In this document: in pieces, positions 1 through 64,000 of the stretch
How the letters are laid out: every line of letters starts with the position of its first letter
Numbering within the stretch: the stretch's first letter is position 1
Origin: an uncultured Candidatus Saccharibacteria bacterium
Lineage (GTDB): Bacteria > Patescibacteriota > Minisyncoccia > Phycocordibacterales > UBA2135
Assembly: GCA_964348495.1 (NCBI GenBank)
Contig: CAYGCZ010000001.1
Location: 7,951-71,950 of the forward strand
Reading direction: 5' to 3'
Length of the DNA stretch: 64,000 nt
Made by a program: the position numbers and the translations under genes
Notes under the pieces: generated by a model
What the model saw: the letters and a program-made list of their open reading frames with translations, nothing else
Told to the model about the DNA's origin: nothing
Databases searched by the model: none

Positions 1-71
1 AATCACTAAACCCCAACCTTCCAACACCACCATCGTTTGACATTTTCGGACGCTTTGGTACCATAGCCCCT

Positions 72-458
72 ATGTTAAAGATACGATTTCAGCGGTTTGG
101 ACGCCGCAATCAGCCGACCTTCCGTATGGTTTTGGTCGACTCTCATGCCGGCCCCAAGAGCGGCAACTTTGTTGAGCTTCTCGGCTCATACGATCCGAAG
201 ACCAAGCACACGACCCTGAAGGGCGAGCGTGCTCTCTACTGGATAGAAAAAGGCGCACAGGTCTCCGAGACGGCGCATAACTTCCTCGTCAAGAACCGCG
301 TGCTTCGCGCAGGCAAGATCAGCGTCGCTTCAAAAAAGAACGTGAAGTCGCCCGAGGAGATTGCCGCCCAAAAAGCGGCCGAAGAGGCAAAGAACGCCCC
401 CGCTCCCGTGGTAGAAGCTCCCGTCGAGGAACCTGCACAAGAGCCCGTCGCGGCATAA
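72..458 (+). CDS. rpsP: 30S ribosomal protein S16
   Basis: 128-aa ORF. The N-terminus MLKIRFQRFGRRNQPTFRMVLVDSHAGPKSGNFVELLGSYDP matches the conserved S16 core. The tail is Ala/Glu/Pro-rich. Confidence 0.92.
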   Translation: MLKIRFQRFGRRNQPTFRMVLVDSHAGPKSGNFVELLGSYDPKTKHTTLKGERALYWIEKGAQVSETAHNFLVKNRVLRAGKISVASKKNVKSPEEIAAQKAAEEAKNAPAPVVEAPVEEPAQEPVAA

Positions 459-476
459 CCTCACTATCGATTTTTC

Positions 477-505
477 AAAAACGCCCCGCTCGGGGCGTTT
501 TTTAT
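477..505 (+). terminator. rho-independent terminator after rpsP
   Basis: GC stem aacgccccg/cggggcgtt with a 2-nt loop, followed by tttttt. Confidence 0.7.
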
Positions 506-527
506 GCGCACCCCCCTGTGGACAACA

Positions 528-555
528 TTGACAAACGCTTTGAAATATGTATACT
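528..555 (+). promoter_or_regulatory. sigma70-like promoter for the KH/trmD unit
   Basis: TTGACA at 528-533, a 16-nt spacer, then TATACT at 550-555 preceded by TG. Confidence 0.5.
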
Positions 556-633
556 TTACGGTAAGCAGTACAAGGTCATTCTGCTGGTTAGAAGTTAAGC
601 TTGATTCTCAGGGCCATTGGCTCTGAAAGGTAT

Positions 634-942
634 ATGGAAAAAGATAAGGAATTTCTGGAGTACGTGGTAAAGTCGATCGTGGACAATCCGGACGCCGTCA
701 AAGTAACGCGCACGGTCGATGAAATGGGAGTCCTCTTGGCGCTCGATGTGAGCGCACCCGATATGCGCACCGTCATTGGTCGCAGTGGGGCAACCGCCAA
801 AGCGATCCGCACCTTGCTTCGCATCGTAGGATTGAAGAACAGCTCCCGCGTTAATCTCAAGATCAACGAACCGGAGGGCGGCAAGCGTTCAATGCTTGGC
901 GCACAGGATGTTGATCAGGCCATGGAAGACCTCAAACTCTAA
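634..942 (+). CDS. KH-domain RNA-binding protein (UPF0109/YlqC-like)
   Basis: The ORF 601..942 has an internal ATG at 634 preceded by aaagg. Sequence MEKDKEFLEYVVKSIVDNPDAVKV...IGRSGATAKAIRTLL is the KH GxxG signature. It sits between rpsP and trmD, as is typical. Confidence 0.75.
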   Translation: MEKDKEFLEYVVKSIVDNPDAVKVTRTVDEMGVLLALDVSAPDMRTVIGRSGATAKAIRTLLRIVGLKNSSRVNLKINEPEGGKRSMLGAQDVDQAMEDLKL

Positions 943-957
943 TCGGTCAGATCTGTC

Positions 958-993
958 TCACAACGCCCCGGCACTCGTGTCGGGGCGTTGTGT
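958..993 (+). terminator. GC-rich hairpin without U-tract (possible attenuator or terminator)
   Basis: cacaacgccccg ... cggggcgttgtg stem with a 10-nt loop and no following T-run. Confidence 0.3.
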
Positions 994-1003
994 ATAGAAG
1001 CTC

Positions 1004-1690
1004 ATGCCTCGCAAACCAAAAACCACCTTCCACATCGTCTCTCTCTTTCCCGAGGCGTGTTCGTCGTATATGGATGCCTCCATCGTGGGGCGGGCGCAGG
1101 AGGCGGGGAAGATCGCCGTGCGCTACTACAACCCCCGCGACTTCACCATAGACAAGCATCGCATCACCGACCTGAAGCCCTACGGTGGCGGCCCGGGCAT
1201 GGTCATGAAGGCCGAGCCGATCGTGAAGGCGGTGGATAAGGCGCGCGGCAAAAAGAAAAAGGTAAAGGTCATCATCTTCTCGCCGAGCGGGCGACAGTTT
1301 GATAACGCCTACGCGCGCAAGCTCGCGCGCTCGTACACCGACATCATTATGATCGCGGGGCGCTATGAGGGTGTTGACGAGCGCGTCGCAACGATAACCA
1401 AAGCTGAGAAGATCTCCGTCGGCCCGTATGTGCTCACGGGAGGGGAGTTGCCGGCGATGATCGTCGCCGATGCCGTTTCGCGCCAGGTACCCAACGTCCT
1501 TGGCCGTGCCGAGTCGCTTGAAGAGGATCGTGTCGCCTCACCCGAGGTCTACACGCGGCCGCCGGAGTTTACCTACAAAAAGAAAAAGTACAAAGTACCT
1601 CCCGTGCTTCTTGCCGGTGATCACAAGAAGATAGAGGCATGGCGGAAGGGGAAGCTGGTCACGGGGGATGAGTCGCCCGATAGTGTGTGA
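1004..1690 (+). CDS. trmD: tRNA (guanine37-N1)-methyltransferase
   Basis: 228 aa. FHIVSLFPE...YGGGPGMVMKAEPI...GRYEGVDERV...VLTGGELPAM matches TrmD SPOUT-fold motifs. Confidence 0.92.
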   Translation: MPRKPKTTFHIVSLFPEACSSYMDASIVGRAQEAGKIAVRYYNPRDFTIDKHRITDLKPYGGGPGMVMKAEPIVKAVDKARGKKKKVKVIIFSPSGRQFDNAYARKLARSYTDIIMIAGRYEGVDERVATITKAEKISVGPYVLTGGELPAMIVADAVSRQVPNVLGRAESLEEDRVASPEVYTRPPEFTYKKKKYKVPPVLLAGDHKKIEAWRKGKLVTGDESPDSV

Positions 1691-1703
1691 TACGATAGAC
1701 AGT

Positions 1704-1967
1704 ATGAACGACGATAAAAAATTTGACGCTCTCACCGAGAGTATCGAGGCTTTGGCACAGATGGTTGGGCGCGGCTTCGAACAAGTCGATAAGCGTTTCG
1801 AACAAGTCGATAAGCGTTTCGAACAAGTGGATACACGTTTTGATGAGTTGGAACAGCGTCTTAGTTCGAAGATCGACGGCCTCTCTCGTCGTATGGATAG
1901 CGAGCTGGATAAGCGCGTAGCGATCCAAAGCGACATCCGCATCTTGAAAGAACGGGTGGGTGTATAA
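1704..1967 (+). CDS. small coiled-coil protein with triple RFEQVDK heptad repeat
   Basis: The ORF 1668..1967 overlaps the trmD 3' end; the likely start is the ATG at 1704. It contains (RFEQVDK)x3 followed by further heptad-like sequence. Confidence 0.4.
   Translation: MNDDKKFDALTESIEALAQMVGRGFEQVDKRFEQVDKRFEQVDTRFDELEQRLSSKIDGLSRRMDSELDKRVAIQSDIRILKERVGV
1776..1838 (+). repeat. 3 x 21-bp tandem repeat (ttcgaacaagtcgataagcgt)
   Basis: Units 1 and 2 are identical; unit 3 has 4 substitutions. The repeat encodes the RFEQVDK repeats. Confidence 0.9.
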
Positions 1968-2036
1968 GTCATTTGGGCGTACGCACAGACGATCAAAGAC
2001 ATCTATCGAAAGCAAGAAAAGCTGGGGATAAGGCAT

Positions 2037-2064
2037 TTGACAAAAAAATGGATTTGTATATACT
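2037..2064 (+). promoter_or_regulatory. sigma70-like promoter upstream of repeat A and rpoB
   Basis: TTGACA at 2037-2042, a 16-nt spacer, then TATACT at 2059-2064. Confidence 0.4.
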
Positions 2065-2275
2065 TATGGTACATACGTTCGATTGTGTTACGATGGCGTG
2101 TCCAAATTATAAGTGAGGGAGCGCTTCGGGCGGGGCTCGGAGTGCATTAAAAAAAGGAGCGATCAGGCACTATTTCTCTTTTTCCGATACGCGTTACGGG
2201 CAACAATCGAACGATTCTCATGCGCGAGGGTTTTCCCTCGCGCCGCGTCATGTCTATGGCGCGCGTCTCGTTCGT

Positions 2276-2442
2276 AGAGCCTGTTCAAGATCTCGCGGTA
2301 CTCGGTCTGAAAATACAGGTTTTTAGGCGAAACATGAGTCGGAGCACTCGTCGTACTAGTAGTACGACGAGTGCGAGACGAAATTTTGTAGCCAAAAACC
2401 TCGTAGTTTCAGGCTGGGGGAAGATCTTGAACATGCTCTTAG
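2276..2442. repeat. Repeat family A copy 1: ~167-bp element with 17-bp terminal inverted repeats and an internal palindrome (MITE-like or structured ncRNA)
   Basis: About 90% identical to 18756..18922. The ends gagcctgttcaagatct and agatcttgaaca(t/g)gctc are inverted. Internal near-palindrome actcgtcgtactagtagtacgacgagt, plus aggtttttaggc ... gccaaaaacct. Confidence 0.85.
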
Positions 2443-2503
2443 CCCGCATCCGTATCGGAGGCGGTTTTTTAGTTTTTGTTCGACGTGTTTCATTCAGCGA
2501 CGC

Positions 2504-5500
2504 ATGAAAAAGAAATATTTTAAACGCTATCGGGATCCGCGCATCGGCATTCCCAACTTGGTGGAGGCGCAACTTGAGTCCTACCAAGAGCTTCAGAAGA
2601 GCGGGATCAGCTCTCTCTTGAAAGAGTTCTCTCCGATCAGAGACTATTCCGAGAAGAAGTTCGACATGGAGTTCACCAAGTTTGAGCTCGGTGAGGCAAA
2701 GCGTGACGAATTCTACGCCAAGGATCACAAGCTGACCTACGAAGCCCCGCTTCGCGTAACGGTCAAGCTCAAAAACAAGACTCTCGGCACCGAGAACGAG
2801 CAAGAGATCTTTCTTGCTGATTTTCCGTTGATGACGGATCACGGCACCTTTATCATCAATGGCAACGAGCGCGTCATCGTCTCACAGCTCGTCCGTTCGT
2901 TCGGCGTCTCTTTTACGAGCATGCCCCTGAAGGGCAAGATCTATTTCGGTGCCAAGATCATCCCTTCGCGCGGCGCGTGGATCGAGTTTGAGTCGGAGCC
3001 GGACGGCTCTATCGCCGTGCGCATCGACAAGAAGCGTAAATTCCCCATCTCCTCACTCTTGCGCATCTTTGCCTCCGAGCAGAATATTTTCCCTAAACAG
3101 GATGGGTCGGTCGATGAAGCTCTTATGGCCGTCTTCGCCGACGACGAGCATGCGACGGCCGCCCTCAAAGCATCGTTTGCCAAGGACACCGCCAAGACCA
3201 CCAACGACTCCTATATTGAAGTATACAAACGCCTCCGCGACGGCACGCTCGCGACCGCCGATCATGCGCGCGACTTCCTCGCGACGCTTTTTAGCGCCGA
3301 GCGCTACGACCTTTCGCGTATCGGCCGCTACCGCTTCACACAGATGTTTGGCGAGGAGCACAAAGCGGGCGACACTGACAAGCTCTCCTTCTACGACATT
3401 ACGGCGGTCGTCTCGCACATCGCAAAGCTCAATAATACGCCCAATGCCGAGGCCGACGACATCGACCACCTCGGCGTACGCCGCGTGCGCTTTGCCGGTG
3501 AGATGCTTCACAACCGCTTGCGGGTGGGTATGACGCGCATCAAGCGCAACGTCCAGGACCGCATGTCGACGGTTGATCCGGAGACGACCCTGCCGATGCA
3601 GCTTTTGAACCCGCGCCCCCTCCAAACATCACTCAAAGAGTTCTTCAACACAAGTTCGCTTTCGCAGTACATGAACCAGAAGAACCCGCTCGACGAGCTT
3701 GAGCACCTGCGGACGCTCTCGGCTCTCGGCCCCGGCGGCCTCACCCGCGAGCGCGCGGGCTTTGAGGTGCGCGACGTGCATCCTTCCCACTACGGCAAGG
3801 TCTGCCCCATCCACACGCCCGAAGGCCAGAGCATCGGCCTCGTCTTGCGCCTCTCCATCTTCGCCCGCATCAACGACTTGGGCATCTTGGAGACGCCCTA
3901 CGCACGCGTCAAGAATGGTGTGATCACGAGCGAGATCATCTACATGGACTCGCTTGCGGAAGAGCGTCACAACATCGCGCATGCCGCGACACCTTCGGAT
4001 GAGAAGGGTAAAATCTCCGTCGACTTCGTCGAGGTCCGCACCAAGGACAAGCGCGGCGAAGTAACCCTTGTACCTGTTGAAGAGGTGGAGTTTATCGACA
4101 TTGCGGCCAATCAGCCCTTCTCGGTGGCGACATCGCTCATTCCCTTCTTGGAGCACGACGACGCGAACCGCGCTCTGATGGGTTCTAACATGCAAAAACA
4201 AGCGGTGCCCTGCATCGTGCCGCATATGCCTCTCGTTGCAACAGGTATGGAGGGACGCGCCGCCGTCGACTCCGGCCGTCTCGTGCTCGCCAAGGAGAGC
4301 GGCGTCGTCGCCGCCATGGACGCTTCGTCCGTTACGGTGAGGAACGACAAGGGCAAGGATATCGAGCACCGCATGGTCAATTTCGCCCGCACCAACGACT
4401 TCTCAGTATTTCACCAGCGTCCGATCGTGGAGATGGGTCAGAAGGTGAAGAAAGGTGAGCCGCTTGCCGATGCCGCCTCGACGGTTGATGGTGAGCTCGC
4501 GCTCGGTCAGAACGTCCTTGTGGCCTTCATGTCATGGGGCGGTTCCAACTACGAGGATGCCATCATCCTTTCGGAACGTCTTGTGCGCGACAGTGTCTTT
4601 TCATCAATCCATCTCGAAGAGATCGAGGTCGCAGTGCGCGATACAAAACTCGGTCCCGAAATGACTACCCCCGATATCCCGAACATCGGCGAGGGCAAGC
4701 TCAAAGACCTCGATGAAAGCGGCATTGTGCGCATCGGTGCCGAGGTCGGCCCCAACGACATTCTCGTGGGCAAGATCACGCCCAAAGGTGAGGCGGAGCT
4801 GACTCCCGAAGAGCGCCTCTTGCGCTCGATCTTCGGCGAGAAGGCGCGCGACGTAAAGGACACCTCAAAGCGTATGGAGCACGGCAAGCGCGGTCGTATC
4901 ATCGGCATCCGCGAGTTCTCGCGCGAGCGCGGCGACAACCTCGAGTCGGGCATCATCAAGCGCATCAACGTGGACATCGCGCAGTTGCGCAACGTCTCGG
5001 TGGGTGACAAGCTCGCCGGACGCCACGGCAACAAGGGTGTCATCTCAAAGAGCCTTCCGATCGAAGAGATGCCCTACACAAAGGAGGGTACTCCGATTGA
5101 CGTCATCTTGACGCCGCTCGGCGTTCCTTCGCGCATGAACTTGGGTCAGATCCTCGAGTTGCACCTCGGTCTTGCGGCCAATACGCTCAAGTACCAAGCC
5201 ATCGTGCCGCCGTTCCTCGGCGCCACGGAGGGCGAGATTCGCGAGGAGCTCAAAGAGGCCGGCTTCAACGAGAACGGCAAGATGACCCTCTACGACGGAC
5301 GCACCGGCGAAAAGTTCGATCAGGATATCGCCGTCGGATACATGTATGTGCTCAAACTGCACCACATGGTCGAGGACAAGATCCACATGCGTTCCATCGG
5401 TCCTTACTCGCTCATTCACCAGCAACCGCTTGGCGGCAAGGCGCAGGGCGGCGGTCAGCGCTTCGGAGAAATGGAGGTCTGGGCACTCGAAGGATACGGC

Positions 5501-5692
5501 GCCGCACATACGTTGCGCGAGATCCTCACCGTCAAATCGGACGACATCACCGGACGTTCCGCAACCTTCGACGCCATCATCAAAAACGAGGCGATGGACG
5601 AGCCGACGATTCCCGAGTCCTTCAAAGTATTGCTTAATAACCTGCGGGCGCTTGCGCTCGATGTCGAGTTGGTAGACAAAAAAACCAACTAA
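2504..5692 (+). CDS. rpoB: DNA-directed RNA polymerase subunit beta
   Basis: 1,062 aa. Hallmark blocks GPGGLTRERAGFEVRDVHPSHYGKVCPIHTPEG, NMQKQAVP and GGQRFGEMEVWALEGYGAA are present. Confidence 0.98.
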   Translation: MKKKYFKRYRDPRIGIPNLVEAQLESYQELQKSGISSLLKEFSPIRDYSEKKFDMEFTKFELGEAKRDEFYAKDHKLTYEAPLRVTVKLKNKTLGTENEQEIFLADFPLMTDHGTFIINGNERVIVSQLVRSFGVSFTSMPLKGKIYFGAKIIPSRGAWIEFESEPDGSIAVRIDKKRKFPISSLLRIFASEQNIFPKQDGSVDEALMAVFADDEHATAALKASFAKDTAKTTNDSYIEVYKRLRDGTLATADHARDFLATLFSAERYDLSRIGRYRFTQMFGEEHKAGDTDKLSFYDITAVVSHIAKLNNTPNAEADDIDHLGVRRVRFAGEMLHNRLRVGMTRIKRNVQDRMSTVDPETTLPMQLLNPRPLQTSLKEFFNTSSLSQYMNQKNPLDELEHLRTLSALGPGGLTRERAGFEVRDVHPSHYGKVCPIHTPEGQSIGLVLRLSIFARINDLGILETPYARVKNGVITSEIIYMDSLAEERHNIAHAATPSDEKGKISVDFVEVRTKDKRGEVTLVPVEEVEFIDIAANQPFSVATSLIPFLEHDDANRALMGSNMQKQAVPCIVPHMPLVATGMEGRAAVDSGRLVLAKESGVVAAMDASSVTVRNDKGKDIEHRMVNFARTNDFSVFHQRPIVEMGQKVKKGEPLADAASTVDGELALGQNVLVAFMSWGGSNYEDAIILSERLVRDSVFSSIHLEEIEVAVRDTKLGPEMTTPDIPNIGEGKLKDLDESGIVRIGAEVGPNDILVGKITPKGEAELTPEERLLRSIFGEKARDVKDTSKRMEHGKRGRIIGIREFSRERGDNLESGIIKRINVDIAQLRNVSVGDKLAGRHGNKGVISKSLPIEEMPYTKEGTPIDVILTPLGVPSRMNLGQILELHLGLAANTLKYQAIVPPFLGATEGEIREELKEAGFNENGKMTLYDGRTGEKFDQDIAVGYMYVLKLHHMVEDKIHMRSIGPYSLIHQQPLGGKAQGGGQRFGEMEVWALEGYGAAHTLREILTVKSDDITGRSATFDAIIKNEAMDEPTIPESFKVLLNNLRALALDVELVDKKTN

Positions 5693-5724
5693 GCCGACAG
5701 CTGGCAGTCATCTGTTCATCACCT

Positions 5725-9381
<3,657 letters not shown>

Positions 9382-9387
9382 TACGGT

Positions 9388-11220
9388 GTGAAGCGGCGGT
9401 TTTCGCAGAGCGAAAACCGCCGCTTCGGCCGGATGTTCCGGTCGCGTCGCGTTAGTTACCCCTTGTTACCTGTGTCTTCACCCGTTGAACAGATCAAAGC
9501 CAAGCTCAACATCGCCGATGTGATCGGTTCGTATGTGAAGCTGGATCGGGCGGGTGCCAATTACAAAGCGTGCTGTCCGTTCCATCGCGAAAAGACCCCC
9601 TCATTCTTCATTTCTCCCGATCGGGGGACATTCCATTGTTTCGGATGCGACAGAGGAGGAGATCTCTTCACCTTCGTCCAAGACATGGAGGGGATCGATT
9701 TTCTCGGTGCTCTGAAAATGCTCGCTGAACGAGCGGGTGTGACTCTGCGAGAATCTCGCCCCGAGGAACGCAAAGAGCGGGATCGTCTTTTTGCCGTCAT
9801 GGACGCGGCGGCGCTCTATTATCGGACGGTGCTTGTTCGTTCTCCCGAGGTAGCCGCCTACCTTTCCGGGCGCGGCCTTACGGCAGAGACGATTGCCGAC
9901 TTTCGGATCGGCTATGCGCCCGACGAGTGGCGTTCCGTCTCGACCTTCCTCGCCGAAAAGGGGTTTTCGGTGGCGGATATGGAAAAGGCGGGACTCGTTA
10001 TCGTCAAAGGTCCAGGTTCGCACTACGATCGCTTTCGTGGCAGGGTTATGTTTCCGATTATGGATACCGCAGGGCGGGTGATCGCCTTTTCGGGGCGGGT
10101 CTTCGGCGACACATCAGCCGATACAGCCAAGTACATCAACAGTCCCGAGACGGAGATCTATCGCAAATCCGCCGTACTCTACGGATTGGACAAAGCAAAG
10201 GGTGCTATCCGATCTCTCGGATGTTGTGTGCTCGTCGAGGGCCAGGTTGATGTGATCATGGCCCATCAGGCGGGCACGAAGCACGCCGTCGCCTCATCGG
10301 GAACCGCTCTGACACCCGAGCATGTTGCCATGATCGGTCGGCTGACCGACACCATCATCATGTCGTTCGACGGCGATGCGGCGGGGATCAGCGCATCCGG
10401 CCGCGCAGTCAATCTTGCCGCCGGACATGGCTTGGACATTCGCCTCGTCGCCTTGCCGCAAGGAGCCGACCCTGCCGATATTGTGCGTGCCGATCCTGAG
10501 CAGTGGCGCGCATCGGTCGCCTCCGCCGTACCGGTCGTGGACTTCTATCTCGCCATCCTGCGCCGCCTCCATGACGACGACCGCGAGTATCGCAAAGCCG
10601 TGGAGCGTACCGCACTGCCGTATATTGCCCACATAAAGAGCAAGATCGACCAGGCGCAGAGCGTTGCCCGGATCGCGCGGGCGCTCGGAGTTACGGAGGA
10701 ACCGGTATGGGAGGAGTTTCGCAAGGTGCTCGCCGCCGGTACTGCTGCGAACACATCACCCCAACAACCCCATCCTGCCAGTGCGGGGATCCCGACACCT
10801 GTCGTATCGCACGCATCGACGAGGATGGCACGACTCGAGGATTTGATCATCGGGCATATTCTCGCGGAAGGGGAATCGTCGTCTCGCGTCTCCGGACTCG
10901 CCGAGGAATTTATGCGAGTAACGGGAACGGCAGTATCTTCGCGCATCGCCCTCAAGGAGGAACATGAACGCGAACGGGTGCGTTTCGAGGCGGAGGCGCA
11001 TTTCGGAACGGGCGAATCGGCTTCCGTTCCCGTTTTCGAGGCGCTTCTTAATCTTGAGGAACAGATCTTGCGTTCAAGACTCGCGGCACTGGGCGACGAG
11101 GTGCGCCGCGCCGAGGCGGATTCGGATACGGAGAAGGTGCGTGTCCTTGTAGAATCCTTTGCCGGCGTGACGGGGGCGATCAGTACCCTCACTGCCCGCA
11201 AAAAAGCACTATCTCAATAA
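9388..11220 (+). CDS. dnaG: DNA primase
   Basis: CHC2 zinc finger [31 protein letters not shown] and a TOPRIM region [16 protein letters not shown]...SFDGDAAG. The true start may be the GTG near 9472, where [14 protein letters not shown] matches typical primase N-termini. Confidence 0.9.
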
Positions 11221-11227
11221 CATTGTT

Positions 11228-12568
11228 ATGACTTCAAAAAAACCAACAGCAAAAAAGATGGTCTCATCCGGTAAGAAGGCGATCGGTTCTCGTGCGAAGG
11301 ATATGCAGAAAAAAAAGCAGGCGGTGCGTCCTGGTATCAAAAAGAAGGGCGCCGCTCCGGCTGTAAAAAAATCGGCAACGAATCGTCTCTCCGCAAAAAC
11401 GTCAGTTCAAAAAGGAGTATCCAAAAATGCCAACGCTGCTCCTGCAAAGAAACCTGCTCCCGCAAAAAAACTCGCCGGTGGCCGTGCGAAACAGGCGAAA
11501 GAGACGATCGAGAAAGTTGATCGTTTGATCGCGAAGGGGCGCGAGCTCGGTTTTGTAACCCAAGATCAACTCCTTACACTCTTCCCAAAAATTGAGGATG
11601 ACATCACTTTTTTGGAGTCGATCTATGATCGTTTGAGCAAAGAGAATATCGCTCTCGTCGAGAGCGGCATGCTCCTTGAACAGGACATTGAGCCTCCGGA
11701 AGGACTTCTCTCTAAAGAACCCTATGGGTCTGAGAAGACTTCATTCGATAACATTCAAATATATCTCAAAGAGATCGGTCGTTACCCGCTCTTGTCGGTC
11801 GGTGAGGAGCGTTCCCTTGCTCAGCGAATCACCAATGGCGATAAGGAGGCGGAGAATCTGCTTGCCAAGGCGAACTTGCGCCTCGTCGTCTCAATCGCCA
11901 AACGCTACGTCGGCAGGAGTCAAGATCTTACCCTTCTCGATCTCATCCAGGAGGGTAACCTCGGTCTCTTCAAGGCGATTGCCAAGTTCGATTGGACCAA
12001 GGGCTACAAGTTTTCGACCTATGCGACGTGGTGGATCCGCCAGTCCATCAGTCGCGCTCTTGCCGATCAGTCGCGTACCATCCGCATCCCCGTACACATG
12101 GTCGAGACGATTGCGAAATACAAGCAAGTCGTACGCCGCCTTGTGCAAGACCTTGGTCGCGATCCGCTCCCCGAGGAGATTGCCGCCGAGATGGGATTAG
12201 ATGTGGAGAAGGTCTATATCATCAAAAATATCGATCAGGATACCGTCTCGCTTGAAAGTTCCGTGGGCGATGATGATGAGAAGTCGACGCTCGGCGACTT
12301 CATCGCCGACGACAAGATGATGTCGCCTTCGCAGGAATCCTCTCTGCGTATCTTGCGCGACCAGATCCAGGAGATCTTGAACGACCTTTCACCCAAAGAG
12401 CGCAAGATACTGGAGATGCGCCACGGTCTCGCCGACGGCGTCGTCCATACACTCGAAGAAGTGGGTAAGGAGTTTGGTGTAACGCGCGAGCGTATTCGCC
12501 AGATTGAGGCGAAGGCTCATGAGAAGATCCGCCACCACGACAAGTCGCGTAAACTGGAGAATTATTGA
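11228..12568 (+). CDS. rpoD: RNA polymerase primary sigma factor (sigma-70 family)
   Basis: Regions 1.2 to 4: [45 protein letters not shown], and region 4 [20 protein letters not shown]. The N-terminus is a Lys/Ala-rich low-complexity segment. dnaG-rpoD synteny. Confidence 0.92.
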
Positions 12569-12587
12569 TCCATGCATAATCTTGAAA

Positions 12588-12626
12588 AGAACCCCGCTGT
12601 ATTTCTGGAAAGGGGTTCTTTTTTCT
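12588..12626 (+). terminator. rho-independent terminator after rpoD
   Basis: Stem agaacccc/ggggttct followed by ttttttc. Confidence 0.55.
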
Positions 12627-12677
12627 TTGGATTCGTGGTATACCTCTTGAAGATACATCTACAACAGGAGAACTGCG

Positions 12678-13463
12678 ATGAGCGAAGAAGGTATAGAGGG
12701 TTATGACACAATCTCCATGTATGTCAATGAGATTCAAGGGAGTTTATTGTCAGCAGAGGAGGCGTCTCGTCTGGGCATCTTGGCATCAGCGGGCGACAAG
12801 GAAGCGCAGGATACGCTGGTGCAGGGGAATTTACGCCTCGTCATATGGATTGCAAAGAGGTGTAGAAACCGAGGCGTGGATCTTGCCGATCTCATTCAAG
12901 AAGGGAATCTGGGGTTGATGCGGGCTACGAAAACATTTGATCCCGAGAAAGGAATGTTCTCCACCTATGCCACATGGTGGATAAGGCAGGCCATGGATCG
13001 GGCAATCATGAACCAAGCGCGTACCATACGCGTACCGGTGAATCTGGCAAAACTGTTCAGAAAGAAAATTCCCCGCGGTTGTTCCTTGAGTGAAGACGAC
13101 AAAAAAAATATGTCTCTGTTTCTCGCAACAGAAACAGAATCGCTCGATACCACCCCTCGCGCCTTTGAGGGTACAAAAAAAGTGGGTGATATCTTGTTTG
13201 ACCATTCCCCCGGTCCCGCCGAATTGGCGGAGATGTCCATAGACCTTTCTCCGTATTTGGAAGTCCTCAAGCCCAAGCAGCGCGAGGTGATCGCCCGCAT
13301 TTATGGCCTGGATGGCCACCATGGTGATTCATTTCGTCAGGTAGGATTGAAAATGAAACTCAGTTGCGAAAGGATTCGTCAAATACACAGTATGGCGATA
13401 AAAAAAATAAGGAAAAGGATGAGAATTAAAGGTTGCGTGGCGGAGGATTTTTTCTCCGCCTAG
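12678..13463 (+). CDS. second sigma-70 family sigma factor lacking region 1.1
   Basis: 261 aa. Region 2 [36 protein letters not shown] and region 4 FRQVGLKMKLSCERIRQIHSMAIKKI. Local GC is lower than in rpoD. Confidence 0.8.
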   Translation: MSEEGIEGYDTISMYVNEIQGSLLSAEEASRLGILASAGDKEAQDTLVQGNLRLVIWIAKRCRNRGVDLADLIQEGNLGLMRATKTFDPEKGMFSTYATWWIRQAMDRAIMNQARTIRVPVNLAKLFRKKIPRGCSLSEDDKKNMSLFLATETESLDTTPRAFEGTKKVGDILFDHSPGPAELAEMSIDLSPYLEVLKPKQREVIARIYGLDGHHGDSFRQVGLKMKLSCERIRQIHSMAIKKIRKRMRIKGCVAEDFFSA

Positions 13464-13542
13464 CGATAAAACTCGGAGAGCCGCCGAACTTTGGCGGCTT
13501 TTTTAAAAAAATATCACCGATCCGTGCTATACTGCTCGCATC

Positions 13543-16500
13543 ATGAAAGAGGGGAAGTTCAACGTACTCTACCGCAAACTCAACGCCGAGCAAAAGGCGG
13601 CGGTGGATGCGATCGACGGGCCGGTGATGGTGATTGCCGGCCCGGGCACCGGCAAGACGCAGATACTCACCCTGCGTATCGCCAACATCTTGCGCACGAC
13701 CGACACCTCACCCGACTCCATCCTCGCCCTTACGTTCACCGAGGCCGCCGCCGCCAATATGAGAAAGCGCCTCGTCGCCACGATCGGCTCGGCGGGGTAT
13801 CAGGTGAACATCTCCACCTTCCACGGCTTTTGCAACAAGATCATCCAAGAGTATGCGGAGCGCTTCCCGCGCATCATTGGCTACAACAACGCCTCGCAGG
13901 TCGATCAGATCGACCTTATTCGCAGCGTTCTTGAATCACGCTCCTTTACCTACCTCAAACCCTTCGGCGATCACTTCTTTCACGTCTCCAATATCGTAGG
14001 CGGCATCCGCGATCTCAAAAAAGAAGGCATTTCGGTCGCGCATTTCAAAGAGATTATCGCGCAGGAAAAAGAGGCGCTTCTCGCGCGCGACGATCTCTAT
14101 CACACAAAAGGTGCGCATAAAGGCAAGATGAAGAGCGAGGCGCAAAAAGAACAAAAGATTCTTGAAAAAAACGAAGAGCTCGCGTATTTTTATGAGGTGT
14201 ATGAGCGCGAACTCGCCGAACGCAAACTCTACGACTTTGAAGACATGCTTCTTGCCGTTATCGGCGAACTTGAACACAACAAGGACTTTCTTTTGGAGCT
14301 CCAAGAAAAGTACCAGTATATTCTTGTTGATGAACACCAAGACACCAACGGTGCTCAAAATAAAATACTCGAACTTCTCGCGAGCTTTTTCCCCAACCCC
14401 AACCTCTTTGTCGTCGGCGATGAAAAACAGGCGATCTTTCGTTTTCAAGGCGCAAGTTTGGCAAACTTTTTGTATTTTAAGGACACCTTCCAAGGCGTGC
14501 GCCTCGTGAGTTTGGTGCACAACTACCGCAGTACGCAGTCCATCCTTGATGCCTCACAAAGTCTGATTGAGCACAACGCAATCAAGCCGCTCTCATCACC
14601 CTTGAGGGCGGCAGGGAAGGGGCCTGCCCGCCCCGCAAACGATAGCGTTGCGGGCGGGAGTCCGATCGATATCTACTCCTTCAACACCGAAGAAGGTGAA
14701 CGGCTTTTCATAACCGAACGTGTCGCCATGCTCATCGCCGAGGGGGTGCCAGCCGACGAGATCGCCGTTCTCTACCGCAACAACAGCGATGCGTTTCCAA
14801 TCGCCGAAGATCTTGAGCGCGCGGGTGTTCCTTTTGTCGTCGAATCCGACCGCGACATCTTGGGTGATGTCGATATTCGCAAGTTCAATACACTCATAAC
14901 GGCCATCGGCACCTTTGGCAACGACGAAGCACTCGTCAAGGCATTTCATATCGACTTTCTCGCCATCAATCCGCTCGTCGTCTATCGCGCGCTTGGTGCG
15001 GCAAAAGAAGCGCGCATGAGTTTGCATGCCTTTCTCGACATAGCCGCCGCGTCAAAAGGAAAGAAAAAAACAAAAGATCCGCTCGTCGCGCTCTATGGCA
15101 AGATACGTGCATGGAAAACACTGAGCCACAACACCGATTTTCTCAATTTCTTCACTACCGTCGCACGCGAATCCGGACTCATCAATCACCTTATCGCGCA
15201 TCCGCACCGTGTCGAAAAGTTGGACAAAATAGGCGCCCTCTACGATGAGATCGCGCATATCGTCGAGCACCACAGCGATTACTCGATTACCGAGTATCTC
15301 TACTACCTCGAAGTACTCGAACGTCATGGTGTGATGATCAAGGCGCGTTCTCGCCGCATGGGGAGTTCCGTGCGCCTCATGACGGCGCACAAGGCAAAAG
15401 GACTCGAGTTTGAACACGTCTTTGTTATCGGTGTCTACGATGGTCATTGGGGCAACAAACGCTCGATGGCGACCTTTCGCCTCCCGACGCGCATCAAAAC
15501 CATCGATACCGAGGGTGAGCGCAACGAAGACGAACGCCGACTTTTCTATATGGCGCTCACGCGCGCCAAGACGCATGTCATCGCCACCTACGCGCGTCAT
15601 GGCGCGGACGGCAAAGAGCGCGTGCCGAGCCAATTCGTGGGTGAGATACATGAGGAGCTTCGTGTTGAACACGACGGCGAAGAGTACGATGCTCGCGTCA
15701 AAAAAGAAGCGCGCTTCATGCCGCGCGCCGAGGGCGAAATCACCGATGTTGCCGCCTTTCTCAAAGAACGTTTCGTAGAGCAAGGCCTCTCACCCACGGC
15801 GCTCAACAACTATCTCACCTGTCCCTGGCGTTATTATTTCAACAGTTTGGTGCGTATTCCGCTCGCGCCCGGCTACCATCAGACGTACGGCATCATCATG
15901 CACAAGGTACTTGAAGAATTCTTCAACGCGCGCTCACCCTTGTATGTCGAAAAGCACGCCGACGCGCCAGGATCGGGGGAGGAGGCCGGTGCCGACTTTA
16001 TGGAAAAGCGTTTTATCTACCATCTCGATCGCCGCCCCATAAACGAGCGTCTCTATGAAGACCTCAAGAAAAAAGGTATCGAGACGTTGCGTGCTTATCA
16101 CGAGGCGGGACATCAAACGTGGAACTACAACACCGTCAACGAATACTATATCAAAGGTATTGAAGTCGGCGGGGTCAAGCTCACCGGTAAATTAGATAAG
16201 CTTGAGCTCGAACTCGATGGCGAGCACGTGCTCGTCGTAGACTACAAAACCAAAAAGCCGCAGAGCCGCAACTGGATAGAGGGTGCGACCGCCTCCGCCG
16301 ACGGCAACTTCAAGCGCCAGCTCGTCTTCTACAAACTCCTTTTGGACGAGATGCCGCATGGCAGGTATGTCATGCGCGCGGGCGCGATAGACTTTGTAGA
16401 ACCCGACGAAAAAGGCCGTTTCAAGCGCGAGGTTTTTGAGATAACCGACGAAGAAGTAATCGCTCTCAAAACCGAAATCGCCCGCGTCGCCGAGGAGATC

Positions 16501-16581
16501 AGCACCATGGCCTTTTGGGACACGCGCTGTGGCGACAAAGACTGCGAATATTGCCCCCTGCGCGACATGATGCGGGGGTAG
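13543..16581 (+). CDS. UvrD/PcrA-family helicase fused to a C-terminal PD-(D/E)xK nuclease with Cas4/AddB-type Fe-S cysteine cluster
   Basis: Walker A AGPGTGKTQ, motifs FTEAAAANM, DEHQDTN, TAHKAKGLEF. C-terminus has LTCPW...VVDYKTKKP...C-x5-C-x2-C (WDTRCGDKDCEYCPL). Confidence 0.85.
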   Translation: MKEGKFNVLYRKLNAEQKAAVDAIDGPVMVIAGPGTGKTQILTLRIANILRTTDTSPDSILALTFTEAAAANMRKRLVATIGSAGYQVNISTFHGFCNKIIQEYAERFPRIIGYNNASQVDQIDLIRSVLESRSFTYLKPFGDHFFHVSNIVGGIRDLKKEGISVAHFKEIIAQEKEALLARDDLYHTKGAHKGKMKSEAQKEQKILEKNEELAYFYEVYERELAERKLYDFEDMLLAVIGELEHNKDFLLELQEKYQYILVDEHQDTNGAQNKILELLASFFPNPNLFVVGDEKQAIFRFQGASLANFLYFKDTFQGVRLVSLVHNYRSTQSILDASQSLIEHNAIKPLSSPLRAAGKGPARPANDSVAGGSPIDIYSFNTEEGERLFITERVAMLIAEGVPADEIAVLYRNNSDAFPIAEDLERAGVPFVVESDRDILGDVDIRKFNTLITAIGTFGNDEALVKAFHIDFLAINPLVVYRALGAAKEARMSLHAFLDIAAASKGKKKTKDPLVALYGKIRAWKTLSHNTDFLNFFTTVARESGLINHLIAHPHRVEKLDKIGALYDEIAHIVEHHSDYSITEYLYYLEVLERHGVMIKARSRRMGSSVRLMTAHKAKGLEFEHVFVIGVYDGHWGNKRSMATFRLPTRIKTIDTEGERNEDERRLFYMALTRAKTHVIATYARHGADGKERVPSQFVGEIHEELRVEHDGEEYDARVKKEARFMPRAEGEITDVAAFLKERFVEQGLSPTALNNYLTCPWRYYFNSLVRIPLAPGYHQTYGIIMHKVLEEFFNARSPLYVEKHADAPGSGEEAGADFMEKRFIYHLDRRPINERLYEDLKKKGIETLRAYHEAGHQTWNYNTVNEYYIKGIEVGGVKLTGKLDKLELELDGEHVLVVDYKTKKPQSRNWIEGATASADGNFKRQLVFYKLLLDEMPHGRYVMRAGAIDFVEPDEKGRFKREVFEITDEEVIALKTEIARVAEEISTMAFWDTRCGDKDCEYCPLRDMMRG

Positions 16582-16674
16582 TAATCGATTGTGGGTGAGT
16601 AACTGACTTTTGATATAGGATATGCTATACTCGCCAAAGGTTTTTAAATAGCGACTTGAAGAGGAGAAAAAAGC

Positions 16675-16899
16675 ATGGCTTTTTCTTTTACGTCTAAAGA
16701 GTTGGCGGAAATGCCCTTTCCGCAGGAAAACAAAAAATGTCCCTGTGGTTGCGGGAAGCAACTCATGGGCGACAAAGAAGATCGTCAAGTAATGATGGTC
16801 GACGGAGTTCCACAGGAGGTGAACGCCGATTGCTACTATAAAGGATTAAGCGACCTGATCGACAAGAACCCTGTCGGTCTCCCGACAAAAAGCGAGTAA
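16675..16899 (+). CDS. small Cys-containing hypothetical protein (CPCGCGK motif)
   Basis: 74-aa ORF with an upstream gaggag RBS. No recognisable family. Confidence 0.35.
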   Translation: MAFSFTSKELAEMPFPQENKKCPCGCGKQLMGDKEDRQVMMVDGVPQEVNADCYYKGLSDLIDKNPVGLPTKSE

Positions 16900-17051
16900 C
16901 GCATCTTCCGCCCCCCGCGCCGGCGTTGGTTTCACTACCAACCCGGCGTTTTTGTTTATTTCCAACCACTCAATCACCCACCCATCCATCCATCCACCAA
17001 CATACTTACATACGCACTCACCTACTCACATATTCACATCCGTCACTCCGG

Positions 17052-17085
17052 AACCTAAAATGATGCACGTGCATCATTTTAGGTT
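17052..17085. repeat. perfect 34-bp palindrome aacctaaaatgatgcac|gtgcatcattttaggtt (palindrome family C, copy 1)
   Basis: Exact two-fold symmetry. It is flanked by a CA-rich arm (16962-17040) and a GT-rich arm (17107-17180). Confidence 0.95.
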
Positions 17086-17227
17086 ACCTTGATTTTTGAT
17101 ACGTAGTTGAGCGCGTGTGTATCGAGTGTGCATCGAGTGCGCGTGTGCGTGAGTGAGTATGTGTGGCATGAGAGGGGATTTGATGCTACGATAGACGCAC
17201 GTTTGTTCGGGGGCGAGCGGATGCATC

Positions 17228-17797
17228 ATGAAGATTCGCGATACCGAGATACCCCTTACTCAGATCGTCCTCGCCCTCGCGGCAGTCGGTGGGTTGTTGC
17301 TTATCGTTGCGGTCGTACCCAACGTCTCCCAAATTTTCAAACTCTTCGGCATTGGAAAAAGAAAAAAGAGCTATACTCCCAAGCAGTACAGCCGTGCCGT
17401 CAAATCATTGGAGCGGCAAGGGTATGTTGCCATTCGGCGTACCGGCCGCGACGAGCGGATTCATATTACGCCCGAAGGTCGTATGGCTTTCGAGCTGTAT
17501 AGGGCACGTCATCTCGACACCGCCCGCCCTAAAAAGTGGGATGGCAAATGGCGTGTGATTATTTTTGATATTGATCGAAAGCGGAGTTTTTTACGCAATA
17601 GGCTTCGTAATACGCTACAAGGTGTAGGTTTTGTGTATGTACAACATAGCGTATGGGCGTTTCCCTATCCTTGCGAATGGCTGGTGCAATTGATAAAAGT
17701 TGATTGCGAGGTGGGTACAGAAGTGCTCTTCCTTACCGTTGAAGCACTAGAAGGTGATGAACGACTACGTCAACATTTTCGTTTGCCACATAAATAA
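17228..17797 (+). CDS. PaaX-like protein: N-terminal TM helix, winged-helix domain and C-terminal Cas2-like (PaaX_C-type) domain
   Basis: TM segment IVLALAAVGGLLLIVAVV. wHTH YSRAVKSLERQGYVAIRRTGRDERIHITPEGR. WDGKWRVIIFDIDRKRSFLRNRLRNTLQGVGFVYVQHSVWAFPY resembles the Cas2/PaaX C-terminal core. Confidence 0.55.
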   Translation: MKIRDTEIPLTQIVLALAAVGGLLLIVAVVPNVSQIFKLFGIGKRKKSYTPKQYSRAVKSLERQGYVAIRRTGRDERIHITPEGRMAFELYRARHLDTARPKKWDGKWRVIIFDIDRKRSFLRNRLRNTLQGVGFVYVQHSVWAFPYPCEWLVQLIKVDCEVGTEVLFLTVEALEGDERLRQHFRLPHK

Positions 17798-17841
17798 CAC
17801 AGAACCTAAAATGATGCACGTGCATCATTTTAGGTTCTGTG
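17798..17841. repeat. perfect 44-bp palindrome (family C, copy 2; same core as 17052-17085, extended by cacag/ctgtg)
   Basis: cacagaacctaaaatgatgcac|gtgcatcattttaggttctgtg. It overlaps the stop codon of the PaaX-like gene. Confidence 0.95.
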
Positions 17842-17910
17842 GTTTTTGTTTTTTTGGTGAACGGTGTTTTGTCGGATAGTTTTTTTGATGGGCGGTATTT
17901 TTTTGACATT

Positions 17911-17935
17911 AAAAAACCTCCGGGGTTGCCGGAGG
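17911..17935 (-). terminator. terminator of the minus-strand CDF gene
   Basis: cctccgg/ccggagg stem preceded on the plus strand by aaaaaa, which is a T-tract on the minus strand. Confidence 0.5.
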
Positions 17936-17960
17936 TCGGGAAGGGCTACTGGTTATCCGT

Positions 17961-18551
17961 TCATGCATGGTGGTGATCTGCCTCCTTTCCTTGGATGGTT
18001 GTGTAGGTTATCCAGAGGGTGAGTAGGATCATATATACCGAAATCCAGAATGATAGATATGCATCCCACTGTGCGCCACCGGCGTATACGATGATAGCCG
18101 AGGCGAGTACAGCAAATGAAATGAGGACATCGCACAGAAGGTGCGCGTTTACGATGGTCTTGAGCGATCCGCCGTGCATGGGATGAATTATAAGGAACTG
18201 TCCGGCATTTCCTCCCAAACCGATCAGTGCGCCCACGCTCATGAGCAGAGGGTCGACGGGTATCGATCCTGCGTCAATGCGGTGCATCGCCTCGGCGTTT
18301 ACACGCAGTGCGCCGTAGGCGAGGAGGAGTATGCCGGCAATCACGACGGCGCGCCGCAGGGATGCTTTGTTGAGGATCATTGCCGCGAAGGCACCTCCCG
18401 TAACGAGTATGTCGGTAGACATATGCCACGCGTCGCCGGCGAGGGCATTGCTGGCGGAGCAATGTACGAGGATCCATTGCATACAAAGCGCAAGAGATCC
18501 AATACCAAGTGCGAAACCATATCTTCGCGCATCGTGCGTATGAGTGTGCAT
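17961..18551 (-). CDS. cation diffusion facilitator (CDF) family transporter, membrane domain only
   Basis: HMSTDILVTGGAFAAMIL and HAEAM...D metal-site motifs, 5-6 TM segments and a His-rich end (DHHHA). At 196 aa it lacks the usual cytoplasmic C-terminal domain. Confidence 0.65.
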   Translation of the reverse strand: MHTHTHDARRYGFALGIGSLALCMQWILVHCSASNALAGDAWHMSTDILVTGGAFAAMILNKASLRRAVVIAGILLLAYGALRVNAEAMHRIDAGSIPVDPLLMSVGALIGLGGNAGQFLIIHPMHGGSLKTIVNAHLLCDVLISFAVLASAIIVYAGGAQWDAYLSFWISVYMILLTLWITYTTIQGKEADHHHA

Positions 18552-18570
18552 GACACACCTCCGTTTGGGT

Positions 18571-18693
18571 TTATTAGCGACGTAGAGCGAGTGAAATGAG
18601 AAAACGAAGCGAAGCGGAGTTTTCTCATTTCCGAGCCGAGGAGCTAATATGGGTTCAATACCTCGGGGCTCTGCCCCGAGGGACTATATTGCA
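18571..18693. repeat. Repeat family B copy 1 (~123 bp)
   Basis: About 85% identical to 55824..55947. It has internal IR atgagaaaac...gttttctcat and a perfect hairpin cctcggggc-tct-gccccgagg. Confidence 0.85.
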
Positions 18694-18755
18694 GTGAAAG
18701 AACTATATGCAGACAACCATATTTTTTTCCTATGCGCAAGACATGTTTGGGGTTA

Positions 18756-18922
18756 AGAGCCTGTTCAAGATCTCGCGGTACCCAACGTGAACATACAGGT
18801 TTTTAGGCGAAACATGAGTCGGAGCACGAGTCGTACTAGTAGTACGACGAGTGTGAGACGAAATTTTGTAGCCAAAAACCTCGTGTTTTCAGGTTGGGGG
18901 AAGATCTTGAACAGGCTCTAAG
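18756..18922. repeat. Repeat family A copy 2 (167 bp, perfect 17-bp TIRs)
   Basis: gagcctgttcaagatct ... agatcttgaacaggctc. Same internal structure as 2276..2442. Confidence 0.85.
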
Positions 18923-18929
18923 AACTATA

Positions 18930-18970
18930 TGAAACGCCCCCCGTTTGCGTAGCAAACGGGGGGCGTTTCA
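18930..18970. terminator. bidirectional intrinsic terminator (19-bp perfect stem)
   Basis: tgaaacgccccccgtttgc-gta-gcaaacggggggcgtttca. It lies immediately 3' of the minus-strand DsbA-like gene. Confidence 0.7.
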
Positions 18971-18981
18971 TATCGTGCGCT

Positions 18982-19746
18982 CTATCGCTTCAGCGCTTCT
19001 TCTATAAAGCGCTTCATGGTTTCGTAGGACTGGGCACCGGCGGGGAGGGGAAGGACGGAGCCGTCTTTGAGAATGATGAAGCCGGTCGGGGTGGCACGGA
19101 CGCCGGCGTCGATGCCGCCTTCGAGCTGTTCTGATATGAGATCGGCGTAACGCTCGCTTGTAAGGCAGGTGTTGAATGCGGTGAGGACGGCGCCTTTAAA
19201 GCCGATATTTTGCGCGATCACGGGAAGTTGGTCGAGCTCCAGGCGGTTGTTGGAGGGAGTAATGGCGAAGATGCCATCTATGTACGACCAGAATGCGTCG
19301 CGGCCGCCGACCTCTGCGGCACACTCTGCGGCGCGGGCCTCAACGCGCGCCTTGGGGTGGATGGTATCAAGCGGGAAGTGGCGGTAGACCCACGCCACCT
19401 TGCCGTCATTGCCGTAGGTCTTGTAGACGTTGAGCATCGTCTCGTGGAAGACCTTGCAGAAGGGGCACTCCAAGTCGGAGTATTCAACGACGGTGAGAGC
19501 GGCCTTCGGGTCGCCGCGGAGATGATCATTGGCCGATAGAGGTGGGAGATTTTGCGCCGTCTCTATGGCTCCCTCGTCGGCGGAGGGTTGCGCTGCGCTG
19601 TGCGGGGATTTGGTGATGAGGATGGCACCGGCGATGATGAGGCCGGCGATGATGATCGCCGTGGGCGTTGTGAGGGTAAACCCTGCGCGCTTGTGAGAAG
19701 TTTCGTGTTCCATATGGTTCCATTGTATCTGAAAGAGGGTTTCCAC
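18982..19746 (-). CDS. DsbA-family thiol:disulfide oxidoreductase, membrane-anchored
   Basis: N-terminal TM segment, CPFC active-site motif, thioredoxin-fold context ...VYRHFPLDTIHP... Confidence 0.8.
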   Translation of the reverse strand: METLFQIQWNHMEHETSHKRAGFTLTTPTAIIIAGLIIAGAILITKSPHSAAQPSADEGAIETAQNLPPLSANDHLRGDPKAALTVVEYSDLECPFCKVFHETMLNVYKTYGNDGKVAWVYRHFPLDTIHPKARVEARAAECAAEVGGRDAFWSYIDGIFAITPSNNRLELDQLPVIAQNIGFKGAVLTAFNTCLTSERYADLISEQLEGGIDAGVRATPTGFIILKDGSVLPLPAGAQSYETMKRFIEEALKR

Positions 19747-19843
19747 AAGGACTTGCTTTTAAATAAAATATGTAGTACTGTGCACGTAATGCTCGATAGG
19801 CGGGCAGTGTTCTTAAGATACATAAACACACGAGGAGTTCACT

Positions 19844-20338
19844 ATGGCTATGGTAAAAGGTAGCAGTCGTGCACGGTTGAATATTTTGCTTGCTGCACAG
19901 AAATTATTTTCGGAGAGAGGGTATGAGGGAGCTTCCACGACAGATATTGCCAATGAGGCCGGGGTAACCCAACCCCTTATTCACTATCACTTTCAGAGCA
20001 AGCAAAAGCTTTTTAAGGAAGTGATTCGGGAAGGACTGGTGATAGTGGGGAAGGTGAAGGAAAATTTTTTCCTTCCCGTTGGAAGGATTCACACGGATGT
20101 GTTGACAATAATTCTCAGGGAGTCTGTTTCCAAAGGAGAAATATGGGGATGGATCGAAGAGTTTTTCGATGGCGGAGTGCCAAACATCTTTTTGGAAAAG
20201 ATGTACGGGAGGTTGATACACGGATGGAAAAACCCTTTTTTTCTTCAAAACGAGTATGAAAAGAGGAATGGAAACCCATTTCAGCCCGATGAGGGGGGCT
20301 GGATTCACTTCGATATCTCAACATTCACTTCACTGTAA
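19844..20338 (+). CDS. TetR-family transcriptional regulator
   Basis: N-terminal HTH RLNILLAAQKLFSERGYEGASTTDIANEAGVTQPLIHYHFQSK. Lower-GC gene. Confidence 0.8.
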   Translation: MAMVKGSSRARLNILLAAQKLFSERGYEGASTTDIANEAGVTQPLIHYHFQSKQKLFKEVIREGLVIVGKVKENFFLPVGRIHTDVLTIILRESVSKGEIWGWIEEFFDGGVPNIFLEKMYGRLIHGWKNPFFLQNEYEKRNGNPFQPDEGGWIHFDISTFTSL

Positions 20339-20354
20339 GTGAATGTTGAGATAT
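20313..20354. promoter_or_regulatory. perfect 17-bp inverted repeat (candidate TetR operator or attenuator) spanning the TetR stop codon
   Basis: atatctcaacattcact-tcactgta-agtgaatgttgagatat, located 77 bp upstream of the ATP-cone nuclease start at 20431. Confidence 0.45.
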
Positions 20355-20430
20355 GCTATTCAAACCGCAAGGATGCGGTTTTTTCGTTGTCCTTTCGCGG
20401 GGAGCGAACGGTGCGGTATACTTTTTGTAT

Positions 20431-21270
20431 ATGGTTGATATCACCAAAGCATCGGGCGAGCGTGAGCCGTTTGATCGTACTAAATTGTGCGACTCGTTGC
20501 GTATGGCGCATGCGCCTGAAGACGTGGTGGCACACGTCTGCGCGTTGGTAGAGCAGGATATCCAGCCGGGCGCCACGACCTCGTACCTCTTTCGCAAGGC
20601 GACACGCCACCTGATGAAAGCCAACCCTGCCGTCGCGGCGCGCTATAATCTCAAACGCGGCATCGCGGAGCTTGGTCCGGCAGGTTTCTTTTTTGAGCAG
20701 TTCCTTGAGGTGATGTTGAAGGAGATGGGATACGAGACGGAACGCAACCGCATCATGAAGGGACGGTGCGTTGAGCATGAGGTGGACGTGGTTGCGCACG
20801 GCAAAGATGAACATTATCTGATTGAAGCGAAATATCACAACAGTCCTCATTTGCGTACGCATGTGGATGTTGTCATGTATGCGGATGCGCGTTTGCAAGA
20901 CATCTCCGAAGAGCCGACGCGCAAGCGCGAGGGGGTGCGCCACGGCATGTGGCTTATCACCAACACTAAATTTACGCATACGGCAATACAATATGCGCAG
21001 TGCCGCGGGCTCACGCTTACCGGATGGCGGTATCCGAAGGATAACGGCTTGGAGGATCTGATCGCCAAACATGTACTCTATCCGGTAACGGCCCTGCCCT
21101 CGGTCAATCCCTATGTTCGCCACATCTTTGCAAAATATGATATGATGCTGGTGCGGGATCTCGCCGTCTACTCGGAGGACGATCTGGTAAAAAAGTTTGA
21201 GATTCATCGTCCGGTCGCGCGCGGGATCATACGCGAAGCCCACGCGCTCATTTATGGCGACGCGGTCTGA
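20431..21270 (+). CDS. ATP-cone domain fused to Mrr-type (PD-(D/E)xK) restriction-endonuclease-like domain
   Basis: ATP-cone VDITKASGEREPFDRTKLCDSLRMA.... Nuclease core HEVDVVAHGKDEHYLIEAKYHNS. The probable start is the ATG at 20431, inside the ORF 20353..21270. Confidence 0.7.
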   Translation: MVDITKASGEREPFDRTKLCDSLRMAHAPEDVVAHVCALVEQDIQPGATTSYLFRKATRHLMKANPAVAARYNLKRGIAELGPAGFFFEQFLEVMLKEMGYETERNRIMKGRCVEHEVDVVAHGKDEHYLIEAKYHNSPHLRTHVDVVMYADARLQDISEEPTRKREGVRHGMWLITNTKFTHTAIQYAQCRGLTLTGWRYPKDNGLEDLIAKHVLYPVTALPSVNPYVRHIFAKYDMMLVRDLAVYSEDDLVKKFEIHRPVARGIIREAHALIYGDAV

Positions 21271-21300
21271 TCTGCGTGTATCATCAACACATCAACATCT

Positions 21301-21915
21301 ATGACCAAACATATTAGTATTTTTATCGGTATCATCGTTCTGGGCCTCGGCATCTTCCTTTTTGCGGCGGGAGGTCGCTCGGCATCAGACGATACGCTTA
21401 CTTCTTCTCCCTCTATGAGTACGACCACGACTCCGGTACAGGTAACCTTGGTGACAAACAAGGGCTCCATCATTCTTGAAATGTTTACCGAACAGATGCC
21501 GAACACGACGGAAAACTTCCTTTCGCTCGCGGCGGCGGGCTTTTACGACGGTACGAAGTTTCATCGGGTCATCGACGGTTTTATGATCCAGGGCGGCGAC
21601 CCGACCTCCAAGGGCGATGATGCCTCGCTCTATGGCCGAGGCGGCCCGGGGTACACGATTCCCGACGAGTTTGCATCGGGGCTTTCAAACATACGAGGAA
21701 CGATCAGCATGGCCAATGCCGGCCCCAATACGGGCGGCAGTCAGTTCTTCATCAGCGTCGCCGACAACACCTTCTTGGATGGCAAGCACCCGGTCTTTGG
21801 CAAGGTGCTTGAGGGAATGGATGTTGTAGACACTATCTCGCATGCCGAGCGCAATCGCAATGATCTGCCTCTCCAGCCGATTGTGATTGAGAAGATGGTG
21901 ATCACGGGGCGGTAG
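21301..21915 (+). CDS. cyclophilin-type peptidyl-prolyl cis-trans isomerase, membrane-anchored or secreted
   Basis: FHRVIDGFMIQGGDPT...GTISMANAGPNTGGSQFFI, with an N-terminal TM or signal segment. Confidence 0.9.
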   Translation: MTKHISIFIGIIVLGLGIFLFAAGGRSASDDTLTSSPSMSTTTTPVQVTLVTNKGSIILEMFTEQMPNTTENFLSLAAAGFYDGTKFHRVIDGFMIQGGDPTSKGDDASLYGRGGPGYTIPDEFASGLSNIRGTISMANAGPNTGGSQFFISVADNTFLDGKHPVFGKVLEGMDVVDTISHAERNRNDLPLQPIVIEKMVITGR

Positions 21916-21967
21916 CTCCACGCAAAAAGGCGCGCACCCAAAGGGTGCGCGCCTTTTTGCGTGGAGG
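21916..21967 (+). terminator. strong intrinsic terminator after the PPIase gene
   Basis: ctccacgcaaaaaggcgcgcaccc-aaa-gggtgcgcgcctttttgcgtggag. Confidence 0.75.
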
Positions 21968-22080
21968 TCGTTCACCTGTGCATAAGCGCACGCCATGGAG
22001 ACTCGCCTTGTGTGCTATGCTATACGGTATAGGTGCGCATGTGCGTGCGCGGGACGCGCAGTTTTCAATGATATTGTTGT

Positions 22081-22500
22081 ATGCCTGTTTCTCAATCACC
22101 ATCTGTCGAAAAAAAGGAAGTGATCGGACCATTGTCACGCATTTTACTCGTAGAGGACGACATGTTCATCGCCCGCGCCTACGTTAGCGGTCTTGGTCAA
22201 AACGGTTTTGAGATACTCCATGCCGCTTCCGGAGAGCAAGCACTCCTCACGCTCGGAAAAGAAAAGATCGATCTGATCTTGCTCGATATCATCATGCCCG
22301 CCATGAACGGTTTTGAGGTATTGAAGGCCATCAAAGAGAACAGGGCGACCAAAAACATCCCCGTCATCGTCCTCTCCAATCTCGGACAAGAGTCCGATAT
22401 CCAAAAAAGTCGCGAACTTGGCGCGATCGACCACCTCGTAAAAGTCGATTATTCAATCGCCGATATTGCACAGAAGTTGCGCTCCCACCTTCATGCATGA
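22081..22500 (+). CDS. stand-alone response-regulator receiver domain (CheY-like)
   Basis: LLVEDD...DLILLDIIMP...VIVLSN...K. Its stop overlaps the pilB start (ATGA). Confidence 0.85.
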   Translation: MPVSQSPSVEKKEVIGPLSRILLVEDDMFIARAYVSGLGQNGFEILHAASGEQALLTLGKEKIDLILLDIIMPAMNGFEVLKAIKENRATKNIPVIVLSNLGQESDIQKSRELGAIDHLVKVDYSIADIAQKLRSHLHA

Positions 22501-24278
22501 CCAACGTCGTTACCATTGAACAACTGCGTGCCGCGTTGGTTCCTCCGGGGCATGTGAGCGAGGAAGATTTTGCGCGTGTCGTTATGAAGGCGCAGAAGCG
22601 CAATGTGCCGGTGGAGTATGTCCTTGTGGAGGATGATCTGGTGAGCGACGAAAACCTCGGCCGACTGATAGCCGAGACGATCGGCATACGTTTTGCCAAT
22701 CTGACCTACGAGAAGGTGGATCGCTCGGTCTTTTTTGCGATGCCGGAGATGGTGGCACGCGTGGCGCATGCCGCCGCAATCAATATGACTCCGGGAGGGG
22801 TGCGCGTCGCCATGCTCTATCCGACCGACATCGAGACGCTTCATCTTTTTGAAAAGCGCTATGGGACGTCGGTTATACCTCATTATGCTACGGCGCGCGC
22901 GCTTGAACGCACCTTTTCACTCTACAGCGGCGACTTGCAAAAGACCTTTGACGAGCTCTTGGCGCGCTTGCGCGATATCAATCTTACGCGCATAGAACGC
23001 GATCGTATGACCGTTGAGATGGTGGACGTGCTCTTGCATTATGGCTACCAAAACAACGCCTCCGACATCCACATCGAGCCCTTCACCAACGATTTACGGG
23101 TGCGTTTCCGCATTGACGGCATCATGCACGACGTACTCACCATTCCCAAAAACAGTCACGAGCTCATCCTGACACGCCTCAAGATACTCGCCAAGATGCG
23201 TACCGACGAGCACCGAGCCGCACAGGACGGCAAATTTCGTTTCTTCGTGCGCGACAGCACTGCCTTTGAAGGGCGCAATCTTATCGCAAGCGGCCATGTC
23301 GCGGCACGCGCAAAAACAGCCCTGCGCAAGAGTTCGGCGGATATCGTCGACGTGCGTGTCTCTATCGTCCCTATCACGGAGGGGGAAAACGTTGTGATGC
23401 GTCTTCTCTCCGCCAAAGGCCGCGAATACGGCCTCTCGACCATCGGCCTTTCACCCCAAGACAGCGCACGCATCCAGCGCGCCATCAAAAAGCCGCATGG
23501 TATGATCCTCGCCGTCGGTCCGACCGGATCGGGAAAGACGACGAGTATGTACGCCGTCTTGAAGCTTCTCAACACGCGAGAGGTACACATCGCCTCGATT
23601 GAGGATCCGGTCGAGTACGCGGTTGAGGGTGTGAGCCAGATCCAAGTAAACCCGCAGACAAATCTCACCTTCGCAAAAGGTCTCCGCGCGATTGTGCGTC
23701 AGGACCCGGATATCATCTTTGTCGGTGAAATTCGCGATGAAGAAACGGCGGGCATCGCAGTGAACTCAGCCATGACGGGACACCTTGTCCTCTCAACCCT
23801 CCACACCAACGATGCGGCGACGACGCTGCCCCGCCTCCTCGACATGGATATCGAGCCCTTCCTCATCGCCTCGACGATCAACGTCATTGTGGCCCAGCGT
23901 CTTGTCCGCAAGATCTGCGCAGGGTGTCGCGAGTCGGTTGTCTTGAACGACGAAGAGAAGCTCGCGCTCCAGTATGAGCCCGAGATCAAAAAGCTTTTCA
24001 TCAAGCTGGGCCAAAAGAACATCGACACTCTGCTTGTCTACAAGGGCAAGGGATGTAAGGCCTGCAACGATACGGGCTATGTCGGACGTATCGGGATCTT
24101 CGAAATCATGGAGGCCGATGAGGAGATCAAACGCCTCATCATCACCCGCGCATCAAGCGGTGAGATTGAAGAGACGGCCAAGAAGGCCGGTATGAGCACG
24201 ATGATGGAAGACGGATTACGCAAGGTCTTTGAGGGCATCACAACTTTGGAGGAGATCTTGCGCGTTACGAAGGCATAA
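22497..24278 (+). CDS. pilB: type IV pilus assembly ATPase PilB/GspE family
   Basis: Walker A GPTGSGKTT, Asp and His boxes, and the tetracysteine C-terminus CAGC...CKAC. Confidence 0.92.
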   Translation: MTNVVTIEQLRAALVPPGHVSEEDFARVVMKAQKRNVPVEYVLVEDDLVSDENLGRLIAETIGIRFANLTYEKVDRSVFFAMPEMVARVAHAAAINMTPGGVRVAMLYPTDIETLHLFEKRYGTSVIPHYATARALERTFSLYSGDLQKTFDELLARLRDINLTRIERDRMTVEMVDVLLHYGYQNNASDIHIEPFTNDLRVRFRIDGIMHDVLTIPKNSHELILTRLKILAKMRTDEHRAAQDGKFRFFVRDSTAFEGRNLIASGHVAARAKTALRKSSADIVDVRVSIVPITEGENVVMRLLSAKGREYGLSTIGLSPQDSARIQRAIKKPHGMILAVGPTGSGKTTSMYAVLKLLNTREVHIASIEDPVEYAVEGVSQIQVNPQTNLTFAKGLRAIVRQDPDIIFVGEIRDEETAGIAVNSAMTGHLVLSTLHTNDAATTLPRLLDMDIEPFLIASTINVIVAQRLVRKICAGCRESVVLNDEEKLALQYEPEIKKLFIKLGQKNIDTLLVYKGKGCKACNDTGYVGRIGIFEIMEADEEIKRLIITRASSGEIEETAKKAGMSTMMEDGLRKVFEGITTLEEILRVTKA

Positions 24279-24311
24279 TTACTTTTCGCCGCGAGAGCGG
24301 CATAGCATCAT

Positions 24312-25433
24312 ATGGCACTCGACAGTTCAAGCATGAGACAAGAGCGAGCTACGGCTCCGCAAGGCGGCCTGCTCCTTGCGCGCGTCTTGTATGGCAAGGT
24401 TACCCTCACCCAAAAGGCGCTTTTCGCCAAACATATGGCGGTCATGTTGCGTTCGGGTCTCACTATCACTGAGGCGTTACACACCGCGATCGACACCTCA
24501 AGCGGGCGTTTGAAGCAGATCATGAAAGAGGTCGAGCAATCGGTACAAGCGGGCAAGCCGCTCTCAACCGCACTTGCCGGTTATCAGGACGTCTTCTCAG
24601 ACCTCTTCGTCAATGTCGTCTATGTCGGCGAGGCCTCCGGAACTCTCGTGGAGAATCTTGAGAATCTCGCCGTCCAGATCGAGAAAGAGCGTGATCTGCG
24701 CGCAAAATTGCTTGGTGCCATGATCTACCCGATCATTGTCTTTTCGGCGACTTTCATTTTGAGCTTGGTGCTCGCCTTCGTCGTCCTGCCAAAATTGATT
24801 CCGCTCTTTCAGGGGCTGAAAGTTCAGTTGCCTCTCTCCACGCGTATTTTAATCGCGATGGCGGGCTTCATAGAGAATCATGTTTTTCTGATCGTCGGTT
24901 CGGTCTTTGGTACCCTTGCCGGTCTCACCTTTTTGGTCCGTCAACGCTTTGTGCGCCCGATTACGCACTATGTTTTGCTCAAGATACCGCTTATCGGCCC
25001 GGTGGTGCACGATGTCAATCTGGTGCTCTTTGCTCGCACCTTGCGCATGCTTCTTACAAGCGGTCTCAACATTGATGAGACGATTGAGATCGCCCACAAC
25101 GCCGTCAGCAACCACTATTATCAGCAGGCATTGCGCGATGTGAGCCGCGCTATCCGTACCGGTACCAAACTCTCCCAGAATCTTGCCCGTTACAACGACC
25201 TCTTTCCGCCGCTCGTCTCGCGCATGGTGCGCGTGGGTGAGGAGTCGGGACAGCTTGAGGAGACGCTTTCGTATCTTGAGAGTTTCTATGAAAAGGAGGT
25301 GGATAATTCCACCAAGACACTCTCCATTGCCATCGAGCCCGTCTTGCTCCTTGTCTTGGGCCTCGGCGTCGGCTTCTTGGCACTCTCGATTATCACGCCG
25401 ATCTACAGCATTACGGGTAGTATCGGCAAATAA
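24312..25433 (+). CDS. pilC: type IV pilus / T2SS platform protein PilC/GspF family
   Basis: Two GspF-like repeats with 3 TM segments. Confidence 0.88.
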   Translation: MALDSSSMRQERATAPQGGLLLARVLYGKVTLTQKALFAKHMAVMLRSGLTITEALHTAIDTSSGRLKQIMKEVEQSVQAGKPLSTALAGYQDVFSDLFVNVVYVGEASGTLVENLENLAVQIEKERDLRAKLLGAMIYPIIVFSATFILSLVLAFVVLPKLIPLFQGLKVQLPLSTRILIAMAGFIENHVFLIVGSVFGTLAGLTFLVRQRFVRPITHYVLLKIPLIGPVVHDVNLVLFARTLRMLLTSGLNIDETIEIAHNAVSNHYYQQALRDVSRAIRTGTKLSQNLARYNDLFPPLVSRMVRVGEESGQLEETLSYLESFYEKEVDNSTKTLSIAIEPVLLLVLGLGVGFLALSIITPIYSITGSIGK

Positions 25434-25440
25434 TAGCTCT

Positions 25441-25989
25441 ATGTATCAGATATCATATATCATATATCAGATATCGAAACAGGCGGGCCTGCCCGCCGCG
25501 CCTGCGCTCGGTCGTTCCTTGCGCTCCAGGGCGGGTTTTACCTTCATTGAACTCCTGATCGTGATCGGCGTTTCTCTGATTGTCTACGGCATGTCGCTTT
25601 CAGTATCGGTCCGCACTCAACCATCAATACAGGTAAGCGAATCGGCGGCGCATATCGTTCAGACGATTCGCATCGCCAAGAACGCAAGCCATGCGCGCTT
25701 TCACGGCGCGGCGCACGGGGTTTTCTTCGAAAATAATGCGACGAACAATGATCGCTATATCGCCTATCAAGGTGCCACCTACGCAACGCGCGATACGGCC
25801 TACGACAGTATCACCACACTGGATGCAGGGTTGTCGCTCTCAAGTACGTTCCCGTCGAGCGGCGATATTAATTTTTCAAAAGGGCTTGGCGTGCCGAGTG
25901 CCACGGGGACGGTATCGCTTATGCATGCTGTAACAGGTGAGACGAAGACCATAACCGTCAACGGCATTGGCGCGGTCAACAGTGATTAA
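25441..25989 (+). CDS. pseudopilin or minor pilin with prepilin-type N-terminal cleavage/methylation motif
   Basis: SRAG|FTFIELLIVIGVSLIVYG. The start was chosen at ATG 25441, within the longer ORF 25183..25989 that overlaps pilC. Confidence 0.7.
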   Translation: MYQISYIIYQISKQAGLPAAPALGRSLRSRAGFTFIELLIVIGVSLIVYGMSLSVSVRTQPSIQVSESAAHIVQTIRIAKNASHARFHGAAHGVFFENNATNNDRYIAYQGATYATRDTAYDSITTLDAGLSLSSTFPSSGDINFSKGLGVPSATGTVSLMHAVTGETKTITVNGIGAVNSD

Positions 25990-25990
25990 C

Positions 25991-28900
25991 ATGCAGAAGT
26001 ATACGCTTCGAAGAGGTCAGACGTTGCTGGAGGCGATCATCGCGATTGCGCTTTTCGCTTTGTTGGTGAGTGCGATGGTCTCAATCGGTACGGGTGGATT
26101 TGTCGGTATTGATCGCGGCGGTGATCAGACGGAGGCCGAGTCGCTCGCCCAGGAGGGATTGGAGGCGGTACGCGCCATTCGCGACGACGCATGGCGCCGG
26201 CTCGCCTTCTCCACGAGCTCGGTCGCCGTCTCCGCCGGCGGATGGATCTTCAGCGGGGAGGGGACGACGGAAACGGTCGGCGACTTCACCCGCACCATCT
26301 CTCTGCGCGATGTCTGCCGCGACGGGTCAAACAACCTTACCGCCTGCCCGGGATCCTTTGTTGATCTGCATACCAAAGAGATCGTCGTAACGGTAACCTG
26401 GCAGACCAGTACCGGTATTGTGAACAGTATAGAGCGTTCAATGTACCTCTCCAATTGGCAATCGCGCGATTGGACGCAGACCGATTGGTCGGGCGGCTCC
26501 GGCTTCACGACATGGTCTGATGCTACGCCCACCAGGTACAACCTCAACGACGGCGGCATCGACCATGCGACGGCGGGGCAATTCTCTATCGCGTCCGTTC
26601 CGTCGGGAGGGAGTATCGGCCGATGGATCCCCGGTGGCGGTACATCGGTTACCCATACTTCAGCATCACACTTTAATGCAGGGACGTTCGCGAGTACGAC
26701 AGTATCCGGCAGTGGTAATGCGGCTCTTGTTCAGCTTGCCACGCAAGTCCAATGGTCAACGTTTATCCCCACCTCCGAGAGCGGCGATCCGCGCGGATTG
26801 AACGACCTTGAATTCGGCTCCGACCTCGTCGTCTCCGAGTTCGGCTATGCTGTCGGTAAGAATGGAACCATCATGAAGTGGGATGGTGCATCATGGGGAG
26901 CACAGACGAGCGGCACTACTCAGGAGTTGCACGGCGTTTCTATCATGGACAGCGCGGACGTATGGGCTGTGGGCGATAACGGTACGATCATGCATTGGAA
27001 CGGTTTCAGCTGGTCGAGCGTGCAGTCGGCGTCGGTCAAGAGCCTGCTGGATGTCTTCTTGACTTCGGAGACTGATGGATGGATCGTCGGTGCAGGTGGC
27101 GATATTCAGCGGTGGAATGGCGCCATCTGGACAGCATTTATCTCACCGACGAGCCGCAACATGTACAGCTTGGATTTTGTGACCGTCAACGATGGCTGGT
27201 CCGTCGGTGCCAACGGCGAGATTATGCGCTGGAACGGTACGAGCTGGAGCGTTGTCGTCTCTCCCACGACTCAAGCACTCAACGACGTGCACCTCTACGA
27301 TGCTTCCAACGGATGGGCGGTAGGCAACAATGGCGCGATTCTGCGCTGGAATGGCACCATCTGGACATCGCAGACCGCCCCCGACAATACTGAGCTTTTC
27401 GGTGTCTATGCCGTCTCTGCGACGGAGGCGTGGGCGACGGGCAATAGCGGTACGCTCATTCACACCACTAATAGTGGCGCTACCTGGTCGCTCGTATCGG
27501 TCGCTACGAGCGACCCTCTGCGCGATATTTATATGATCAGTGCCTCCAATGGCCAGTTCGTCGGCGGTTCTCCGACCGTCCCCACCATTTTCCAATACGA
27601 CGGGGTGAATTGGACCGATATTTCAGGCGTCCTCAACAACGACGCCATTTACGACATATCAATGATCAGTTCAAGTGATGGTTGGGCTTCCGGCAACGCA
27701 GGACTCATTCTTCATTGGAATGGCAACGACTGGCTCTCGGTAACATCACCGACCAACAGCGACCTCCAGACTATCGACATGGTCGATGCTTCCAACGGTT
27801 TTGCCGCCGGACAAAATGGCAAGATTGTTCATTACAACGGCTCATCGTGGTCGTTGCAGACCTCGGGGGTGAGCGCAACCCTCTTGGGTTCATCTGCAGT
27901 AAGCGCCTCGACGGCATGGATCGTCGGCAACTCGGGCACGATCCTCAAGACGATAAATAGCGGCTCGACATGGTCTGCTCAGACGAGCCCTGTCGGTTCA
28001 AGTTTGCGGAGCGTCTATGCGGTGGATACCTCCAACGCATGGGCAGTCGGTGCGGCCGGCGTTATCTTGAGTACGAGCAATGGCGGTACGACATGGACAC
28101 AACGGACGAGCGGGACAACAAACACTCTCAACGGTGTGCATTTCGTGGACACATCCAACGGATGGGCGGTAGGTAATAACGGTACAATACGCAAGACCAA
28201 TAATGCCGGCGTTACTTGGACGACCGTAACGAGCGGCACGACCAACGACCTGCTTGCGGTGTACTTTACGAGCATCTCCGACGGTTGGGCAGTCGGTGTC
28301 AACAGCGTTCTTTTGCACTGGAACGGCGTCTCGTGGACGACGGTAACGTCGCCCGTTTCCGAAGATATGCATACGGTCGCGATGGTCAACGGCTCCGATG
28401 TCTGGGCCGCGGGTCAATCATCGGTCTTCATTCACTATGGCTTGTCATATTATCTTTCGGGTACCTTCACCTCCTCCGTTATAGACAGCGGGGATGTCTC
28501 GGCGAGCTGGGACTTCATCAAGTGGACGGAGAATATCAACGCCGGATGGACGGATATCACCGTGGATACGCGGACGGGTAATACCTCCACACCGGATGCT
28601 ACTTGGTCCGCCTTCGTCGGCGGGTATACCGATCCGCTTGGCGATCCGATCATCTCACCCGACAGCCGCTACATCCAATATCGTGTCAGTTTTACTACCA
28701 TTGATAGTCAACAGACATCAACCTTGAGCGACCTCACTATCGACTATAACAACCCCACAACACAAGATCTCTACGGCGTGGAGATGCTCTCGGCATCGTC
28801 GGGCTTCGCGAGTGGCGGCGCACGGACGGTCTTTGAATACGACGGCGTCGCGTGGAGCGAGCAAACGAGCGGCGCGGCGGTCATCATGCGCGATGTTGAT

Positions 28901-29929
28901 TTTGTTACCAGTTCTACGGGATGGGCCGTAGGTGACGGGGGTGTTATTATAAAAACGACCAACGGCGGTTCAAGCTTCAGCACGCAGACGAGCGGTACGG
29001 CGCTCAATTTGAACGGCGTCGCGTTTGTCGACGCAAACAACGGCTGGGCTGTCGGCAATACAGGGGCGATCCGCGCGACAGTAAACGGCGGCAGTACGTG
29101 GTCGGGGCAGACGAGTGGCACGACAGCGAACTTGCAAGACGTTTTCTTTGTCAGTACGACTGAGGGCTGGGCCGTTGGCGCGGCGGGTACGATCTTGCAT
29201 ACGGTAAACGGCGGCAGTACGTGGTCTTCCCAGACGAGCGGCACGACCAATGGATTGAACGACCTCTTTTTTACCGGCAGTACGACCGGATGGACCGTCG
29301 GCAACGGTGGCGTAATACGTCAAACGACCAACGGCGGCTCGACGTGGGTAGCACGCACCTCGCAGACGACCAACAATCTCTACGGTCTCGGCTTCTTCGG
29401 TACCAACAACGGCTGGGCGGTCGGCGCGGCGGGGACGATCATGCGCTATGCCGGTATTGACTGGGCACTCTTCACCTCGCCGGTAACGGTAGATCTCCAA
29501 GATGTATCATTCAGTACGGCGACCGATGGCTGGGGTGTCGGTGCAGGGGGTCTTTTCATTCACTTCACCATCAATGAAGTGGCGACACCCTACCTCACCT
29601 CCGGCGTGCTTACCTCATCGGGCTTTGACATGGGCGATACCCAAGCGGCTGTCAATACGCTCGACTGGGATGAGCTTATTCCCTCGTGTTCGCCCGTGTG
29701 CACCGTGCGCTTTCAGCTCTCCACCGCTCCCGACAGCGGGGGAGTACCCGGGACATTTAGCTCGTGGTACGGAGCGGCCGGTATCAATACCTACTTCACC
29801 CATGCGACGAGTGGGGTAGCGGTGCCGACCTCCCTGCCGACAAACCGCTGGGTGCGCTATCGCACACTCCTCGATAGCGACGGCAGTGCGACGCCGACCG
29901 TCTATGAGATGCGGCTTAATTATCAATGA
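25991..29929 (+). CDS. giant pilin-like protein: prepilin-type N-terminus followed by ~20 Ycf48/BNR-like beta-propeller repeats (putative pilus tip adhesin)
   Basis: RRG|QTLLEAIIAIALFALLV. Repeats of the form TxNGGxTWxxQTSGTTxxLxxVxFVDxxNGWAVGxxGTI are numerous. Confidence 0.75.
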   Translation: MQKYTLRRGQTLLEAIIAIALFALLVSAMVSIGTGGFVGIDRGGDQTEAESLAQEGLEAVRAIRDDAWRRLAFSTSSVAVSAGGWIFSGEGTTETVGDFTRTISLRDVCRDGSNNLTACPGSFVDLHTKEIVVTVTWQTSTGIVNSIERSMYLSNWQSRDWTQTDWSGGSGFTTWSDATPTRYNLNDGGIDHATAGQFSIASVPSGGSIGRWIPGGGTSVTHTSASHFNAGTFASTTVSGSGNAALVQLATQVQWSTFIPTSESGDPRGLNDLEFGSDLVVSEFGYAVGKNGTIMKWDGASWGAQTSGTTQELHGVSIMDSADVWAVGDNGTIMHWNGFSWSSVQSASVKSLLDVFLTSETDGWIVGAGGDIQRWNGAIWTAFISPTSRNMYSLDFVTVNDGWSVGANGEIMRWNGTSWSVVVSPTTQALNDVHLYDASNGWAVGNNGAILRWNGTIWTSQTAPDNTELFGVYAVSATEAWATGNSGTLIHTTNSGATWSLVSVATSDPLRDIYMISASNGQFVGGSPTVPTIFQYDGVNWTDISGVLNNDAIYDISMISSSDGWASGNAGLILHWNGNDWLSVTSPTNSDLQTIDMVDASNGFAAGQNGKIVHYNGSSWSLQTSGVSATLLGSSAVSASTAWIVGNSGTILKTINSGSTWSAQTSPVGSSLRSVYAVDTSNAWAVGAAGVILSTSNGGTTWTQRTSGTTNTLNGVHFVDTSNGWAVGNNGTIRKTNNAGVTWTTVTSGTTNDLLAVYFTSISDGWAVGVNSVLLHWNGVSWTTVTSPVSEDMHTVAMVNGSDVWAAGQSSVFIHYGLSYYLSGTFTSSVIDSGDVSASWDFIKWTENINAGWTDITVDTRTGNTSTPDATWSAFVGGYTDPLGDPIISPDSRYIQYRVSFTTIDSQQTSTLSDLTIDYNNPTTQDLYGVEMLSASSGFASGGARTVFEYDGVAWSEQTSGAAVIMRDVDFVTSSTGWAVGDGGVIIKTTNGGSSFSTQTSGTALNLNGVAFVDANNGWAVGNTGAIRATVNGGSTWSGQTSGTTANLQDVFFVSTTEGWAVGAAGTILHTVNGGSTWSSQTSGTTNGLNDLFFTGSTTGWTVGNGGVIRQTTNGGSTWVARTSQTTNNLYGLGFFGTNNGWAVGAAGTIMRYAGIDWALFTSPVTVDLQDVSFSTATDGWGVGAGGLFIHFTINEVATPYLTSGVLTSSGFDMGDTQAAVNTLDWDELIPSCSPVCTVRFQLSTAPDSGGVPGTFSSWYGAAGINTYFTHATSGVAVPTSLPTNRWVRYRTLLDSDGSATPTVYEMRLNYQ

Positions 29930-29994
29930 ATATGAAGTATCCAGTAAGAAGCATAGAGCGCGGATCAGTCGTATATCGCCGTGCGTGCGCCGAT

Positions 29995-30495
29995 ATGCGG
30001 GGCGTAACGCTCATGGAGTTTCTCGTCTACATCGCCATCATAAGCGGCGTCGCTTTGGCATTCGTTACTTTTTCACTCGCGATCCTCAATACCAAGAGTA
30101 AGACGTATGTGGTCCAAGAAGTCTATGCCAACGAGCGTATCGCATTGGACATCATGACGCGCAAGATACGCGCGGCGACGAGCATCATGATCTCCTCCTC
30201 AACCTTCGACATCGATCCGGGGGTGTTGGTCTTCCATACCGATGCCTCCTCAACCGACCCCACGATCATCGACCTCTCGGCGGACAATGGCTCATTGCGC
30301 ATCACCGAAGGGACATCCTCGCCGGTCTTGATCACAAGCGACCAGGTCTATGTTACCAACCTGCAATTCACCAATCTGACCGCCTCCTCAACCTATGAGA
30401 ACGTACGCATAGAGCTGACCATGGCATATGCCTCGTCATCGCTGCTCACGACGGCACAGGTGAGCGCGCGCACGGCGGTCAGTCTGCGCAATTAA
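29995..30495 (+). CDS. pseudopilin or minor pilin
   Basis: MRG|VTLMEFLVYIAIISGVALAF prepilin-type motif. Confidence 0.65.
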   Translation: MRGVTLMEFLVYIAIISGVALAFVTFSLAILNTKSKTYVVQEVYANERIALDIMTRKIRAATSIMISSSTFDIDPGVLVFHTDASSTDPTIIDLSADNGSLRITEGTSSPVLITSDQVYVTNLQFTNLTASSTYENVRIELTMAYASSSLLTTAQVSARTAVSLRN

Positions 30496-30500
30496 TACGT

Positions 30501-30911
30501 ATGCATTCATCACGCTATCATCGCATCACATCGGGCTTCATGGCACTGCTCGCCGTCGTTATTATCGGCGCGGCGTCTCTGCTTGTGGTTTTGAACGCCT
30601 CCACACTCGGGCTGGGCGATCTTGATTTCGGGTATACCTCGCAAAAGGGTGCTGAAGCCCTCGCGCTCGCTGATGGATGCATGGAAGAAACCTTTCGCCG
30701 TATTCGGCTCTACCCGAGCTATGGGGTTGGATCAGGCACCATTACTTTGTCTCTTGCCTCCGGTTCTTGTACAATTGACGTAAGCGGCGTCAATCCGGCG
30801 CGCACCGTCGTCGTTACCGGCATCGTCGGTGAGTATCAGAAAAAATTGGAAGCCAATCTGACACTCTCCGGATCGACGATCACTCTCGTCTCGTGGAAGG
30901 AGCGCGAGTAA
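30501..30911 (+). CDS. pilus-associated PilX-like minor pilin (no Glu at +5)
   Basis: SGFMALLAVVIIGAASLLVVL hydrophobic N-terminus followed by a small beta-rich domain. Confidence 0.45.
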   Translation: MHSSRYHRITSGFMALLAVVIIGAASLLVVLNASTLGLGDLDFGYTSQKGAEALALADGCMEETFRRIRLYPSYGVGSGTITLSLASGSCTIDVSGVNPARTVVVTGIVGEYQKKLEANLTLSGSTITLVSWKERE

Positions 30912-30944
30912 TCGCGCACAGCACTCCAACCCCCCACTTCGCTC

Positions 30945-32138
30945 ATGAGTCCTCTTGGCACCATCTCACAACTCTTCTCGCAACCCGGTACAAGCGGTGT
31001 TGGTCTTGAAATATCCGACACATCGGTCAAGATCGCTTCATTGCGCATCAATCGCAGTCGTTTCGCCGTCTCGGGGGTGGGGGGTGCTCCTTTGGAGCTC
31101 GGCACCGTCGTGAAAGGCAAGATTAAAGATAGGGAGCGTTTGGGTCAAGCACTTCGCCTCGCCGCTTCATCGGCGCAACCTACGCCAGTCGCCTTGCAGT
31201 CGCTCATTTTCGCGGTGCCCGAATATCTCGTCTATACCTATTCGTTCTTCCTGACGCGCCAGGCATTCGAAGATACCGTCAAGAGCAAGAAGCTTGAGAC
31301 ATTGATCCGCAATGCCGCAGAGCGTTATATTCCCATCGGGTCAAAAGATCTGCTTATTACGCATCGTATAACGCGTCGCAGGGATCAGACCGTGCAGATC
31401 TTCGTCGTCGGTACGGAACGCAGCGCCCTTCTTGAGTGGGATGCATTCTTTAAAAGTATCGGCATCGTATCGGTCATTTTCGATATTCCCGCTTTTGCAA
31501 CTTTTCGGGTGCTTTTTGCCGAATCTCAAAAGAACGGCGCGTGTATCATCGACATCGGCGATACGGTAACCACCGTTTTTCTTTTCAATGCCGACGGACT
31601 GGTGCATTCGTATCTCCTTGTTCGTGGTGGCGAAACCATCACGACAGCACTTATGTCGAAACTTTCGATATCGCATAATGACGCCGAAGAGATAAAGCGT
31701 ATCGTCGGGCTCTCCGATCCTGCACATGCCGCGTATCCGATACTTGTCGAGCAGGTACAACCGATTCTTGCTGATGTCGCGCGAACCCTCCTCTTTTTCC
31801 AAAAGAATTCCGGCCTCTCCATACCCGAGGCAATATCCATCGGCGGAACGAGTGTCATGCCCGGCTATGCGGAGTATGCATCGTCGGCGGTCGGTATTCC
31901 GGTACGCATCGGGGGTATTCCTCATGAATCGGACGCAAAAGCGGGCGGTATTGACGGGTATATGCAGGTGATCGGAATGGCTATGCGTGCTCTGGACAAA
32001 CGCTGGGAGCGAACCGATCCGGCGTTCACTTCCGCTCAATTGATCGTCAAAGAAGATGAACATAGCGAGGGCGCAGCATCGACTGAAACTCCGGAATCGA
32101 CGTTTGTCCGTTTGAGGAAGCAAATCTTCAAGATATGA
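30945..32138 (+). CDS. pilM: type IV pilus assembly protein PilM (actin-like ATPase fold)
   Basis: VGLEISDTSVKIASL... N-terminal actin-fold motif and the expected size. No pilN or pilO follows. Confidence 0.6.
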   Translation: MSPLGTISQLFSQPGTSGVGLEISDTSVKIASLRINRSRFAVSGVGGAPLELGTVVKGKIKDRERLGQALRLAASSAQPTPVALQSLIFAVPEYLVYTYSFFLTRQAFEDTVKSKKLETLIRNAAERYIPIGSKDLLITHRITRRRDQTVQIFVVGTERSALLEWDAFFKSIGIVSVIFDIPAFATFRVLFAESQKNGACIIDIGDTVTTVFLFNADGLVHSYLLVRGGETITTALMSKLSISHNDAEEIKRIVGLSDPAHAAYPILVEQVQPILADVARTLLFFQKNSGLSIPEAISIGGTSVMPGYAEYASSAVGIPVRIGGIPHESDAKAGGIDGYMQVIGMAMRALDKRWERTDPAFTSAQLIVKEDEHSEGAASTETPESTFVRLRKQIFKI

Positions 32139-32188
32139 TATAGGTATGCACGGCGTCTCGTCTGTGCTGTGAGTATTGGAGTATTGCA

Positions 32189-32719
32189 ATGAGTTTTCAC
32201 TATCTTCAAAAATCGACAAGCTCAAAACTGCATACGCAGAAAGGTTTCACCTTGCTGGAGCTCTTGCTCGTGGTGGCAATCATCGCCATTCTCGCCTCGG
32301 TTATCTTTGTTGTTCTCGATCCGCCCACTCGTTTCAAGAATACACGCGATTCAGCGCGATTTACCGATGTAAGAGCTATAAGCAACGCCATTAAGCTTGA
32401 TCAGTTGGACAACGGCGGCGATTATCTCCATGCGATAGCTTCCATAACCGCCGATACCCCGTACATTATAAGCAATGCAACCACTACCGCAGGATGTATT
32501 GTAACCTGCGATGTAACGATCACCGCCGGCGACCATTGCGTAAATCTGACCGGTTTGGTTACTTCAGGCCATCTTGGTCAGATACCGATAAGCCCCGAAG
32601 GTACGGGGACGTGGACTTCAGCCGTAACCGGATACTACGTCCAGCGTAACACCAACGGCTCCATCTCGGTGGGCGCCTGTGAGTCAGAGAATATTTCAAC
32701 GATTGTTACTATCCAGTAA
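32189..32719 (+). CDS. type IV pilin (major pilin candidate 1)
   Basis: KG|FTLLELLLVVAIIAILASV class III signal with C-terminal Cys pair. Confidence 0.8.
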   Translation: MSFHYLQKSTSSKLHTQKGFTLLELLLVVAIIAILASVIFVVLDPPTRFKNTRDSARFTDVRAISNAIKLDQLDNGGDYLHAIASITADTPYIISNATTTAGCIVTCDVTITAGDHCVNLTGLVTSGHLGQIPISPEGTGTWTSAVTGYYVQRNTNGSISVGACESENISTIVTIQ

Positions 32720-32862
32720 TCCACATGTTTCCCGCGCATGCTCGTGGAAGTGCTCTCTCAGGTCTAGTATACTGAAAGCAGTCATGCTGGGGGTGAGCAT
32801 GTATCTCCCCGTCTTTCGTGTATAGGCCCGACGCGCATGAGTTTAATCATCTAGCAGTATTT

Positions 32863-33369
32863 ATGGAACACAAGCAGTACCGCACTAAACGAGGTTTTAC
32901 CCTCATTGAACTCCTGATCGTCATCGCGATTATCGCCATTCTTGCGGCCGTCGCCTTCGTCGCTCTCGATCCGCTCACGCGTTTTCGCGATGCACGCGAC
33001 TCTGCGCGATGGGCAGATATCACCGCGATCATCAACGCCATAAAAATCGATCAAGTCGATCATCGCGGTCAGTACATCTACAGCATCGCCAACGCAACCA
33101 CGAGCTGGACATTCCTTATTTCCGCCGCGACAACCACTTCAGGGTGCAATGTTACCTGTGACCAGGCAATCGCCACCTCCAGTTCGTGCCTCAACCTAAA
33201 CGATCTCGTAACGCGCGGATATCTTGGAGAACTGCCCGTCAGTCCTGACGGCGACCAGACATGGACTTCCACGCTCACCGGGTATTACATTCAAAAAAAT
33301 GCAACCGGCAACATCAAGATTGGATCTTGTGAGTCGGAAAATTCGAGCAGTGTCTCCGTCATACACTAG
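32863..33369 (+). CDS. type IV pilin paralog 2
   Basis: RG|FTLIELLIVIAIIAILAAV. Similar domain to 32189..32719, including DSARWADITAI and SCESENSS. Confidence 0.8.
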   Translation: MEHKQYRTKRGFTLIELLIVIAIIAILAAVAFVALDPLTRFRDARDSARWADITAIINAIKIDQVDHRGQYIYSIANATTSWTFLISAATTTSGCNVTCDQAIATSSSCLNLNDLVTRGYLGELPVSPDGDQTWTSTLTGYYIQKNATGNIKIGSCESENSSSVSVIH

Positions 33370-33459
33370 CAGTGTATTCAACATTAAGCCCCTCTGCCAA
33401 AAATCCGCACGAGTGTGCGGATTTTTTGAAGAGCATGCGACGTTTGCTATACTGTCTCT

Positions 33460-34008
33460 ATGCCGAACGAAGAAGAACATACGCTTGAACATGTCGTGCG
33501 GGAGGCATCTCACGGACAGCAGAGGGATGTCGGGGCGGATTTTCGGCGTCGAACACGCCTTTTTGTCGGTGTCATCCTGTTCATCATTATGGTATGTATC
33601 CTCTCGGTGAACCCGCTTCGCAAACTGCGCGAGGGACGCGATTCAGCTCGATGGGTTGATGTGACGGCACTTGTGAATGCCGTGCAGATCGATCAGGTCG
33701 AGCATCGTGGTGCATATTTGGAACCTATTGGTGCAATCGAAAATGGCGTGCCGCATATGATCATTCAAGGTGATGAAGCATCGGGTTGCGCCATGCACAC
33801 ATGCGACTCATTCATTCTTGCAGATGCCGCTTGTGTCAATTTGGAGGGATTGGTACGAGGTGGCTATTTTGCTTCATTGCCGATAAGTCCCGGCGACGGA
33901 TGGTCCAAGGAAGCGACCGGCTATTATTTGATCAAGAATATGGCGGGTACCATTACCATCGGCGCATGTGAATCGGAAGTGGGCGATGAGATTGTTATTA
34001 CCAAATGA
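33460..34008 (+). CDS. pilin paralog 3 with degenerate prepilin signal (possible pseudo-pilin or decaying copy)
   Basis: Conserved body GRDSARWVDVTALVNAVQIDQVEHRG...GACESE, but the N-terminus RTRLFVGVILFIIMVCILS lacks the G-F-T-L-x-E motif. Confidence 0.5.
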   Translation: MPNEEEHTLEHVVREASHGQQRDVGADFRRRTRLFVGVILFIIMVCILSVNPLRKLREGRDSARWVDVTALVNAVQIDQVEHRGAYLEPIGAIENGVPHMIIQGDEASGCAMHTCDSFILADAACVNLEGLVRGGYFASLPISPGDGWSKEATGYYLIKNMAGTITIGACESEVGDEIVITK

Positions 34009-34149
34009 TATTTCCTGCGAGTTTTCCACAAGGACAGGATGAGGATTACGTTCCTTGTAGAAATAGTGTCCGCTATGTATACTGTAAGGACTCATTCGTA
34101 GGTAGGGCTTTTAGATGACCTGTTCTGACGATCGAGATAATAAATACGT

Positions 34150-34446
34150 ATGGATACACAAAAACGCCAGAAGTTCCAAGGGAATTGGACATGCAGCGGC
34201 TGCGGTGCCGCTATTACAGAGCTTCCGTTCGAACCCCGCAATACGGACAACCTTATGTGCTACGATTGCCACGGCAAGCGTTTAGGCGCAGAGCGTGGTG
34301 ATCGTCCGGCACGTCGGAATGATCAGACGTTCGAGGGTAATTGGAATTGCAGCTCATGCGGCGCATCAATCAACAAATTGCCTTTCCAGCCCCGCGATAC
34401 CAGCAACCTCAAGTGTCTCGGTTGCTTCAAGCAGAATCGCGGCTAG
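34150..34446 (+). CDS. tandem zinc-ribbon protein (2 x F-x-G-N-W-x-C-S-x-C-G-A-x-I-x-x-L-P-F-x-P-R-x-T-x-N-L-x-C-x-x-C)
   Basis: Internal duplication with four CxxC pairs. Unknown function. Confidence 0.5.
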   Translation: MDTQKRQKFQGNWTCSGCGAAITELPFEPRNTDNLMCYDCHGKRLGAERGDRPARRNDQTFEGNWNCSSCGASINKLPFQPRDTSNLKCLGCFKQNRG

Positions 34447-34465
34447 TTTATATCGCATAGCTCGT

Positions 34466-34497
34466 AACACAAAAGCGCCATAAGGCGCTTTTGTGTT
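34466..34497. terminator. bidirectional terminator
   Basis: aacacaaaagcgcc-ataa-ggcgcttttgtgtt between convergent genes. Confidence 0.7.
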
Positions 34498-35569
34498 AAC
34501 GAATATTTGTTTCCAATTTTGGTAACGTATCAACAGGTACGGCTTTGAAGGTGATGCGTCCGAGCGTCTGCCCGCGCTCGGTGGCCACCTCTACGCGCCA
34601 CAGTCCCGGCTCCATGTTGTTCTTGATGCTGTACCCGCGGTAGCCATCGTCGCGTCCTCCTGAAATAGAGAAAGGTATGACACTCGTCGGCACCCATACA
34701 CCCGCGACTTCGTCATATACGAGCCATGTGTGGGTGATCGTACCCGTGATCTTCGTGGGGGCGAAGACCGAGCTGAAGGCGTAGAGTGGCCTTCCCGGGA
34801 CATACTGCACCCTAAGGCCGGTGATGCGGGCATGCCATGGGTGGTGTTCGCCCGTTACGATGAAATCGCCATCGGATGCACGCAAGGCACTCTGATAGAT
34901 GCCGAGGTCCTTTAATGAGAGGGGAATAGGGGGAATGATATTGGTGAAGTAGAGGAGGTTGAAGACCATGTAGATACTTATCAAGGTTACCGCGGTCATG
35001 CCGTAGGGTTGGCGGACGCCTCGCGGGGTGCATGCCTTGATGACGGCAATGACGAGGCGAATAAAGATCAAGCTCACAATGCCGCTTACAATAAAGATAC
35101 CGGGGCCGATCATCCCCACGATGATAGGAATAAAGAATATAAAGAATGAAAAGACCGAGACGAACAAGATACCGATCTGGAATACCATTTGTCGGTAGCG
35201 GTGCTTGATGTACTCGTTGCCGAAGAAGAGGATGATGAGGATAATATAGAATGGCCAATTGGCGAGGATCGTACCGCTCTTGGAATAGAAGATGATGTAA
35301 CCTGAAAAAAGACCGCCGAAGGCGTACTGCATGAAGTACACCATGATCTGTCTGAAGCGTCCCGTTGGAAAGGCGTTCAAGAGGATAATAGAAGTCGTGG
35401 CGATGCCGAGATAGGCGAAGAGGATGACGTGTGAGAACCAGACATCAATCCGTGTGAGGGTGAGGTTATCTACGATAAAACCGGCGAGCAGTGCCGCCAC
35501 CGTAAGGTGCCGTTCATTCTTGACGGCGAAACCCTTCAGCGTAGTGAGTGCCGATGAGAACATCCTCAT
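34496..35569 (-). CDS. polytopic membrane protein with C-terminal soluble beta-rich domain (unknown function)
   Basis: About 8 predicted TM segments, then a ~130-aa hydrophilic C-terminal domain. Confidence 0.5.
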   Translation of the reverse strand: MRMFSSALTTLKGFAVKNERHLTVAALLAGFIVDNLTLTRIDVWFSHVILFAYLGIATTSIILLNAFPTGRFRQIMVYFMQYAFGGLFSGYIIFYSKSGTILANWPFYIILIILFFGNEYIKHRYRQMVFQIGILFVSVFSFFIFFIPIIVGMIGPGIFIVSGIVSLIFIRLVIAVIKACTPRGVRQPYGMTAVTLISIYMVFNLLYFTNIIPPIPLSLKDLGIYQSALRASDGDFIVTGEHHPWHARITGLRVQYVPGRPLYAFSSVFAPTKITGTITHTWLVYDEVAGVWVPTSVIPFSISGGRDDGYRGYSIKNNMEPGLWRVEVATERGQTLGRITFKAVPVDTLPKLETNIR

Positions 35570-35651
35570 TCCATGCAGTGTAGCATGGAACGTACGTATC
35601 GTTGGAGTGCATAATTTGACAAATGCAACTAAGTTGCATTACTATGAACAG

Positions 35652-36077
35652 ATGACCGCCGCATCGCATCTCCTTACACCCTTGAAACAAAAAGGGTATC
35701 GCGCCAGTAAAACACGCACCGCCCTCGTCGATGCGCTTATTGCACACGGCAGTCCTTTGGCCGCCGCCGCCCTGCATACTGCCTTGCGTAAGCGGGGTGT
35801 CATCGCCGATAAGACGACGGTCTATCGTGAGATCGGGGTGCTAGTCCAAGAAAAGATCGCTCGCGAAGTTCATTTTTCCGACAACAAGCGGCGTTACGAG
35901 ATCGCCGACGAGCATCACCACCACGTCATCTGCATTGATTGCGATACCGTCGAGGATGTCATACTTCCCGACGACATGGCGCACGAAGAGCACGTCATAA
36001 GCAAAAAGACCAATTTTACTATCATGCATCATACTGTCGAGTTCTACGGACGGTGCGGCGCATGCACATCCCGCTAA
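35652..36077 (+). CDS. zur: Fur-family metalloregulator, probably Zur
   Basis: HHHHVICIDCDTVEDV...C..C. Lies directly upstream of znuACB. The start was taken at ATG 35652 inside the longer ORF. Confidence 0.8.
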   Translation: MTAASHLLTPLKQKGYRASKTRTALVDALIAHGSPLAAAALHTALRKRGVIADKTTVYREIGVLVQEKIAREVHFSDNKRRYEIADEHHHHVICIDCDTVEDVILPDDMAHEEHVISKKTNFTIMHHTVEFYGRCGACTSR

Positions 36078-36090
36078 CTTTCATCTCATC

Positions 36091-37029
36091 ATGACCATTC
36101 GCCCATCTGTATTCATCGGCACCCTCTTCGTGCTCGGCGCCGCCGCGCTCTTTGCTTCGCTTGCCCACCTCGGCCCTGTGCGCACCGATGATCAGCGGGT
36201 GGGTATTCATGCGACCGCCAGTTTTTATCCGCTCTTTTATCTTGCGCGCGAAATAGCGGGCGAGCGGGCGAGCGTATCGTTCATTGTGCCACCCGGCGCC
36301 GAGCCGCACGACTATGAGCTCACACCACAGGATATGATACGTTTGCAAACGAGCGATATCGTCATTCTGCAAGGCGCAGGGCTTGAGCCGTGGCAAAACG
36401 ATGTCGAGCATGCGCTCAATGATCATCGTACGACAATCGTCATAGCCGGCGAAGCCAGTGCCAATCGCATATTTGAAGACGAAGATGGTAATAACGTTAC
36501 TGATCCGCACACATGGCTTTCTCCTAAGCGCGCCCACACGTTGGTCGATGCGATTCTTGCCGGCTTTGTGAAGGCCGATCCTGCATTCGCCGATGCATAT
36601 CGCGCGAACGCGGCCGATCTCACGGCGCGCCTCGCCGCTCTCGATGCCGAGTACGCAGCAACCCTTGCATCGTGCCGCCGCTACGAGATCGTTACTTCGC
36701 ACAGCGCCTTTGGCTACCTGGCGGCCGACTATGGTTTGGAGCAGGTATCCATAGCGGGGCTTTCGCCCGAGGAGGAGCCCTCTCCCAAGGCTCTCGCGGA
36801 GGTCGCGCGTTTCGCGCGGGCTCATGGCGTAACCCACATCTTCTTTGAAACATTGGTCGCCCCCGATCTTGCCGAGACGATTGCCCGCGAAGTGGGTGCA
36901 CAGACCCTGGTCTTAAATCCGATCGAAGGGCTGACTCATGCCGAACTTGCCGCGGGCAAGGATTATATGACCGCGATGCGCAGTAACCTTGCGCATCTCT
37001 CAACAGCACTTTCATGCACGATTCAATAA
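36091..37029 (+). CDS. znuA: zinc/manganese ABC transporter substrate-binding protein (TroA/ZnuA family)
   Basis: HDYELTPQD...DPHTWLSP motifs. Confidence 0.88.
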   Translation: MTIRPSVFIGTLFVLGAAALFASLAHLGPVRTDDQRVGIHATASFYPLFYLAREIAGERASVSFIVPPGAEPHDYELTPQDMIRLQTSDIVILQGAGLEPWQNDVEHALNDHRTTIVIAGEASANRIFEDEDGNNVTDPHTWLSPKRAHTLVDAILAGFVKADPAFADAYRANAADLTARLAALDAEYAATLASCRRYEIVTSHSAFGYLAADYGLEQVSIAGLSPEEEPSPKALAEVARFARAHGVTHIFFETLVAPDLAETIAREVGAQTLVLNPIEGLTHAELAAGKDYMTAMRSNLAHLSTALSCTIQ

Positions 37030-37796
37030 TACCCAACAATGCGGAAATTGTTCTGGAACTCGACCGCATCTCTTATGCCTACGGTGCCGATGAGGTGGTC
37101 CATGATATTTCTTTTTCTGTGTATCGGGGCGACTACCTCGGCATTGTCGGCCCCAACGGTGCCGGCAAGACGACCTTGCTCAAAATCGTGCTGGGGCTTA
37201 TCAAGCCCGACAAAGGGACCATTCGATTCTTCGGCGTACCGCAGGAGCGCTTTAATGCATGGCACAAGATAGGATACGTCGCGCAGAAGGCGACCTCATT
37301 CGACTCTTCGTTTCCCGCCACGGTCGGCGAGGTGGTGCTGATGGGCACTTATCCGCGACGCGGTATCATGCGCCGGACTACGCGCGAGGATCGGACGGCG
37401 GCCGATTTCGCTCTCTCTCGCGTCGGCATGGAGGAATACAAAGACCGCTTGATCGGCGACCTCTCCGGCGGCCAGCAACAGCAAGTCTTCATTGCGCGAG
37501 CGCTCGCCGGCAAGCCGGAGATACTCTTTTTGGATGAGCCGACCGTAGGTGTTGATCAGCAGTCGCGCGAAGAGTTCTACGCCCTCTTGCGCCGGTTGAA
37601 TACAGAGTTTTCACTGACCCTTGTTCTCGTCTCGCACGATATCGACGTCGTCGCGCGCGAGGCCAACTGCATCGCCTGCGTTGATCGCGGGCTCGTCTGT
37701 CACGGCACCCCCGAGCAATTTCTCGCCGATACCAGCCTGCGCGGGCGCTTTGGCGACGTGAAGATCATGACCCATACCCATAATCACTCCGCATGA
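37014..37796 (+). CDS. znuC: metal ABC transporter ATP-binding protein
   Basis: GPNGAGKTT, LSGGQQQ, LDEPT. Confidence 0.9.
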   Translation: MHDSIIPNNAEIVLELDRISYAYGADEVVHDISFSVYRGDYLGIVGPNGAGKTTLLKIVLGLIKPDKGTIRFFGVPQERFNAWHKIGYVAQKATSFDSSFPATVGEVVLMGTYPRRGIMRRTTREDRTAADFALSRVGMEEYKDRLIGDLSGGQQQQVFIARALAGKPEILFLDEPTVGVDQQSREEFYALLRRLNTEFSLTLVLVSHDIDVVAREANCIACVDRGLVCHGTPEQFLADTSLRGRFGDVKIMTHTHNHSA

Positions 37797-38596
37797 ACTT
37801 TTTAGATATTTTTTCCTACGCCTTCATGATACGCTCGCTTGAAGCGGGTGTCGTGGTCGCCGTCATCGCACCGCTCATCGGCATCTTCTTGGTCTTGCGG
37901 CGCTACTCGCTCATCGCCGATACGCTCGCCCACGTCTCACTCGCGGGTATCGCGCTTGGCGCACTCCTTGGTGTAAACCCCATCCTGACGGCCGTCGGCG
38001 TAACCGCCGTATCATCCCTCGGCATGGAGCAATTACGCCTTTCAAAGCGAGTCTACGGAGAATCCGCGCTTGCGCTCTTTCTCTCCGGCAGTCTTGCATT
38101 TGCCGTCGTACTCATCGGCTTTGCGCGGGGCATTTCTGCCAACCTGTCGAACTACCTGTTTGGGAGTATTGTAACGGTGACGAACGAAGACGTAATCCTG
38201 ATCGGCGCCCTCGCCGCCATTATCATTACCGTGCTCGCTCTCTACTACAAGGAATTAGTCTATATCAGTTTTGACGAAGAGGCGGCGCGCGTCGGCGGCA
38301 TACCCACGCGGGCGATGAACACCGTCTTTTTGCTCCTTGCCGCCCTCACCGTTGCACTCGCCATCCCCATCGTCGGCGTGCTCCTCATCTCGGCGCTTAT
38401 CACCATCCCTGTCGTAACGGCGCTCCTGGTGCGCAAGAGTTTCTTACAGACTCTGATCTACGCAGAGGCGATCTCCGTCGGCTCGGTCGTCTCCGGCATC
38501 ATCACTTCCTTTTATATGGGCACCGCCGCCGGCGGTACGATCGTCCTCATTATGCTCGCCGTCTTCTGCCTCGTCTTTTTTACACGGCGGGCATAA
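37793..38596 (+). CDS. znuB: metal ABC transporter permease
   Basis: ABC-3 family permease with 8 TM segments; overlaps the znuC stop. Confidence 0.88.
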   Translation: MNFLDIFSYAFMIRSLEAGVVVAVIAPLIGIFLVLRRYSLIADTLAHVSLAGIALGALLGVNPILTAVGVTAVSSLGMEQLRLSKRVYGESALALFLSGSLAFAVVLIGFARGISANLSNYLFGSIVTVTNEDVILIGALAAIIITVLALYYKELVYISFDEEAARVGGIPTRAMNTVFLLLAALTVALAIPIVGVLLISALITIPVVTALLVRKSFLQTLIYAEAISVGSVVSGIITSFYMGTAAGGTIVLIMLAVFCLVFFTRRA

Positions 38597-38657
38597 TACC
38601 CGGAACGCAAAGCATCTTCTGCACCAACGTCTATGTCAAATTATCAACATATTTTGC

Positions 38658-39395
38658 TTGATTTTTTTACAAATTTCGTATACACTTGCTCGTATGAGCA
38701 TGTATATACGAAAAATTAAAGAACTGCGTACAGAAAAAGGTCTGAGTCAAGCACAGGTTGCGGGGGCCATTGGCGTATCACGCCCAACTTACACCGCCAT
38801 TGAGGCAGGCAAACAAAAACTTGATCTTGATGAGGCGCAGAAGCTCGCCAGTCTCTTGGGTATTGATGTTTCAATGCTCGTCTCAGGTACTGTTCCCGAC
38901 ATGGAAAAGTACAAACAGATGATCCTTGCCTACCTGCGTATGGATCTCTCATCAAAAAAAGATGGTAAGGTTCCCAAGACAAAACTGGCAAAGCTCCTCT
39001 ATCTAGCTGACTTCGCATGGTTCTACGAGCATTTGGAAAGTATGAGTGGTATGCAGTATCGCAAAATTAATTATGGCCCGGTTCCCGATCTCTTTTTTCG
39101 CGCGCTTGATGAGATGGAGGAGGGGGGTAAGATCATTGTCGATCGAAAGCCAGATGATAACGGTCGTCCGATGTTTTTGATCAGTGAGGCGGATAGTAAT
39201 AGGAATGAACAAACCCGCCTCCTTTCCAAAGAGGAACAGAAGCTCATGATCACTATCGCCAAAAAGTGGAAAGATAAAAAAACAATCGATATCGTTAACT
39301 TTACGCACAACCAGTTACCCTACGCGCTATGCAGGGGGGATGAGTTGATACCGTATGAGCTGATCACGCAAGAGGATCCTGATAAGGTGTATTGA
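38658..39395 (+). CDS. HTH (XRE-family) fused to Panacea/DUF4065 (SocA-like) antitoxin domain
   Basis: HTH LSQAQVAGAIGVSRPTYTAIEAGK. DUF4065-like KLAKLLYLADFAWFYEH...YRKINYGPVPD. A more likely start is ATG 38694 or 38700. The region is AT-rich. Confidence 0.7.
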   Translation: MIFLQISYTLARMSMYIRKIKELRTEKGLSQAQVAGAIGVSRPTYTAIEAGKQKLDLDEAQKLASLLGIDVSMLVSGTVPDMEKYKQMILAYLRMDLSSKKDGKVPKTKLAKLLYLADFAWFYEHLESMSGMQYRKINYGPVPDLFFRALDEMEEGGKIIVDRKPDDNGRPMFLISEADSNRNEQTRLLSKEEQKLMITIAKKWKDKKTIDIVNFTHNQLPYALCRGDELIPYELITQEDPDKVY

Positions 39396-39799
39396 TTATG
39401 GAAGGGAATTATTCGGTGCGGATTGAACATTTTGCAGAGGGTCATTTTATCAAGAGCTTTCGCAAAAAATATCATGCGGCATGGGAGGTGACATGGCGCG
39501 CCATTGATGCACAGTTGGCTCGTATTGACGCGTTGTTGGAGACGGAAAAAGCAGATCACATCGTCGGTGATGATGCGATAAAGATTATAAAAACACAATT
39601 CAAAATCGCCGGTACGCAAGAATCGACCAAAAGTTCAGGTAATCGTTGTATTGTGGCATGGCACACAGATGAACGATATGTGGTTGTGTTGTTGGTGTAT
39701 GGAAAGACGGATTTAAGCGGAAAACATGAGACGGCAGAATGGCAAGGAATCGTGAAAAAGAATTATCCTCAGTATAGGCGACTGTTTAACGGGTGCTAA
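39392..39799 (+). CDS. unknown 135-aa protein translationally coupled to the Panacea gene (candidate toxin)
   Basis: ATGA overlap with the upstream gene. No confident family; the C-terminal beta-rich segment CIVAWHTDERYVVVLLVYGKTD is faintly RelE/ParE-like. Confidence 0.4.
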   Translation: MIMEGNYSVRIEHFAEGHFIKSFRKKYHAAWEVTWRAIDAQLARIDALLETEKADHIVGDDAIKIIKTQFKIAGTQESTKSSGNRCIVAWHTDERYVVVLLVYGKTDLSGKHETAEWQGIVKKNYPQYRRLFNGC

Positions 39800-39844
39800 T
39801 GCCGCACACTTTCGTCTGGTCCCATAATCCCTTATACTGTCAGC

Positions 39845-41338
39845 ATGGCAATAACCTTCTATAACTCCCTAACGCGGCGGGAGGAAACATTCTCACCTCT
39901 TACGGAGGGTGCTCCCGTTGGCGTCTATGCCTGCGGGCCGACGGTCTACAGCGATGTAACCATCGGCAATTGGCGCACGTATTTTCTCACCGATGCCGTG
40001 GTGCGTATTCTGCGTGCTGGCGGGTACTCCGACCACTTCATCACCAACATCACCGACGTAGGGCACCTCACGGGCGACAACCTCGGCGATGCCGATACGG
40101 GGGAGGACCGGTTGGAAAAGGCGGCGCGCGAACATCAGGAGACGGCGAGGGATATCGCCAATCGTTACTTTGAGCGTTTTAAGGAGGAACGGCGTCTACT
40201 CAATTTAATTGATCCAAATGAGTTTACCCGTGCTGCGGATGATATTTATATCAAGGCACAAAAACAGCTCATTGAAACCCTCTACAAAAATGAATATGTA
40301 TACCTCACTTCCGATGGACTATATTTTGATGTTGCTAAATATGAATCAAAGTATTCCGATTATAGTGTCCTTTCAGGTGCGCGAGCGGAGGCCTCGCATG
40401 TTGCGCGTATAGATGAGAACCCGGAAAAGAAGGATTACCGTGACTTCGCTTTGTGGAAGTTCAGCCCCAATGACGTACAGCGTGAGATGGAATGGGAATC
40501 GCCGCTTAAGGAGGAACTGAATATAGTAAAGAAAGGATTCCCTGGCTGGCACCTTGAGTGCTCGGCGATGAGTATGAAGCACTTGGGCGAGCAATTTGAT
40601 ATTCACATCGGCGGTGAGGATTTGCGACAGACACATCACCCCAATGAGATAGCCCAGTCGCAGGCGGCGACGGGCAAGACCCCTTTTGTGAAGTATTGGC
40701 TCCACAGCGCCTTCCTTTTGGTTGATGGCGGCAAGATGGGCAAGAGCTTGGGCAACGCCTACACCCTCACCGACATTCAAGAGCGTGGCATAGACCCGAT
40801 GGCCTTGCGCTATCTCTTTTCGCAGACGCACTATCGAAAGCAACTTAATTTTACATGGGAGGCGTTGCGTGCGGCTGAGACGGCGTTGCATAGATTGTAT
40901 GCACACGTTGCCGAACTATATAGTACGGTGGGTGACTCCCGTCATTCAGTAGAAGCGGGATCTGATTCGTACGGATATTTTATTGATGCGGTATGTGGTG
41001 ATGTAAATATCTCCGCCGGTCTGGCGGAGTTGAGCATCCTTTTAGGGTACTCAGACACTCAGATGGGTGCAGCTCAAAAACTCAAAACGGTACTTAAGAT
41101 GGACGAAGTACTCGGTTTCAATATCAAAGAACGCATGAAGACGTTTCTACCAATCCCACTCGATGATCTCCCAGACGATATTTGCGATAGTATACACAAG
41201 CGTGCGACGGCTCGCGCCGAGAAACGCTGGAGCGATGCCGATGCCCTGCGCGATGATCTCGCTGTGCGCGGGTATAGTGTAAGCGATACGAACGAGGGGC
41301 AGGAAGTACGTCGCCGTGTGGACAACACTATGGCGTGA
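39845..41338 (+). CDS. cysS: cysteine--tRNA ligase
   Basis: CGPTVY...HIGN-type motif, KMGKS, and zinc-binding Cys/His residues. Confidence 0.93.
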   Translation: MAITFYNSLTRREETFSPLTEGAPVGVYACGPTVYSDVTIGNWRTYFLTDAVVRILRAGGYSDHFITNITDVGHLTGDNLGDADTGEDRLEKAAREHQETARDIANRYFERFKEERRLLNLIDPNEFTRAADDIYIKAQKQLIETLYKNEYVYLTSDGLYFDVAKYESKYSDYSVLSGARAEASHVARIDENPEKKDYRDFALWKFSPNDVQREMEWESPLKEELNIVKKGFPGWHLECSAMSMKHLGEQFDIHIGGEDLRQTHHPNEIAQSQAATGKTPFVKYWLHSAFLLVDGGKMGKSLGNAYTLTDIQERGIDPMALRYLFSQTHYRKQLNFTWEALRAAETALHRLYAHVAELYSTVGDSRHSVEAGSDSYGYFIDAVCGDVNISAGLAELSILLGYSDTQMGAAQKLKTVLKMDEVLGFNIKERMKTFLPIPLDDLPDDICDSIHKRATARAEKRWSDADALRDDLAVRGYSVSDTNEGQEVRRRVDNTMA

Positions 41339-41373
41339 TGAGGCGTGCCATACGATAATGGAGGAGGGGGTGT

Positions 41374-41634
41374 TTGTACATAGTTATGAAAACATTACAT
41401 ATCGTCGCGTTCTTGTTGGTCATCGTCGGAGGTCTTAACTGGCTTGCCGTCGGTCTCTTCGGGTGGGACATCGGAGCATTTTTAGGCGGTCAGGGTGCGC
41501 TTATACCGCGCATCATCTACATCGCCGTTGGTGTCTCCGCGATCTACCTGATCATTACCCACAAGAGCACCTGCAAAGGTTGCATGGCGATGGGCGACAA
41601 GCCTTCCATGCCCATGATGAAGCAGGGGATGTAA
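41374..41634 (+). CDS. DUF378-family small membrane protein
   Basis: Two TM segments with GLNWLAVGLFGWD. Confidence 0.7.
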   Translation: MYIVMKTLHIVAFLLVIVGGLNWLAVGLFGWDIGAFLGGQGALIPRIIYIAVGVSAIYLIITHKSTCKGCMAMGDKPSMPMMKQGM

Positions 41635-41649
41635 CCCATCCTGCGACCA

Positions 41650-41683
41650 ACAAAAGCACGCGCCCTATGGGCGCGTGCTTTTG
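41650..41683 (+). terminator. intrinsic terminator
   Basis: acaaaagcacgcgccc-tat-gggcgcgtgcttttgt. Confidence 0.65.
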
Positions 41684-41698
41684 TGCTACCATGGCAGG

Positions 41699-42553
41699 AT
41701 GCGTGATCGGTATTTTGTGATACATAAGGAAGTGGGCGAGACGCCGCTTATGACGGTGGAGCGTTTGCGCGCGGAACGAGGTATCGCGCCCCACGTTAAA
41801 CTCGCCTACGCCGGCCGGCTTGACCCGATGGCGAGCGGGGCGTTGCTCGTACTTACGGGTGATGAATGCAAGCGGCAAAAGGCCTATCACGGCCTCGACA
41901 AAGAGTACGAGTTTGAAGTCCTGCTTGGCGTTTCATCGGACACGGGCGATGTATTGGGATTGGCAGAATACGATCAGATACAGGAACCTACAATCATGCA
42001 CGTGCATGATTGTAGGTTCCCTTTTTCTTCGCGTATGCTTATGAGTGCGGCGCGTTCGTTTCTTGGCACGCACACCTTTCCCTACCCCGCCTTTTCATCA
42101 AAGACCGTCGGCGGGGTGCAGTTGCACCGGCTTGCGGCGGAGGGGCGGTTGAACAAGGCGGAACTGCCCGTACGAGAGGCGACCGTCTATCGGTTGCGCC
42201 TCATTGGGGTGCATACGATCGGCAAGGACGCTCTGCATGCCGCCATCCTCAAAAAGATTGGTACCCTGCCGCAAGTAACCGATGAAGAAAAAGCATGGGG
42301 CAGGGACTTTCGCCGCGAAGAGATCATCGCGCGATGGCGCGATATCTTCGCGAAGATACCCGATGGCGCCTCGTTTCAGATCGCCCGTTTCTCGTGCATT
42401 TGTTCTTCCGGAACCTACATGCGCACCCTCGCCGAAAAGATCGCCGAGCATCTCTCGACGCGCGGCCTCGCCTTCTCCATCCACCGCACAAAGATCGGCC
42501 GCTACATCCCTGTTCTCAGTAAGTGGGGCGTATGGGTACGTCTCTATTGTTAG
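41699..42553 (+). CDS. truB: tRNA pseudouridine(55) synthase-like protein
   Basis: GRLDPMASG, KRQKAYHGLDKEYEFEVLLGVSSDTGD, CSSGTYMRTLAEKIAEHL. Contains the in-frame palindrome 41983..42020. Confidence 0.8.
   Translation: MRDRYFVIHKEVGETPLMTVERLRAERGIAPHVKLAYAGRLDPMASGALLVLTGDECKRQKAYHGLDKEYEFEVLLGVSSDTGDVLGLAEYDQIQEPTIMHVHDCRFPFSSRMLMSAARSFLGTHTFPYPAFSSKTVGGVQLHRLAAEGRLNKAELPVREATVYRLRLIGVHTIGKDALHAAILKKIGTLPQVTDEEKAWGRDFRREEIIARWRDIFAKIPDGASFQIARFSCICSSGTYMRTLAEKIAEHLSTRGLAFSIHRTKIGRYIPVLSKWGVWVRLYC
41983..42020. repeat. perfect 38-bp palindrome (family C variant) inside the truB coding sequence
   Basis: ggaacctacaatcatgcac|gtgcatgattgtaggttcc. It shares the atgcacgtgcat core and aacct/aggtt ends with 17052 and 17798. 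Confidence 0.9.
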
Positions 42554-42560
42554 TTGGGTT

Positions 42561-42623
42561 ATAGGAACTTTTTTAGGTAACTCGGCAAATCAGATTTGCC
42601 GAGTTACCTAAAAAAGTTCCTAT
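42561..42623. repeat. perfect 63-bp palindrome (30-bp arms, 3-nt centre)
   Basis: ataggaacttttttaggtaactcggcaaat-cag-atttgccgagttacctaaaaaagttcctat. The arms are an exact reverse complement. Confidence 0.95.
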
Positions 42624-42645
42624 ACTTCAATAATCCCCACACACC

Positions 42646-42685
42646 AAACAAAAAACAGCATCTCGCGATGCTGTTTTTTGTTTGC
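42646..42685. terminator. bidirectional terminator between truB and cspA
   Basis: caaacaaaaaacagcatc-tcgcga-gatgctgttttttgtttg. Confidence 0.7.
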
Positions 42686-42688
42686 GCA

Positions 42689-42892
42689 TTATATGCGGCT
42701 GATGTTTGATGCCTGGGGACCCTTCTGACCCTGCGTTACCTCGAACTCGAGCGTATCGCCCTCGTTGAGATCATCGAAGGCAACATTCTGGAGGTCGTTC
42801 GCATGGAAGAAGAGGTCTTTCTCGTTGCCCTCAATCTTGATAAAGCCGAAGCCACCATCCTTCTTGAGGCGAGCAATAATACCTTTTTGCAT
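42689..42892 (-). CDS. cspA: cold-shock protein
   Basis: KKDGGFGFIKIEGNEKDLFFH RNP motifs. The gap up to the next gene at 43015 would be a long 5' UTR. Confidence 0.92.
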   Translation of the reverse strand: MQKGIIARLKKDGGFGFIKIEGNEKDLFFHANDLQNVAFDDLNEGDTLEFEVTQGQKGPQASNISRI

Positions 42893-43014
42893 GTGCGTAG
42901 AACTAACTACTAGTAAAACTCAAATACGATACAAAAGTCCAACTCGACGAGGTTCTCCTTTGGTACATTTGATTACGGTAAGTGTATCATATTGACATTG
43001 CTTTGTCAACATTT

Positions 43015-44331
43015 TTAACGAACAAAGGTCAACGCTTTTCCACGGTGTACACCGCGACCGGTGCGGCCGATGCGGTGCACATAATCTTCGTAGGTGGCGG
43101 GAAGGTCGTAGTTGATGACGTGCGATACGTTGTCTACGTGGATACCGCGCGCCGCGACGTCGGTCGCTACGAGCACCTTCACCTCGCTCTCTTTGAAGCG
43201 TTTGAGCGCGCGCTGGCGCTGGGGGTGAGATTTGTTGCCGTGAATCGAATCGGCTGTGATGCCGTGGCGGTTGAGCTCGACGCTCAATTTCTCCACGCTG
43301 TGCTTCATGGCGCCAAAAACGATGACACGCGTGAAATCTTCGCGTACTAGAAGTGATGCCAATACGGCGAGTTTGTCGCCGTCGCCGTGGCGTACCACGT
43401 CCTGCTCAATGTTTGCGGTGATCTCTTTCTTCTTGACCGAGACGGTGATCGGCTCGCGCAAGAAATCGTGGATGAGTTTCTCGATATTGGGCGACATCGT
43501 CGCAGAGAAGAAGAGCGTCTCGCGTTCTTTGGGCGTATCCTTGAGGATTTGCTTTATGTCATGGATGAAACCCATGTCCAACATGCGGTCCGCCTCGTCC
43601 AAGATAACGGTCGTGAAAGTGCCGGGGTTGATGCACCGGCGATTGATGAGATCGAGGATGCGCCCCGGGGTGCCGATGATGAAGTGATTGAGACGCTTCA
43701 ACTGCATGATTTGCGGGCGGATTCCCGTGCCGCCCACGCAGACGGTGGAGAAGACCTTCATGCCGCGTGCAAGTTTGCGAAGCTCTTGTTCAACCTGGAT
43801 GGCGAGCTCGCGCGTCGGGGCGAGGATGAGTGTCCGGCGTTCTCGGTTTTGTACCGTGGCGTTGATGATGGGTATCAAGAAAGCCGCCGTCTTGCCGGTG
43901 CCGGTGTTGGAAAGACCTACGACATCGCGCCCTTTGAGAATAAGGGGGATGATCTGGTCTTGAATGGCCGTGGGAGCAGTAATACCCGCCTCGCGGATGT
44001 TGGTGAGAAGCGTACGGTCGATACCGAATGTCTCAAAGGCGTGGACGGGCGTATAGATCGCCTCCGGCTCGTGTGTAGCCGGATTGCGATTTATGTAGCG
44101 CGAGACATCGAAGGTGCTTATTTTGCGACCGGGTCGTGATCCGCGGCCAAACGAGGAGCGGCGATCGCCATGTGAAAAGCGGTTACCCCCGCCGCTTCGC
44201 GGACGCGAGGGGGATGAACTGGATGAGCCATGCCCGCGCGATGGTGCGCCACGGCGGCTGGCAGAAGGACGCCCCCCTGAACTTGAATAAGAAGAGGCGC
44301 GCCGATCCTGTCGGTGTGATGATGAATGCAT
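43015..44331 (-). CDS. DEAD-box ATP-dependent RNA helicase with N-terminal Arg/Ser/Gly-rich extension
   Basis: Q-motif F..PT.IQ, GTGKTAAF, DEAD, SAT, HRIGRTGR. The N-terminal ~80 aa are RS/RG-rich and the C-terminus is short. Confidence 0.88.
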   Translation of the reverse strand: MHSSSHRQDRRASSYSSSGGRPSASRRGAPSRGHGSSSSSPSRPRSGGGNRFSHGDRRSSFGRGSRPGRKISTFDVSRYINRNPATHEPEAIYTPVHAFETFGIDRTLLTNIREAGITAPTAIQDQIIPLILKGRDVVGLSNTGTGKTAAFLIPIINATVQNRERRTLILAPTRELAIQVEQELRKLARGMKVFSTVCVGGTGIRPQIMQLKRLNHFIIGTPGRILDLINRRCINPGTFTTVILDEADRMLDMGFIHDIKQILKDTPKERETLFFSATMSPNIEKLIHDFLREPITVSVKKKEITANIEQDVVRHGDGDKLAVLASLLVREDFTRVIVFGAMKHSVEKLSVELNRHGITADSIHGNKSHPQRQRALKRFKESEVKVLVATDVAARGIHVDNVSHVINYDLPATYEDYVHRIGRTGRGVHRGKALTFVR

Positions 44332-44534
44332 GTATATATAATTGTATGATACGGCACGAGAGCGCGAAGTATATGCGCAATGAGAAACGTGCCGGGGCTG
44401 TGCGGGTGATAATGCGAGAACTCGTCAAACGAATTCTCACGACCCAAGAGCCCCACACGGGAGAGAGTTACAGTCTTCCTGTAAATACTCTCGTTCTTAA
44501 GATACGAGCATGATACTATATTCGATATAATTTG

Positions 44535-46199
44535 TCAAACAAGACCGCGCACCCCATCTTTTGCCTTCATGCCGGAAAGGGGAATGGAGATGAAAAAGAC
44601 CGTGCCGCGATGTTCGGTCGATTCGAACCAAATACGCCCACCGGATTGTTCCATGATCGCTTTGACGATATAGAGCCCGAGGCCCGACCCGTCCGGATCG
44701 ATCAATCGCGCGTTGTCGGCGCGAAACATCTTGGTAAATATCTTGCCTTGTTGTGCAAGAGGGATGCCATGCCCGGTGTCGCTCACTTGTATAATAAGTG
44801 AGGTATCTTCTCGTCGCGTTTCAACGGAGATCGAGCCGCCGGCATTGGTGTATTTGATCGCGTTAGAAAGGAGATTTTGGATCACGGCACGCACAAGTTG
44901 ATGATCCAGAAGGACCTCCGGTATCACCCCGTAGGACTTTGTCAGTGTCAGATGTTTATTCTCCATGATGCCGGCAACCTCGCGTAAGGTCTCTTCGATA
45001 AGTTCGTTGACTTGAAGCGGTTTGGGAACGATGGCGAGCGTGCCCAGCTCAATATGCATCGCATTCAACATCGCATTGACAAGGTGTAATAATTGGCGGT
45101 TGCTTGTGGTGATGCGCGAAAGTCCCTCTACGACAGGTTGAGGCAGGACACTGCCCGGATATTGCTCCAAGAGCATCGAACTGTATCCTCCGATGATGGT
45201 AATGGGCGTGCGGAGTTGGTGGGTGGCAAGCGCAATAAACTCTTCGCGCGCTTTTTTGAGTTCATATTCTTTGGAGATGTCGCGAAAGACGATAATGACT
45301 CCCATGAGTCTGCCGGTAGGGTTGAAGATGGGTGCCGCACTGTCGCCAAGGGGGATCTCCACGCCCGACTTGGTGGTAAGCAGGGTGTTGTTATTCATGT
45401 AGGTTACCCGCCTCAAGTCCATCGCTTCTTTGATAAACCCCATGTTCTCCGCGCGGTCTTCGGCGCGTATCAACTTCATGATATTGCGGAACGGTTTACC
45501 AAGCACCTCGTCCTTATCCCATCCGGTAATGCGCGTCGCACTGCGGTTCCAGACGGTGATCGTCCACTCGGGATTGATGACGACCACGCCGTCGCCGATA
45601 CTTTCAATGATCTGGTTTAAGTTGTGAAACTCGCGGTCGCGCAAGGTCGTCATGCGACGAACGGTCTCAGTCGCACCTCTCAGGAGGACATAGATGTTCT
45701 GCAAGGTCTCTTGATCGAACGATCCTTCATCGGGGGTGGAGAGGTTGATGAGTACAGCAAGTGTTCCGGGTATGATCAGGGGAACATTGACATGTGAACG
45801 AGGGGATGCTTCGAGCGCAAGGGCGGTAGTGCCGGTTGTGCGTATATCAAGACGGAAATCGCTCTTCAGCCATTGCTGAAGGATGGTTTCGCGCACGCTT
45901 GGCAGGGTTGAAAGACCCAGAAAGAGATCTTCTTTGATTGTTGCTATATACACTTCTCCAATCGTGTCAGTAGCGGGAACGCGGATGTAGAGTAAGTCGG
46001 CGGGGATGGAGGGATCAAGCGGCGCTATGGCATAACTGACGATAATGCGCGGGAAAAGTTTTTGAATCGCGGTCGTCACATGTTCCATCACCTCAGTCAT
46101 ATCAAGACTGCCGCTCAAGGCCTGGTAGAGGTTTTTAATCGCTTCAAGTTCGGCAACTTTGCGTTCAAGTTCAAGGGATGATCTGGTGATCGTGTTCAT
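44535..46199 (-). CDS. cytoplasmic sensor histidine kinase (GAF-like/PAS + HisKA + HATPase)
   Basis: H-box ATHQLRTPITIIGGY, G-boxes DTGHGIP and GSGLGL, and a PAS segment with WNRSATRITGW. Confidence 0.85.
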   Translation of the reverse strand: MNTITRSSLELERKVAELEAIKNLYQALSGSLDMTEVMEHVTTAIQKLFPRIIVSYAIAPLDPSIPADLLYIRVPATDTIGEVYIATIKEDLFLGLSTLPSVRETILQQWLKSDFRLDIRTTGTTALALEASPRSHVNVPLIIPGTLAVLINLSTPDEGSFDQETLQNIYVLLRGATETVRRMTTLRDREFHNLNQIIESIGDGVVVINPEWTITVWNRSATRITGWDKDEVLGKPFRNIMKLIRAEDRAENMGFIKEAMDLRRVTYMNNNTLLTTKSGVEIPLGDSAAPIFNPTGRLMGVIIVFRDISKEYELKKAREEFIALATHQLRTPITIIGGYSSMLLEQYPGSVLPQPVVEGLSRITTSNRQLLHLVNAMLNAMHIELGTLAIVPKPLQVNELIEETLREVAGIMENKHLTLTKSYGVIPEVLLDHQLVRAVIQNLLSNAIKYTNAGGSISVETRREDTSLIIQVSDTGHGIPLAQQGKIFTKMFRADNARLIDPDGSGLGLYIVKAIMEQSGGRIWFESTEHRGTVFFISIPLSGMKAKDGVRGLV

Positions 46200-46259
46200 A
46201 GGAGTAGGCGGGTGTCGTCTTCATCTCTGTGTCCGTAGAGTGTTCAGCAGACGCATCGT

Positions 46260-46838
46260 TTACCGAGGGAGGACGATAACGCCACCGAGTGATTGTATTT
46301 CATGGATCAGCTCGGTATTGGCGGATGATTGTGAGACAAGTGAGACAATCCCCGTCGCTCCGTGTTTCCTCAGAAGAGCGTGAATTTTCTTGATGAATGT
46401 CTTGGTCAGATCAAGGGCATTGTAAAGCAGGATGACGGTGAGCGAGTCGAGGAAGACGAATTTTTTTGAAGGATCGCCCTCAAGATGCTTTTTGAGTTCG
46501 TCGAATATCTGATCCAGTGCGAGTGGTCCGGAGACGTAGGTAACGCCAGACGTTTGCGACTCTCCGATGCCATACATGTGGGCGATACCATCGATGAATT
46601 TTATAGAGCCGACCTGTACACCTTCGCGCGCCATCGTGGCGGCTATTTCGCCATAATCTTTGGTTAAGGTGATATAGATGCCCATGTAGCCGAGGTCTTG
46701 CATGGTCTTGACCGATAGGATGTTTTCGGAGGTCGCGTTCTCAAGCGTACCTTTCAATACAATAAGCGAACCGGTCGCCGCCTCAGTGAGATGTTGCGAA
46801 AGTTCACGCGAGGGAGGGGTATGCGTTTCTATGGTCAT
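46260..46838 (-). CDS. KaiC-like (RecA-superfamily) single-domain protein with degenerate Walker A
   Basis: GSLIVLKGT replaces GxxxxGKT. The rest aligns with a KaiC/RadA-type domain, e.g. FVFLDSLT. Confidence 0.45.
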   Translation of the reverse strand: MTIETHTPPSRELSQHLTEAATGSLIVLKGTLENATSENILSVKTMQDLGYMGIYITLTKDYGEIAATMAREGVQVGSIKFIDGIAHMYGIGESQTSGVTYVSGPLALDQIFDELKKHLEGDPSKKFVFLDSLTVILLYNALDLTKTFIKKIHALLRKHGATGIVSLVSQSSANTELIHEIQSLGGVIVLPR

Positions 46839-46883
46839 AAGGGTGATAATAAAACAGAAAGACGATGTTGGACGTAGTGGCGA

Positions 46884-48587
46884 CTATTGTTCAAGCACTT
46901 TTCGAAGCTGATCAACATATTCTTTGTTGCGACGGGCGGAAATAATACCCTGATCGCCAAACTCCTGGATGAGTTTTTGAATCCTGCTCGGTGAGAGGCC
47001 TTTGCGCTGTTCTTCTTTGAATATTTTTTCTCCCAATGGCCCCCATATTTCGGTGAGAAGGTCGCGGAGTTGTTCTTCGATGGTTTTACTCACTTTGCGT
47101 ACCTCTCCTCCAAGTGCGCCTTCATAACCGCTAAACGAGGTGAGTACCTGCAGACCCTTCTCGGTAAAGATGAACTCGCGCAGTTTTTTGTCGTGAGCGG
47201 AGGCGCGAATCTTCAAGAGCAGAACGCCATGTTTGATTTCGGATTGCACTTCGATGAAACGCAGAAGAACGATCGTATCGTAGAAGGTTGAAAGATGCGC
47301 CTCAGTGATCTCGCCTGCGCCGAGGATACCCGATGTGGCGGCGGTGAAATATGATGTGGTACCTTTGTTTTTGCAGTAATTGATGAGGCGCGATGAAAAA
47401 TCGGGAAGACTTTCGGGGGTAAAGACATGTTCCAATGCCGACAGTGAATCTACAACAATACGATCAGCGTCAGATGCTTCCAGTGCTCGGGTGATGGATT
47501 GCAGGTGTTCTTCCATGTAACGCTCCTCGGGATAGGCGCAGATAATCTGCAAAAGACCCTCTTTTTCAAAGCGGGCGAAGTCCCAACCGAATGAGCGTGC
47601 CGTGTGCATCAATTGATCACGCGACTCCTCAAAAGAGACGAGTAAGGCGCGTTCGCCCCGCTTCAAGCCGGAAGCAAGAAAATGAAGACCCATGATGGTC
47701 TTACCCGTACCCGAGGCGCCGCTTACGAGAATCGTCGATCCCTTAAGATAGCCGCCACCCGTCATGGCGTCTAAACCTTCAGGACCTGTGGATATCCGCT
47801 CTTCCGAGATGGGGTAGGATAATTCGCGCTCCAAACGAGGGAAGATGGCGATGCCGGTACGACTGATGCGAAAAGCAGCAGGTGATTGCTCGTAATCAGT
47901 GCCGCGCATCTTCACAACTTCAAGTTGGTGGCTTGAAGCACTTCTTGTTTTTACGAAGGATAGGCGGATGATGCCATCGGAGATGAACTCTTCTGTCCCG
48001 AAAACGCTCAACTCGGCTCCGGGTGTTTCGCTCGTGAGGATGATGTTGACATCCTGTTGGGAGAGGGCGGTGCCGATCTGGAAGATGAAGTCGCGGACCT
48101 TGCTCCTGTCCTTCAAATGGTAGGCAATCGCAGTAACGGAATCCAAAACAACGCGTTTTGCTCCCGACTGGGCGACCATATTTTTTATGGTCTCCACAAT
48201 ACGCCCTATATCCTCAAACGAGAACTCATCTTTGGTGATGTCGAGACCCTGCATGATGCCACGCAGGTCGGTGAAGTACACCTGCAGAGGCCCCACGGCG
48301 GTAGGATCGAAGAATGCTAGTTTTTTGGCGTTGCGTATCGCCTTGGCGACCGGCTCCGTAAGTGAGATATAAATACCCGGCTCGTGATATTGTTGATAAC
48401 CCTCAAAGAGCCATTGTGTCGCCAAAATAGTCTTGCCGGTGCCGGACTGTCCCGACAGGAGGACGGCAGATCCGATAGGAATTCCGCCATGGAGGAGATG
48501 ATCAAGTTCAATAATGCCGGTTTGTTGTTGACCGCGCGTCGTATCGCTCACCCCCGTCGCAGTATGCAAGGTCATGTTGTGGGTCAT
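46884..48587 (-). CDS. kaiC: KaiC-family double RecA-domain ATPase
   Basis: Two domains with Walker A LLSGQSGTGKT and VSGASGTGKT, and Walker B VVLDSVT and IVVDSLS. Confidence 0.8.
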   Translation of the reverse strand: MTHNMTLHTATGVSDTTRGQQQTGIIELDHLLHGGIPIGSAVLLSGQSGTGKTILATQWLFEGYQQYHEPGIYISLTEPVAKAIRNAKKLAFFDPTAVGPLQVYFTDLRGIMQGLDITKDEFSFEDIGRIVETIKNMVAQSGAKRVVLDSVTAIAYHLKDRSKVRDFIFQIGTALSQQDVNIILTSETPGAELSVFGTEEFISDGIIRLSFVKTRSASSHQLEVVKMRGTDYEQSPAAFRISRTGIAIFPRLERELSYPISEERISTGPEGLDAMTGGGYLKGSTILVSGASGTGKTIMGLHFLASGLKRGERALLVSFEESRDQLMHTARSFGWDFARFEKEGLLQIICAYPEERYMEEHLQSITRALEASDADRIVVDSLSALEHVFTPESLPDFSSRLINYCKNKGTTSYFTAATSGILGAGEITEAHLSTFYDTIVLLRFIEVQSEIKHGVLLLKIRASAHDKKLREFIFTEKGLQVLTSFSGYEGALGGEVRKVSKTIEEQLRDLLTEIWGPLGEKIFKEEQRKGLSPSRIQKLIQEFGDQGIISARRNKEYVDQLRKVLEQ

Positions 48588-48595
48588 GGGATGGA

Positions 48596-49549
48596 TCAGT
48601 TATTGGTGAATTGATACTTTTTAAGGATCTGTTCGACAGCCGTGAGTTTCTTGGAGCCGAGGGCGATAAAGATGTACCCGCCTGCCTGCACGGCGAGAAA
48701 GAGGTAGATAATGCCCAAAATAGTTCCTAACCCAAAACCAAGAAGGCGCGAACCCAGTGAGAGAAGTATTTGCAAAATAATACCGCCCAGGATTACGAGG
48801 AAGATACCGGTTATGAAGCGTGCCGTTGCCGCTTTATAGACGATACCCGTCACATTTTTAAGGTAGCGGGTGAAGTGCGCGAGCGAAAGAAAGCCGAGGA
48901 GTAAGGAGAGGAAGAAGGGGATGATAATCGTTGCGATGATGATCGGGTCCGAGAGGGAGTAGGTCGCGGGCGTAGAAGCGTTGAGTGCCATCTCACGGTT
49001 GGGGTTGGTAAAGACGAGCCATGCGTAGGTGCCGCTTACCATGAGTGCTCCTGCGAGGGGAGTGAGTGTTTCACCAAAACTCAATCCATCGGCGCGCACT
49101 TTGTGAGCCATACCTTGCGCTCCCGTAAAGAAGTAACTGAATGAGACGAGTGGAATGAGAATATAGGCGTAGTTGATGAGTATGGTGATCATCGGCACCA
49201 GATCGCTTTCGCGCACCTGGAGGAGCTGGCGCGTGGAACTCAAAAAGGTTGTTATCAAGAGGCCCGCGGCGAGAATGAAGATACCCGTCGCAACGCGCCG
49301 AAGTGCATGGCGTTCGTCAAGGTCGGCGAGCGCGGCTGTGTAGGTTCGCAGTGCCAAGCCGCCATAGAAGGCGACGAGCCAGATGAAGAGGTAGGGGAGG
49401 GCGATAGAGAGGCGCAAGAGCATCACCTGAAACGTGCTCAATGAGCCGGTCAGTGGGTTGGGCGTATTTGGCTGAAGGACCGTGAGGAGCAGGTATCCGC
49501 TCCAGAGCACGATAATTGCTCCGTATATAAAAAGATCTTTCTTCATCAT
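48596..49549 (-). CDS. polytopic membrane protein (unknown), first gene of the KaiC operon
   Basis: About 8 TM segments; 8 bp upstream of kaiC. Confidence 0.5.
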   Translation of the reverse strand: MMKKDLFIYGAIIVLWSGYLLLTVLQPNTPNPLTGSLSTFQVMLLRLSIALPYLFIWLVAFYGGLALRTYTAALADLDERHALRRVATGIFILAAGLLITTFLSSTRQLLQVRESDLVPMITILINYAYILIPLVSFSYFFTGAQGMAHKVRADGLSFGETLTPLAGALMVSGTYAWLVFTNPNREMALNASTPATYSLSDPIIIATIIIPFFLSLLLGFLSLAHFTRYLKNVTGIVYKAATARFITGIFLVILGGIILQILLSLGSRLLGFGLGTILGIIYLFLAVQAGGYIFIALGSKKLTAVEQILKKYQFTNN

Positions 49550-49789
49550 AAAATATACATAGATGTACCCCCGTTCTCTTTATTATAGACAATGCACGGG
49601 ACAACTTCTACAACATGTTGTGTATAAGTGGCGTCCTGATTATCGCCACACACCCGTTTGGGGCATGCCTCGCAAGGCAGTACGTCGAAAGGGTTGTAGA
49701 GCGGTTTCTGTTATAGTGATAGATATTCAAAAATCATTGAAATATAAAGGGTTTTTAGGTACAAAACATTGACAAATCTGTAAAATGTA

Positions 49790-49818
49790 TTGACATTTGT
49801 ACCAAAAGATGCTATCAT
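49790..49818 (+). promoter_or_regulatory. sigma70-like promoter
   Basis: TTGACA at 49790-49795, a 17-nt spacer, then TATCAT at 49813-49818. A second TTGACA sits at 49769. Confidence 0.5.
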
Positions 49819-49843
49819 TTCAGCATAAGGTTAGATTGATTTT

Positions 49844-50404
49844 ATGATGAATATCCTTACTATGGCCCTTTCGGGCTTGTTTATTTTACCGGGAGCGAAC
49901 GCCGCGATGGCTGACTTGCCTCCGACGGCCCCCATTGTGGAGCCGGCGGCAAAGCAGACGCACTCGGTAAAACTCACCGCATATAATGCCGTTCCCGAGC
50001 AGACGGACGGCGACCCTGATGTTACGGCATCGGGCGCCCGTTCTAATCCGGAGGTGATCGTCGCGCGTTCGCGCGACCTCGCCGAGGAGCTGCCATTTGG
50101 TACGGTGATCGCGCTTGAGGCGCCGGTCAATGATACCTCGTGCGGCTTTACCGTCGTCGAACACTTGATCGGATATCGCGTGATCGCCGATACGATGCAT
50201 TCTCGCAAGAAACAGCAGATCGACGTGATGTTTGATCTCGGCGATACGGTCTCCGTCGGTACGAAAGAGACCAATCCCGCGATTGCTATGGGTATCTGCC
50301 AAGTAACCGCCCGCGTTGTCGGTAAGATCGATGTCAAAGAAATCCCCGAGACACAAATCCAACTTACCTACATGGTTGAAGGTATCACTATTGCGCGTCG
50401 CTAA
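49844..50404 (+). CDS. 3D-domain (MltA-like) secreted protein
   Basis: Signal peptide, then TAYNAVPEQTDGDPDVTASG...GTVIAL...D motifs. Confidence 0.65.
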   Translation: MMNILTMALSGLFILPGANAAMADLPPTAPIVEPAAKQTHSVKLTAYNAVPEQTDGDPDVTASGARSNPEVIVARSRDLAEELPFGTVIALEAPVNDTSCGFTVVEHLIGYRVIADTMHSRKKQQIDVMFDLGDTVSVGTKETNPAIAMGICQVTARVVGKIDVKEIPETQIQLTYMVEGITIARR

Positions 50405-50502
50405 TCTCCAGTCTTCAAAACAAAAACGCCCATTTCGGGCGTTTTTGTTTTTGGGCAGTCGTAGACGGGGATGATGGTGGCGTTTTTGCAGTATTCGTTT
50501 TG

Positions 50503-51195
50503 CTACAGATATATCAGCACGATGGCCAAGAGCATCATGCCAAAATCTTCAATCAACGTAACGGTGGTGAGAGGGACTGTAAGGAAGGTGCCGAGGCAGA
50601 CGCATTGGAATGGTTCGCGCTTCACGAGTTTCGTCGCAACACCCGCACCGCTTACCGCCATGACCGCCGCCTCCGTCCATAGAAGTGCAGGAGAGGTAAA
50701 ACCGAGGAGCATGAGGAGGCCGAAGGCGAGCTCAATGAACGGATAGGCGTACCCATACGCGAAGAATCGCTTGGCGATAAGGTCGTACTGGGCATAGCCC
50801 TCCGCGAATCCTTTGAGGTCGATGAGTTTGAAGCCCGCAAAGACGATGAAAAAGCCGACCATGAAGTACTCGATCCATAGAGCGAGCGAGAAGTCCGCCG
50901 GCGGTTGCGCGTAAAAGCTTGCGATGGTGGCAATGACGCAGATAGAGCCGATGATCGCAATGAGAGGAAGATAGTTTTTCCATGTGATCGTGCCTAGGCC
51001 GCGGTCTTTGGACACGGGGCGCGTGGGTTGCACCGAACCCTCTTCCACCAAGCGCATACCGCAGATCGGGCATGCGCCGGGGGCGGACTGTCGAATCTCC
51101 GGATGCATGGGGCAGGTGTACATAGGTAATTGAGGAAAAAAGGTTAGCTGGTAGGTCACATGATCGTTTGTCGGGGAAAGGGGGAGTTTCTTCAC
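50503..51195 (-). CDS. membrane protein with N-terminal CPMHPE-type heavy-metal-binding zinc ribbon and MauE/DoxX-like TM domain
   Basis: YTCPMHPEI...CPICGM, followed by 4 TM segments. Confidence 0.6.
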   Translation of the reverse strand: MKKLPLSPTNDHVTYQLTFFPQLPMYTCPMHPEIRQSAPGACPICGMRLVEEGSVQPTRPVSKDRGLGTITWKNYLPLIAIIGSICVIATIASFYAQPPADFSLALWIEYFMVGFFIVFAGFKLIDLKGFAEGYAQYDLIAKRFFAYGYAYPFIELAFGLLMLLGFTSPALLWTEAAVMAVSGAGVATKLVKREPFQCVCLGTFLTVPLTTVTLIEDFGMMLLAIVLIYL

Positions 51196-51207
51196 AGACC
51201 TTCTGGA

Positions 51208-52140
51208 TCAACCCTCATAGGCCTTTTGTAACGCGGCAAGATCAAACTTCTTCATTGCAAGGAATGCTTTTGTAACGCGCGCCATGCGCTCTTTGTCGCC
51301 GCTTTTCATCATCTCGTCCATGGCACGGGGTACGATTTGCCACGAGACGCCATAGGCGTCTTTGAGCCAGCCACACTGTTCGGCCTCGGGGACGGCGGAG
51401 AGTTTTTGCCAATAGTAGTCTATCTCCGCCTGATCCTCGCAGTAGACCATGAGTGAGATCGCCTCGTTGAAGGCGAAGGCGTGTTTGTGCGCGCTCTCCA
51501 TCGCGGCGAACCATTGCCCCGCGAGCGTAAAGTCGGTGAACATGATATTGCCTTCTTTGTCGGGCTCCATGTCTTTGGGGTAATGGGCGATAGTTCCTCG
51601 TTGCGCGTCCTTAAATACCGAGAGGTAGAAGTTCGTCGCCTCCTCGGCCTTGCCGCACACGTCGCCGACAAACATGAGCGAAGGGGTGATGAACGGCCGC
51701 TTCTCACCTGTAGGGTCGGTGAGCATCAGTTGCCATGAGACGCCGTACTTGTCTTGTATCCAGCCATAGTGCTTGCTGAAGGGGTACGCTTGCAGGGGCA
51801 TGAGCGCGGTGCCGCCTTCGGAGAGTGTTGCCCACAGGGCATCCAAGTGTCCTCGCGCGTTTTCATCGTGCGAAGGGTCGAAGTTGAGGATGAACGACAC
51901 CGACGGGTTGATCTTGAAGAGCGGGCCGGCACTGATGGCGGCATAACGGTAGCCCGCGAGTTCAAAGACGACCGTCTCCACGGTGCCGGAGGGGGTGTCG
52001 TAGAGTGTGTTCTTGTTCACGATATGCGAGGCGCCTTGGGTGAGGGTTGAGGGGAGATTGGAAAACGCCGCGACATAGAACTCGGCCGCCTCGACGGCCT
52101 CTTTATTGAACCACAGGTGGGGAACTATTTTTTGTATCAT
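51208..52140 (-). CDS. tandem PhnB-like/VOC-fold (3-demethylubiquinone methyltransferase-like domain) protein
   Basis: Two repeats each starting HLWF/HYP...AEEA(T)EFY. Confidence 0.65.
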   Translation of the reverse strand: MIQKIVPHLWFNKEAVEAAEFYVAAFSNLPSTLTQGASHIVNKNTLYDTPSGTVETVVFELAGYRYAAISAGPLFKINPSVSFILNFDPSHDENARGHLDALWATLSEGGTALMPLQAYPFSKHYGWIQDKYGVSWQLMLTDPTGEKRPFITPSLMFVGDVCGKAEEATNFYLSVFKDAQRGTIAHYPKDMEPDKEGNIMFTDFTLAGQWFAAMESAHKHAFAFNEAISLMVYCEDQAEIDYYWQKLSAVPEAEQCGWLKDAYGVSWQIVPRAMDEMMKSGDKERMARVTKAFLAMKKFDLAALQKAYEG

Positions 52141-52306
52141 ATGTGCTCATTATACCCCTCTTGTCATTATGGTGTATGTGGGTAATGAAAAGAATCGTCA
52201 TGGAAGACGGGCCGGCGGGCGCATGCGCCCGCCGGTGTGTTGCGGCCTTTAGCAAAATAGCACACGCAGTAAAAAAGCCGATGCAAACCCAGCGGCTTTT
52301 TGGGTT

Positions 52307-52612
52307 CTATAGTTTTTTGGCGAGTTTCTGCACCGCGCCCTTCCACTTCTCTCCATCGGTTGTATCTATCTCCGCAAAAACGGCGAAGGGGAACTTCTTC
52401 AGGATCCACTTTCCACCATCTTTGTTGACCCATCGGTAGTGATGGGGCGTACGGCGGATCATCTCGCGCACTTTCACCGCAGCACCTTTGGATTGCTCGC
52501 TCCCTTTCCAAGAGGATGATGCGCCGCCGAAGAAGTCGTCGGCACTGTCGCGGTAGTCGGCTGTCAGGGCAATTATATATGGCAGGAGATTTTCAATCAA
52601 TGCTGCTATCAC
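52307..52612 (-). CDS. small hypothetical protein (DUF1801/YdhG-like?)
   Basis: 101 aa with no strong motif. A hairpin and T-tract lie 3' of it. Confidence 0.35.
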   Translation of the reverse strand: MIAALIENLLPYIIALTADYRDSADDFFGGASSSWKGSEQSKGAAVKVREMIRRTPHHYRWVNKDGGKWILKKFPFAVFAEIDTTDGEKWKGAVQKLAKKL

Positions 52613-52755
52613 GGGGACACCTCGCTTTTTTTAGGTTCTGGCTAACACTAACATGAGATAGGTAACACAGTACTGCCATAAGTATAGCAAACTATTTTTC
52701 AGAGAGTGGGGGTGGTGTAGATATCCGGGGATGGCGAGGTGACGGTGCGAATGTC

Positions 52756-52764
52756 TGCTATACT
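52756..52764 (+). promoter_or_regulatory. extended -10 promoter (TGcTATACT) 6 nt before the ATG, giving a leaderless mRNA
   Basis: tctgctatactgtcggtATG. The identical arrangement is found at 54240-54248. Confidence 0.45.
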
Positions 52765-52770
52765 GTCGGT

Positions 52771-53484
52771 ATGAACACATATAACAACAAGTACATCATT
52801 GCGGGGGTTGTTATTGTTTTTATTACCGTTGCGGGGATCTTATCGGTGCGCGGTGAACAAAAGGCGCCCGTTGCTCTGTCACCGGAGCGGGTATACACCG
52901 ATACAGAATATGACTACCACATTACCTATCCTGCAGATTGGCAGGTGAGCACCACGACACTCTTGATCAATTCTGGTGAGGCGGTTGTCGTGTTTCCTGC
53001 GGAACTCGTCGCCTTTCCAGAATGTCAGCAGAGGTTTGAAAAACTGCTTGAAAATCATAAGCAATACAATCCTATCGTTTCGGAAGCAAGCATCTACGAC
53101 AGCGCCCGTGCCGAATCGTGCAGTATTGGCATTACAACGTACAAAAATCCTCAGCATCTCTCAATCAAGGATTTCTTGCAAGATGGTTTTATGCGCGGTA
53201 CGGCATATCAGCAAGCCGATCTTGACCTCATTGCCACACTCACCACGGAGAAGACCGGCAGAGGTGAGGAAGTACTCTCCGATACGGCGTTCTATCTCCA
53301 CGGCTTTGGCGGAGGATATGATGGCGAGGTCGTCCCGGGCGTTATTGTGGGAAAACAGCAATTTATTATTGCGCATAATGATACGATTCTTTTTGTGCAC
53401 AACTCTATCAACCCCACCGATGCAACACTTCCCGGCAGTCACGATATTTTTGAAAAACTAATCAAAAGTATCACCTTCAATTAA
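52771..53484 (+). CDS. membrane-anchored secreted protein, paralog A (YNNKYIIAGVVIVFI N-terminus)
   Basis: N-terminal signal-anchor shared with 54255..54824, followed by YDYHITYPADW. Confidence 0.55.
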   Translation: MNTYNNKYIIAGVVIVFITVAGILSVRGEQKAPVALSPERVYTDTEYDYHITYPADWQVSTTTLLINSGEAVVVFPAELVAFPECQQRFEKLLENHKQYNPIVSEASIYDSARAESCSIGITTYKNPQHLSIKDFLQDGFMRGTAYQQADLDLIATLTTEKTGRGEEVLSDTAFYLHGFGGGYDGEVVPGVIVGKQQFIIAHNDTILFVHNSINPTDATLPGSHDIFEKLIKSITFN

Positions 53485-53519
53485 AAAAAGCCCGCGATAC
53501 TCGCGGGCTTTTACTGGTG

Positions 53520-54071
53520 TCACCAATAGTAATTCAGGTTTGAAGGATCAAGGAAGTACTCGGGGTAGGCAGGATCTCCTCCGCATGAAGTATTTTCAGG
53601 AAGTCGACCCCTGTTGGCGATATTGGAGTAAGAAGTATTTCGCACTCCAAAATGAAGATGGGATCCTCCACTATGGTTGTTCACCTCTCCTATCTTTTGT
53701 CCCATGGATACCGATTGTCCGTAACTCACGACTGGTTTGATGTGATGATAGGTGCTCGTCCATGAACTGTGTGAGACGGTAACAAAGTTTCTCTCGTCAG
53801 AGGGATTGTTGTTGTATATCACAACAACCGCTATTGTCCCCGCGTATGCGCTTTCCACTTTTGTGCCGATGGGTGCGGATATATCAATCGCTGTATGAAG
53901 CTGGCGATTGCTTCCGCAATACTGGTTTTGCCAGTGTTCTCCCGGGACGGAGGTAATGATCCATGTATCGGGTAGGCCTGGCAACGGCCATTCTAGGGTG
54001 GGGATAGCCATACACACACTGCTGATAACGGCACATCCTAGAAACAAACATGCTTTTTTGAACAGTTTCAT
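53520..54071 (-). CDS. M23-family metallopeptidase (secreted), copy 1
   Basis: Signal peptide, HTAID (HxxxD) and GSHLHFGV (HxH) motifs. Confidence 0.75.
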   Translation of the reverse strand: MKLFKKACLFLGCAVISSVCMAIPTLEWPLPGLPDTWIITSVPGEHWQNQYCGSNRQLHTAIDISAPIGTKVESAYAGTIAVVVIYNNNPSDERNFVTVSHSSWTSTYHHIKPVVSYGQSVSMGQKIGEVNNHSGGSHLHFGVRNTSYSNIANRGRLPENTSCGGDPAYPEYFLDPSNLNYYW

Positions 54072-54178
54072 CTCACACCTCCTCGGTGTTTTTGGTTAAA
54101 GAACAAGAAAGAACACAACAACAAAAAACGGGGGCCATGTGCCGCGCAGAGCGCAGTACACAACCCCCGTTAGTGTTG
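54072..54178 (-). promoter_or_regulatory. conserved ~107-nt 5' leader with stem-loop, shared by both M23 genes
   Basis: Near-identical to 55441-55550. On the mRNA strand there is an aacggggg...cccccgtt stem, then ccaaaaacaccgaggaggtgtgagATG. Confidence 0.55.
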
Positions 54179-54239
54179 GGGGGTACTGTAGCATGAGCTA
54201 GAAATTTTTGCAAAGTTGAGATAAAAAAGTGTGGCAATC

Positions 54240-54248
54240 TGCTATACT
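54240..54248 (+). promoter_or_regulatory. extended -10 promoter, leaderless arrangement
   Basis: tctgctatactggcgatATG. Confidence 0.45.
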
Positions 54249-54254
54249 GGCGAT

Positions 54255-54824
54255 ATGAAAAAATATAACAACAAGTACATCATCGCTGGGGTTGTTATTG
54301 TTTTTATTGTCGTGGCAGGCGTGTTGCTCGCGCGTGGCGGGGGTGATGAAGGAGTATGGAAAGCACATTCTGAAATAGTTGACGCCACCCATACAAAATA
54401 TATCAACGAAACCCTTGGTTTTTCATTGGTATATCCCTCTGATGTATATCTGGATGATGATGCGCGCCGTCGATCGGTCATCGTCACGACGCTCGCTCCT
54501 GATGATTCGTTGCGGAGAACCGATGCGTTCATCCTGAATTCTCTGCATATCGCACTGCATTCAGAAACAGACTATGCGACATTCGTGCGAGACTATCAAA
54601 CTCGCTCAAGAGAAAAGGATACCTACCCTGACATGATTCTTACGGAAACGCATGTTGCAACATTTCCTGCGGTCCGTGTCAGTTATACAGATCCGTTTTC
54701 CGGTAGTCCCGCACTCCTTTTTATAGTCAATGGAGTACAAGGGGTTTTTACCGTGAGTTATTTTGTCGATGCTGACAACGCCGAAATATATGAAAAGATA
54801 CTCGATGACATGATCCGCCTCTAA
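54255..54824 (+). CDS. membrane-anchored secreted protein, paralog B
   Basis: MKKYNNKYIIAGVVIVFIVVAGVLL...GFSLVYPSDVY. The ATG at 54255 lies inside the ORF 54231..54824. Confidence 0.55.
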   Translation: MKKYNNKYIIAGVVIVFIVVAGVLLARGGGDEGVWKAHSEIVDATHTKYINETLGFSLVYPSDVYLDDDARRRSVIVTTLAPDDSLRRTDAFILNSLHIALHSETDYATFVRDYQTRSREKDTYPDMILTETHVATFPAVRVSYTDPFSGSPALLFIVNGVQGVFTVSYFVDADNAEIYEKILDDMIRL

Positions 54825-54879
54825 TTTTTGAGAGACACTAAAAAACGGCTCTGCGTAGTGCAGGGCCGTTTGCGCTCCA

Positions 54880-55440
54880 TTAATTAGGATTGTTTTCGTA
54901 TTGAAGCGACATCGGATTTATAAAAGAACTCGGGAATGCGGGATAACCACCACAAGCAGTTTGTGGTAATGCTCCTACATTGGAGGCGTTTGAATATGCC
55001 GCCTCTCGGACACCAAAATGAAAATGAGTGCCACTTGCAAGGTATCCCACATACCCAATGAGTGATCCTTTATTCACCCACGTATTTGCTGATACAGCCG
55101 GGTTAATGTGCCAATAGACCGTCGTCAATAAGAAGGTGTGTGTCGGTGCATGGTCTATCGTTACAAAACCGACCCATGTTGAGTTGGTCTGTGCCACTTT
55201 TACCCATCCGTCATATGCGGCATATACCGGCTCACCAACGTATGACTCAACATCAACGCCCGTATGTTTTTTAACAAGTCCGTTGCAGTATCCCTCATAC
55301 CAATTACTACCAAAGGAGTAGCCGGTAACAGTCCTATTTTTGATATTTCCTGAAACCGGCGACTCTAGCGTCCATGCCGATGCAATGGTTGTGGAAAATA
55401 CAAGGACAAGAGCGACAACAATTTTTGAAAGAACATTCAT
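54880..55440 (-). CDS. M23-family metallopeptidase (secreted), copy 2
   Basis: HTGVD and GTHFHFGV motifs, with the C-terminal ACGGYPAFP resembling copy 1. Confidence 0.75.
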   Translation of the reverse strand: MNVLSKIVVALVLVFSTTIASAWTLESPVSGNIKNRTVTGYSFGSNWYEGYCNGLVKKHTGVDVESYVGEPVYAAYDGWVKVAQTNSTWVGFVTIDHAPTHTFLLTTVYWHINPAVSANTWVNKGSLIGYVGYLASGTHFHFGVREAAYSNASNVGALPQTACGGYPAFPSSFINPMSLQYENNPN

Positions 55441-55550
55441 CTCACACCCCCTCGGTGTTTTTGGCTAAAGAACAAGAAAGAACACAACAACAAAAACGGG
55501 GGCCGTGTACTCCGCGCCGAAGCGTTTCGTACACAACCCCCGTTAGTGTT
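55441..55550 (-). promoter_or_regulatory. second copy of the conserved M23 5' leader
   Basis: See 54072-54178. Confidence 0.55.
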
Positions 55551-55602
55551 GAGACTAGAGTAACATAGGGGAGGGGTGGGTGCAATGCTCTGTATGGTAA
55601 AT

Positions 55603-55631
55603 TTGCAAAAATAAACACCATGTGCTAGTAT
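55603..55631 (+). promoter_or_regulatory. sigma70-like promoter of the small peptide gene
   Basis: TTGCAA, a 17-nt spacer, then TAGTAT. Confidence 0.45.
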
Positions 55632-55699
55632 CATGATTACCTTTAGGATGGGCCTAAGGGGGTACCTTTCAACCCGATGAACAACAAGAGGAGAACTTT

Positions 55700-55783
55700 A
55701 TGTTTATTCATCAAAACGGCGGCTGTGACGGCGACGGTAGTTGCGGAGACGGCCAATCAGGCGGTACCGGCTGCGGTCATTAG
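55700..55783 (+). CDS. 27-aa Cys/Gly/Asp-rich peptide MFIHQNGGCDGDGSCGDGQSGGTGCGH
   Basis: GAGGAG RBS 7 nt upstream, a promoter upstream, and a perfect terminator immediately downstream. Not in the ORF track because it is under 60 aa. Confidence 0.5.
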   Translation: MFIHQNGGCDGDGSCGDGQSGGTGCGH

Positions 55784-55795
55784 AACAGGCGCACA

Positions 55796-55829
55796 GGCCA
55801 CCATCAAGAAGATGGTGGCCTTTTTTATT
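55796..55829 (+). terminator. intrinsic terminator
   Basis: ggccaccatc-aagaa-gatggtggcc followed by ttttttatt. Confidence 0.8.
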
Positions 55830-55947
55830 AGCAGCATAGAGCGAGTGAGATGAGAAAACGAAGCGAAACTGAGTTTTCTCATTTCCGAGCCGAGGAGCTA
55901 CTATAGGTTCACTACCGCGCGGCTCTGCCCCGAGGGACTATATTACA
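55824..55947. repeat. Repeat family B copy 2
   Basis: About 85% identical to 18571..18693. The terminal hairpin is degenerate in this copy. Confidence 0.85.
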
Positions 55948-55973
55948 TATGAACCTAAGGTATACTTATATAC

Positions 55974-57779
55974 ATGGAACAGCACTACACTATTGAAGAC
56001 TTTTTATACGTACATTCTGCCGGAGGCGGTTCTTTTAGTCCCGACGGTTCACATATTGCATACCTAAGCAATGAGACAGGGACATGGCAAGTTTTTCTTA
56101 TCCCGACAGTAGGTGGTGATTCCGAGCAGCTTACCCATTTTCAGGATCCTGTATCATTCGTGCGCTTCTCTCCCACTGAGAACATTTGTATATTTGGAAA
56201 AGCTGAGAATGGTAGTGAACAGACACAACTCTTTCTTTTTGACCTTAAGACGCGAAAAAGTACACAGATAACTACAGCACCAAACATGCAACATCGTTTT
56301 GGTGGATGGTCACCAGATGGGAAATATATCTGCTTTGCATCAAACGAAAGAAATGGCGTAGATTTCGATGTGTATACCTTGGAGATTGCAACGAAAAAAA
56401 AGATATGTGTCTTCACTATGGGTGGCAGATGCTTTGCGGAAGGCTTTTCTCCGCGCGGTACATACCTTGTTGTGCGAAAAGTGCATGCCCACGCCAACAC
56501 AGATCAATATCTCTGCAACCTCGCAACAGGCATAATCACCAATCTCACTCCTCACGACGGCGATGTCGTACATGAGGGATCTTTTTGGCTTCCGGACGAA
56601 TCAGGTTTCTTTCGTCTGGAGAATACAGACAGGGAGTTCGTCGGCCTTGCGCAGTACTCGATACGTGAACGATGCTCGCGATATGTACTTACTCCAGATT
56701 GGGATGTTGAGGATGTTGCAGTAGATAAACATGGCAAAAAGATAGCGGTTGGAATAAATAACAACGGCTCCCGCGAAGTAACGCTCTACGCCATAGGCAC
56801 ATACGATACGCCTGCCTGCACGTTGTCGGATAACGCACTCTATCAAATACAATTTTCTCAAGATGGCTCACACATAGCATACAATAAGGGCGGCGCACGG
56901 CATGCTCTTGACCTCTGGGTGCTTAACATCGTCAACGAAACACAGTGCCAACTTACACACAGTAATCAGGGTGTTCCTGCGAAAATAATGATTGAGCCGG
57001 AAATGATACACACTACATCATTCGACGGGCGCTCTATTCCCGCGTACCTCTATAAACCAAAAAGACGGAAGAGTGAAAAACAACTCCCCGTCGTTATGTT
57101 TATCCATGGCGGTCCGGATGAGCAATTCAGACCACTCTACCACCCTATCTTGCAGTACTTGGTTTATAGCGGGTATGCGGTTGTTGCTCCAAATATACGT
57201 GGAAGTGCGGGGTATGGTAAGACCTACATGACACTTGATAATAAAGAAAAGCGCATGGATTCTGTAAAAGACATTGTCGCCGTGCGTGATTATATAGCGA
57301 ATGATTCTGACTTAGATGAAGATACCATTGCGCTCTATGGGATAAGCTATGGTGGCTTCATGGTCTTGGCATCCATGGCTTTTTATCCAAAGTTATGGGC
57401 GGCGGGAATTTCTATCGCCGGCATATCCAACTTTGTTACATACATGGAACATACCGCCCCCTATCGACGCATGTTGCGTGAAGCTGAATACGGCTCTTTG
57501 GAGCACGACAAAAAACTCTTGGAAGCACTCTCGCCCATTCACTCAATTCAAAACATACAGGCCCCTTTATTACTTATCCACGGCGCGAACGATCCGCGTG
57601 TCCCACTTGCAGAAGCAGAACAGGTTTTGAAAGTACTAAGGAGTGAAAAAAAAGAGGTTGACCTGCTCGTGTATGACGATGAAGGGCATGGTCTTGCAAA
57701 ACGTAAGAACAAGCTTGATGCCTACCCTAAAATGATTACGTTTCTTAACAAGGCGATAGGGTTATCTGACAGGCTCTAA
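55974..57779 (+). CDS. S9-family serine peptidase (prolyl oligopeptidase / acylaminoacyl-peptidase type) with N-terminal beta-propeller
   Basis: GISYGGFMV nucleophile elbow, with D and H in HGANDPRVP...DDEGHG. Confidence 0.88.
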   Translation: MEQHYTIEDFLYVHSAGGGSFSPDGSHIAYLSNETGTWQVFLIPTVGGDSEQLTHFQDPVSFVRFSPTENICIFGKAENGSEQTQLFLFDLKTRKSTQITTAPNMQHRFGGWSPDGKYICFASNERNGVDFDVYTLEIATKKKICVFTMGGRCFAEGFSPRGTYLVVRKVHAHANTDQYLCNLATGIITNLTPHDGDVVHEGSFWLPDESGFFRLENTDREFVGLAQYSIRERCSRYVLTPDWDVEDVAVDKHGKKIAVGINNNGSREVTLYAIGTYDTPACTLSDNALYQIQFSQDGSHIAYNKGGARHALDLWVLNIVNETQCQLTHSNQGVPAKIMIEPEMIHTTSFDGRSIPAYLYKPKRRKSEKQLPVVMFIHGGPDEQFRPLYHPILQYLVYSGYAVVAPNIRGSAGYGKTYMTLDNKEKRMDSVKDIVAVRDYIANDSDLDEDTIALYGISYGGFMVLASMAFYPKLWAAGISIAGISNFVTYMEHTAPYRRMLREAEYGSLEHDKKLLEALSPIHSIQNIQAPLLLIHGANDPRVPLAEAEQVLKVLRSEKKEVDLLVYDDEGHGLAKRKNKLDAYPKMITFLNKAIGLSDRL

Positions 57780-57798
57780 AGCAGAGGATGGTCATATA

Positions 57799-58593
57799 GT
57801 GCATAATAAAGACATGCGGGCGTTTCTTGTTGAGTTCTGGAGTTTCTTTGTCGCCAATCTGCGGGCGACGTATTTTGGCGTCTTTCTCCTCGCCATATTC
57901 TTGGCGACTGAGTTTGTTACCGTGCCGTTTATAAGCCGCTACGACCTCATTTTTCTTTCCGCGGTCGCTTTCCAGATTGTGGCTTTGGTGTTTCGGTTTG
58001 AACGGTTGCGAGAGTTTTTTGTGATCATCATCTTCCACTTCTTGGCGACGATCATGGAACTGTTCAAAACACATCCCGCAATCGGCTCATGGACCTATCC
58101 GGGGGTGGGGGAAGCGGTCTTCGTCATCGGCACTGTGCCGCTCTTCGCCGGTTTCCTCTACTCCGCGGTCGGAAGTTTTATCTCGCGCGCCTTTGTCTTT
58201 CTCAAACTCTCCTATGAGCGCTTTCCCGCGTATAGCCACGTATGGGTGCTTGCGACACTTATCTATCTCAATTTTTTCACGCACCATTTTTTCTACGACA
58301 TACGGTACCTCTTGTTTGCATACATCGCCGTCATCTTTTGGCGTACGACGGTACATTTTCAGGTATCTGCAAAGCGGCGCAGTATGCCCTTTTTGGCAGC
58401 CGCTTTTTTCACCGCGCTGTTTGTCTGGGTCGCGGAGAATGTGAGCACCTTCACGCATATCTGGCTCTATCCAAGCCAGCTTTCCGGCTGGCACCTCGTC
58501 TCCCCGGAAAAAATCGGCTCATGGTTCCTCTTACTCATCTTGAGCTTTGCGCTCGTGTCGCTCATATACAGGGATACGTTGAAAAGGGGGTAG
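57799..58593 (+). CDS. DUF817-like polytopic membrane protein
   Basis: About 8 TM segments. Its last 28 codons lie within the 88-bp direct repeat. Confidence 0.55.
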   Translation: MHNKDMRAFLVEFWSFFVANLRATYFGVFLLAIFLATEFVTVPFISRYDLIFLSAVAFQIVALVFRFERLREFFVIIIFHFLATIMELFKTHPAIGSWTYPGVGEAVFVIGTVPLFAGFLYSAVGSFISRAFVFLKLSYERFPAYSHVWVLATLIYLNFFTHHFFYDIRYLLFAYIAVIFWRTTVHFQVSAKRRSMPFLAAAFFTALFVWVAENVSTFTHIWLYPSQLSGWHLVSPEKIGSWFLLLILSFALVSLIYRDTLKRG

Positions 58594-58600
58594 GGGGGTG
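58513..58600 (+). repeat. 88-bp direct repeat, left copy (3' end of the DUF817 gene)
   Basis: About 94% identical to 61250..61337. Confidence 0.9.
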
Positions 58601-58662
58601 GCGCGCACTGTAGAGAGATGGATAAAAAAAGATCGCCTTGAGGAAGGCGATCGTATGTAATC

Positions 58663-59739
58663 TTATACACAAAGGAGGCGGCGTAGCGAGGTAATCGACA
58701 TAGTATCGATATTCTTAACGACAGTATCGCGCATCTTCGGAAAAATACTTCCATGCAGCGCGAACTCCTTTCGTCCTGACAGCGCCGACCACAACAAGGC
58801 GTTTGTGATGCGTACAGAACCAAAACGTTCAACAGACTGCCCTATGGTTACCACACCATGAATGGGGATGAAAGATACTTTTGGAAGGCAGTAGATATGT
58901 GTCGGCACAGGTACTTCGATGAGTGCTGAGACGGCCGAGAGTATTGCCGCTTGATGAAGTATCGACGTGCCGACCACGAGGTGTGTGAGGATGTATTTTT
59001 TTTCAGAAAGCCATTTTGAAAAAAACCACCACACCAAATCATTGTCGATATTCCAATCATATCCGCCAAGTCGCACACTATGTCTTCGGGGGGTACTGCG
59101 CGAAATCAAAAGTCTTGCTCCTGCGAGTTTTTTCATCTTCGCCTCAAATTCTCGCGCGGCCCATGAAGGGAATACTTTTGGCGTGGAGGGTTTCGGCAAT
59201 GGCGCTGTAACAAGCACCTGTTTGCGAATTTTTATGATACGCGTATGGCAACACATCGAGTATCCCTCATGTACGAGCGTCTTGGAACCGTACAAATCGA
59301 TACCATCAAAGTATTCGATCATACCGCATGAACATCGACGAATATTGCGAGTTTCTACGCCGATCAAATTCTTCTTAAAGAGGGTTTGCAACAAAGTACT
59401 CATGGAGTTGTGGTCGATAGTTTCATCGTTCCATCGGACATTCGGTTGTATACCAAGAATATCCAACGTACTCTCCATGAGATGAATAGTCGATACATCC
59501 GCACTCTTTCCAAGGGTGTTTAATGCCGCTATCGTCTGCATATTCTCTGTCATACCGAGATGGTAAACAAAGGAAAATAAGCTGTAGAACCCGGGCTTTT
59601 TTGCATGGGATGGAGATACGGGAAGCGTGGTTGCCACTGGAATCATCGGAATGTCTCCTTTGTGATTGTCGTCTGTGGACGATGGTAGCACATGGTAGAC
59701 GCTACGGGAAGTACAACAAGGAACCTCAACCAATCTCAC
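58663..59739 (-). CDS. hypothetical protein with C-x-C...CC cluster (unknown family)
   Basis: 358 aa. 14-nt overlap with the upstream NTase gene. It has HLGM...KMKKL, which faintly echoes class-I aaRS HIGH/KMSKS motifs, but this is not trusted. Confidence 0.4.
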   Translation of the reverse strand: MRLVEVPCCTSRSVYHVLPSSTDDNHKGDIPMIPVATTLPVSPSHAKKPGFYSLFSFVYHLGMTENMQTIAALNTLGKSADVSTIHLMESTLDILGIQPNVRWNDETIDHNSMSTLLQTLFKKNLIGVETRNIRRCSCGMIEYFDGIDLYGSKTLVHEGYSMCCHTRIIKIRKQVLVTAPLPKPSTPKVFPSWAAREFEAKMKKLAGARLLISRSTPRRHSVRLGGYDWNIDNDLVWWFFSKWLSEKKYILTHLVVGTSILHQAAILSAVSALIEVPVPTHIYCLPKVSFIPIHGVVTIGQSVERFGSVRITNALLWSALSGRKEFALHGSIFPKMRDTVVKNIDTMSITSLRRLLCV

Positions 59740-61243
59740 TAAGTAATGCGCGGAGACGCGGTCGCACGAGTCTGCGATCTTTGTGAAGTGAGAGGTGTCC
59801 TGTGGGAATCTCCTCCAGACGGATTCCCGTGGAGGCGCAGAATGTCGTTGTTGTATCGGGCGGTATGGTTTTGTCGTAGGTACCCGTTACAATGGAATAT
59901 TTCTTCGCGTTGATTGATTTGTCATCCATGAACCTGGAAAGATCGAGCCACTTGCCGGTTAGTAATTTTTCCCAATCGGTGGTGGTGCAACGATATGCCA
60001 TAGGGAAGGTTGTCTCAAGGTACGCAAAGAGAGTTTCCACTTTTGGTACGTCAGACATTCTCAGGGGAGGTGAGAGGGCGATAACGTGCGCTATTGCCTC
60101 ATCAAAACCGGCACAGAGTGCAACCAGTCCGCCAAAACTTGCTCCAATGACCACAACCTTGTCGTACGCGGCCATGTTTGTGTCGTGAAGAGCAATACCA
60201 TCTTTGAGCCCATGCGCCAAATCTATAACATCGCGTGTCGGATCGTGATCAAGAAACACCCCTGCCGACTCCCATGTTCCTGTAAGTCGTGGAAAAAATG
60301 CGGCATACCCCCACGAGGCGAGGACGGCAAGAAATTCCGAGAGCTCCGGTTTGCGCGGCAACCCGTCCAAGACGATTATTGCCGTTGATGTCGGTTTCTC
60401 GGGGAGGAGGTATTCACAAACAATACCCTTATAGGTCATCCGCGACGGAGAGCGGCTCGTGCCGGGAAGCATTGATTGTGCTGAAAAAAGCGCGACCGTA
60501 TATATTTTTTCATACAGCGCCATAAAGATCGCGATATCATCGGGCGTTCTTTCGGTAAGGATGCGCCAATCTTCCTCATTGAGTACGTCGGGAAAACATC
60601 GTCTGAATACTTTTGATATATCTGAAGTGTTTGCGGTTATTTTTGACAGGTCTTCTCCGATAAGGAGCAGCAGATCAAGCATTACTCGTTCTATGTGTTT
60701 TGCATGATATTCGGGATTTCGATCTTTATTATGTCTCCCACCGCCCAGATACTCTTGTCGCGCTTGAAAGACATATCGTTGTATGCGATTGATCAAACTG
60801 GTAATCACCACGTCTTCACGCGGAGCGTCTTTTGCAAAAGGATTTTTGCCGTAGAGGGGGGTTGCCTCAGCAAGAATATGTATAAAAAACGCACCGTGAG
60901 CATCAAGCGAAAACAAGTCGGGAAAAGAAGATTCTTCAGGATAGAACAGCTGTAGGTCAAGTGTTTGCTCGGAGTATTTTTGTTGTATTGTTTGAAGATC
61001 GGAGAGGTCGTCTAGGGGAGAGGTTTTCTCCTTGATCAATACAACCATATCCAGGTCCCAAAATGTCTCATTAACCCGGGAGCTTCCATAGAGCAATACC
61101 GCGTCGAGGCGAGCACCAAACAACGTCACTATTTCTCGTGATATTTCTTCCGCGATTGTTGGAATTGGGGGCTTGGTAAGCATAGTACGTATGGTACAGT
61201 AAACCCGTTTGTTTTTAAACATTTGATAGATTGCACCAGCCAA
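59726..61243 (-). CDS. Pol-beta-type nucleotidyltransferase domain fused to alpha/beta-hydrolase domain
   Basis: NTase motif LLYGSSRVNETFWDLDMVV (GS...DxD). Hydrolase motifs VVIGASFGG (GxSxG), later Asp, and C-terminal GHLSLH. Confidence 0.7.
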   Translation of the reverse strand: MAGAIYQMFKNKRVYCTIRTMLTKPPIPTIAEEISREIVTLFGARLDAVLLYGSSRVNETFWDLDMVVLIKEKTSPLDDLSDLQTIQQKYSEQTLDLQLFYPEESSFPDLFSLDAHGAFFIHILAEATPLYGKNPFAKDAPREDVVITSLINRIQRYVFQARQEYLGGGRHNKDRNPEYHAKHIERVMLDLLLLIGEDLSKITANTSDISKVFRRCFPDVLNEEDWRILTERTPDDIAIFMALYEKIYTVALFSAQSMLPGTSRSPSRMTYKGIVCEYLLPEKPTSTAIIVLDGLPRKPELSEFLAVLASWGYAAFFPRLTGTWESAGVFLDHDPTRDVIDLAHGLKDGIALHDTNMAAYDKVVVIGASFGGLVALCAGFDEAIAHVIALSPPLRMSDVPKVETLFAYLETTFPMAYRCTTTDWEKLLTGKWLDLSRFMDDKSINAKKYSIVTGTYDKTIPPDTTTTFCASTGIRLEEIPTGHLSLHKDRRLVRPRLRALLSEIG

Positions 61244-61249
61244 GTCAAG

Positions 61250-61337
61250 ATCGGCTCATGGTTCCTCTTACTCATCTTGAGCTTTGCGCTCGTGTCGCTC
61301 ATATATAGGGATACGTTGCGGAGGGGGTAGGGGGGTG
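61250..61337 (+). repeat. 88-bp direct repeat, right copy (orphan duplicate of the DUF817 3' end)
   Basis: Encodes ...IGSWFLLLILSFALVSLIYRDTLRRG* with no upstream gene body. Confidence 0.9.
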
Positions 61338-61358
61338 AATCCTGTCATAGAGTGGCGA

Positions 61359-61829
61359 CTAATTCAGCATCCAAATGGAATAATTGAGATATGCAGCAAA
61401 ACTGACCCAGAGAATATAGGGTACGAGAAGCCATGCGGCAGGTTTTGAGATTTTTGCAAAGGCGATGATCGTGGCGAGGATAGCGAGCCAGAGGAATACG
61501 ATCTCAATAAGCGCACCGACGGGGGAGTGGAGACCAAAAAAGATGATTGACCACAGCGTGTTCAAAACCAACTGACCGAGAAAAATACCGAGTGCAATTT
61601 TTTCATCTCTGCGATCGAGCCCCTTCTTCCAAACGAGGAATGCCGCAATGCCCATAAGCGCAAAGAGTGTCGTCCAGACCGGCCCAAACACCCACGCCGG
61701 AGGATTGAGGATCGGCTTAACTAATGTTGCATACCAACCGGCAATAGACGGCGCGGTAAACACCGAGCCGATGATGCCGGCCAGCTCGGAGACTACAATG
61801 GCGATGATAAGTTTAACTGTAGTGTGCAT
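61359..61829 (-). CDS. tspO: TspO/MBR (tryptophan-rich sensory protein) family
   Basis: WYATLVKPILNPPAWVFGPVWTTLFALMGIAAFLVW with 5 TM segments. The start was taken at ATG 61829. Confidence 0.88.
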   Translation of the reverse strand: MHTTVKLIIAIVVSELAGIIGSVFTAPSIAGWYATLVKPILNPPAWVFGPVWTTLFALMGIAAFLVWKKGLDRRDEKIALGIFLGQLVLNTLWSIIFFGLHSPVGALIEIVFLWLAILATIIAFAKISKPAAWLLVPYILWVSFAAYLNYSIWMLN

Positions 61830-61948
61830 ATAAATAGATACCTTTTTTACTATAAAAAAGTATATCATTTTTTAGTATTCAAAAGTTCATGAGGTCAACT
61901 CAAAACGCATGATAAAACGTGGAGTACAACTTAATAATTGAATAAGAA

Positions 61949-62668
61949 TTATTGCTGATGTTTTTTCCATGATTCAATCTTACTATTGAGGGTTTCAAGA
62001 ATACTATCAAAAATAATATCGGGGGCTTGTGAGGCGTCTATACTGACTATTCTTTCTGTTATTTCAAGTGGTAATCTCTTGCGAGCATTATAAAAAATAT
62101 CATATGAATCTTCTATTAATTTCCTTCTGAATTCAAGTTTAGGATCGGCAGGATCAAGTCTTCCCAATATAACTTCTTTTTCTGCGGTTAATTCAAAAAT
62201 AACATCGGGCAAAATATCGTCGAGGATAATCTTTTCTCCACGCTGGATAGGATAAAGATCTGAAATTAAAAGTATGTCATTAGCTGGATTATCTCTATCT
62301 ATTACAAATGATGCTCTTGATAAAAGAGACCGATCCAGAAGTGCGACTTGCTTATTAAGTACCCGTGCTTTCATTCGCCACTCCTTCATCTCTGTAACAA
62401 GTTTATATGCAGCCTCATGCCATTCTTCTGTGGTGCCTTGCTTACGAATTTTTTTGGCGTTCTCTTGCCACCAGATGTCAAATGGATCACCGTCGTGTGA
62501 ACCAGTGCCTTCTCGAGTACCATCTCCGCGTAACTCAACAAAATCAACATCGAGTTCTTTGAAAACTTTTTTTAGAAGATCTATCTGTGTTCCCTTTCCG
62601 ACACGATTAATACCTTCAAATGCTATGGTAGAAAGATCATTTGATTGATTCCTGAAACTTTCTTTCAT
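61949..62668 (-). CDS. thymidylate-kinase-like (dNMP kinase fold) protein with atypical P-loop
   Basis: AFEGINRVGKGTQ, versus the Tmk consensus IEGIDGAGKST. The gene is AT-rich. Confidence 0.55.
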   Translation of the reverse strand: MKESFRNQSNDLSTIAFEGINRVGKGTQIDLLKKVFKELDVDFVELRGDGTREGTGSHDGDPFDIWWQENAKKIRKQGTTEEWHEAAYKLVTEMKEWRMKARVLNKQVALLDRSLLSRASFVIDRDNPANDILLISDLYPIQRGEKIILDDILPDVIFELTAEKEVILGRLDPADPKLEFRRKLIEDSYDIFYNARKRLPLEITERIVSIDASQAPDIIFDSILETLNSKIESWKKHQQ

Positions 62669-63059
62669 AAGCGTTTTTTATTACATCGGAGGTCTTTGGT
62701 GTGAATTCCATATTTTCCATATTTTCTATAGTCATCCACGAAACTTCCTCCGTATCTTCTAAAGCTTTCGGTTCTCCTGATTCATAATCTGCAGTATAGA
62801 CGATGTAGACCATTCCATATATTTCTTTTTCTTTTATATTATTCTGAATCACGCAAAAGTTTTTTATTTTTATGCCAACCTCTTCCATAACTTCACGCTC
62901 TAACGCAGACTCTAGGTTCTGATCGCTCATATCTACCGTTCCGCCGGGAATACCCCATAATCCAGGAAAAACATCTTCCTTCATTGATCTTTTAACAATA
63001 AGCACCTTATCGTTATTGAAAATTACTACTGATACGTTAACTTTGAAAAATTTTGCCAT
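62637..63059 (-). CDS. NUDIX hydrolase
   Basis: Nudix box GGTVDMSDQNLESALEREVMEEVGI. It overlaps the Tmk-like gene by 32 nt. The start was taken at ATG 63059. Confidence 0.85.
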   Translation of the reverse strand: MAKFFKVNVSVVIFNNDKVLIVKRSMKEDVFPGLWGIPGGTVDMSDQNLESALEREVMEEVGIKIKNFCVIQNNIKEKEIYGMVYIVYTADYESGEPKALEDTEEVSWMTIENMENMEFTPKTSDVIKNAYERKFQESIK

Positions 63060-63063
63060 ACGC

Positions 63064-64000
63064 TTATATTTTAAATGTCTGTTCATTTTCTTCTATTGAA
63101 GATAGAAACATACTTGAAATTATTTTAGTGGTTAATAATTGATTCTCGATAAGAGTATTGCTTTGAGTATCATTTGCAAGGAATTTCTTGAAAATAATAT
63201 ATCGGGAAGTCTCATTCTGACCGAGATATTGAGGTAGGTCGGCATGATACTTATGATATATTTCTTGAACAAAGTTCCTAGTATCGAAAGATTTACCTCC
63301 AATCAACTTATTATTTCTAAAGAGGTTAATCTCTTGATGTTCTATGCCACCTACATCATATTTCGAATGTTCATCAACCCTTGCTGATTGATATGAGTGA
63401 AGCTGAATATTGAATAGCGGACCGATATGTAAATTAATATACTCATGCCTAAGACGACCATTCCCTTTATAGGTGTCCTTAGGAAGATCATACCATGCAC
63501 GACCAGAGAAACCAGACTGGAGCAGGTCTAGGTGTCCGAAAGAAACCACGTTCTCTCTATTGATTGGATATTCGCCATTTCTCAAGAAAAAACGTGTATA
63601 CGAGTCAACTTCGCCCATGTACATATTGGAGGGTTCATCAGTATCCTTTTCGAATAATCGCTTAAAAAGTTCCTTGCCTCCTATCTGCCTATAGTGAGTC
63701 TGTGGTTTTATGAGCTCTGTCCTATTGGAGAGATAAAGCATGGGTAGAATTACTTTATTTGTTTCTATTATCCATGCGACAATATCAATAAAATGATATC
63801 CAGAGTGCATGATTTTCCCATAACCATATTTATAAGGGTGATTCTCTCGAGAAAGATACTCTTCAGGCATATTCCACTGACCATCAGAGTGATGAATGTT
63901 AAAGAATGTGATTGGTATACCGTACTCCTTCACAATCTTAAGAGCTTCTTCGAAGATAAAAATATACGCTGGATGTTCTCGTCGTTGGGCTAAAACATAA
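63064..64000 (-). CDS. hypothetical protein, 5'-truncated by the window edge
   Basis: The reading frame stays open to position 64000; the GTG at 63933 is only an internal candidate start. No family was recognised. The region is AT-rich. Confidence 0.4.
   Translation of the reverse strand, partial: YVLAQRREHPAYIFIFEEALKIVKEYGIPITFFNIHHSDGQWNMPEEYLSRENHPYKYGYGKIMHSGYHFIDIVAWIIETNKVILPMLYLSNRTELIKPQTHYRQIGGKELFKRLFEKDTDEPSNMYMGEVDSYTRFFLRNGEYPINRENVVSFGHLDLLQSGFSGRAWYDLPKDTYKGNGRLRHEYINLHIGPLFNIQLHSYQSARVDEHSKYDVGGIEHQEINLFRNNKLIGGKSFDTRNFVQEIYHKYHADLPQYLGQNETSRYIIFKKFLANDTQSNTLIENQLLTTKIISSMFLSSIEENEQTFKI

Follow-up and report, generated by a model that had tools for sequence, protein, structure and literature searches.

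Downstream of a DUF817 membrane-protein gene the 3' end of that gene is present a second time, which raises the question of how the DNA between the two copies came to lie there. The locus was analysed within a stretch of 64,000 nucleotides, here called the window. The preliminary description saw one bounded 2.65-kb insertion between direct repeats of about 94% identity (58513-58600 and 61250-61337), took copy 1 for the end of the DUF817 gene at 57799-58593 and copy 2 for an orphan gene tail, and read the duplicated tails as att-type scars. A repeat search bore out the repeat as 91 nt with 95% identity (58510-58600 versus 61247-61337). The identity of copy 1 was confirmed by the match to PF05675, and copy 2 still translates to ...TLRRG* as an orphan tail. 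The single bounded insertion was not upheld, since a third tail copy beyond the window places the segment in a tandem array, as one of its units. The target gene and the two copies inside the window are:

57799..58593, plus strand: DUF817 membrane-protein gene, the intact target (Pfam PF05675, E 8.7e-78, residues 12-250)
58510..58600, plus strand: putative att copy 1, the last 27 codons of DUF817, its stop codon and 7 nt; functional gene end
61247..61337, plus strand: putative att copy 2, orphan DUF817 tail, translation KIGSW...YRDTLRRG*

The third direct copy lies some 800 bp beyond the end of the window, at 64799-64889 in extended coordinates (L001 6295-6385), and shares 92% identity with copy 2. 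The three copies are 88-91 nt long, 92-97% identical and spaced by 2737 and 3552 bp. The invariant core common to all of them is 47 nt; copies 1 and 2 have an exact core of 56 nt, for which chance matches were seen in 0 of 100 shuffles. With the third copy the locus becomes an array of the order DUF817::att, segment A, att, segment B, att, segment C, and tspO falls inside this array instead of simply forming the far flank. The homology of copies 2 and 3 to the DUF817 body stops at one shared nucleotide (C, then AAGATCGG) and their flanks are unrelated, which argues for a fixed site and not for random breakpoints. The reading frame is preserved in each of the three tails, which differ from one another by synonymous or K-to-R changes. 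The synonymous-only pattern is weak evidence, because copy 1, which is under selection, may be where two of the three single-base differences arose. Neither arm-type sequences common to segments A and B beside the repeats nor, in the repeat search, inverted repeats at the segment ends were found.

The DUF817 gene itself is intact, as expected when an integrative element rebuilds its target. The gene callers placed the start at 57814 (L001/L166), giving 259 aa; the product covers positions 1-237 of the 237 of the Pfam model and its C-terminus resembles that of its relatives.

Segment A carries the following features:

58601..61246, minus strand: segment A, two-gene unit between att copies 1 and 2, 2,646 bp, GC 0.472
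58631..58652, minus strand: intrinsic terminator of the segment-A operon, 9-bp stem (GATCGCCTT/AAGGCGATC) followed by T7, from a terminator scan
58663..59646, minus strand: predicted MetRS-like class I aaRS catalytic-core paralogue, 327 aa, CxC...CC zinc knuckle (AlphaFold and Foldseek)
59726..61183, minus strand: fusion of a Pol-beta-type nucleotidyltransferase (NTase), a helical domain and an alpha/beta hydrolase, 485 aa, triad Ser349/Asp437/His463

The two genes had been described as overlapping; the gene calls of three assemblies place a gap of 79 nt between them. The terminator has an RNA fold of -14 kcal/mol with a z of -2.85. Comprising two genes, the region upstream of them and a terminator, segment A is by its predicted features a complete, self-contained transcription unit. 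The view that it is AT-richer was correct in part. Its GC lies below the mean of the window, 0.523, and at the 9th percentile of 2.6-kb windows, and the GC3 of the cargo genes, 0.47-0.49, is below the 0.67 of DUF817. Yet the segment equals its immediate surroundings (0.474 for the neighboring 6.5 kb, 0.456 for an S9 peptidase gene, 0.471 for tspO), and a marked fall in GC, to about 0.37, begins only at 61870.

This fall lies in segment B, which consists of a minus-strand operon:

61338..64000 in the window, 61338-64798 in extended coordinates, minus strand: segment B, 3,461 bp, ending at att copy 3
61359-61868, minus strand: tspO, convergent to the tail (Pfam, gene call)
61949-62668, minus strand: thymidylate-kinase-like gene (Pfam, gene call)
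62637-63086, minus strand: NUDIX gene (Pfam, gene call)
63064-64470, minus strand: GFO/IDH/MocA-like gene, 468 aa (Pfam, gene call)

The GC of segment B is 0.383, or 0.367 when tspO is excluded, compared with 0.54 for positions 1-52000 of the window; by composition the segment is clearly foreign. Because the third tail copy bounds this second, foreign block, the idea of att scars is strengthened. The search for integrases, recombinases and transposases gave no result over segments A and B, the rest of the 64-kb window and 6.3 kb beyond it, about 70 kb altogether. Segment C has an excisionase-like HTH_17 gene (phrog_66, E 1.9e-11) and no integrase in the 6.3 kb available, and a relative of its helicase (L167) belongs to a prophage-like element, beside a large serine recombinase. 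An IS or composite transposon was rejected, as there is no transposase, there are no terminal inverted repeats and the duplication of about 90 bp is a gene end.

The cargo pair of segment A was beside DUF817 in none of about 145 other loci (~80 Patescibacteria, at 66-77% amino acid identity), which together with the intact target supports att-type scars. A second tail copy was absent from all 118 loci with a DUF817 tail, and likewise in a DNA-level test on 145 loci. The closest DUF817 relatives are only 66-77% identical in amino acids, synteny is not conserved and the DNA downstream of DUF817 varies among them. At strain level we saw no empty site with DUF817 directly before tspO. L024 (68% amino acid identity) came nearest, its DUF817 being followed by a 208-aa gene and then tspO; in L033, L110 and L111 about 3.7 kb of other genes separate DUF817 from a tspO fragment. 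This linkage suggests that tspO may be an ancestral neighbor of DUF817, which is awkward for tspO as cargo of segment B.

With about even confidence we favor the view that the array arose by tandem accretion of recombinase-less CIME-like islets, through Campbell-type recombination at an att site that overlaps the 3' end of DUF817. The last 88-91 bp or so of the gene would be the recombination site, entered repeatedly by foreign DNA. Each event would be a single crossover between a circle with its own DUF817 tail and the resident tail, which would rebuild an intact DUF817 and add one orphan tail, until the order DUF817::att1, segment A, att2, segment B, att3, segment C was reached. Segments A and B have att copies on both sides, have no integration or transfer genes and form at least two tandem units with the same att (att1-A-att2-B-att3), as CIMEs do; neither has an integrase or recombinase of its own, as an integrative element would. 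They are best seen as decayed, cis-mobilisable islets that would need a recombinase from elsewhere, possibly from the unseen part of segment C or from another contig. The preliminary description had likewise noted that no integrase lies inside segment A and had proposed an element decayed or mobilised in trans; the data are consistent with both. The variable sites across the three copies read A/G/G, A/A/G, C/T/T and AAA/CGG/AAA, and by our own reasoning three parental alleles and two successive crossovers in the invariant core of 47 nt suffice to reproduce this mosaic.

The mosaic is also compatible with RecA-mediated crossovers in the identical core, and RecA-dependent shuffling of cassettes, with the tails as homology anchors and no dedicated recombinase, is an explanation that we regard as possible but rather unlikely. 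DNA taken up from a sibling strain would circularise or loop out of a similar array and enter by a single crossover at the 91-bp tail; given the 92-97% identity of the tail copies, such a strain would be a very close relative. In favor of this explanation, 70 kb of sequence yielded no recombinase, an identical core of 47-56 nt is long enough for RecA, and the window contains T2SSE, T2SSF, PilM and pilin genes of a type IV pilus or competence-like apparatus. Also, tspO opens segment B convergent to the tail, like the natural neighbor of DUF817 in L024. On the other hand, homologous recombination alone leaves unexplained how unrelated DNA was first captured beside identically truncated tails in two segments. 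A homology of 50-90 bp makes for an inefficient single crossover, and a donor order of DUF817 followed by the cargo pair was seen in none of the approximately 145 loci.

A broader version of accretion, which we consider improbable, would make the DUF817 tail the site of an integron-like, cassette-accumulating system of CPR bacteria. Either a trans-acting recombinase or transformation together with RecA would add promoter-bearing cassettes, each with a single copy of the 3' end of a host gene, and with the first of them would come an enzyme pair not described before. Such a system would resemble integrons, but would work without attC hairpins or an adjacent integrase, and the pair would be a tRNA-independent MetRS-like ligase working with an NTase/serine-hydrolase fusion. 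An integron cassette array in the strict sense was rejected: the repeat does not fold into an attC-like hairpin (z of -0.5 to -1.7 for the DNA fold, no better than shuffles) and there is no integron integrase.

The open frames of the orphan tails and their mostly synonymous differences from copy 1 would also fit diverged paralogues, as expected if DUF817 had been tandemly duplicated twice in situ and the extra bodies later deleted or replaced, with the 3' tails remaining. We hold this history to be quite improbable. It requires at least four independent events, and two deletions ending at one nucleotide. No other DUF817-derived sequence was found between the copies, a second tail is lacking at each of the 118 tail-bearing loci, and the composition of segment B is strongly foreign.

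Chaining of co-existing strains or of free tail-bearing circles into one contig via the repeat is very improbable: although the source is a metagenome-assembled genome, the Logan assembly (k=31) breaks exactly at the shared core, and a chromosome with circles would give the same de Bruijn graph, the array layout agrees across independent assemblies, with NCBI, ENA and Logan identical where compared (L002 with 0 mismatches over 2741 nt), the ENA contig was assembled by MEGAHIT with k=141, as inferred from its name, so that single k-mers span each 91-nt copy and both flanks, SNPs distinguish the copies, and at their right ends both segments, A and B, run into the middle of the DUF817 frame (codon 237), which downstream strain variation cannot yield.

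In the 485-aa protein the Pol-beta GS...DxD motif and a third acidic residue (G33, S34, D43, D45 and D76) are invariant in 20 homologues, and the NTase domain gave profile matches to the NTase-domain protein 9xbd (E 4.6e-5) and to kanamycin NTase (E 3.6e-3). The C-terminal domain has the GxSxG elbow, the Asp and His of the triad and the canonical fold of alpha/beta hydrolases. The fusion of a nucleotidyltransferase to such a hydrolase, already noticed in the preliminary description, is thereby confirmed. An antibiotic-modifying or toxin role, suggested there as well, found no support: neither cargo protein matched NCBIfam, and the PADLOC model PDC-S09 gave only a partial match to the NTase domain (residues 1-71, E 1.8e-6), with no PADLOC system match to the rest of the protein. 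No Pfam NTase family passed. An MNT-HEPN toxin-antitoxin pair was considered and rejected, because in the helical domain the Arg of the only Rx4H (R155...H160) is not conserved among the 20 aligned sequences, as judged by eye.

The second cargo protein, 327 aa long by the gene calls, had been left as an unknown protein with a CxC...CC cluster. The cluster stands, as C105, C107, C132 and C133 are invariant, together with D201 and D203, in the close family of five members, while the modelled fold is MetRS-like. The AlphaFold model is of only moderate confidence (pLDDT 72.6, pTM 0.75). Nearly all of its top 50 Foldseek matches in the PDB were MetRS (best E 1.4e-11, TMq 0.51-0.68), and the C-terminal domain of PyrN (PDB 9l8v) was also among its fold matches. 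According to the model it is a Rossmann-fold class I aaRS core of the MetRS type with a zinc knuckle in the CP domain. At the sequence level there was no match to PDB synthetases or to the CysRS of the window, and none to Pfam, NCBIfam or PADLOC models. The five close members share, without exception, a HIGH-like H14-x-x-K17 that follows strand 1, as well as R292-K293. A profile search yielded 238 relatives, and across 41 wider relatives only D201, D203 and P255 are invariant, with H14/K17 and R292-K293 not conserved. The protein stops after the catalytic core, the MetRS targets having about 500 aa (TMt about 0.4), and the fold comparison showed no anticodon-binding domain. Ending where it does, it is probably a synthetase paralogue and not a bona fide synthetase.

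The distribution of the cargo is patchy. The fusion protein has about 20 close homologues, and the two genes were adjacent in all six other Patescibacteria lineages examined, each time in a different context. At these six copies we found neither flanking repeats nor an orphan DUF817 tail, so the pair is not demonstrably a mobile element; relatives of the pair were not found on viral contigs, phages or plasmids. A described family that pairs a MetRS-like core with an NTase/hydrolase fusion was not found. We infer a putative two-enzyme, ATP- or nucleotide-dependent modification or ligation system.

In other phyla the tandem accretion of elements at att sites is a familiar process, and the locus does not overturn current understanding. 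How Patescibacteria, with their tiny genomes, come by accessory genes is little understood. Here the locus offers a concrete, sequence-level example of what we read as islets without recombinases, stacked at an att site in a protein gene, and its cargo is a conserved, wholly unannotated two-gene module that is tractable for biochemistry.

The cargo proteins have partial counterparts. Like minimal and kanamycin-type nucleotidyltransferases the 485-aa protein has GS...DxD, and it differs from them by the serine hydrolase fused to the NTase. The 327-aa protein, with its MetRS-type Rossmann core and zinc knuckle, resembles stand-alone class I aaRS paralogues such as the C-terminal domain of PyrN; MshC and GluQRS are further examples of this group.

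As for the array, streptococcal att cores measure only a few tens of bp. In staphylococci, SCC islands at the 3' end of rlmH (orfX) form cassette arrays bounded by direct repeats of the conserved gene's 3' end, with a serine recombinase acting in trans and some cassettes, pseudo-SCC, without a recombinase. SCC repeats measure about 15-20 bp, and as a rule at least one unit of an array contains ccr genes. Integron cassette arrays likewise consist of tandem units, each of genes and one recombination site, beside a fixed anchor; here the units have their own upstream regions, segment A has its own terminator and the repeats are a near-identical gene end.

In streamlined genomes, stacked integrations leave partial att copies (bioRxiv 10.1101/2020.12.28.424599). 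The tycheposon islands of Prochlorococcus share with our locus the streamlined genome, successive integrations at one site that push older elements inward, small accessory operons as cargo, and degraded remnants with extra partial att copies. However, tycheposons target tRNA genes and have their own tyrosine or serine recombinases, whereas here the target is a protein-gene tail and no recombinase was seen. The closest definitions are those of CIMEs and site-specific accretion (PMC5704250). In the CIME and ICE-IME arrays related to ICESt1 at the fda 3' end of Streptococcus thermophilus, att likewise includes the 3' end of a protein gene (PMC5704250), integration and transfer genes have also been lost, units are stacked in tandem at the same att and the target is intact. 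Our locus differs in that no cognate integrase-bearing element has been demonstrated, and by its Patescibacteria (CPR) host, the DUF817 target, repeats of about 90 bp and the lack of conjugation genes near the array. The structure is of a known kind; the host and the target are new.

The repeat search of the window yielded a 91-nt direct repeat of 95% identity with a spacing of 2737 bp (58510-58600 and 61247-61337). Its 56-nt exact core occurred at just these two sites in the window and in none of 100 shuffles, which bears out the preliminary description of a direct repeat duplicating the 3' end of the DUF817 gene. That gene (57799-58593; PF05675, E 8.7e-78) contributes its final 27 codons, the stop codon and 7 nt to copy 1 (att1), while copy 2 (att2) is an orphan tail in the same orientation. 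The recovered source contig L001, numbered in reverse to the window and checked for registration to it, reaches 7.2 kb beyond the window end. When every DUF817 locus was screened for additional copies of its own tail, L001 showed three (6295-6385, 9847-9937 and 12584-12674), and the repeat search agreed. Copy 3 (att3; extended coordinates 64799-64889, L001 6295-6385) lies about 800 bp past the window end. It shares 92% identity with copy 2, and its translation matches that of copy 1. Therefore the locus is a tandem array of tails, bigger than the single insertion first reported. The earlier reading as an att scar was broadly right, but the unit it described is one member of this array. The order is DUF817::att1 - segment A - att2 - segment B - att3 - segment C, with the following features:

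Segment A, 2,646 bp, between att1 and att2
58663-59646, minus strand: 327-aa gene of segment A (public-assembly gene calls)
59726-61183, minus strand: 485-aa gene of segment A (public-assembly gene calls)
Segment B, 3,461 bp: tspO, thymidylate-kinase-like, NUDIX and GFO/IDH/MocA-like genes, all on the minus strand
Segment C, right of att3: small ORFs, HTH_17 excisionase-like gene, PLD-SNF2 helicase
Extended 64893-71183 (L001 1-6291), segment C as far as L001 reaches: genes for a 118-aa membrane protein, a 59-aa HTH_17 protein and a 1094-aa PLD-SNF2 helicase, plus five ORFs that are small or unknown

The open frame was kept in all three copies, which vary at four places. Repeat positions 3 (A/G/G in copies 1/2/3), 12 (A/A/G) and 60 (C/T/T) differ synonymously, and positions 73-75 read AAA/CGG/AAA (K/R/K). 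Three synonymous changes out of three single-base changes have a P of about 0.01-0.02 under an all-neutral assumption; the pattern deserves less weight than this value suggests, as two of these changes could sit on the selected copy-1 branch. By our reasoning the mosaic could be reproduced from three parental alleles by two successive single crossovers in the invariant 47-nt core, a solution that is not unique. In copies 2 and 3 the similarity to the DUF817 body stopped at the identical nucleotide (C|AAGATCGG) with unrelated left flanks, and no arm sequences common to the att flanks were detected above shuffles.

The two genes of segment A had been described as overlapping, yet the gene calls leave a gap of 79 nt between them. 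The 485-aa protein is the nucleotidyltransferase/hydrolase fusion that had been proposed: a Pol-beta signature at the N-terminus (invariant G33-S34, D43, D45, D76), a conserved helical domain, and a C-terminal alpha/beta hydrolase with GxSFGG (S349), D437 and H463. About 20 homologues of 42-49% identity all had the same architecture, and the few with a source name were from Patescibacteria. The 327-aa protein, previously an unknown protein with a CxC...CC cluster, indeed matched no Pfam, NCBIfam, PADLOC or PHROG family, and it had neither a sequence-level relative in the PDB nor a sequence-level link to synthetases. Its predicted model (pLDDT 72.6, pTM 0.75) nevertheless resembled methionyl-tRNA synthetase catalytic cores (Foldseek E 1.4e-11, TMq 0.57-0.68), as well as the aaRS-like PyrN C-terminal domain. 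A synthetase kinship would thus be visible from the fold only, and in the model the cluster corresponds to a MetRS-type zinc knuckle. An anticodon-binding domain is lacking. A profile search of 1.84 billion representatives gave 238 relatives, of which the few looked up were Patescibacteria proteins. Among 41 of these the invariant residues were limited to D201, D203 and P255, and a HIGH-like H14/K17 motif was restricted to the close family.

In all seven lineages compared, one of them distant (36% identity; hhalign E 9e-80), the cargo pair was adjacent, and its genomic context differed each time. The six other copies had no flanking repeats and no orphan DUF817 tails. Within segment A the pair ends at a strong intrinsic terminator; the 63 nt upstream of the first cargo gene contained no consensus promoter. 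A -35-like TTGACT on the minus strand (61242-61249), upstream of the 485-aa gene, spans the junction of segment A and att2, and the scan found no -10 matching it at proper spacing. We infer that the pair is a putative two-enzyme module for nucleotide-dependent ligation or modification, an uncharacterised family worth noting. The antibiotic-modifying or toxin-type role suggested before found no specific support, nor did a role in defence.

The lower GC ascribed to segment A is real against the window mean (0.472 vs 0.523, 9th percentile), and GC3 of the cargo genes is below that of DUF817 (0.47-0.49 vs 0.67). The immediate neighbours, however, equal segment A in GC (0.474 in the 6.5 kb to the left, 0.456 in the S9 peptidase gene, 0.471 in tspO), and a sharp fall to about 0.37 starts only at 61870. 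The composition argument for segment A is weak. Segment B has a GC of 0.383, or 0.367 excluding tspO. The low-GC minus-strand operon in it (window 61869-64000 and on to 64798; L001 6386-9316), has 37% GC, against 52% for the genome, and its composition marks it clearly as foreign. It consists of thymidylate-kinase-like (PHROG 761, E 2.5e-9), NUDIX and 468-aa GFO/IDH/MocA-like oxidoreductase genes and looks like a nucleotide- or sugar-modifying accessory module.

No integrase or recombinase was found in the window or the 7.2-kb extension. This covers segments A and B, in agreement with the preliminary description, as well as window 19-64 kb (Pfam tables), window 1-19 kb (with trmD, rpoB, rpoC, dnaG, sigma factors, a UvrD-type helicase and other genes of this sort) and 6.3 kb past att3. 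Segment C is plausibly part of a mobile element, because its HTH_17 protein is excisionase-like (phrog_66, E 1.9e-11) and a relative of its helicase (85% aa identity) lies in a prophage-like element, beside a large serine recombinase and a tRNA gene. The gene order of that locus (L167 1-15091) is tRNA gene, large serine recombinase, PLD-SNF2 helicase, Eco57I-type methylase, DUF6998, terminase, ParB-methylase, S24 repressor and ThsB-TIR. Patescibacteria metagenomes commonly contain relatives of the segment-C helicase at 79-93% aa identity. On viral contigs there was no match to the att core and no relative of the cargo pair, the segment-C protein or the helicase. The cargo proteins had no match among plasmids and phages, and scanning the extended locus for Rfam families and tRNAs returned nothing relevant.

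Protein-guided scans located DUF817 at 72 loci in genomes and 80 in metagenomes; Patescibacteria account for about 80 of these, at 66-77% aa identity. The comparison for an empty site yielded none at strain level: the exact DUF817 protein occurred in the source contig only, and the guided-scan relatives reached at most 77% aa identity. None of these loci had the cargo pair adjoining DUF817, none had a duplicated tail in direct orientation beyond noise, and overall synteny around DUF817 was poor. In L024, a relative's locus (68%), DUF817 is followed by a 208-aa gene and a convergent tspO. In three others (L033, L110 and L111) DUF817 is separated by about 3.7 kb from an orphan C-terminal tspO fragment (at about 10430-10550; residues 140-166, 74% identity), with unrelated genes in between, among them an HTH_17 and Doc-like pair. 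The DNA behind DUF817 thus varies across the clade, and the tspO fragment is a further sign that the interval from DUF817 to tspO is a variable hotspot. Linkage of DUF817 and tspO may be ancestral, which is in tension with tspO as cargo.

A 109-nt inverted repeat apparently bracketing the S9 peptidase gene to segment B was considered as the array boundary and rejected because of a third copy at 18569-18693. It belongs to a dispersed repeat of about 110-125 nt with 90-95% identity between copies:

18569-18693, plus strand
55824-55947, plus strand
Extended 64626-64734 (L001 6450-6558), minus strand

The repeat contains internal palindromes (GAAATGAGAAAAC...GTTTTCTCATTTC; CCTCGGGGCAGAGCCCCGAGG) and matched nothing in Rfam. 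A MITE- or REP-like nature is conceivable, as is a regulatory role, and one copy sits at a distance of 65 nt from att3. Elsewhere, 52754-55551 (L001 15633-18430) holds two tandem copies of a module of roughly 1.4 kb, each with an M23 peptidase gene and a neighbouring uncharacterised gene of about 190 or 237 aa; identity in the non-coding or N-terminal stretches (67 and 82 nt) is 88-94%. Just upstream of cysS, 38694-39799 (L163 8850-9955) encodes an HTH and SocA_Panacea-domain protein with a 133-aa ORF after it; together they are a candidate toxin-antitoxin pair of the Panacea type.

Most economically, the array would have arisen by Campbell-type insertions recurring at an att site that overlaps the 3' end of DUF817, leaving recombinase-less islets in tandem. 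We give such site-specific accretion roughly an even chance of being correct. A RecA-dependent route, in which circles from sibling strains integrate by single crossover, would suit the total absence of a recombinase where searched and the very high identity of the copies. The observations fit either account; the same left boundary in both orphan copies favours a defined site, and we regard the RecA route as the less likely of the two. Duplication of the gene in situ with later replacement is improbable, since too many events would have to coincide.

An assembly artefact is still less credible. The name of the ENA contig points to a k=141 assembly, in which single k-mers would cover each 91-nt copy plus both flanks, and SNPs distinguish the copies. 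The Logan k=31 unitig of this locus equals window 58539-61279 exactly and ends where the shared core starts and stops, as a true repeat predicts. Moreover, segments A and B each continue at their right end into the middle of the DUF817 frame; strain variation downstream of DUF817 cannot give such joins. Integron-like and transposon models failed their own defining tests, attC-like folding being rejected on the folding test and the transposon model on the repeat search.

In structure, the array would belong to an already known kind, tandem accretion. CIMEs and site-specific accretion (PMC5704250) display the same pattern of recombinase-less islets in tandem. The proposed stacking is also similar to that in streamlined Prochlorococcus genomes, where stacked, decaying elements build islands (bioRxiv 10.1101/2020.12.28.424599).

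Follow-up and report, generated by a model that had tools for sequence, protein, structure and literature searches.

What does a protein that joins a nucleotidyltransferase (NTase) to a serine hydrolase act on, and does it act alone? The window, the whole 64,000-nt stretch analysed here from an uncultured Candidatus Saccharibacteria bacterium, carries one such gene on its minus strand (59726..61183; 485 aa), which a sequence-only reading had described as an NTase, a helical region and a serine hydrolase in one chain. These domains were supported by profiles, by a structure model and by conserved catalytic residues, but that reading missed the most telling feature, the adjoining gene for an obligatory partner, which resembles a class I aminoacyl-tRNA synthetase (aaRS) without ATP motifs, and also the mobile-cassette context. 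Both features make an aminoacyl-ester/adenosine-type molecule the more likely substrate. We conclude, with a probability of approximately 0.9, that the locus is a two-gene mobile operon in which an intact NTase-helical-esterase protein and a disarmed synthetase core provide three modules that act as one unit.

The longest open reading frame (59726..61243, minus strand) encodes 505 aa from a TTG at 61243, 20 codons upstream of the ATG at 61183. That ATG is the start in the database gene call and corresponds to the equivalent start in 20 full-length homologues (42-48% identity); it is likely the true start, and the stop codon is at 59726-59728. The window fusion sequence was found, identical, in three independent sources, and the NTase-esterase architecture recurred in 47 of the 168 collected family proteins, which came from independent assemblies. 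The YGS, DxD, D76, GxSxG, D437 and H463 positions were invariant between the fusion protein and the 20 full-length homologues, and conservation of the catalytic residues extended across fused and split relatives. The sequence-only reading would have fallen with a frameshift fusion of two genes or with a pseudo-enzyme; the recurrence of the fusion spoke against the first, and the conserved residues against the second. The single-chain structure model was confident (pTM 0.86), which fits a fixed arrangement of the domains. Pfam returned only Abhydrolase_6 for the window fusion protein, with the NTase part below threshold, and NCBIfam returned 0 families.

The N-terminal module is, as judged by its GS, DxD and third Asp and by significant profile similarity, a Pol-beta superfamily NTase. 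Its core (60830..61183, minus strand; aa 1-118) holds the motif LLYGS-x8-DLDMVV (LLYG33S34-x8-D43LD45), with G33-S34 at 61082-61087, D43 at 61055-61057 and D45 at 61049-61051, all on the minus strand. The pattern first proposed, hG[GS]x9-13Dh[DE]h, was present except for its spacing, which is 8 residues, one below x9-13. G33, D43 and D45 were each conserved in 25/25 relatives, and position 34 was S in 19 and P in 6. The third catalytic carboxylate, D76 (60956-60958, minus strand), is on strand 74-80 and was D in 18/25 and E in 7/25 relatives; H96-G97 and N114 were further invariant residues of the core, which the structure model predicts to be helix-strand-strand-helix-strand. Against solved structures, the N-terminal profile matched 9xbd_E (4e-5) and kanamycin NTase (KNTase, 1.8e-3), and a 95-sequence profile matched 9xbd_E (4.7e-9), streptomycin 3''-adenylyltransferase (1e-6) and KNTase (6e-5) in the PDB. 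Pfam assigned Polbeta to 51/95 and NTP_transf_2 to 28/95 of these family members.

The helical domain that follows (60464..60829, minus strand; aa 119-240) contains near-invariant Y137, K162 and D170. Core and helical domain together form a module of approximately 240 aa (NTH), the boundaries of which were set from split homologues of 225-250 aa and the size of which resembles that of KNTase and AadA. These aminoglycoside NTases (ANT(4') and ANT(3'')(9)) share the layout of approximately 250 aa, a Pol-beta core and then a helical domain; however, the PDB alignments ended after the first ~55-80 residues, so that the similarity does not cover the helical substrate-binding domain. Unlike KNTase and AadA, NTH is fused to an esterase, is tied to a synthetase-like partner and has Y137, K162 and D170 as invariants of its own, and the window protein matched none of the curated ANT family models of NCBIfam. 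The HEPN Rx4-6H motif was not conserved in the helical domain of the window protein and its relatives: the window has R155-x4-H160, position 155 varied among R, N, K and H, and the segment was gapped in 8/26 relatives.

The C-terminal domain (59729..60451, minus strand; aa 245-485) has the canonical alpha/beta-hydrolase fold and is, on the evidence of its sequence, a serine esterase with the triad Ser349-Asp437-His463, in the order Ser-Asp-His. The nucleophile elbow GASFGG and the C-terminal His noticed earlier correspond to conserved residues: S349 (60137-60139, minus strand) of the elbow G347-A-S349-F-G351-G was found in 26/27 system-linked and 55/55 stand-alone relatives, and D437 (59873-59875) and H463 (59795-59797, both minus strand) were each found in 27/27 system-linked esterases. 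In one homologue, P0020, a deletion of approximately 30 residues takes out the elbow. The best sequence relatives were PET46/MHETase-like enzymes (6e-13), FphH and feruloyl/cinnamoyl esterases. Identity to the group of Est30, FphH, feruloyl-esterase and PET46 carboxylesterases (Pfam Hydrolase_4, Peptidase_S9 catalytic domain) was only 12-19%, and the domain differs from this group by its family-specific motifs G-T-W304-E305-S306-x-G-x-F-L and Y397-R398 and by forming its own clade, which held 24/27 system-linked esterases. The neighborhoods of the stand-alone esterases showed zero conserved neighbors.

The partner gene (58663..59646, minus strand; 327 aa) adjoins the fusion gene on its downstream side, as in related loci. 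Read from the sequence, an AAGGAG ribosome-binding site (59655..59660, minus strand) lies 8 nt upstream of its ATG; directly after its stop, an intrinsic-terminator-like hairpin with a 9-bp stem and T7 (58631..58652, minus strand) marks the end of the two-gene operon. The product is a class I aaRS-like catalytic core, with a Rossmann-fold catalytic domain and a connective insertion; the structure model was built from a 4-sequence alignment. The core comprises residues 1-300 of the 327 aa, the C-terminal 30 residues are of low confidence in the model and an anticodon-binding domain is absent. Across 15 homologues the HIGH motif was missing, with no conserved His and a loop that keeps only P9, P12 and G19, and the KMSKS loop was also missing, its region reading LPKV, LPYV or VPAY with P255 as the sole invariant residue. 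Other invariants were D74, S182-R183, D201 and the Cys residues C105, C107, C132 and C133, which by their position are predicted to form a Zn knuckle; D203 was near-invariant, and the core as a whole keeps a set of invariant residues of pocket type. The closest known proteins are truncated or repurposed class I aaRS cores, namely GluQRS (YadB), MshC and the MetRS-like domain of PyrN, the latter two being among the fold matches. Sequence comparison gave less: Pfam and NCBIfam had no match to the partner, the partner profiles A3 and A4 drew no meaningful match among PDB sequences, and hhalign gave a sensible topology without significance (Prob 2.5% against GluRS, 0.1% against the CysRS of the window itself) and was given no weight, so that equivalences of pocket residues to real aaRS are only putative. 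In a third search for homologues, the partner profile recovered only 4 proteins, and a metagenome scan for the partner returned 2 truncated loci.

Approximately 25 loci from the ultra-small Patescibacteria and DPANN archaea contained the NTase, the esterase and the partner together, with fused, split and reordered modules and with triads in all gene orders. Fusions were NTH-esterase (47), esterase-NTH (P0062 and others) and partner-NTH (P0057, P0074 and P0121). Split-gene homologues, the search for which had been suggested from the sequence, were thus found, and they confirmed the functional linkage. The triad was complete in L093 and L096; the partner was absent within 4 kb of NTH and esterase in L061, and the esterase was absent near the partner-NTH fusions of L091 and L094, the latter of which is flanked by P-loop ATPases. 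NTH was also fused to GNAT and NUDIX domains and to ion channels (P0151 and P0154). A SAM methyltransferase was inserted within the operon in L016/L017, and a methyltransferase, a PfkB kinase or a phosphodiesterase were occasional neighbors. In all, 80 loci were retrieved.

The two genes travel as a small mobile cassette, as indicated by flanking repeats, unrelated neighborhoods and nearby transposase or recombinase genes. In the window, a 91-nt direct repeat lies at the partner end of the cassette (58510..58600), where it is the 3' end of a DUF817 gene (57799-58593), and a second 91-nt copy (61247..61337), 95% identical to the first, is an orphan duplicate of that 3' end just upstream of the fusion gene. 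In L014, independently, the cassette lies between two analogous repeats of 92 nt. The neighborhood was unrelated in every locus compared, and transposase or recombinase genes were near the cassette in L093, L061 and L008. A 2741-nt Logan contig equal to the cassette was considered as a circular form and rejected, because both of its ends lie inside the two repeats. The duplications of approximately 91 nt hint at integrase-less cassette insertion in these genomes.

We prefer, tentatively and at less than even odds, a complex whose substrate would be of the aminoacyl-ester/3'-adenosine kind, for example aminoacyl-tRNA. Recognition of such a ligand, most likely the aminoacyl-tRNA acceptor end, would fall to the disarmed synthetase core. 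Hydrolysis of the (amino)acyl ester by the esterase would expose a hydroxyl (3'-OH), to which the NTase would add a nucleotide. The substrate would thereby be modified or inactivated, an outcome that would suit an accessory module for conflict or growth control on a mobile cassette. Recognition by the core has a precedent in cyclodipeptide synthases, a conceptual parallel of the partner: these aaRS-like enzymes have no ATP motifs and work with aminoacyl-tRNA. As a working hypothesis, the fold of the partner, its loss of ATP motifs and its consistently basic pI (median 8.7, vs. 5.9 for the fusion protein) point indirectly to a role on tRNA; the pI could, however, have no other cause than the binding of the partner to the acidic fusion protein. 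GNAT enzymes can act on aminoacyl-tRNA, and the NTH-GNAT and NUDIX fusions were counted for this model. Against it, the nearest solved NTase relatives are small-molecule (aminoglycoside) NTases, the enzymes closest to the esterase have small aromatic or lipid esters as substrates, the partner has no significant sequence similarity to real aaRS, neither a tRNA nor another structured RNA turned up near the cassette when the window was scanned with Rfam and for tRNAs, and L061, L091 and L094 are incomplete. An antitoxin or regulator, expected for a toxic tRNA-modifying system, was not apparent with the cassette. A more specific version, which we consider possible but doubtful, is a new three-module conflict system of Patescibacteria and DPANN archaea, in which an ATP-less synthetase would guide the aminoacylated tRNA 3' end to the esterase for deacylation and to the NTase for 3'-end blocking; its cassette of approximately 2.7 kb would insert at gene 3' ends with duplications of approximately 90 nt.

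A serious rival, to which we give perhaps one chance in a few, is modification or detoxification of a small molecule, NTH O-nucleotidylating and the esterase de-esterifying an antibiotic or other xenobiotic. Antibiotic modification, like nucleotide-signal processing, had been suggested as a possible role from the sequence alone. The molecule attacked might plausibly be an aminoacyl-nucleoside or aminoacyl-adenylate mimic directed against tRNA synthetases, with the synthetase core as a binding or decoy subunit; adenylate mimics, however, owe much of their affinity to the ATP motifs that the partner has lost, which argues against this role. The best solved NTase relatives, aminoglycoside and streptomycin adenylyltransferases with NTase and helical domains of equal size, favor this rival, as do the proximity of the esterase to small-substrate carboxylesterases, the methyltransferase within the operon of L016/L017, the mobile cassette typical for resistance genes and the NTH-GNAT fusion, which recalls bifunctional resistance enzymes; truncated class I aaRS-like small-molecule enzymes are also known, and MshC and PyrN are among the fold matches. 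The NCBIfam ANT and resistance models were nevertheless unmatched, a three-protein complex with pairwise fusions is unusual among resistance enzymes, and no exposure profile is known for the episymbiotic hosts.

Nucleotide-based regulation or defense is unlikely. On this reading NTH, like HEPN-MNT or Hailong HalB, would prime itself or transfer a nucleotide to a tyrosine of a protein; the effector under its control might be the esterase, an ion channel or another protein, and the sensor would be the synthetase-like protein. The near-invariant Y137 would suit this mechanism, NUDIX-NTH fusions could turn over the nucleotide product, and the P-loop ATPases beside the partner-NTH fusion and the mobile, variable context point in the same direction. 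Minimal NTases (the MNT of HEPN-MNT and HalB) share the NTase core and a mobile or accessory context, the best PDB match, 9xbd_E, is a 120-aa NTase, and the ion-channel-NTH fusions echo the HalA/HalB pairing of Hailong (PMC13434031). The match to HalB was, however, marginal (E 0.03) and restricted to a part of the universal NTase core approximately 28 residues long, and the window has no HEPN motif and neither a HEPN nor a HalA partner. The NTase core also weakly matched a candidate minimal NTase of PADLOC (PDC-S09, 1.8e-6), but no system in PADLOC-DB 2.0 was matched, and the partner and esterase had no matches there. Relatives of the cassette were not found on viral contigs, and the conserved synthetase-like pocket would be left without a role.

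We consider it slightly less likely again that the locus is a short biosynthetic pathway that makes or tailors an aminoacylated or nucleotidylated metabolite or a cell-envelope component. The roles of its parts would be a ligase or transferase (the synthetase-like protein), an acyltransferase (the alpha/beta-hydrolase) and an activating or tailoring enzyme (the NTase). The folds nearest to that of the partner include PyrN and MshC, MetRS-like and CysRS-like enzymes with roles in the biosynthesis of natural products and thiols, and the occasional methyltransferase, kinase and phosphodiesterase neighbors would suit a pathway, but the loss of HIGH and KMSKS speaks against ATP-dependent ligation, no transporter or further pathway genes were conserved near the loci examined and a two-gene mobile cassette is small for a pathway. 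Finally, it is extremely improbable that a frameshift or an assembly error joined two genes, or that the product is a decayed pseudo-enzyme, because the elbow-less P0020 and the subthreshold NTase part in Pfam are outweighed by one architecture in 47/168 proteins from independent assemblies, one sequence in three sources, conserved catalytic residues and a confident single-chain model.

The combination of NTase, esterase and disarmed class I synthetase core was described neither in Pfam, NCBIfam and PADLOC nor in the searchable literature. All three folds are familiar, and their obligatory association appears, from these libraries and this literature, to be previously undescribed. To our knowledge, synthetase-like proteins without HIGH and KMSKS are rare. 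The cyclodipeptide synthases are an understood example, and their study brought to light new chemistry that depends on aminoacyl-tRNA; another case, tied to nucleotidyl transfer and ester hydrolysis, would be a new and directly testable enzyme system, carried on a cassette that is small, self-contained and suited to heterologous study. It may represent a new control of tRNA or aminoacyl-nucleotide pools in episymbiotic microbes, the biology of which is largely unknown.

The minus-strand reading frame at 59726..61243 encodes 505 aa when counted from TTG. Because P0001 (485 aa), the gene as called in the public database, starts at the ATG at 61183, as do all homologues, the gene is taken as 59726-61183. 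In P0001 numbering, the nucleotidyltransferase (NTase) motif LLYG33S34-x8-D43LD45 lies at the N-terminus, and D76, which supplies a third acidic side chain, is on the strand that follows; a helical domain (residues 119-240) and an alpha/beta-hydrolase (residues 245-485; G-A-S349-F-G-G, D437 and H463) follow. Pfam recognised the hydrolase part alone (Abhydrolase_6, 28.5 bits). Searched as a profile, the N-terminal 245 residues matched solved NTases (9xbd_E, 4e-5; kanamycin NTase, 1.8e-3). In a PDB search, a wider-family profile (95 members) gave a best match of 4.7e-9; streptomycin 3''-adenylyltransferase scored 1e-6 and KNTase 6e-5. Individually, 51 of the 95 members matched Pfam Polbeta. Because of these matches, the predicted NTase assignment is solid despite the Pfam miss.

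Full-length homologues (n = 20, 42-48% identity, 446-499 aa) were found in independent Patescibacteria assemblies, and a local domain scan identified the NTase-helical-esterase fusion in 47 of 168 family proteins, which rules out a frameshift artefact. Only 249 relatives of the N-terminal profile were found among 1.84 billion representatives at E ≤ 1e-3. Across fused and split relatives, G33, D43, D45 and D76 (as D/E) were each conserved in 25/25, as were the esterase triad residues S349 (26/27), D437 (27/27) and H463 (27/27); this conservation rules out a pseudo-enzyme, and both enzymes are intact. The NTase, helical and serine-hydrolase fusion proposed in the sequence-only reading was thus borne out by motifs, profile matches and recurring architecture. 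The sole triad exception, P0020 (L003:8001-9341), has a deletion of approximately 30 residues that removes the GxSxG nucleophile elbow and leaves the remainder intact; this reflects either a fault in the assembly or a naturally occurring variant with a dead esterase. Near-invariant residues further define the family: the N-terminal module has H96-G97, N114, Y137, K162 and D170, and the esterase, whose signature loop contains an invariant acidic residue, has G-T-W304-E305-S306-x-G-x-F-L and Y397-R398. The C-terminal domain is a genuine esterase of the alpha/beta-hydrolase fold, belonging to the small carboxylesterases (PET46/MHETase-like, 6e-13; FphH; feruloyl esterases), in a subfamily of its own.

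The partner gene (58663-59646, 327 aa) lies 79 nt downstream of the fusion gene, is preceded by the ribosome-binding site AAGGAG and ends directly before a strong terminator hairpin (58631-58652). Pfam, NCBIfam and PDB sequence searches returned no match for it, and each related locus examined had a homologue (39-40% identity) at the equivalent position. In a 15-sequence alignment (19-48% identity), no HIGH histidine was conserved (only P9, P12 and G19 of that loop were kept) and the KMSKS loop was absent, the region reading LPKV/LPYV/VPAY; the length of 327 aa leaves no room for an anticodon-binding domain. C105, C107, C132, C133, D74, S182-R183, D201 and K293 were invariant, and D203 and W206 nearly so. 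The partner was consistently basic (median pI 8.7), whereas the fusion protein was acidic (5.9). The partner is a disarmed pseudo-synthetase, a class I aminoacyl-tRNA synthetase (aaRS) core lacking the ATP motifs; judged by the defining motifs, it is not a true aaRS.

A scan of GTDB species genomes gave 230 related loci. In the 80 of them that were retrieved, arrangements were read with local, iterated HMMs for three modules: NTH (NTase plus helical domain), ABH (esterase) and PAR (partner). The NTase, esterase and partner are functionally coupled. Fused NTH-ABH with PAR downstream was found in the window, L001-L014 and L018, and with PAR convergent in L015 and L019. Three separate genes occurred as PAR/NTH/ABH (L029, L085), NTH/PAR/ABH (L032), ABH/PAR/NTH (L039) and PAR(-)/NTH/ABH (L033), and L016 and L017 had the order NTH/SAM-methyltransferase/ABH/PAR. 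The representative search added PAR-NTH fusions (P0057, P0074, P0121) and reversed ABH-NTH fusions (P0062, P0069, P0080, P0090, P0161, P0163); in L093 and L096, the module missing from the fusion was the adjacent gene. A single clade held 24 of 27 system-linked esterases, relative to approximately 55 related stand-alone esterases of approximately 250 aa, which shared their motifs and for which no conserved neighbours were found. Exceptions were L061 (NTH and ABH, no PAR within 4 kb) and L091 and L094 (PAR-NTH, no esterase nearby). Hosts were Patescibacteria (Kaiserbacteria, Paceibacterota, Saccharibacteria, Zambryskibacteria, Woesebacteria and others) and DPANN archaea (Woesearchaeota, Nanoarchaeota); a few host MAGs carried other labels.

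An extra canonical PF01909 NTase was fused before NTH in L022, L024, L025, L027, L034 and L046. These double-NTase proteins (L022:2924-4441, L046:2810-4441 and relatives; 506-544 aa) are a Woesebacteria/DPANN variant in which the system-type NTase carries GP instead of GS. The inserted methyltransferase (L016:4704-5375, L017:857-1516) is class I SAM-dependent and UbiE/MenG-like (2.5e-16), in versions from Saccharibacteria and Zambryskibacteria. In L091 (268-8026), P0057 follows genes for a full-length IleRS and a type I phosphodiesterase and precedes one for a PfkB-family kinase, all on one strand. P0074 is flanked by two uncharacterised P-loop ATPase-like proteins with GTGKT and GKT Walker A motifs (L094:779-2413, L094:4485-5804), in what looks like a defence-island-type context. 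NTH was also fused, with no esterase in the same protein, to NUDIX hydrolases (P0050, P0058, P0112), K+-channel-like pores (P0151, P0154; Ion_trans_2, TIGFGD filter) and a GNAT acetyltransferase (P0144).

The cassette is mobile. In the window, the operon was bracketed by a 91-nt direct repeat (copies 95% identical). One copy (58510-58600) is the 3′ end of the DUF817 gene; the other (61247-61337), immediately upstream of the fusion gene, is an orphan duplicate. The L014 cassette was bracketed by an unrelated 92-nt pair (97% identical, 2949 nt apart; L014:3008-3099 and L014:5957-6048) comprising a gene 3′ end and terminator hairpin, which suggests an integrase-less insertion mode duplicating approximately 90 nt at gene 3′ ends. 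Such repeats were absent in seven other loci checked. Neighbourhoods differed wholly from locus to locus (groEL, ftsA, xfp and others), and transposase or recombinase genes adjoined the system in L093, L061 and L008. No integrase was present within the cassette, and no relatives were found on viral contigs. A Logan contig of 2741 nt that corresponds to the cassette was considered as a possible circular form and rejected, since its ends fall inside the repeats.

Elsewhere in the window, 62000-64000 had 36% GC (46-58% elsewhere) and contained genes for a dTMP-kinase-like protein below family cut-offs (61949-62668) and a NUDIX protein (62637-63086), together with the 3′ portion of a gene for a GFO/IDH/MocA-type oxidoreductase; this region adjoining the cassette may be of foreign origin, as an island. 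An S9 peptidase of 601 aa (55974-57779), encoded two genes away from the cassette and bearing a Tricorn/PD40-like beta-propeller at its N-terminus, is a separate canonical alpha/beta-hydrolase matching the system esterase weakly (5e-6). The protein encoded at 25967-29929 (1320 aa) has six matches to BNR/Ycf48-like repeats, an unusual size given the small genome. The stretch 44535-48587 encodes a PAS histidine kinase (44535-46199) and, close to it, a KaiC-like ATPase with two domains (46884-48587); in a genome of the Patescibacteria type, this pair may be a signalling module or a clock-like one.

The best precedent for a synthetase core without HIGH and KMSKS is the cyclodipeptide synthases, whose substrate is aminoacyl-tRNA and which do not activate amino acids themselves. 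The simplest joint substrate would be an (amino)acyl ester on adenosine, at an aminoacyl-tRNA 3′ end or in an aminoacyl-nucleotide: the partner would recognise it, the esterase would cleave the ester, and the NTase would modify the hydroxyl freed. We give this aminoacyl-tRNA/aminoacyl-adenosine model a probability of roughly 0.35. Xenobiotic or antibiotic modification, essentially the earlier proposal, is a less probable but serious rival, supported by the ANT-like layout of the N-terminal module. This module works like ANT/KNTase enzymes; it is not a member and did not match ANT models. A regulatory module that nucleotidylates itself or a protein, as in the HEPN-MNT/Hailong type, would fit the near-invariant Y137 and a weak HalB match (E = 0.03); the module works like MNT families but is not a member, the HEPN motif being absent, and we consider this reading improbable. 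A short biosynthetic route is likewise improbable. The GNAT, NUDIX and ion-channel fusions of NTH fit a conflict-system toolkit and, equally, small-molecule modification.

The three-module combination corresponds to no system in PADLOC and to no family in Pfam or NCBIfam, and no description of it was found in the literature searched; the combination appears to be new, and its component kinds are known. The cassette has a fair, though minority, chance of being a new tRNA-end-directed system.
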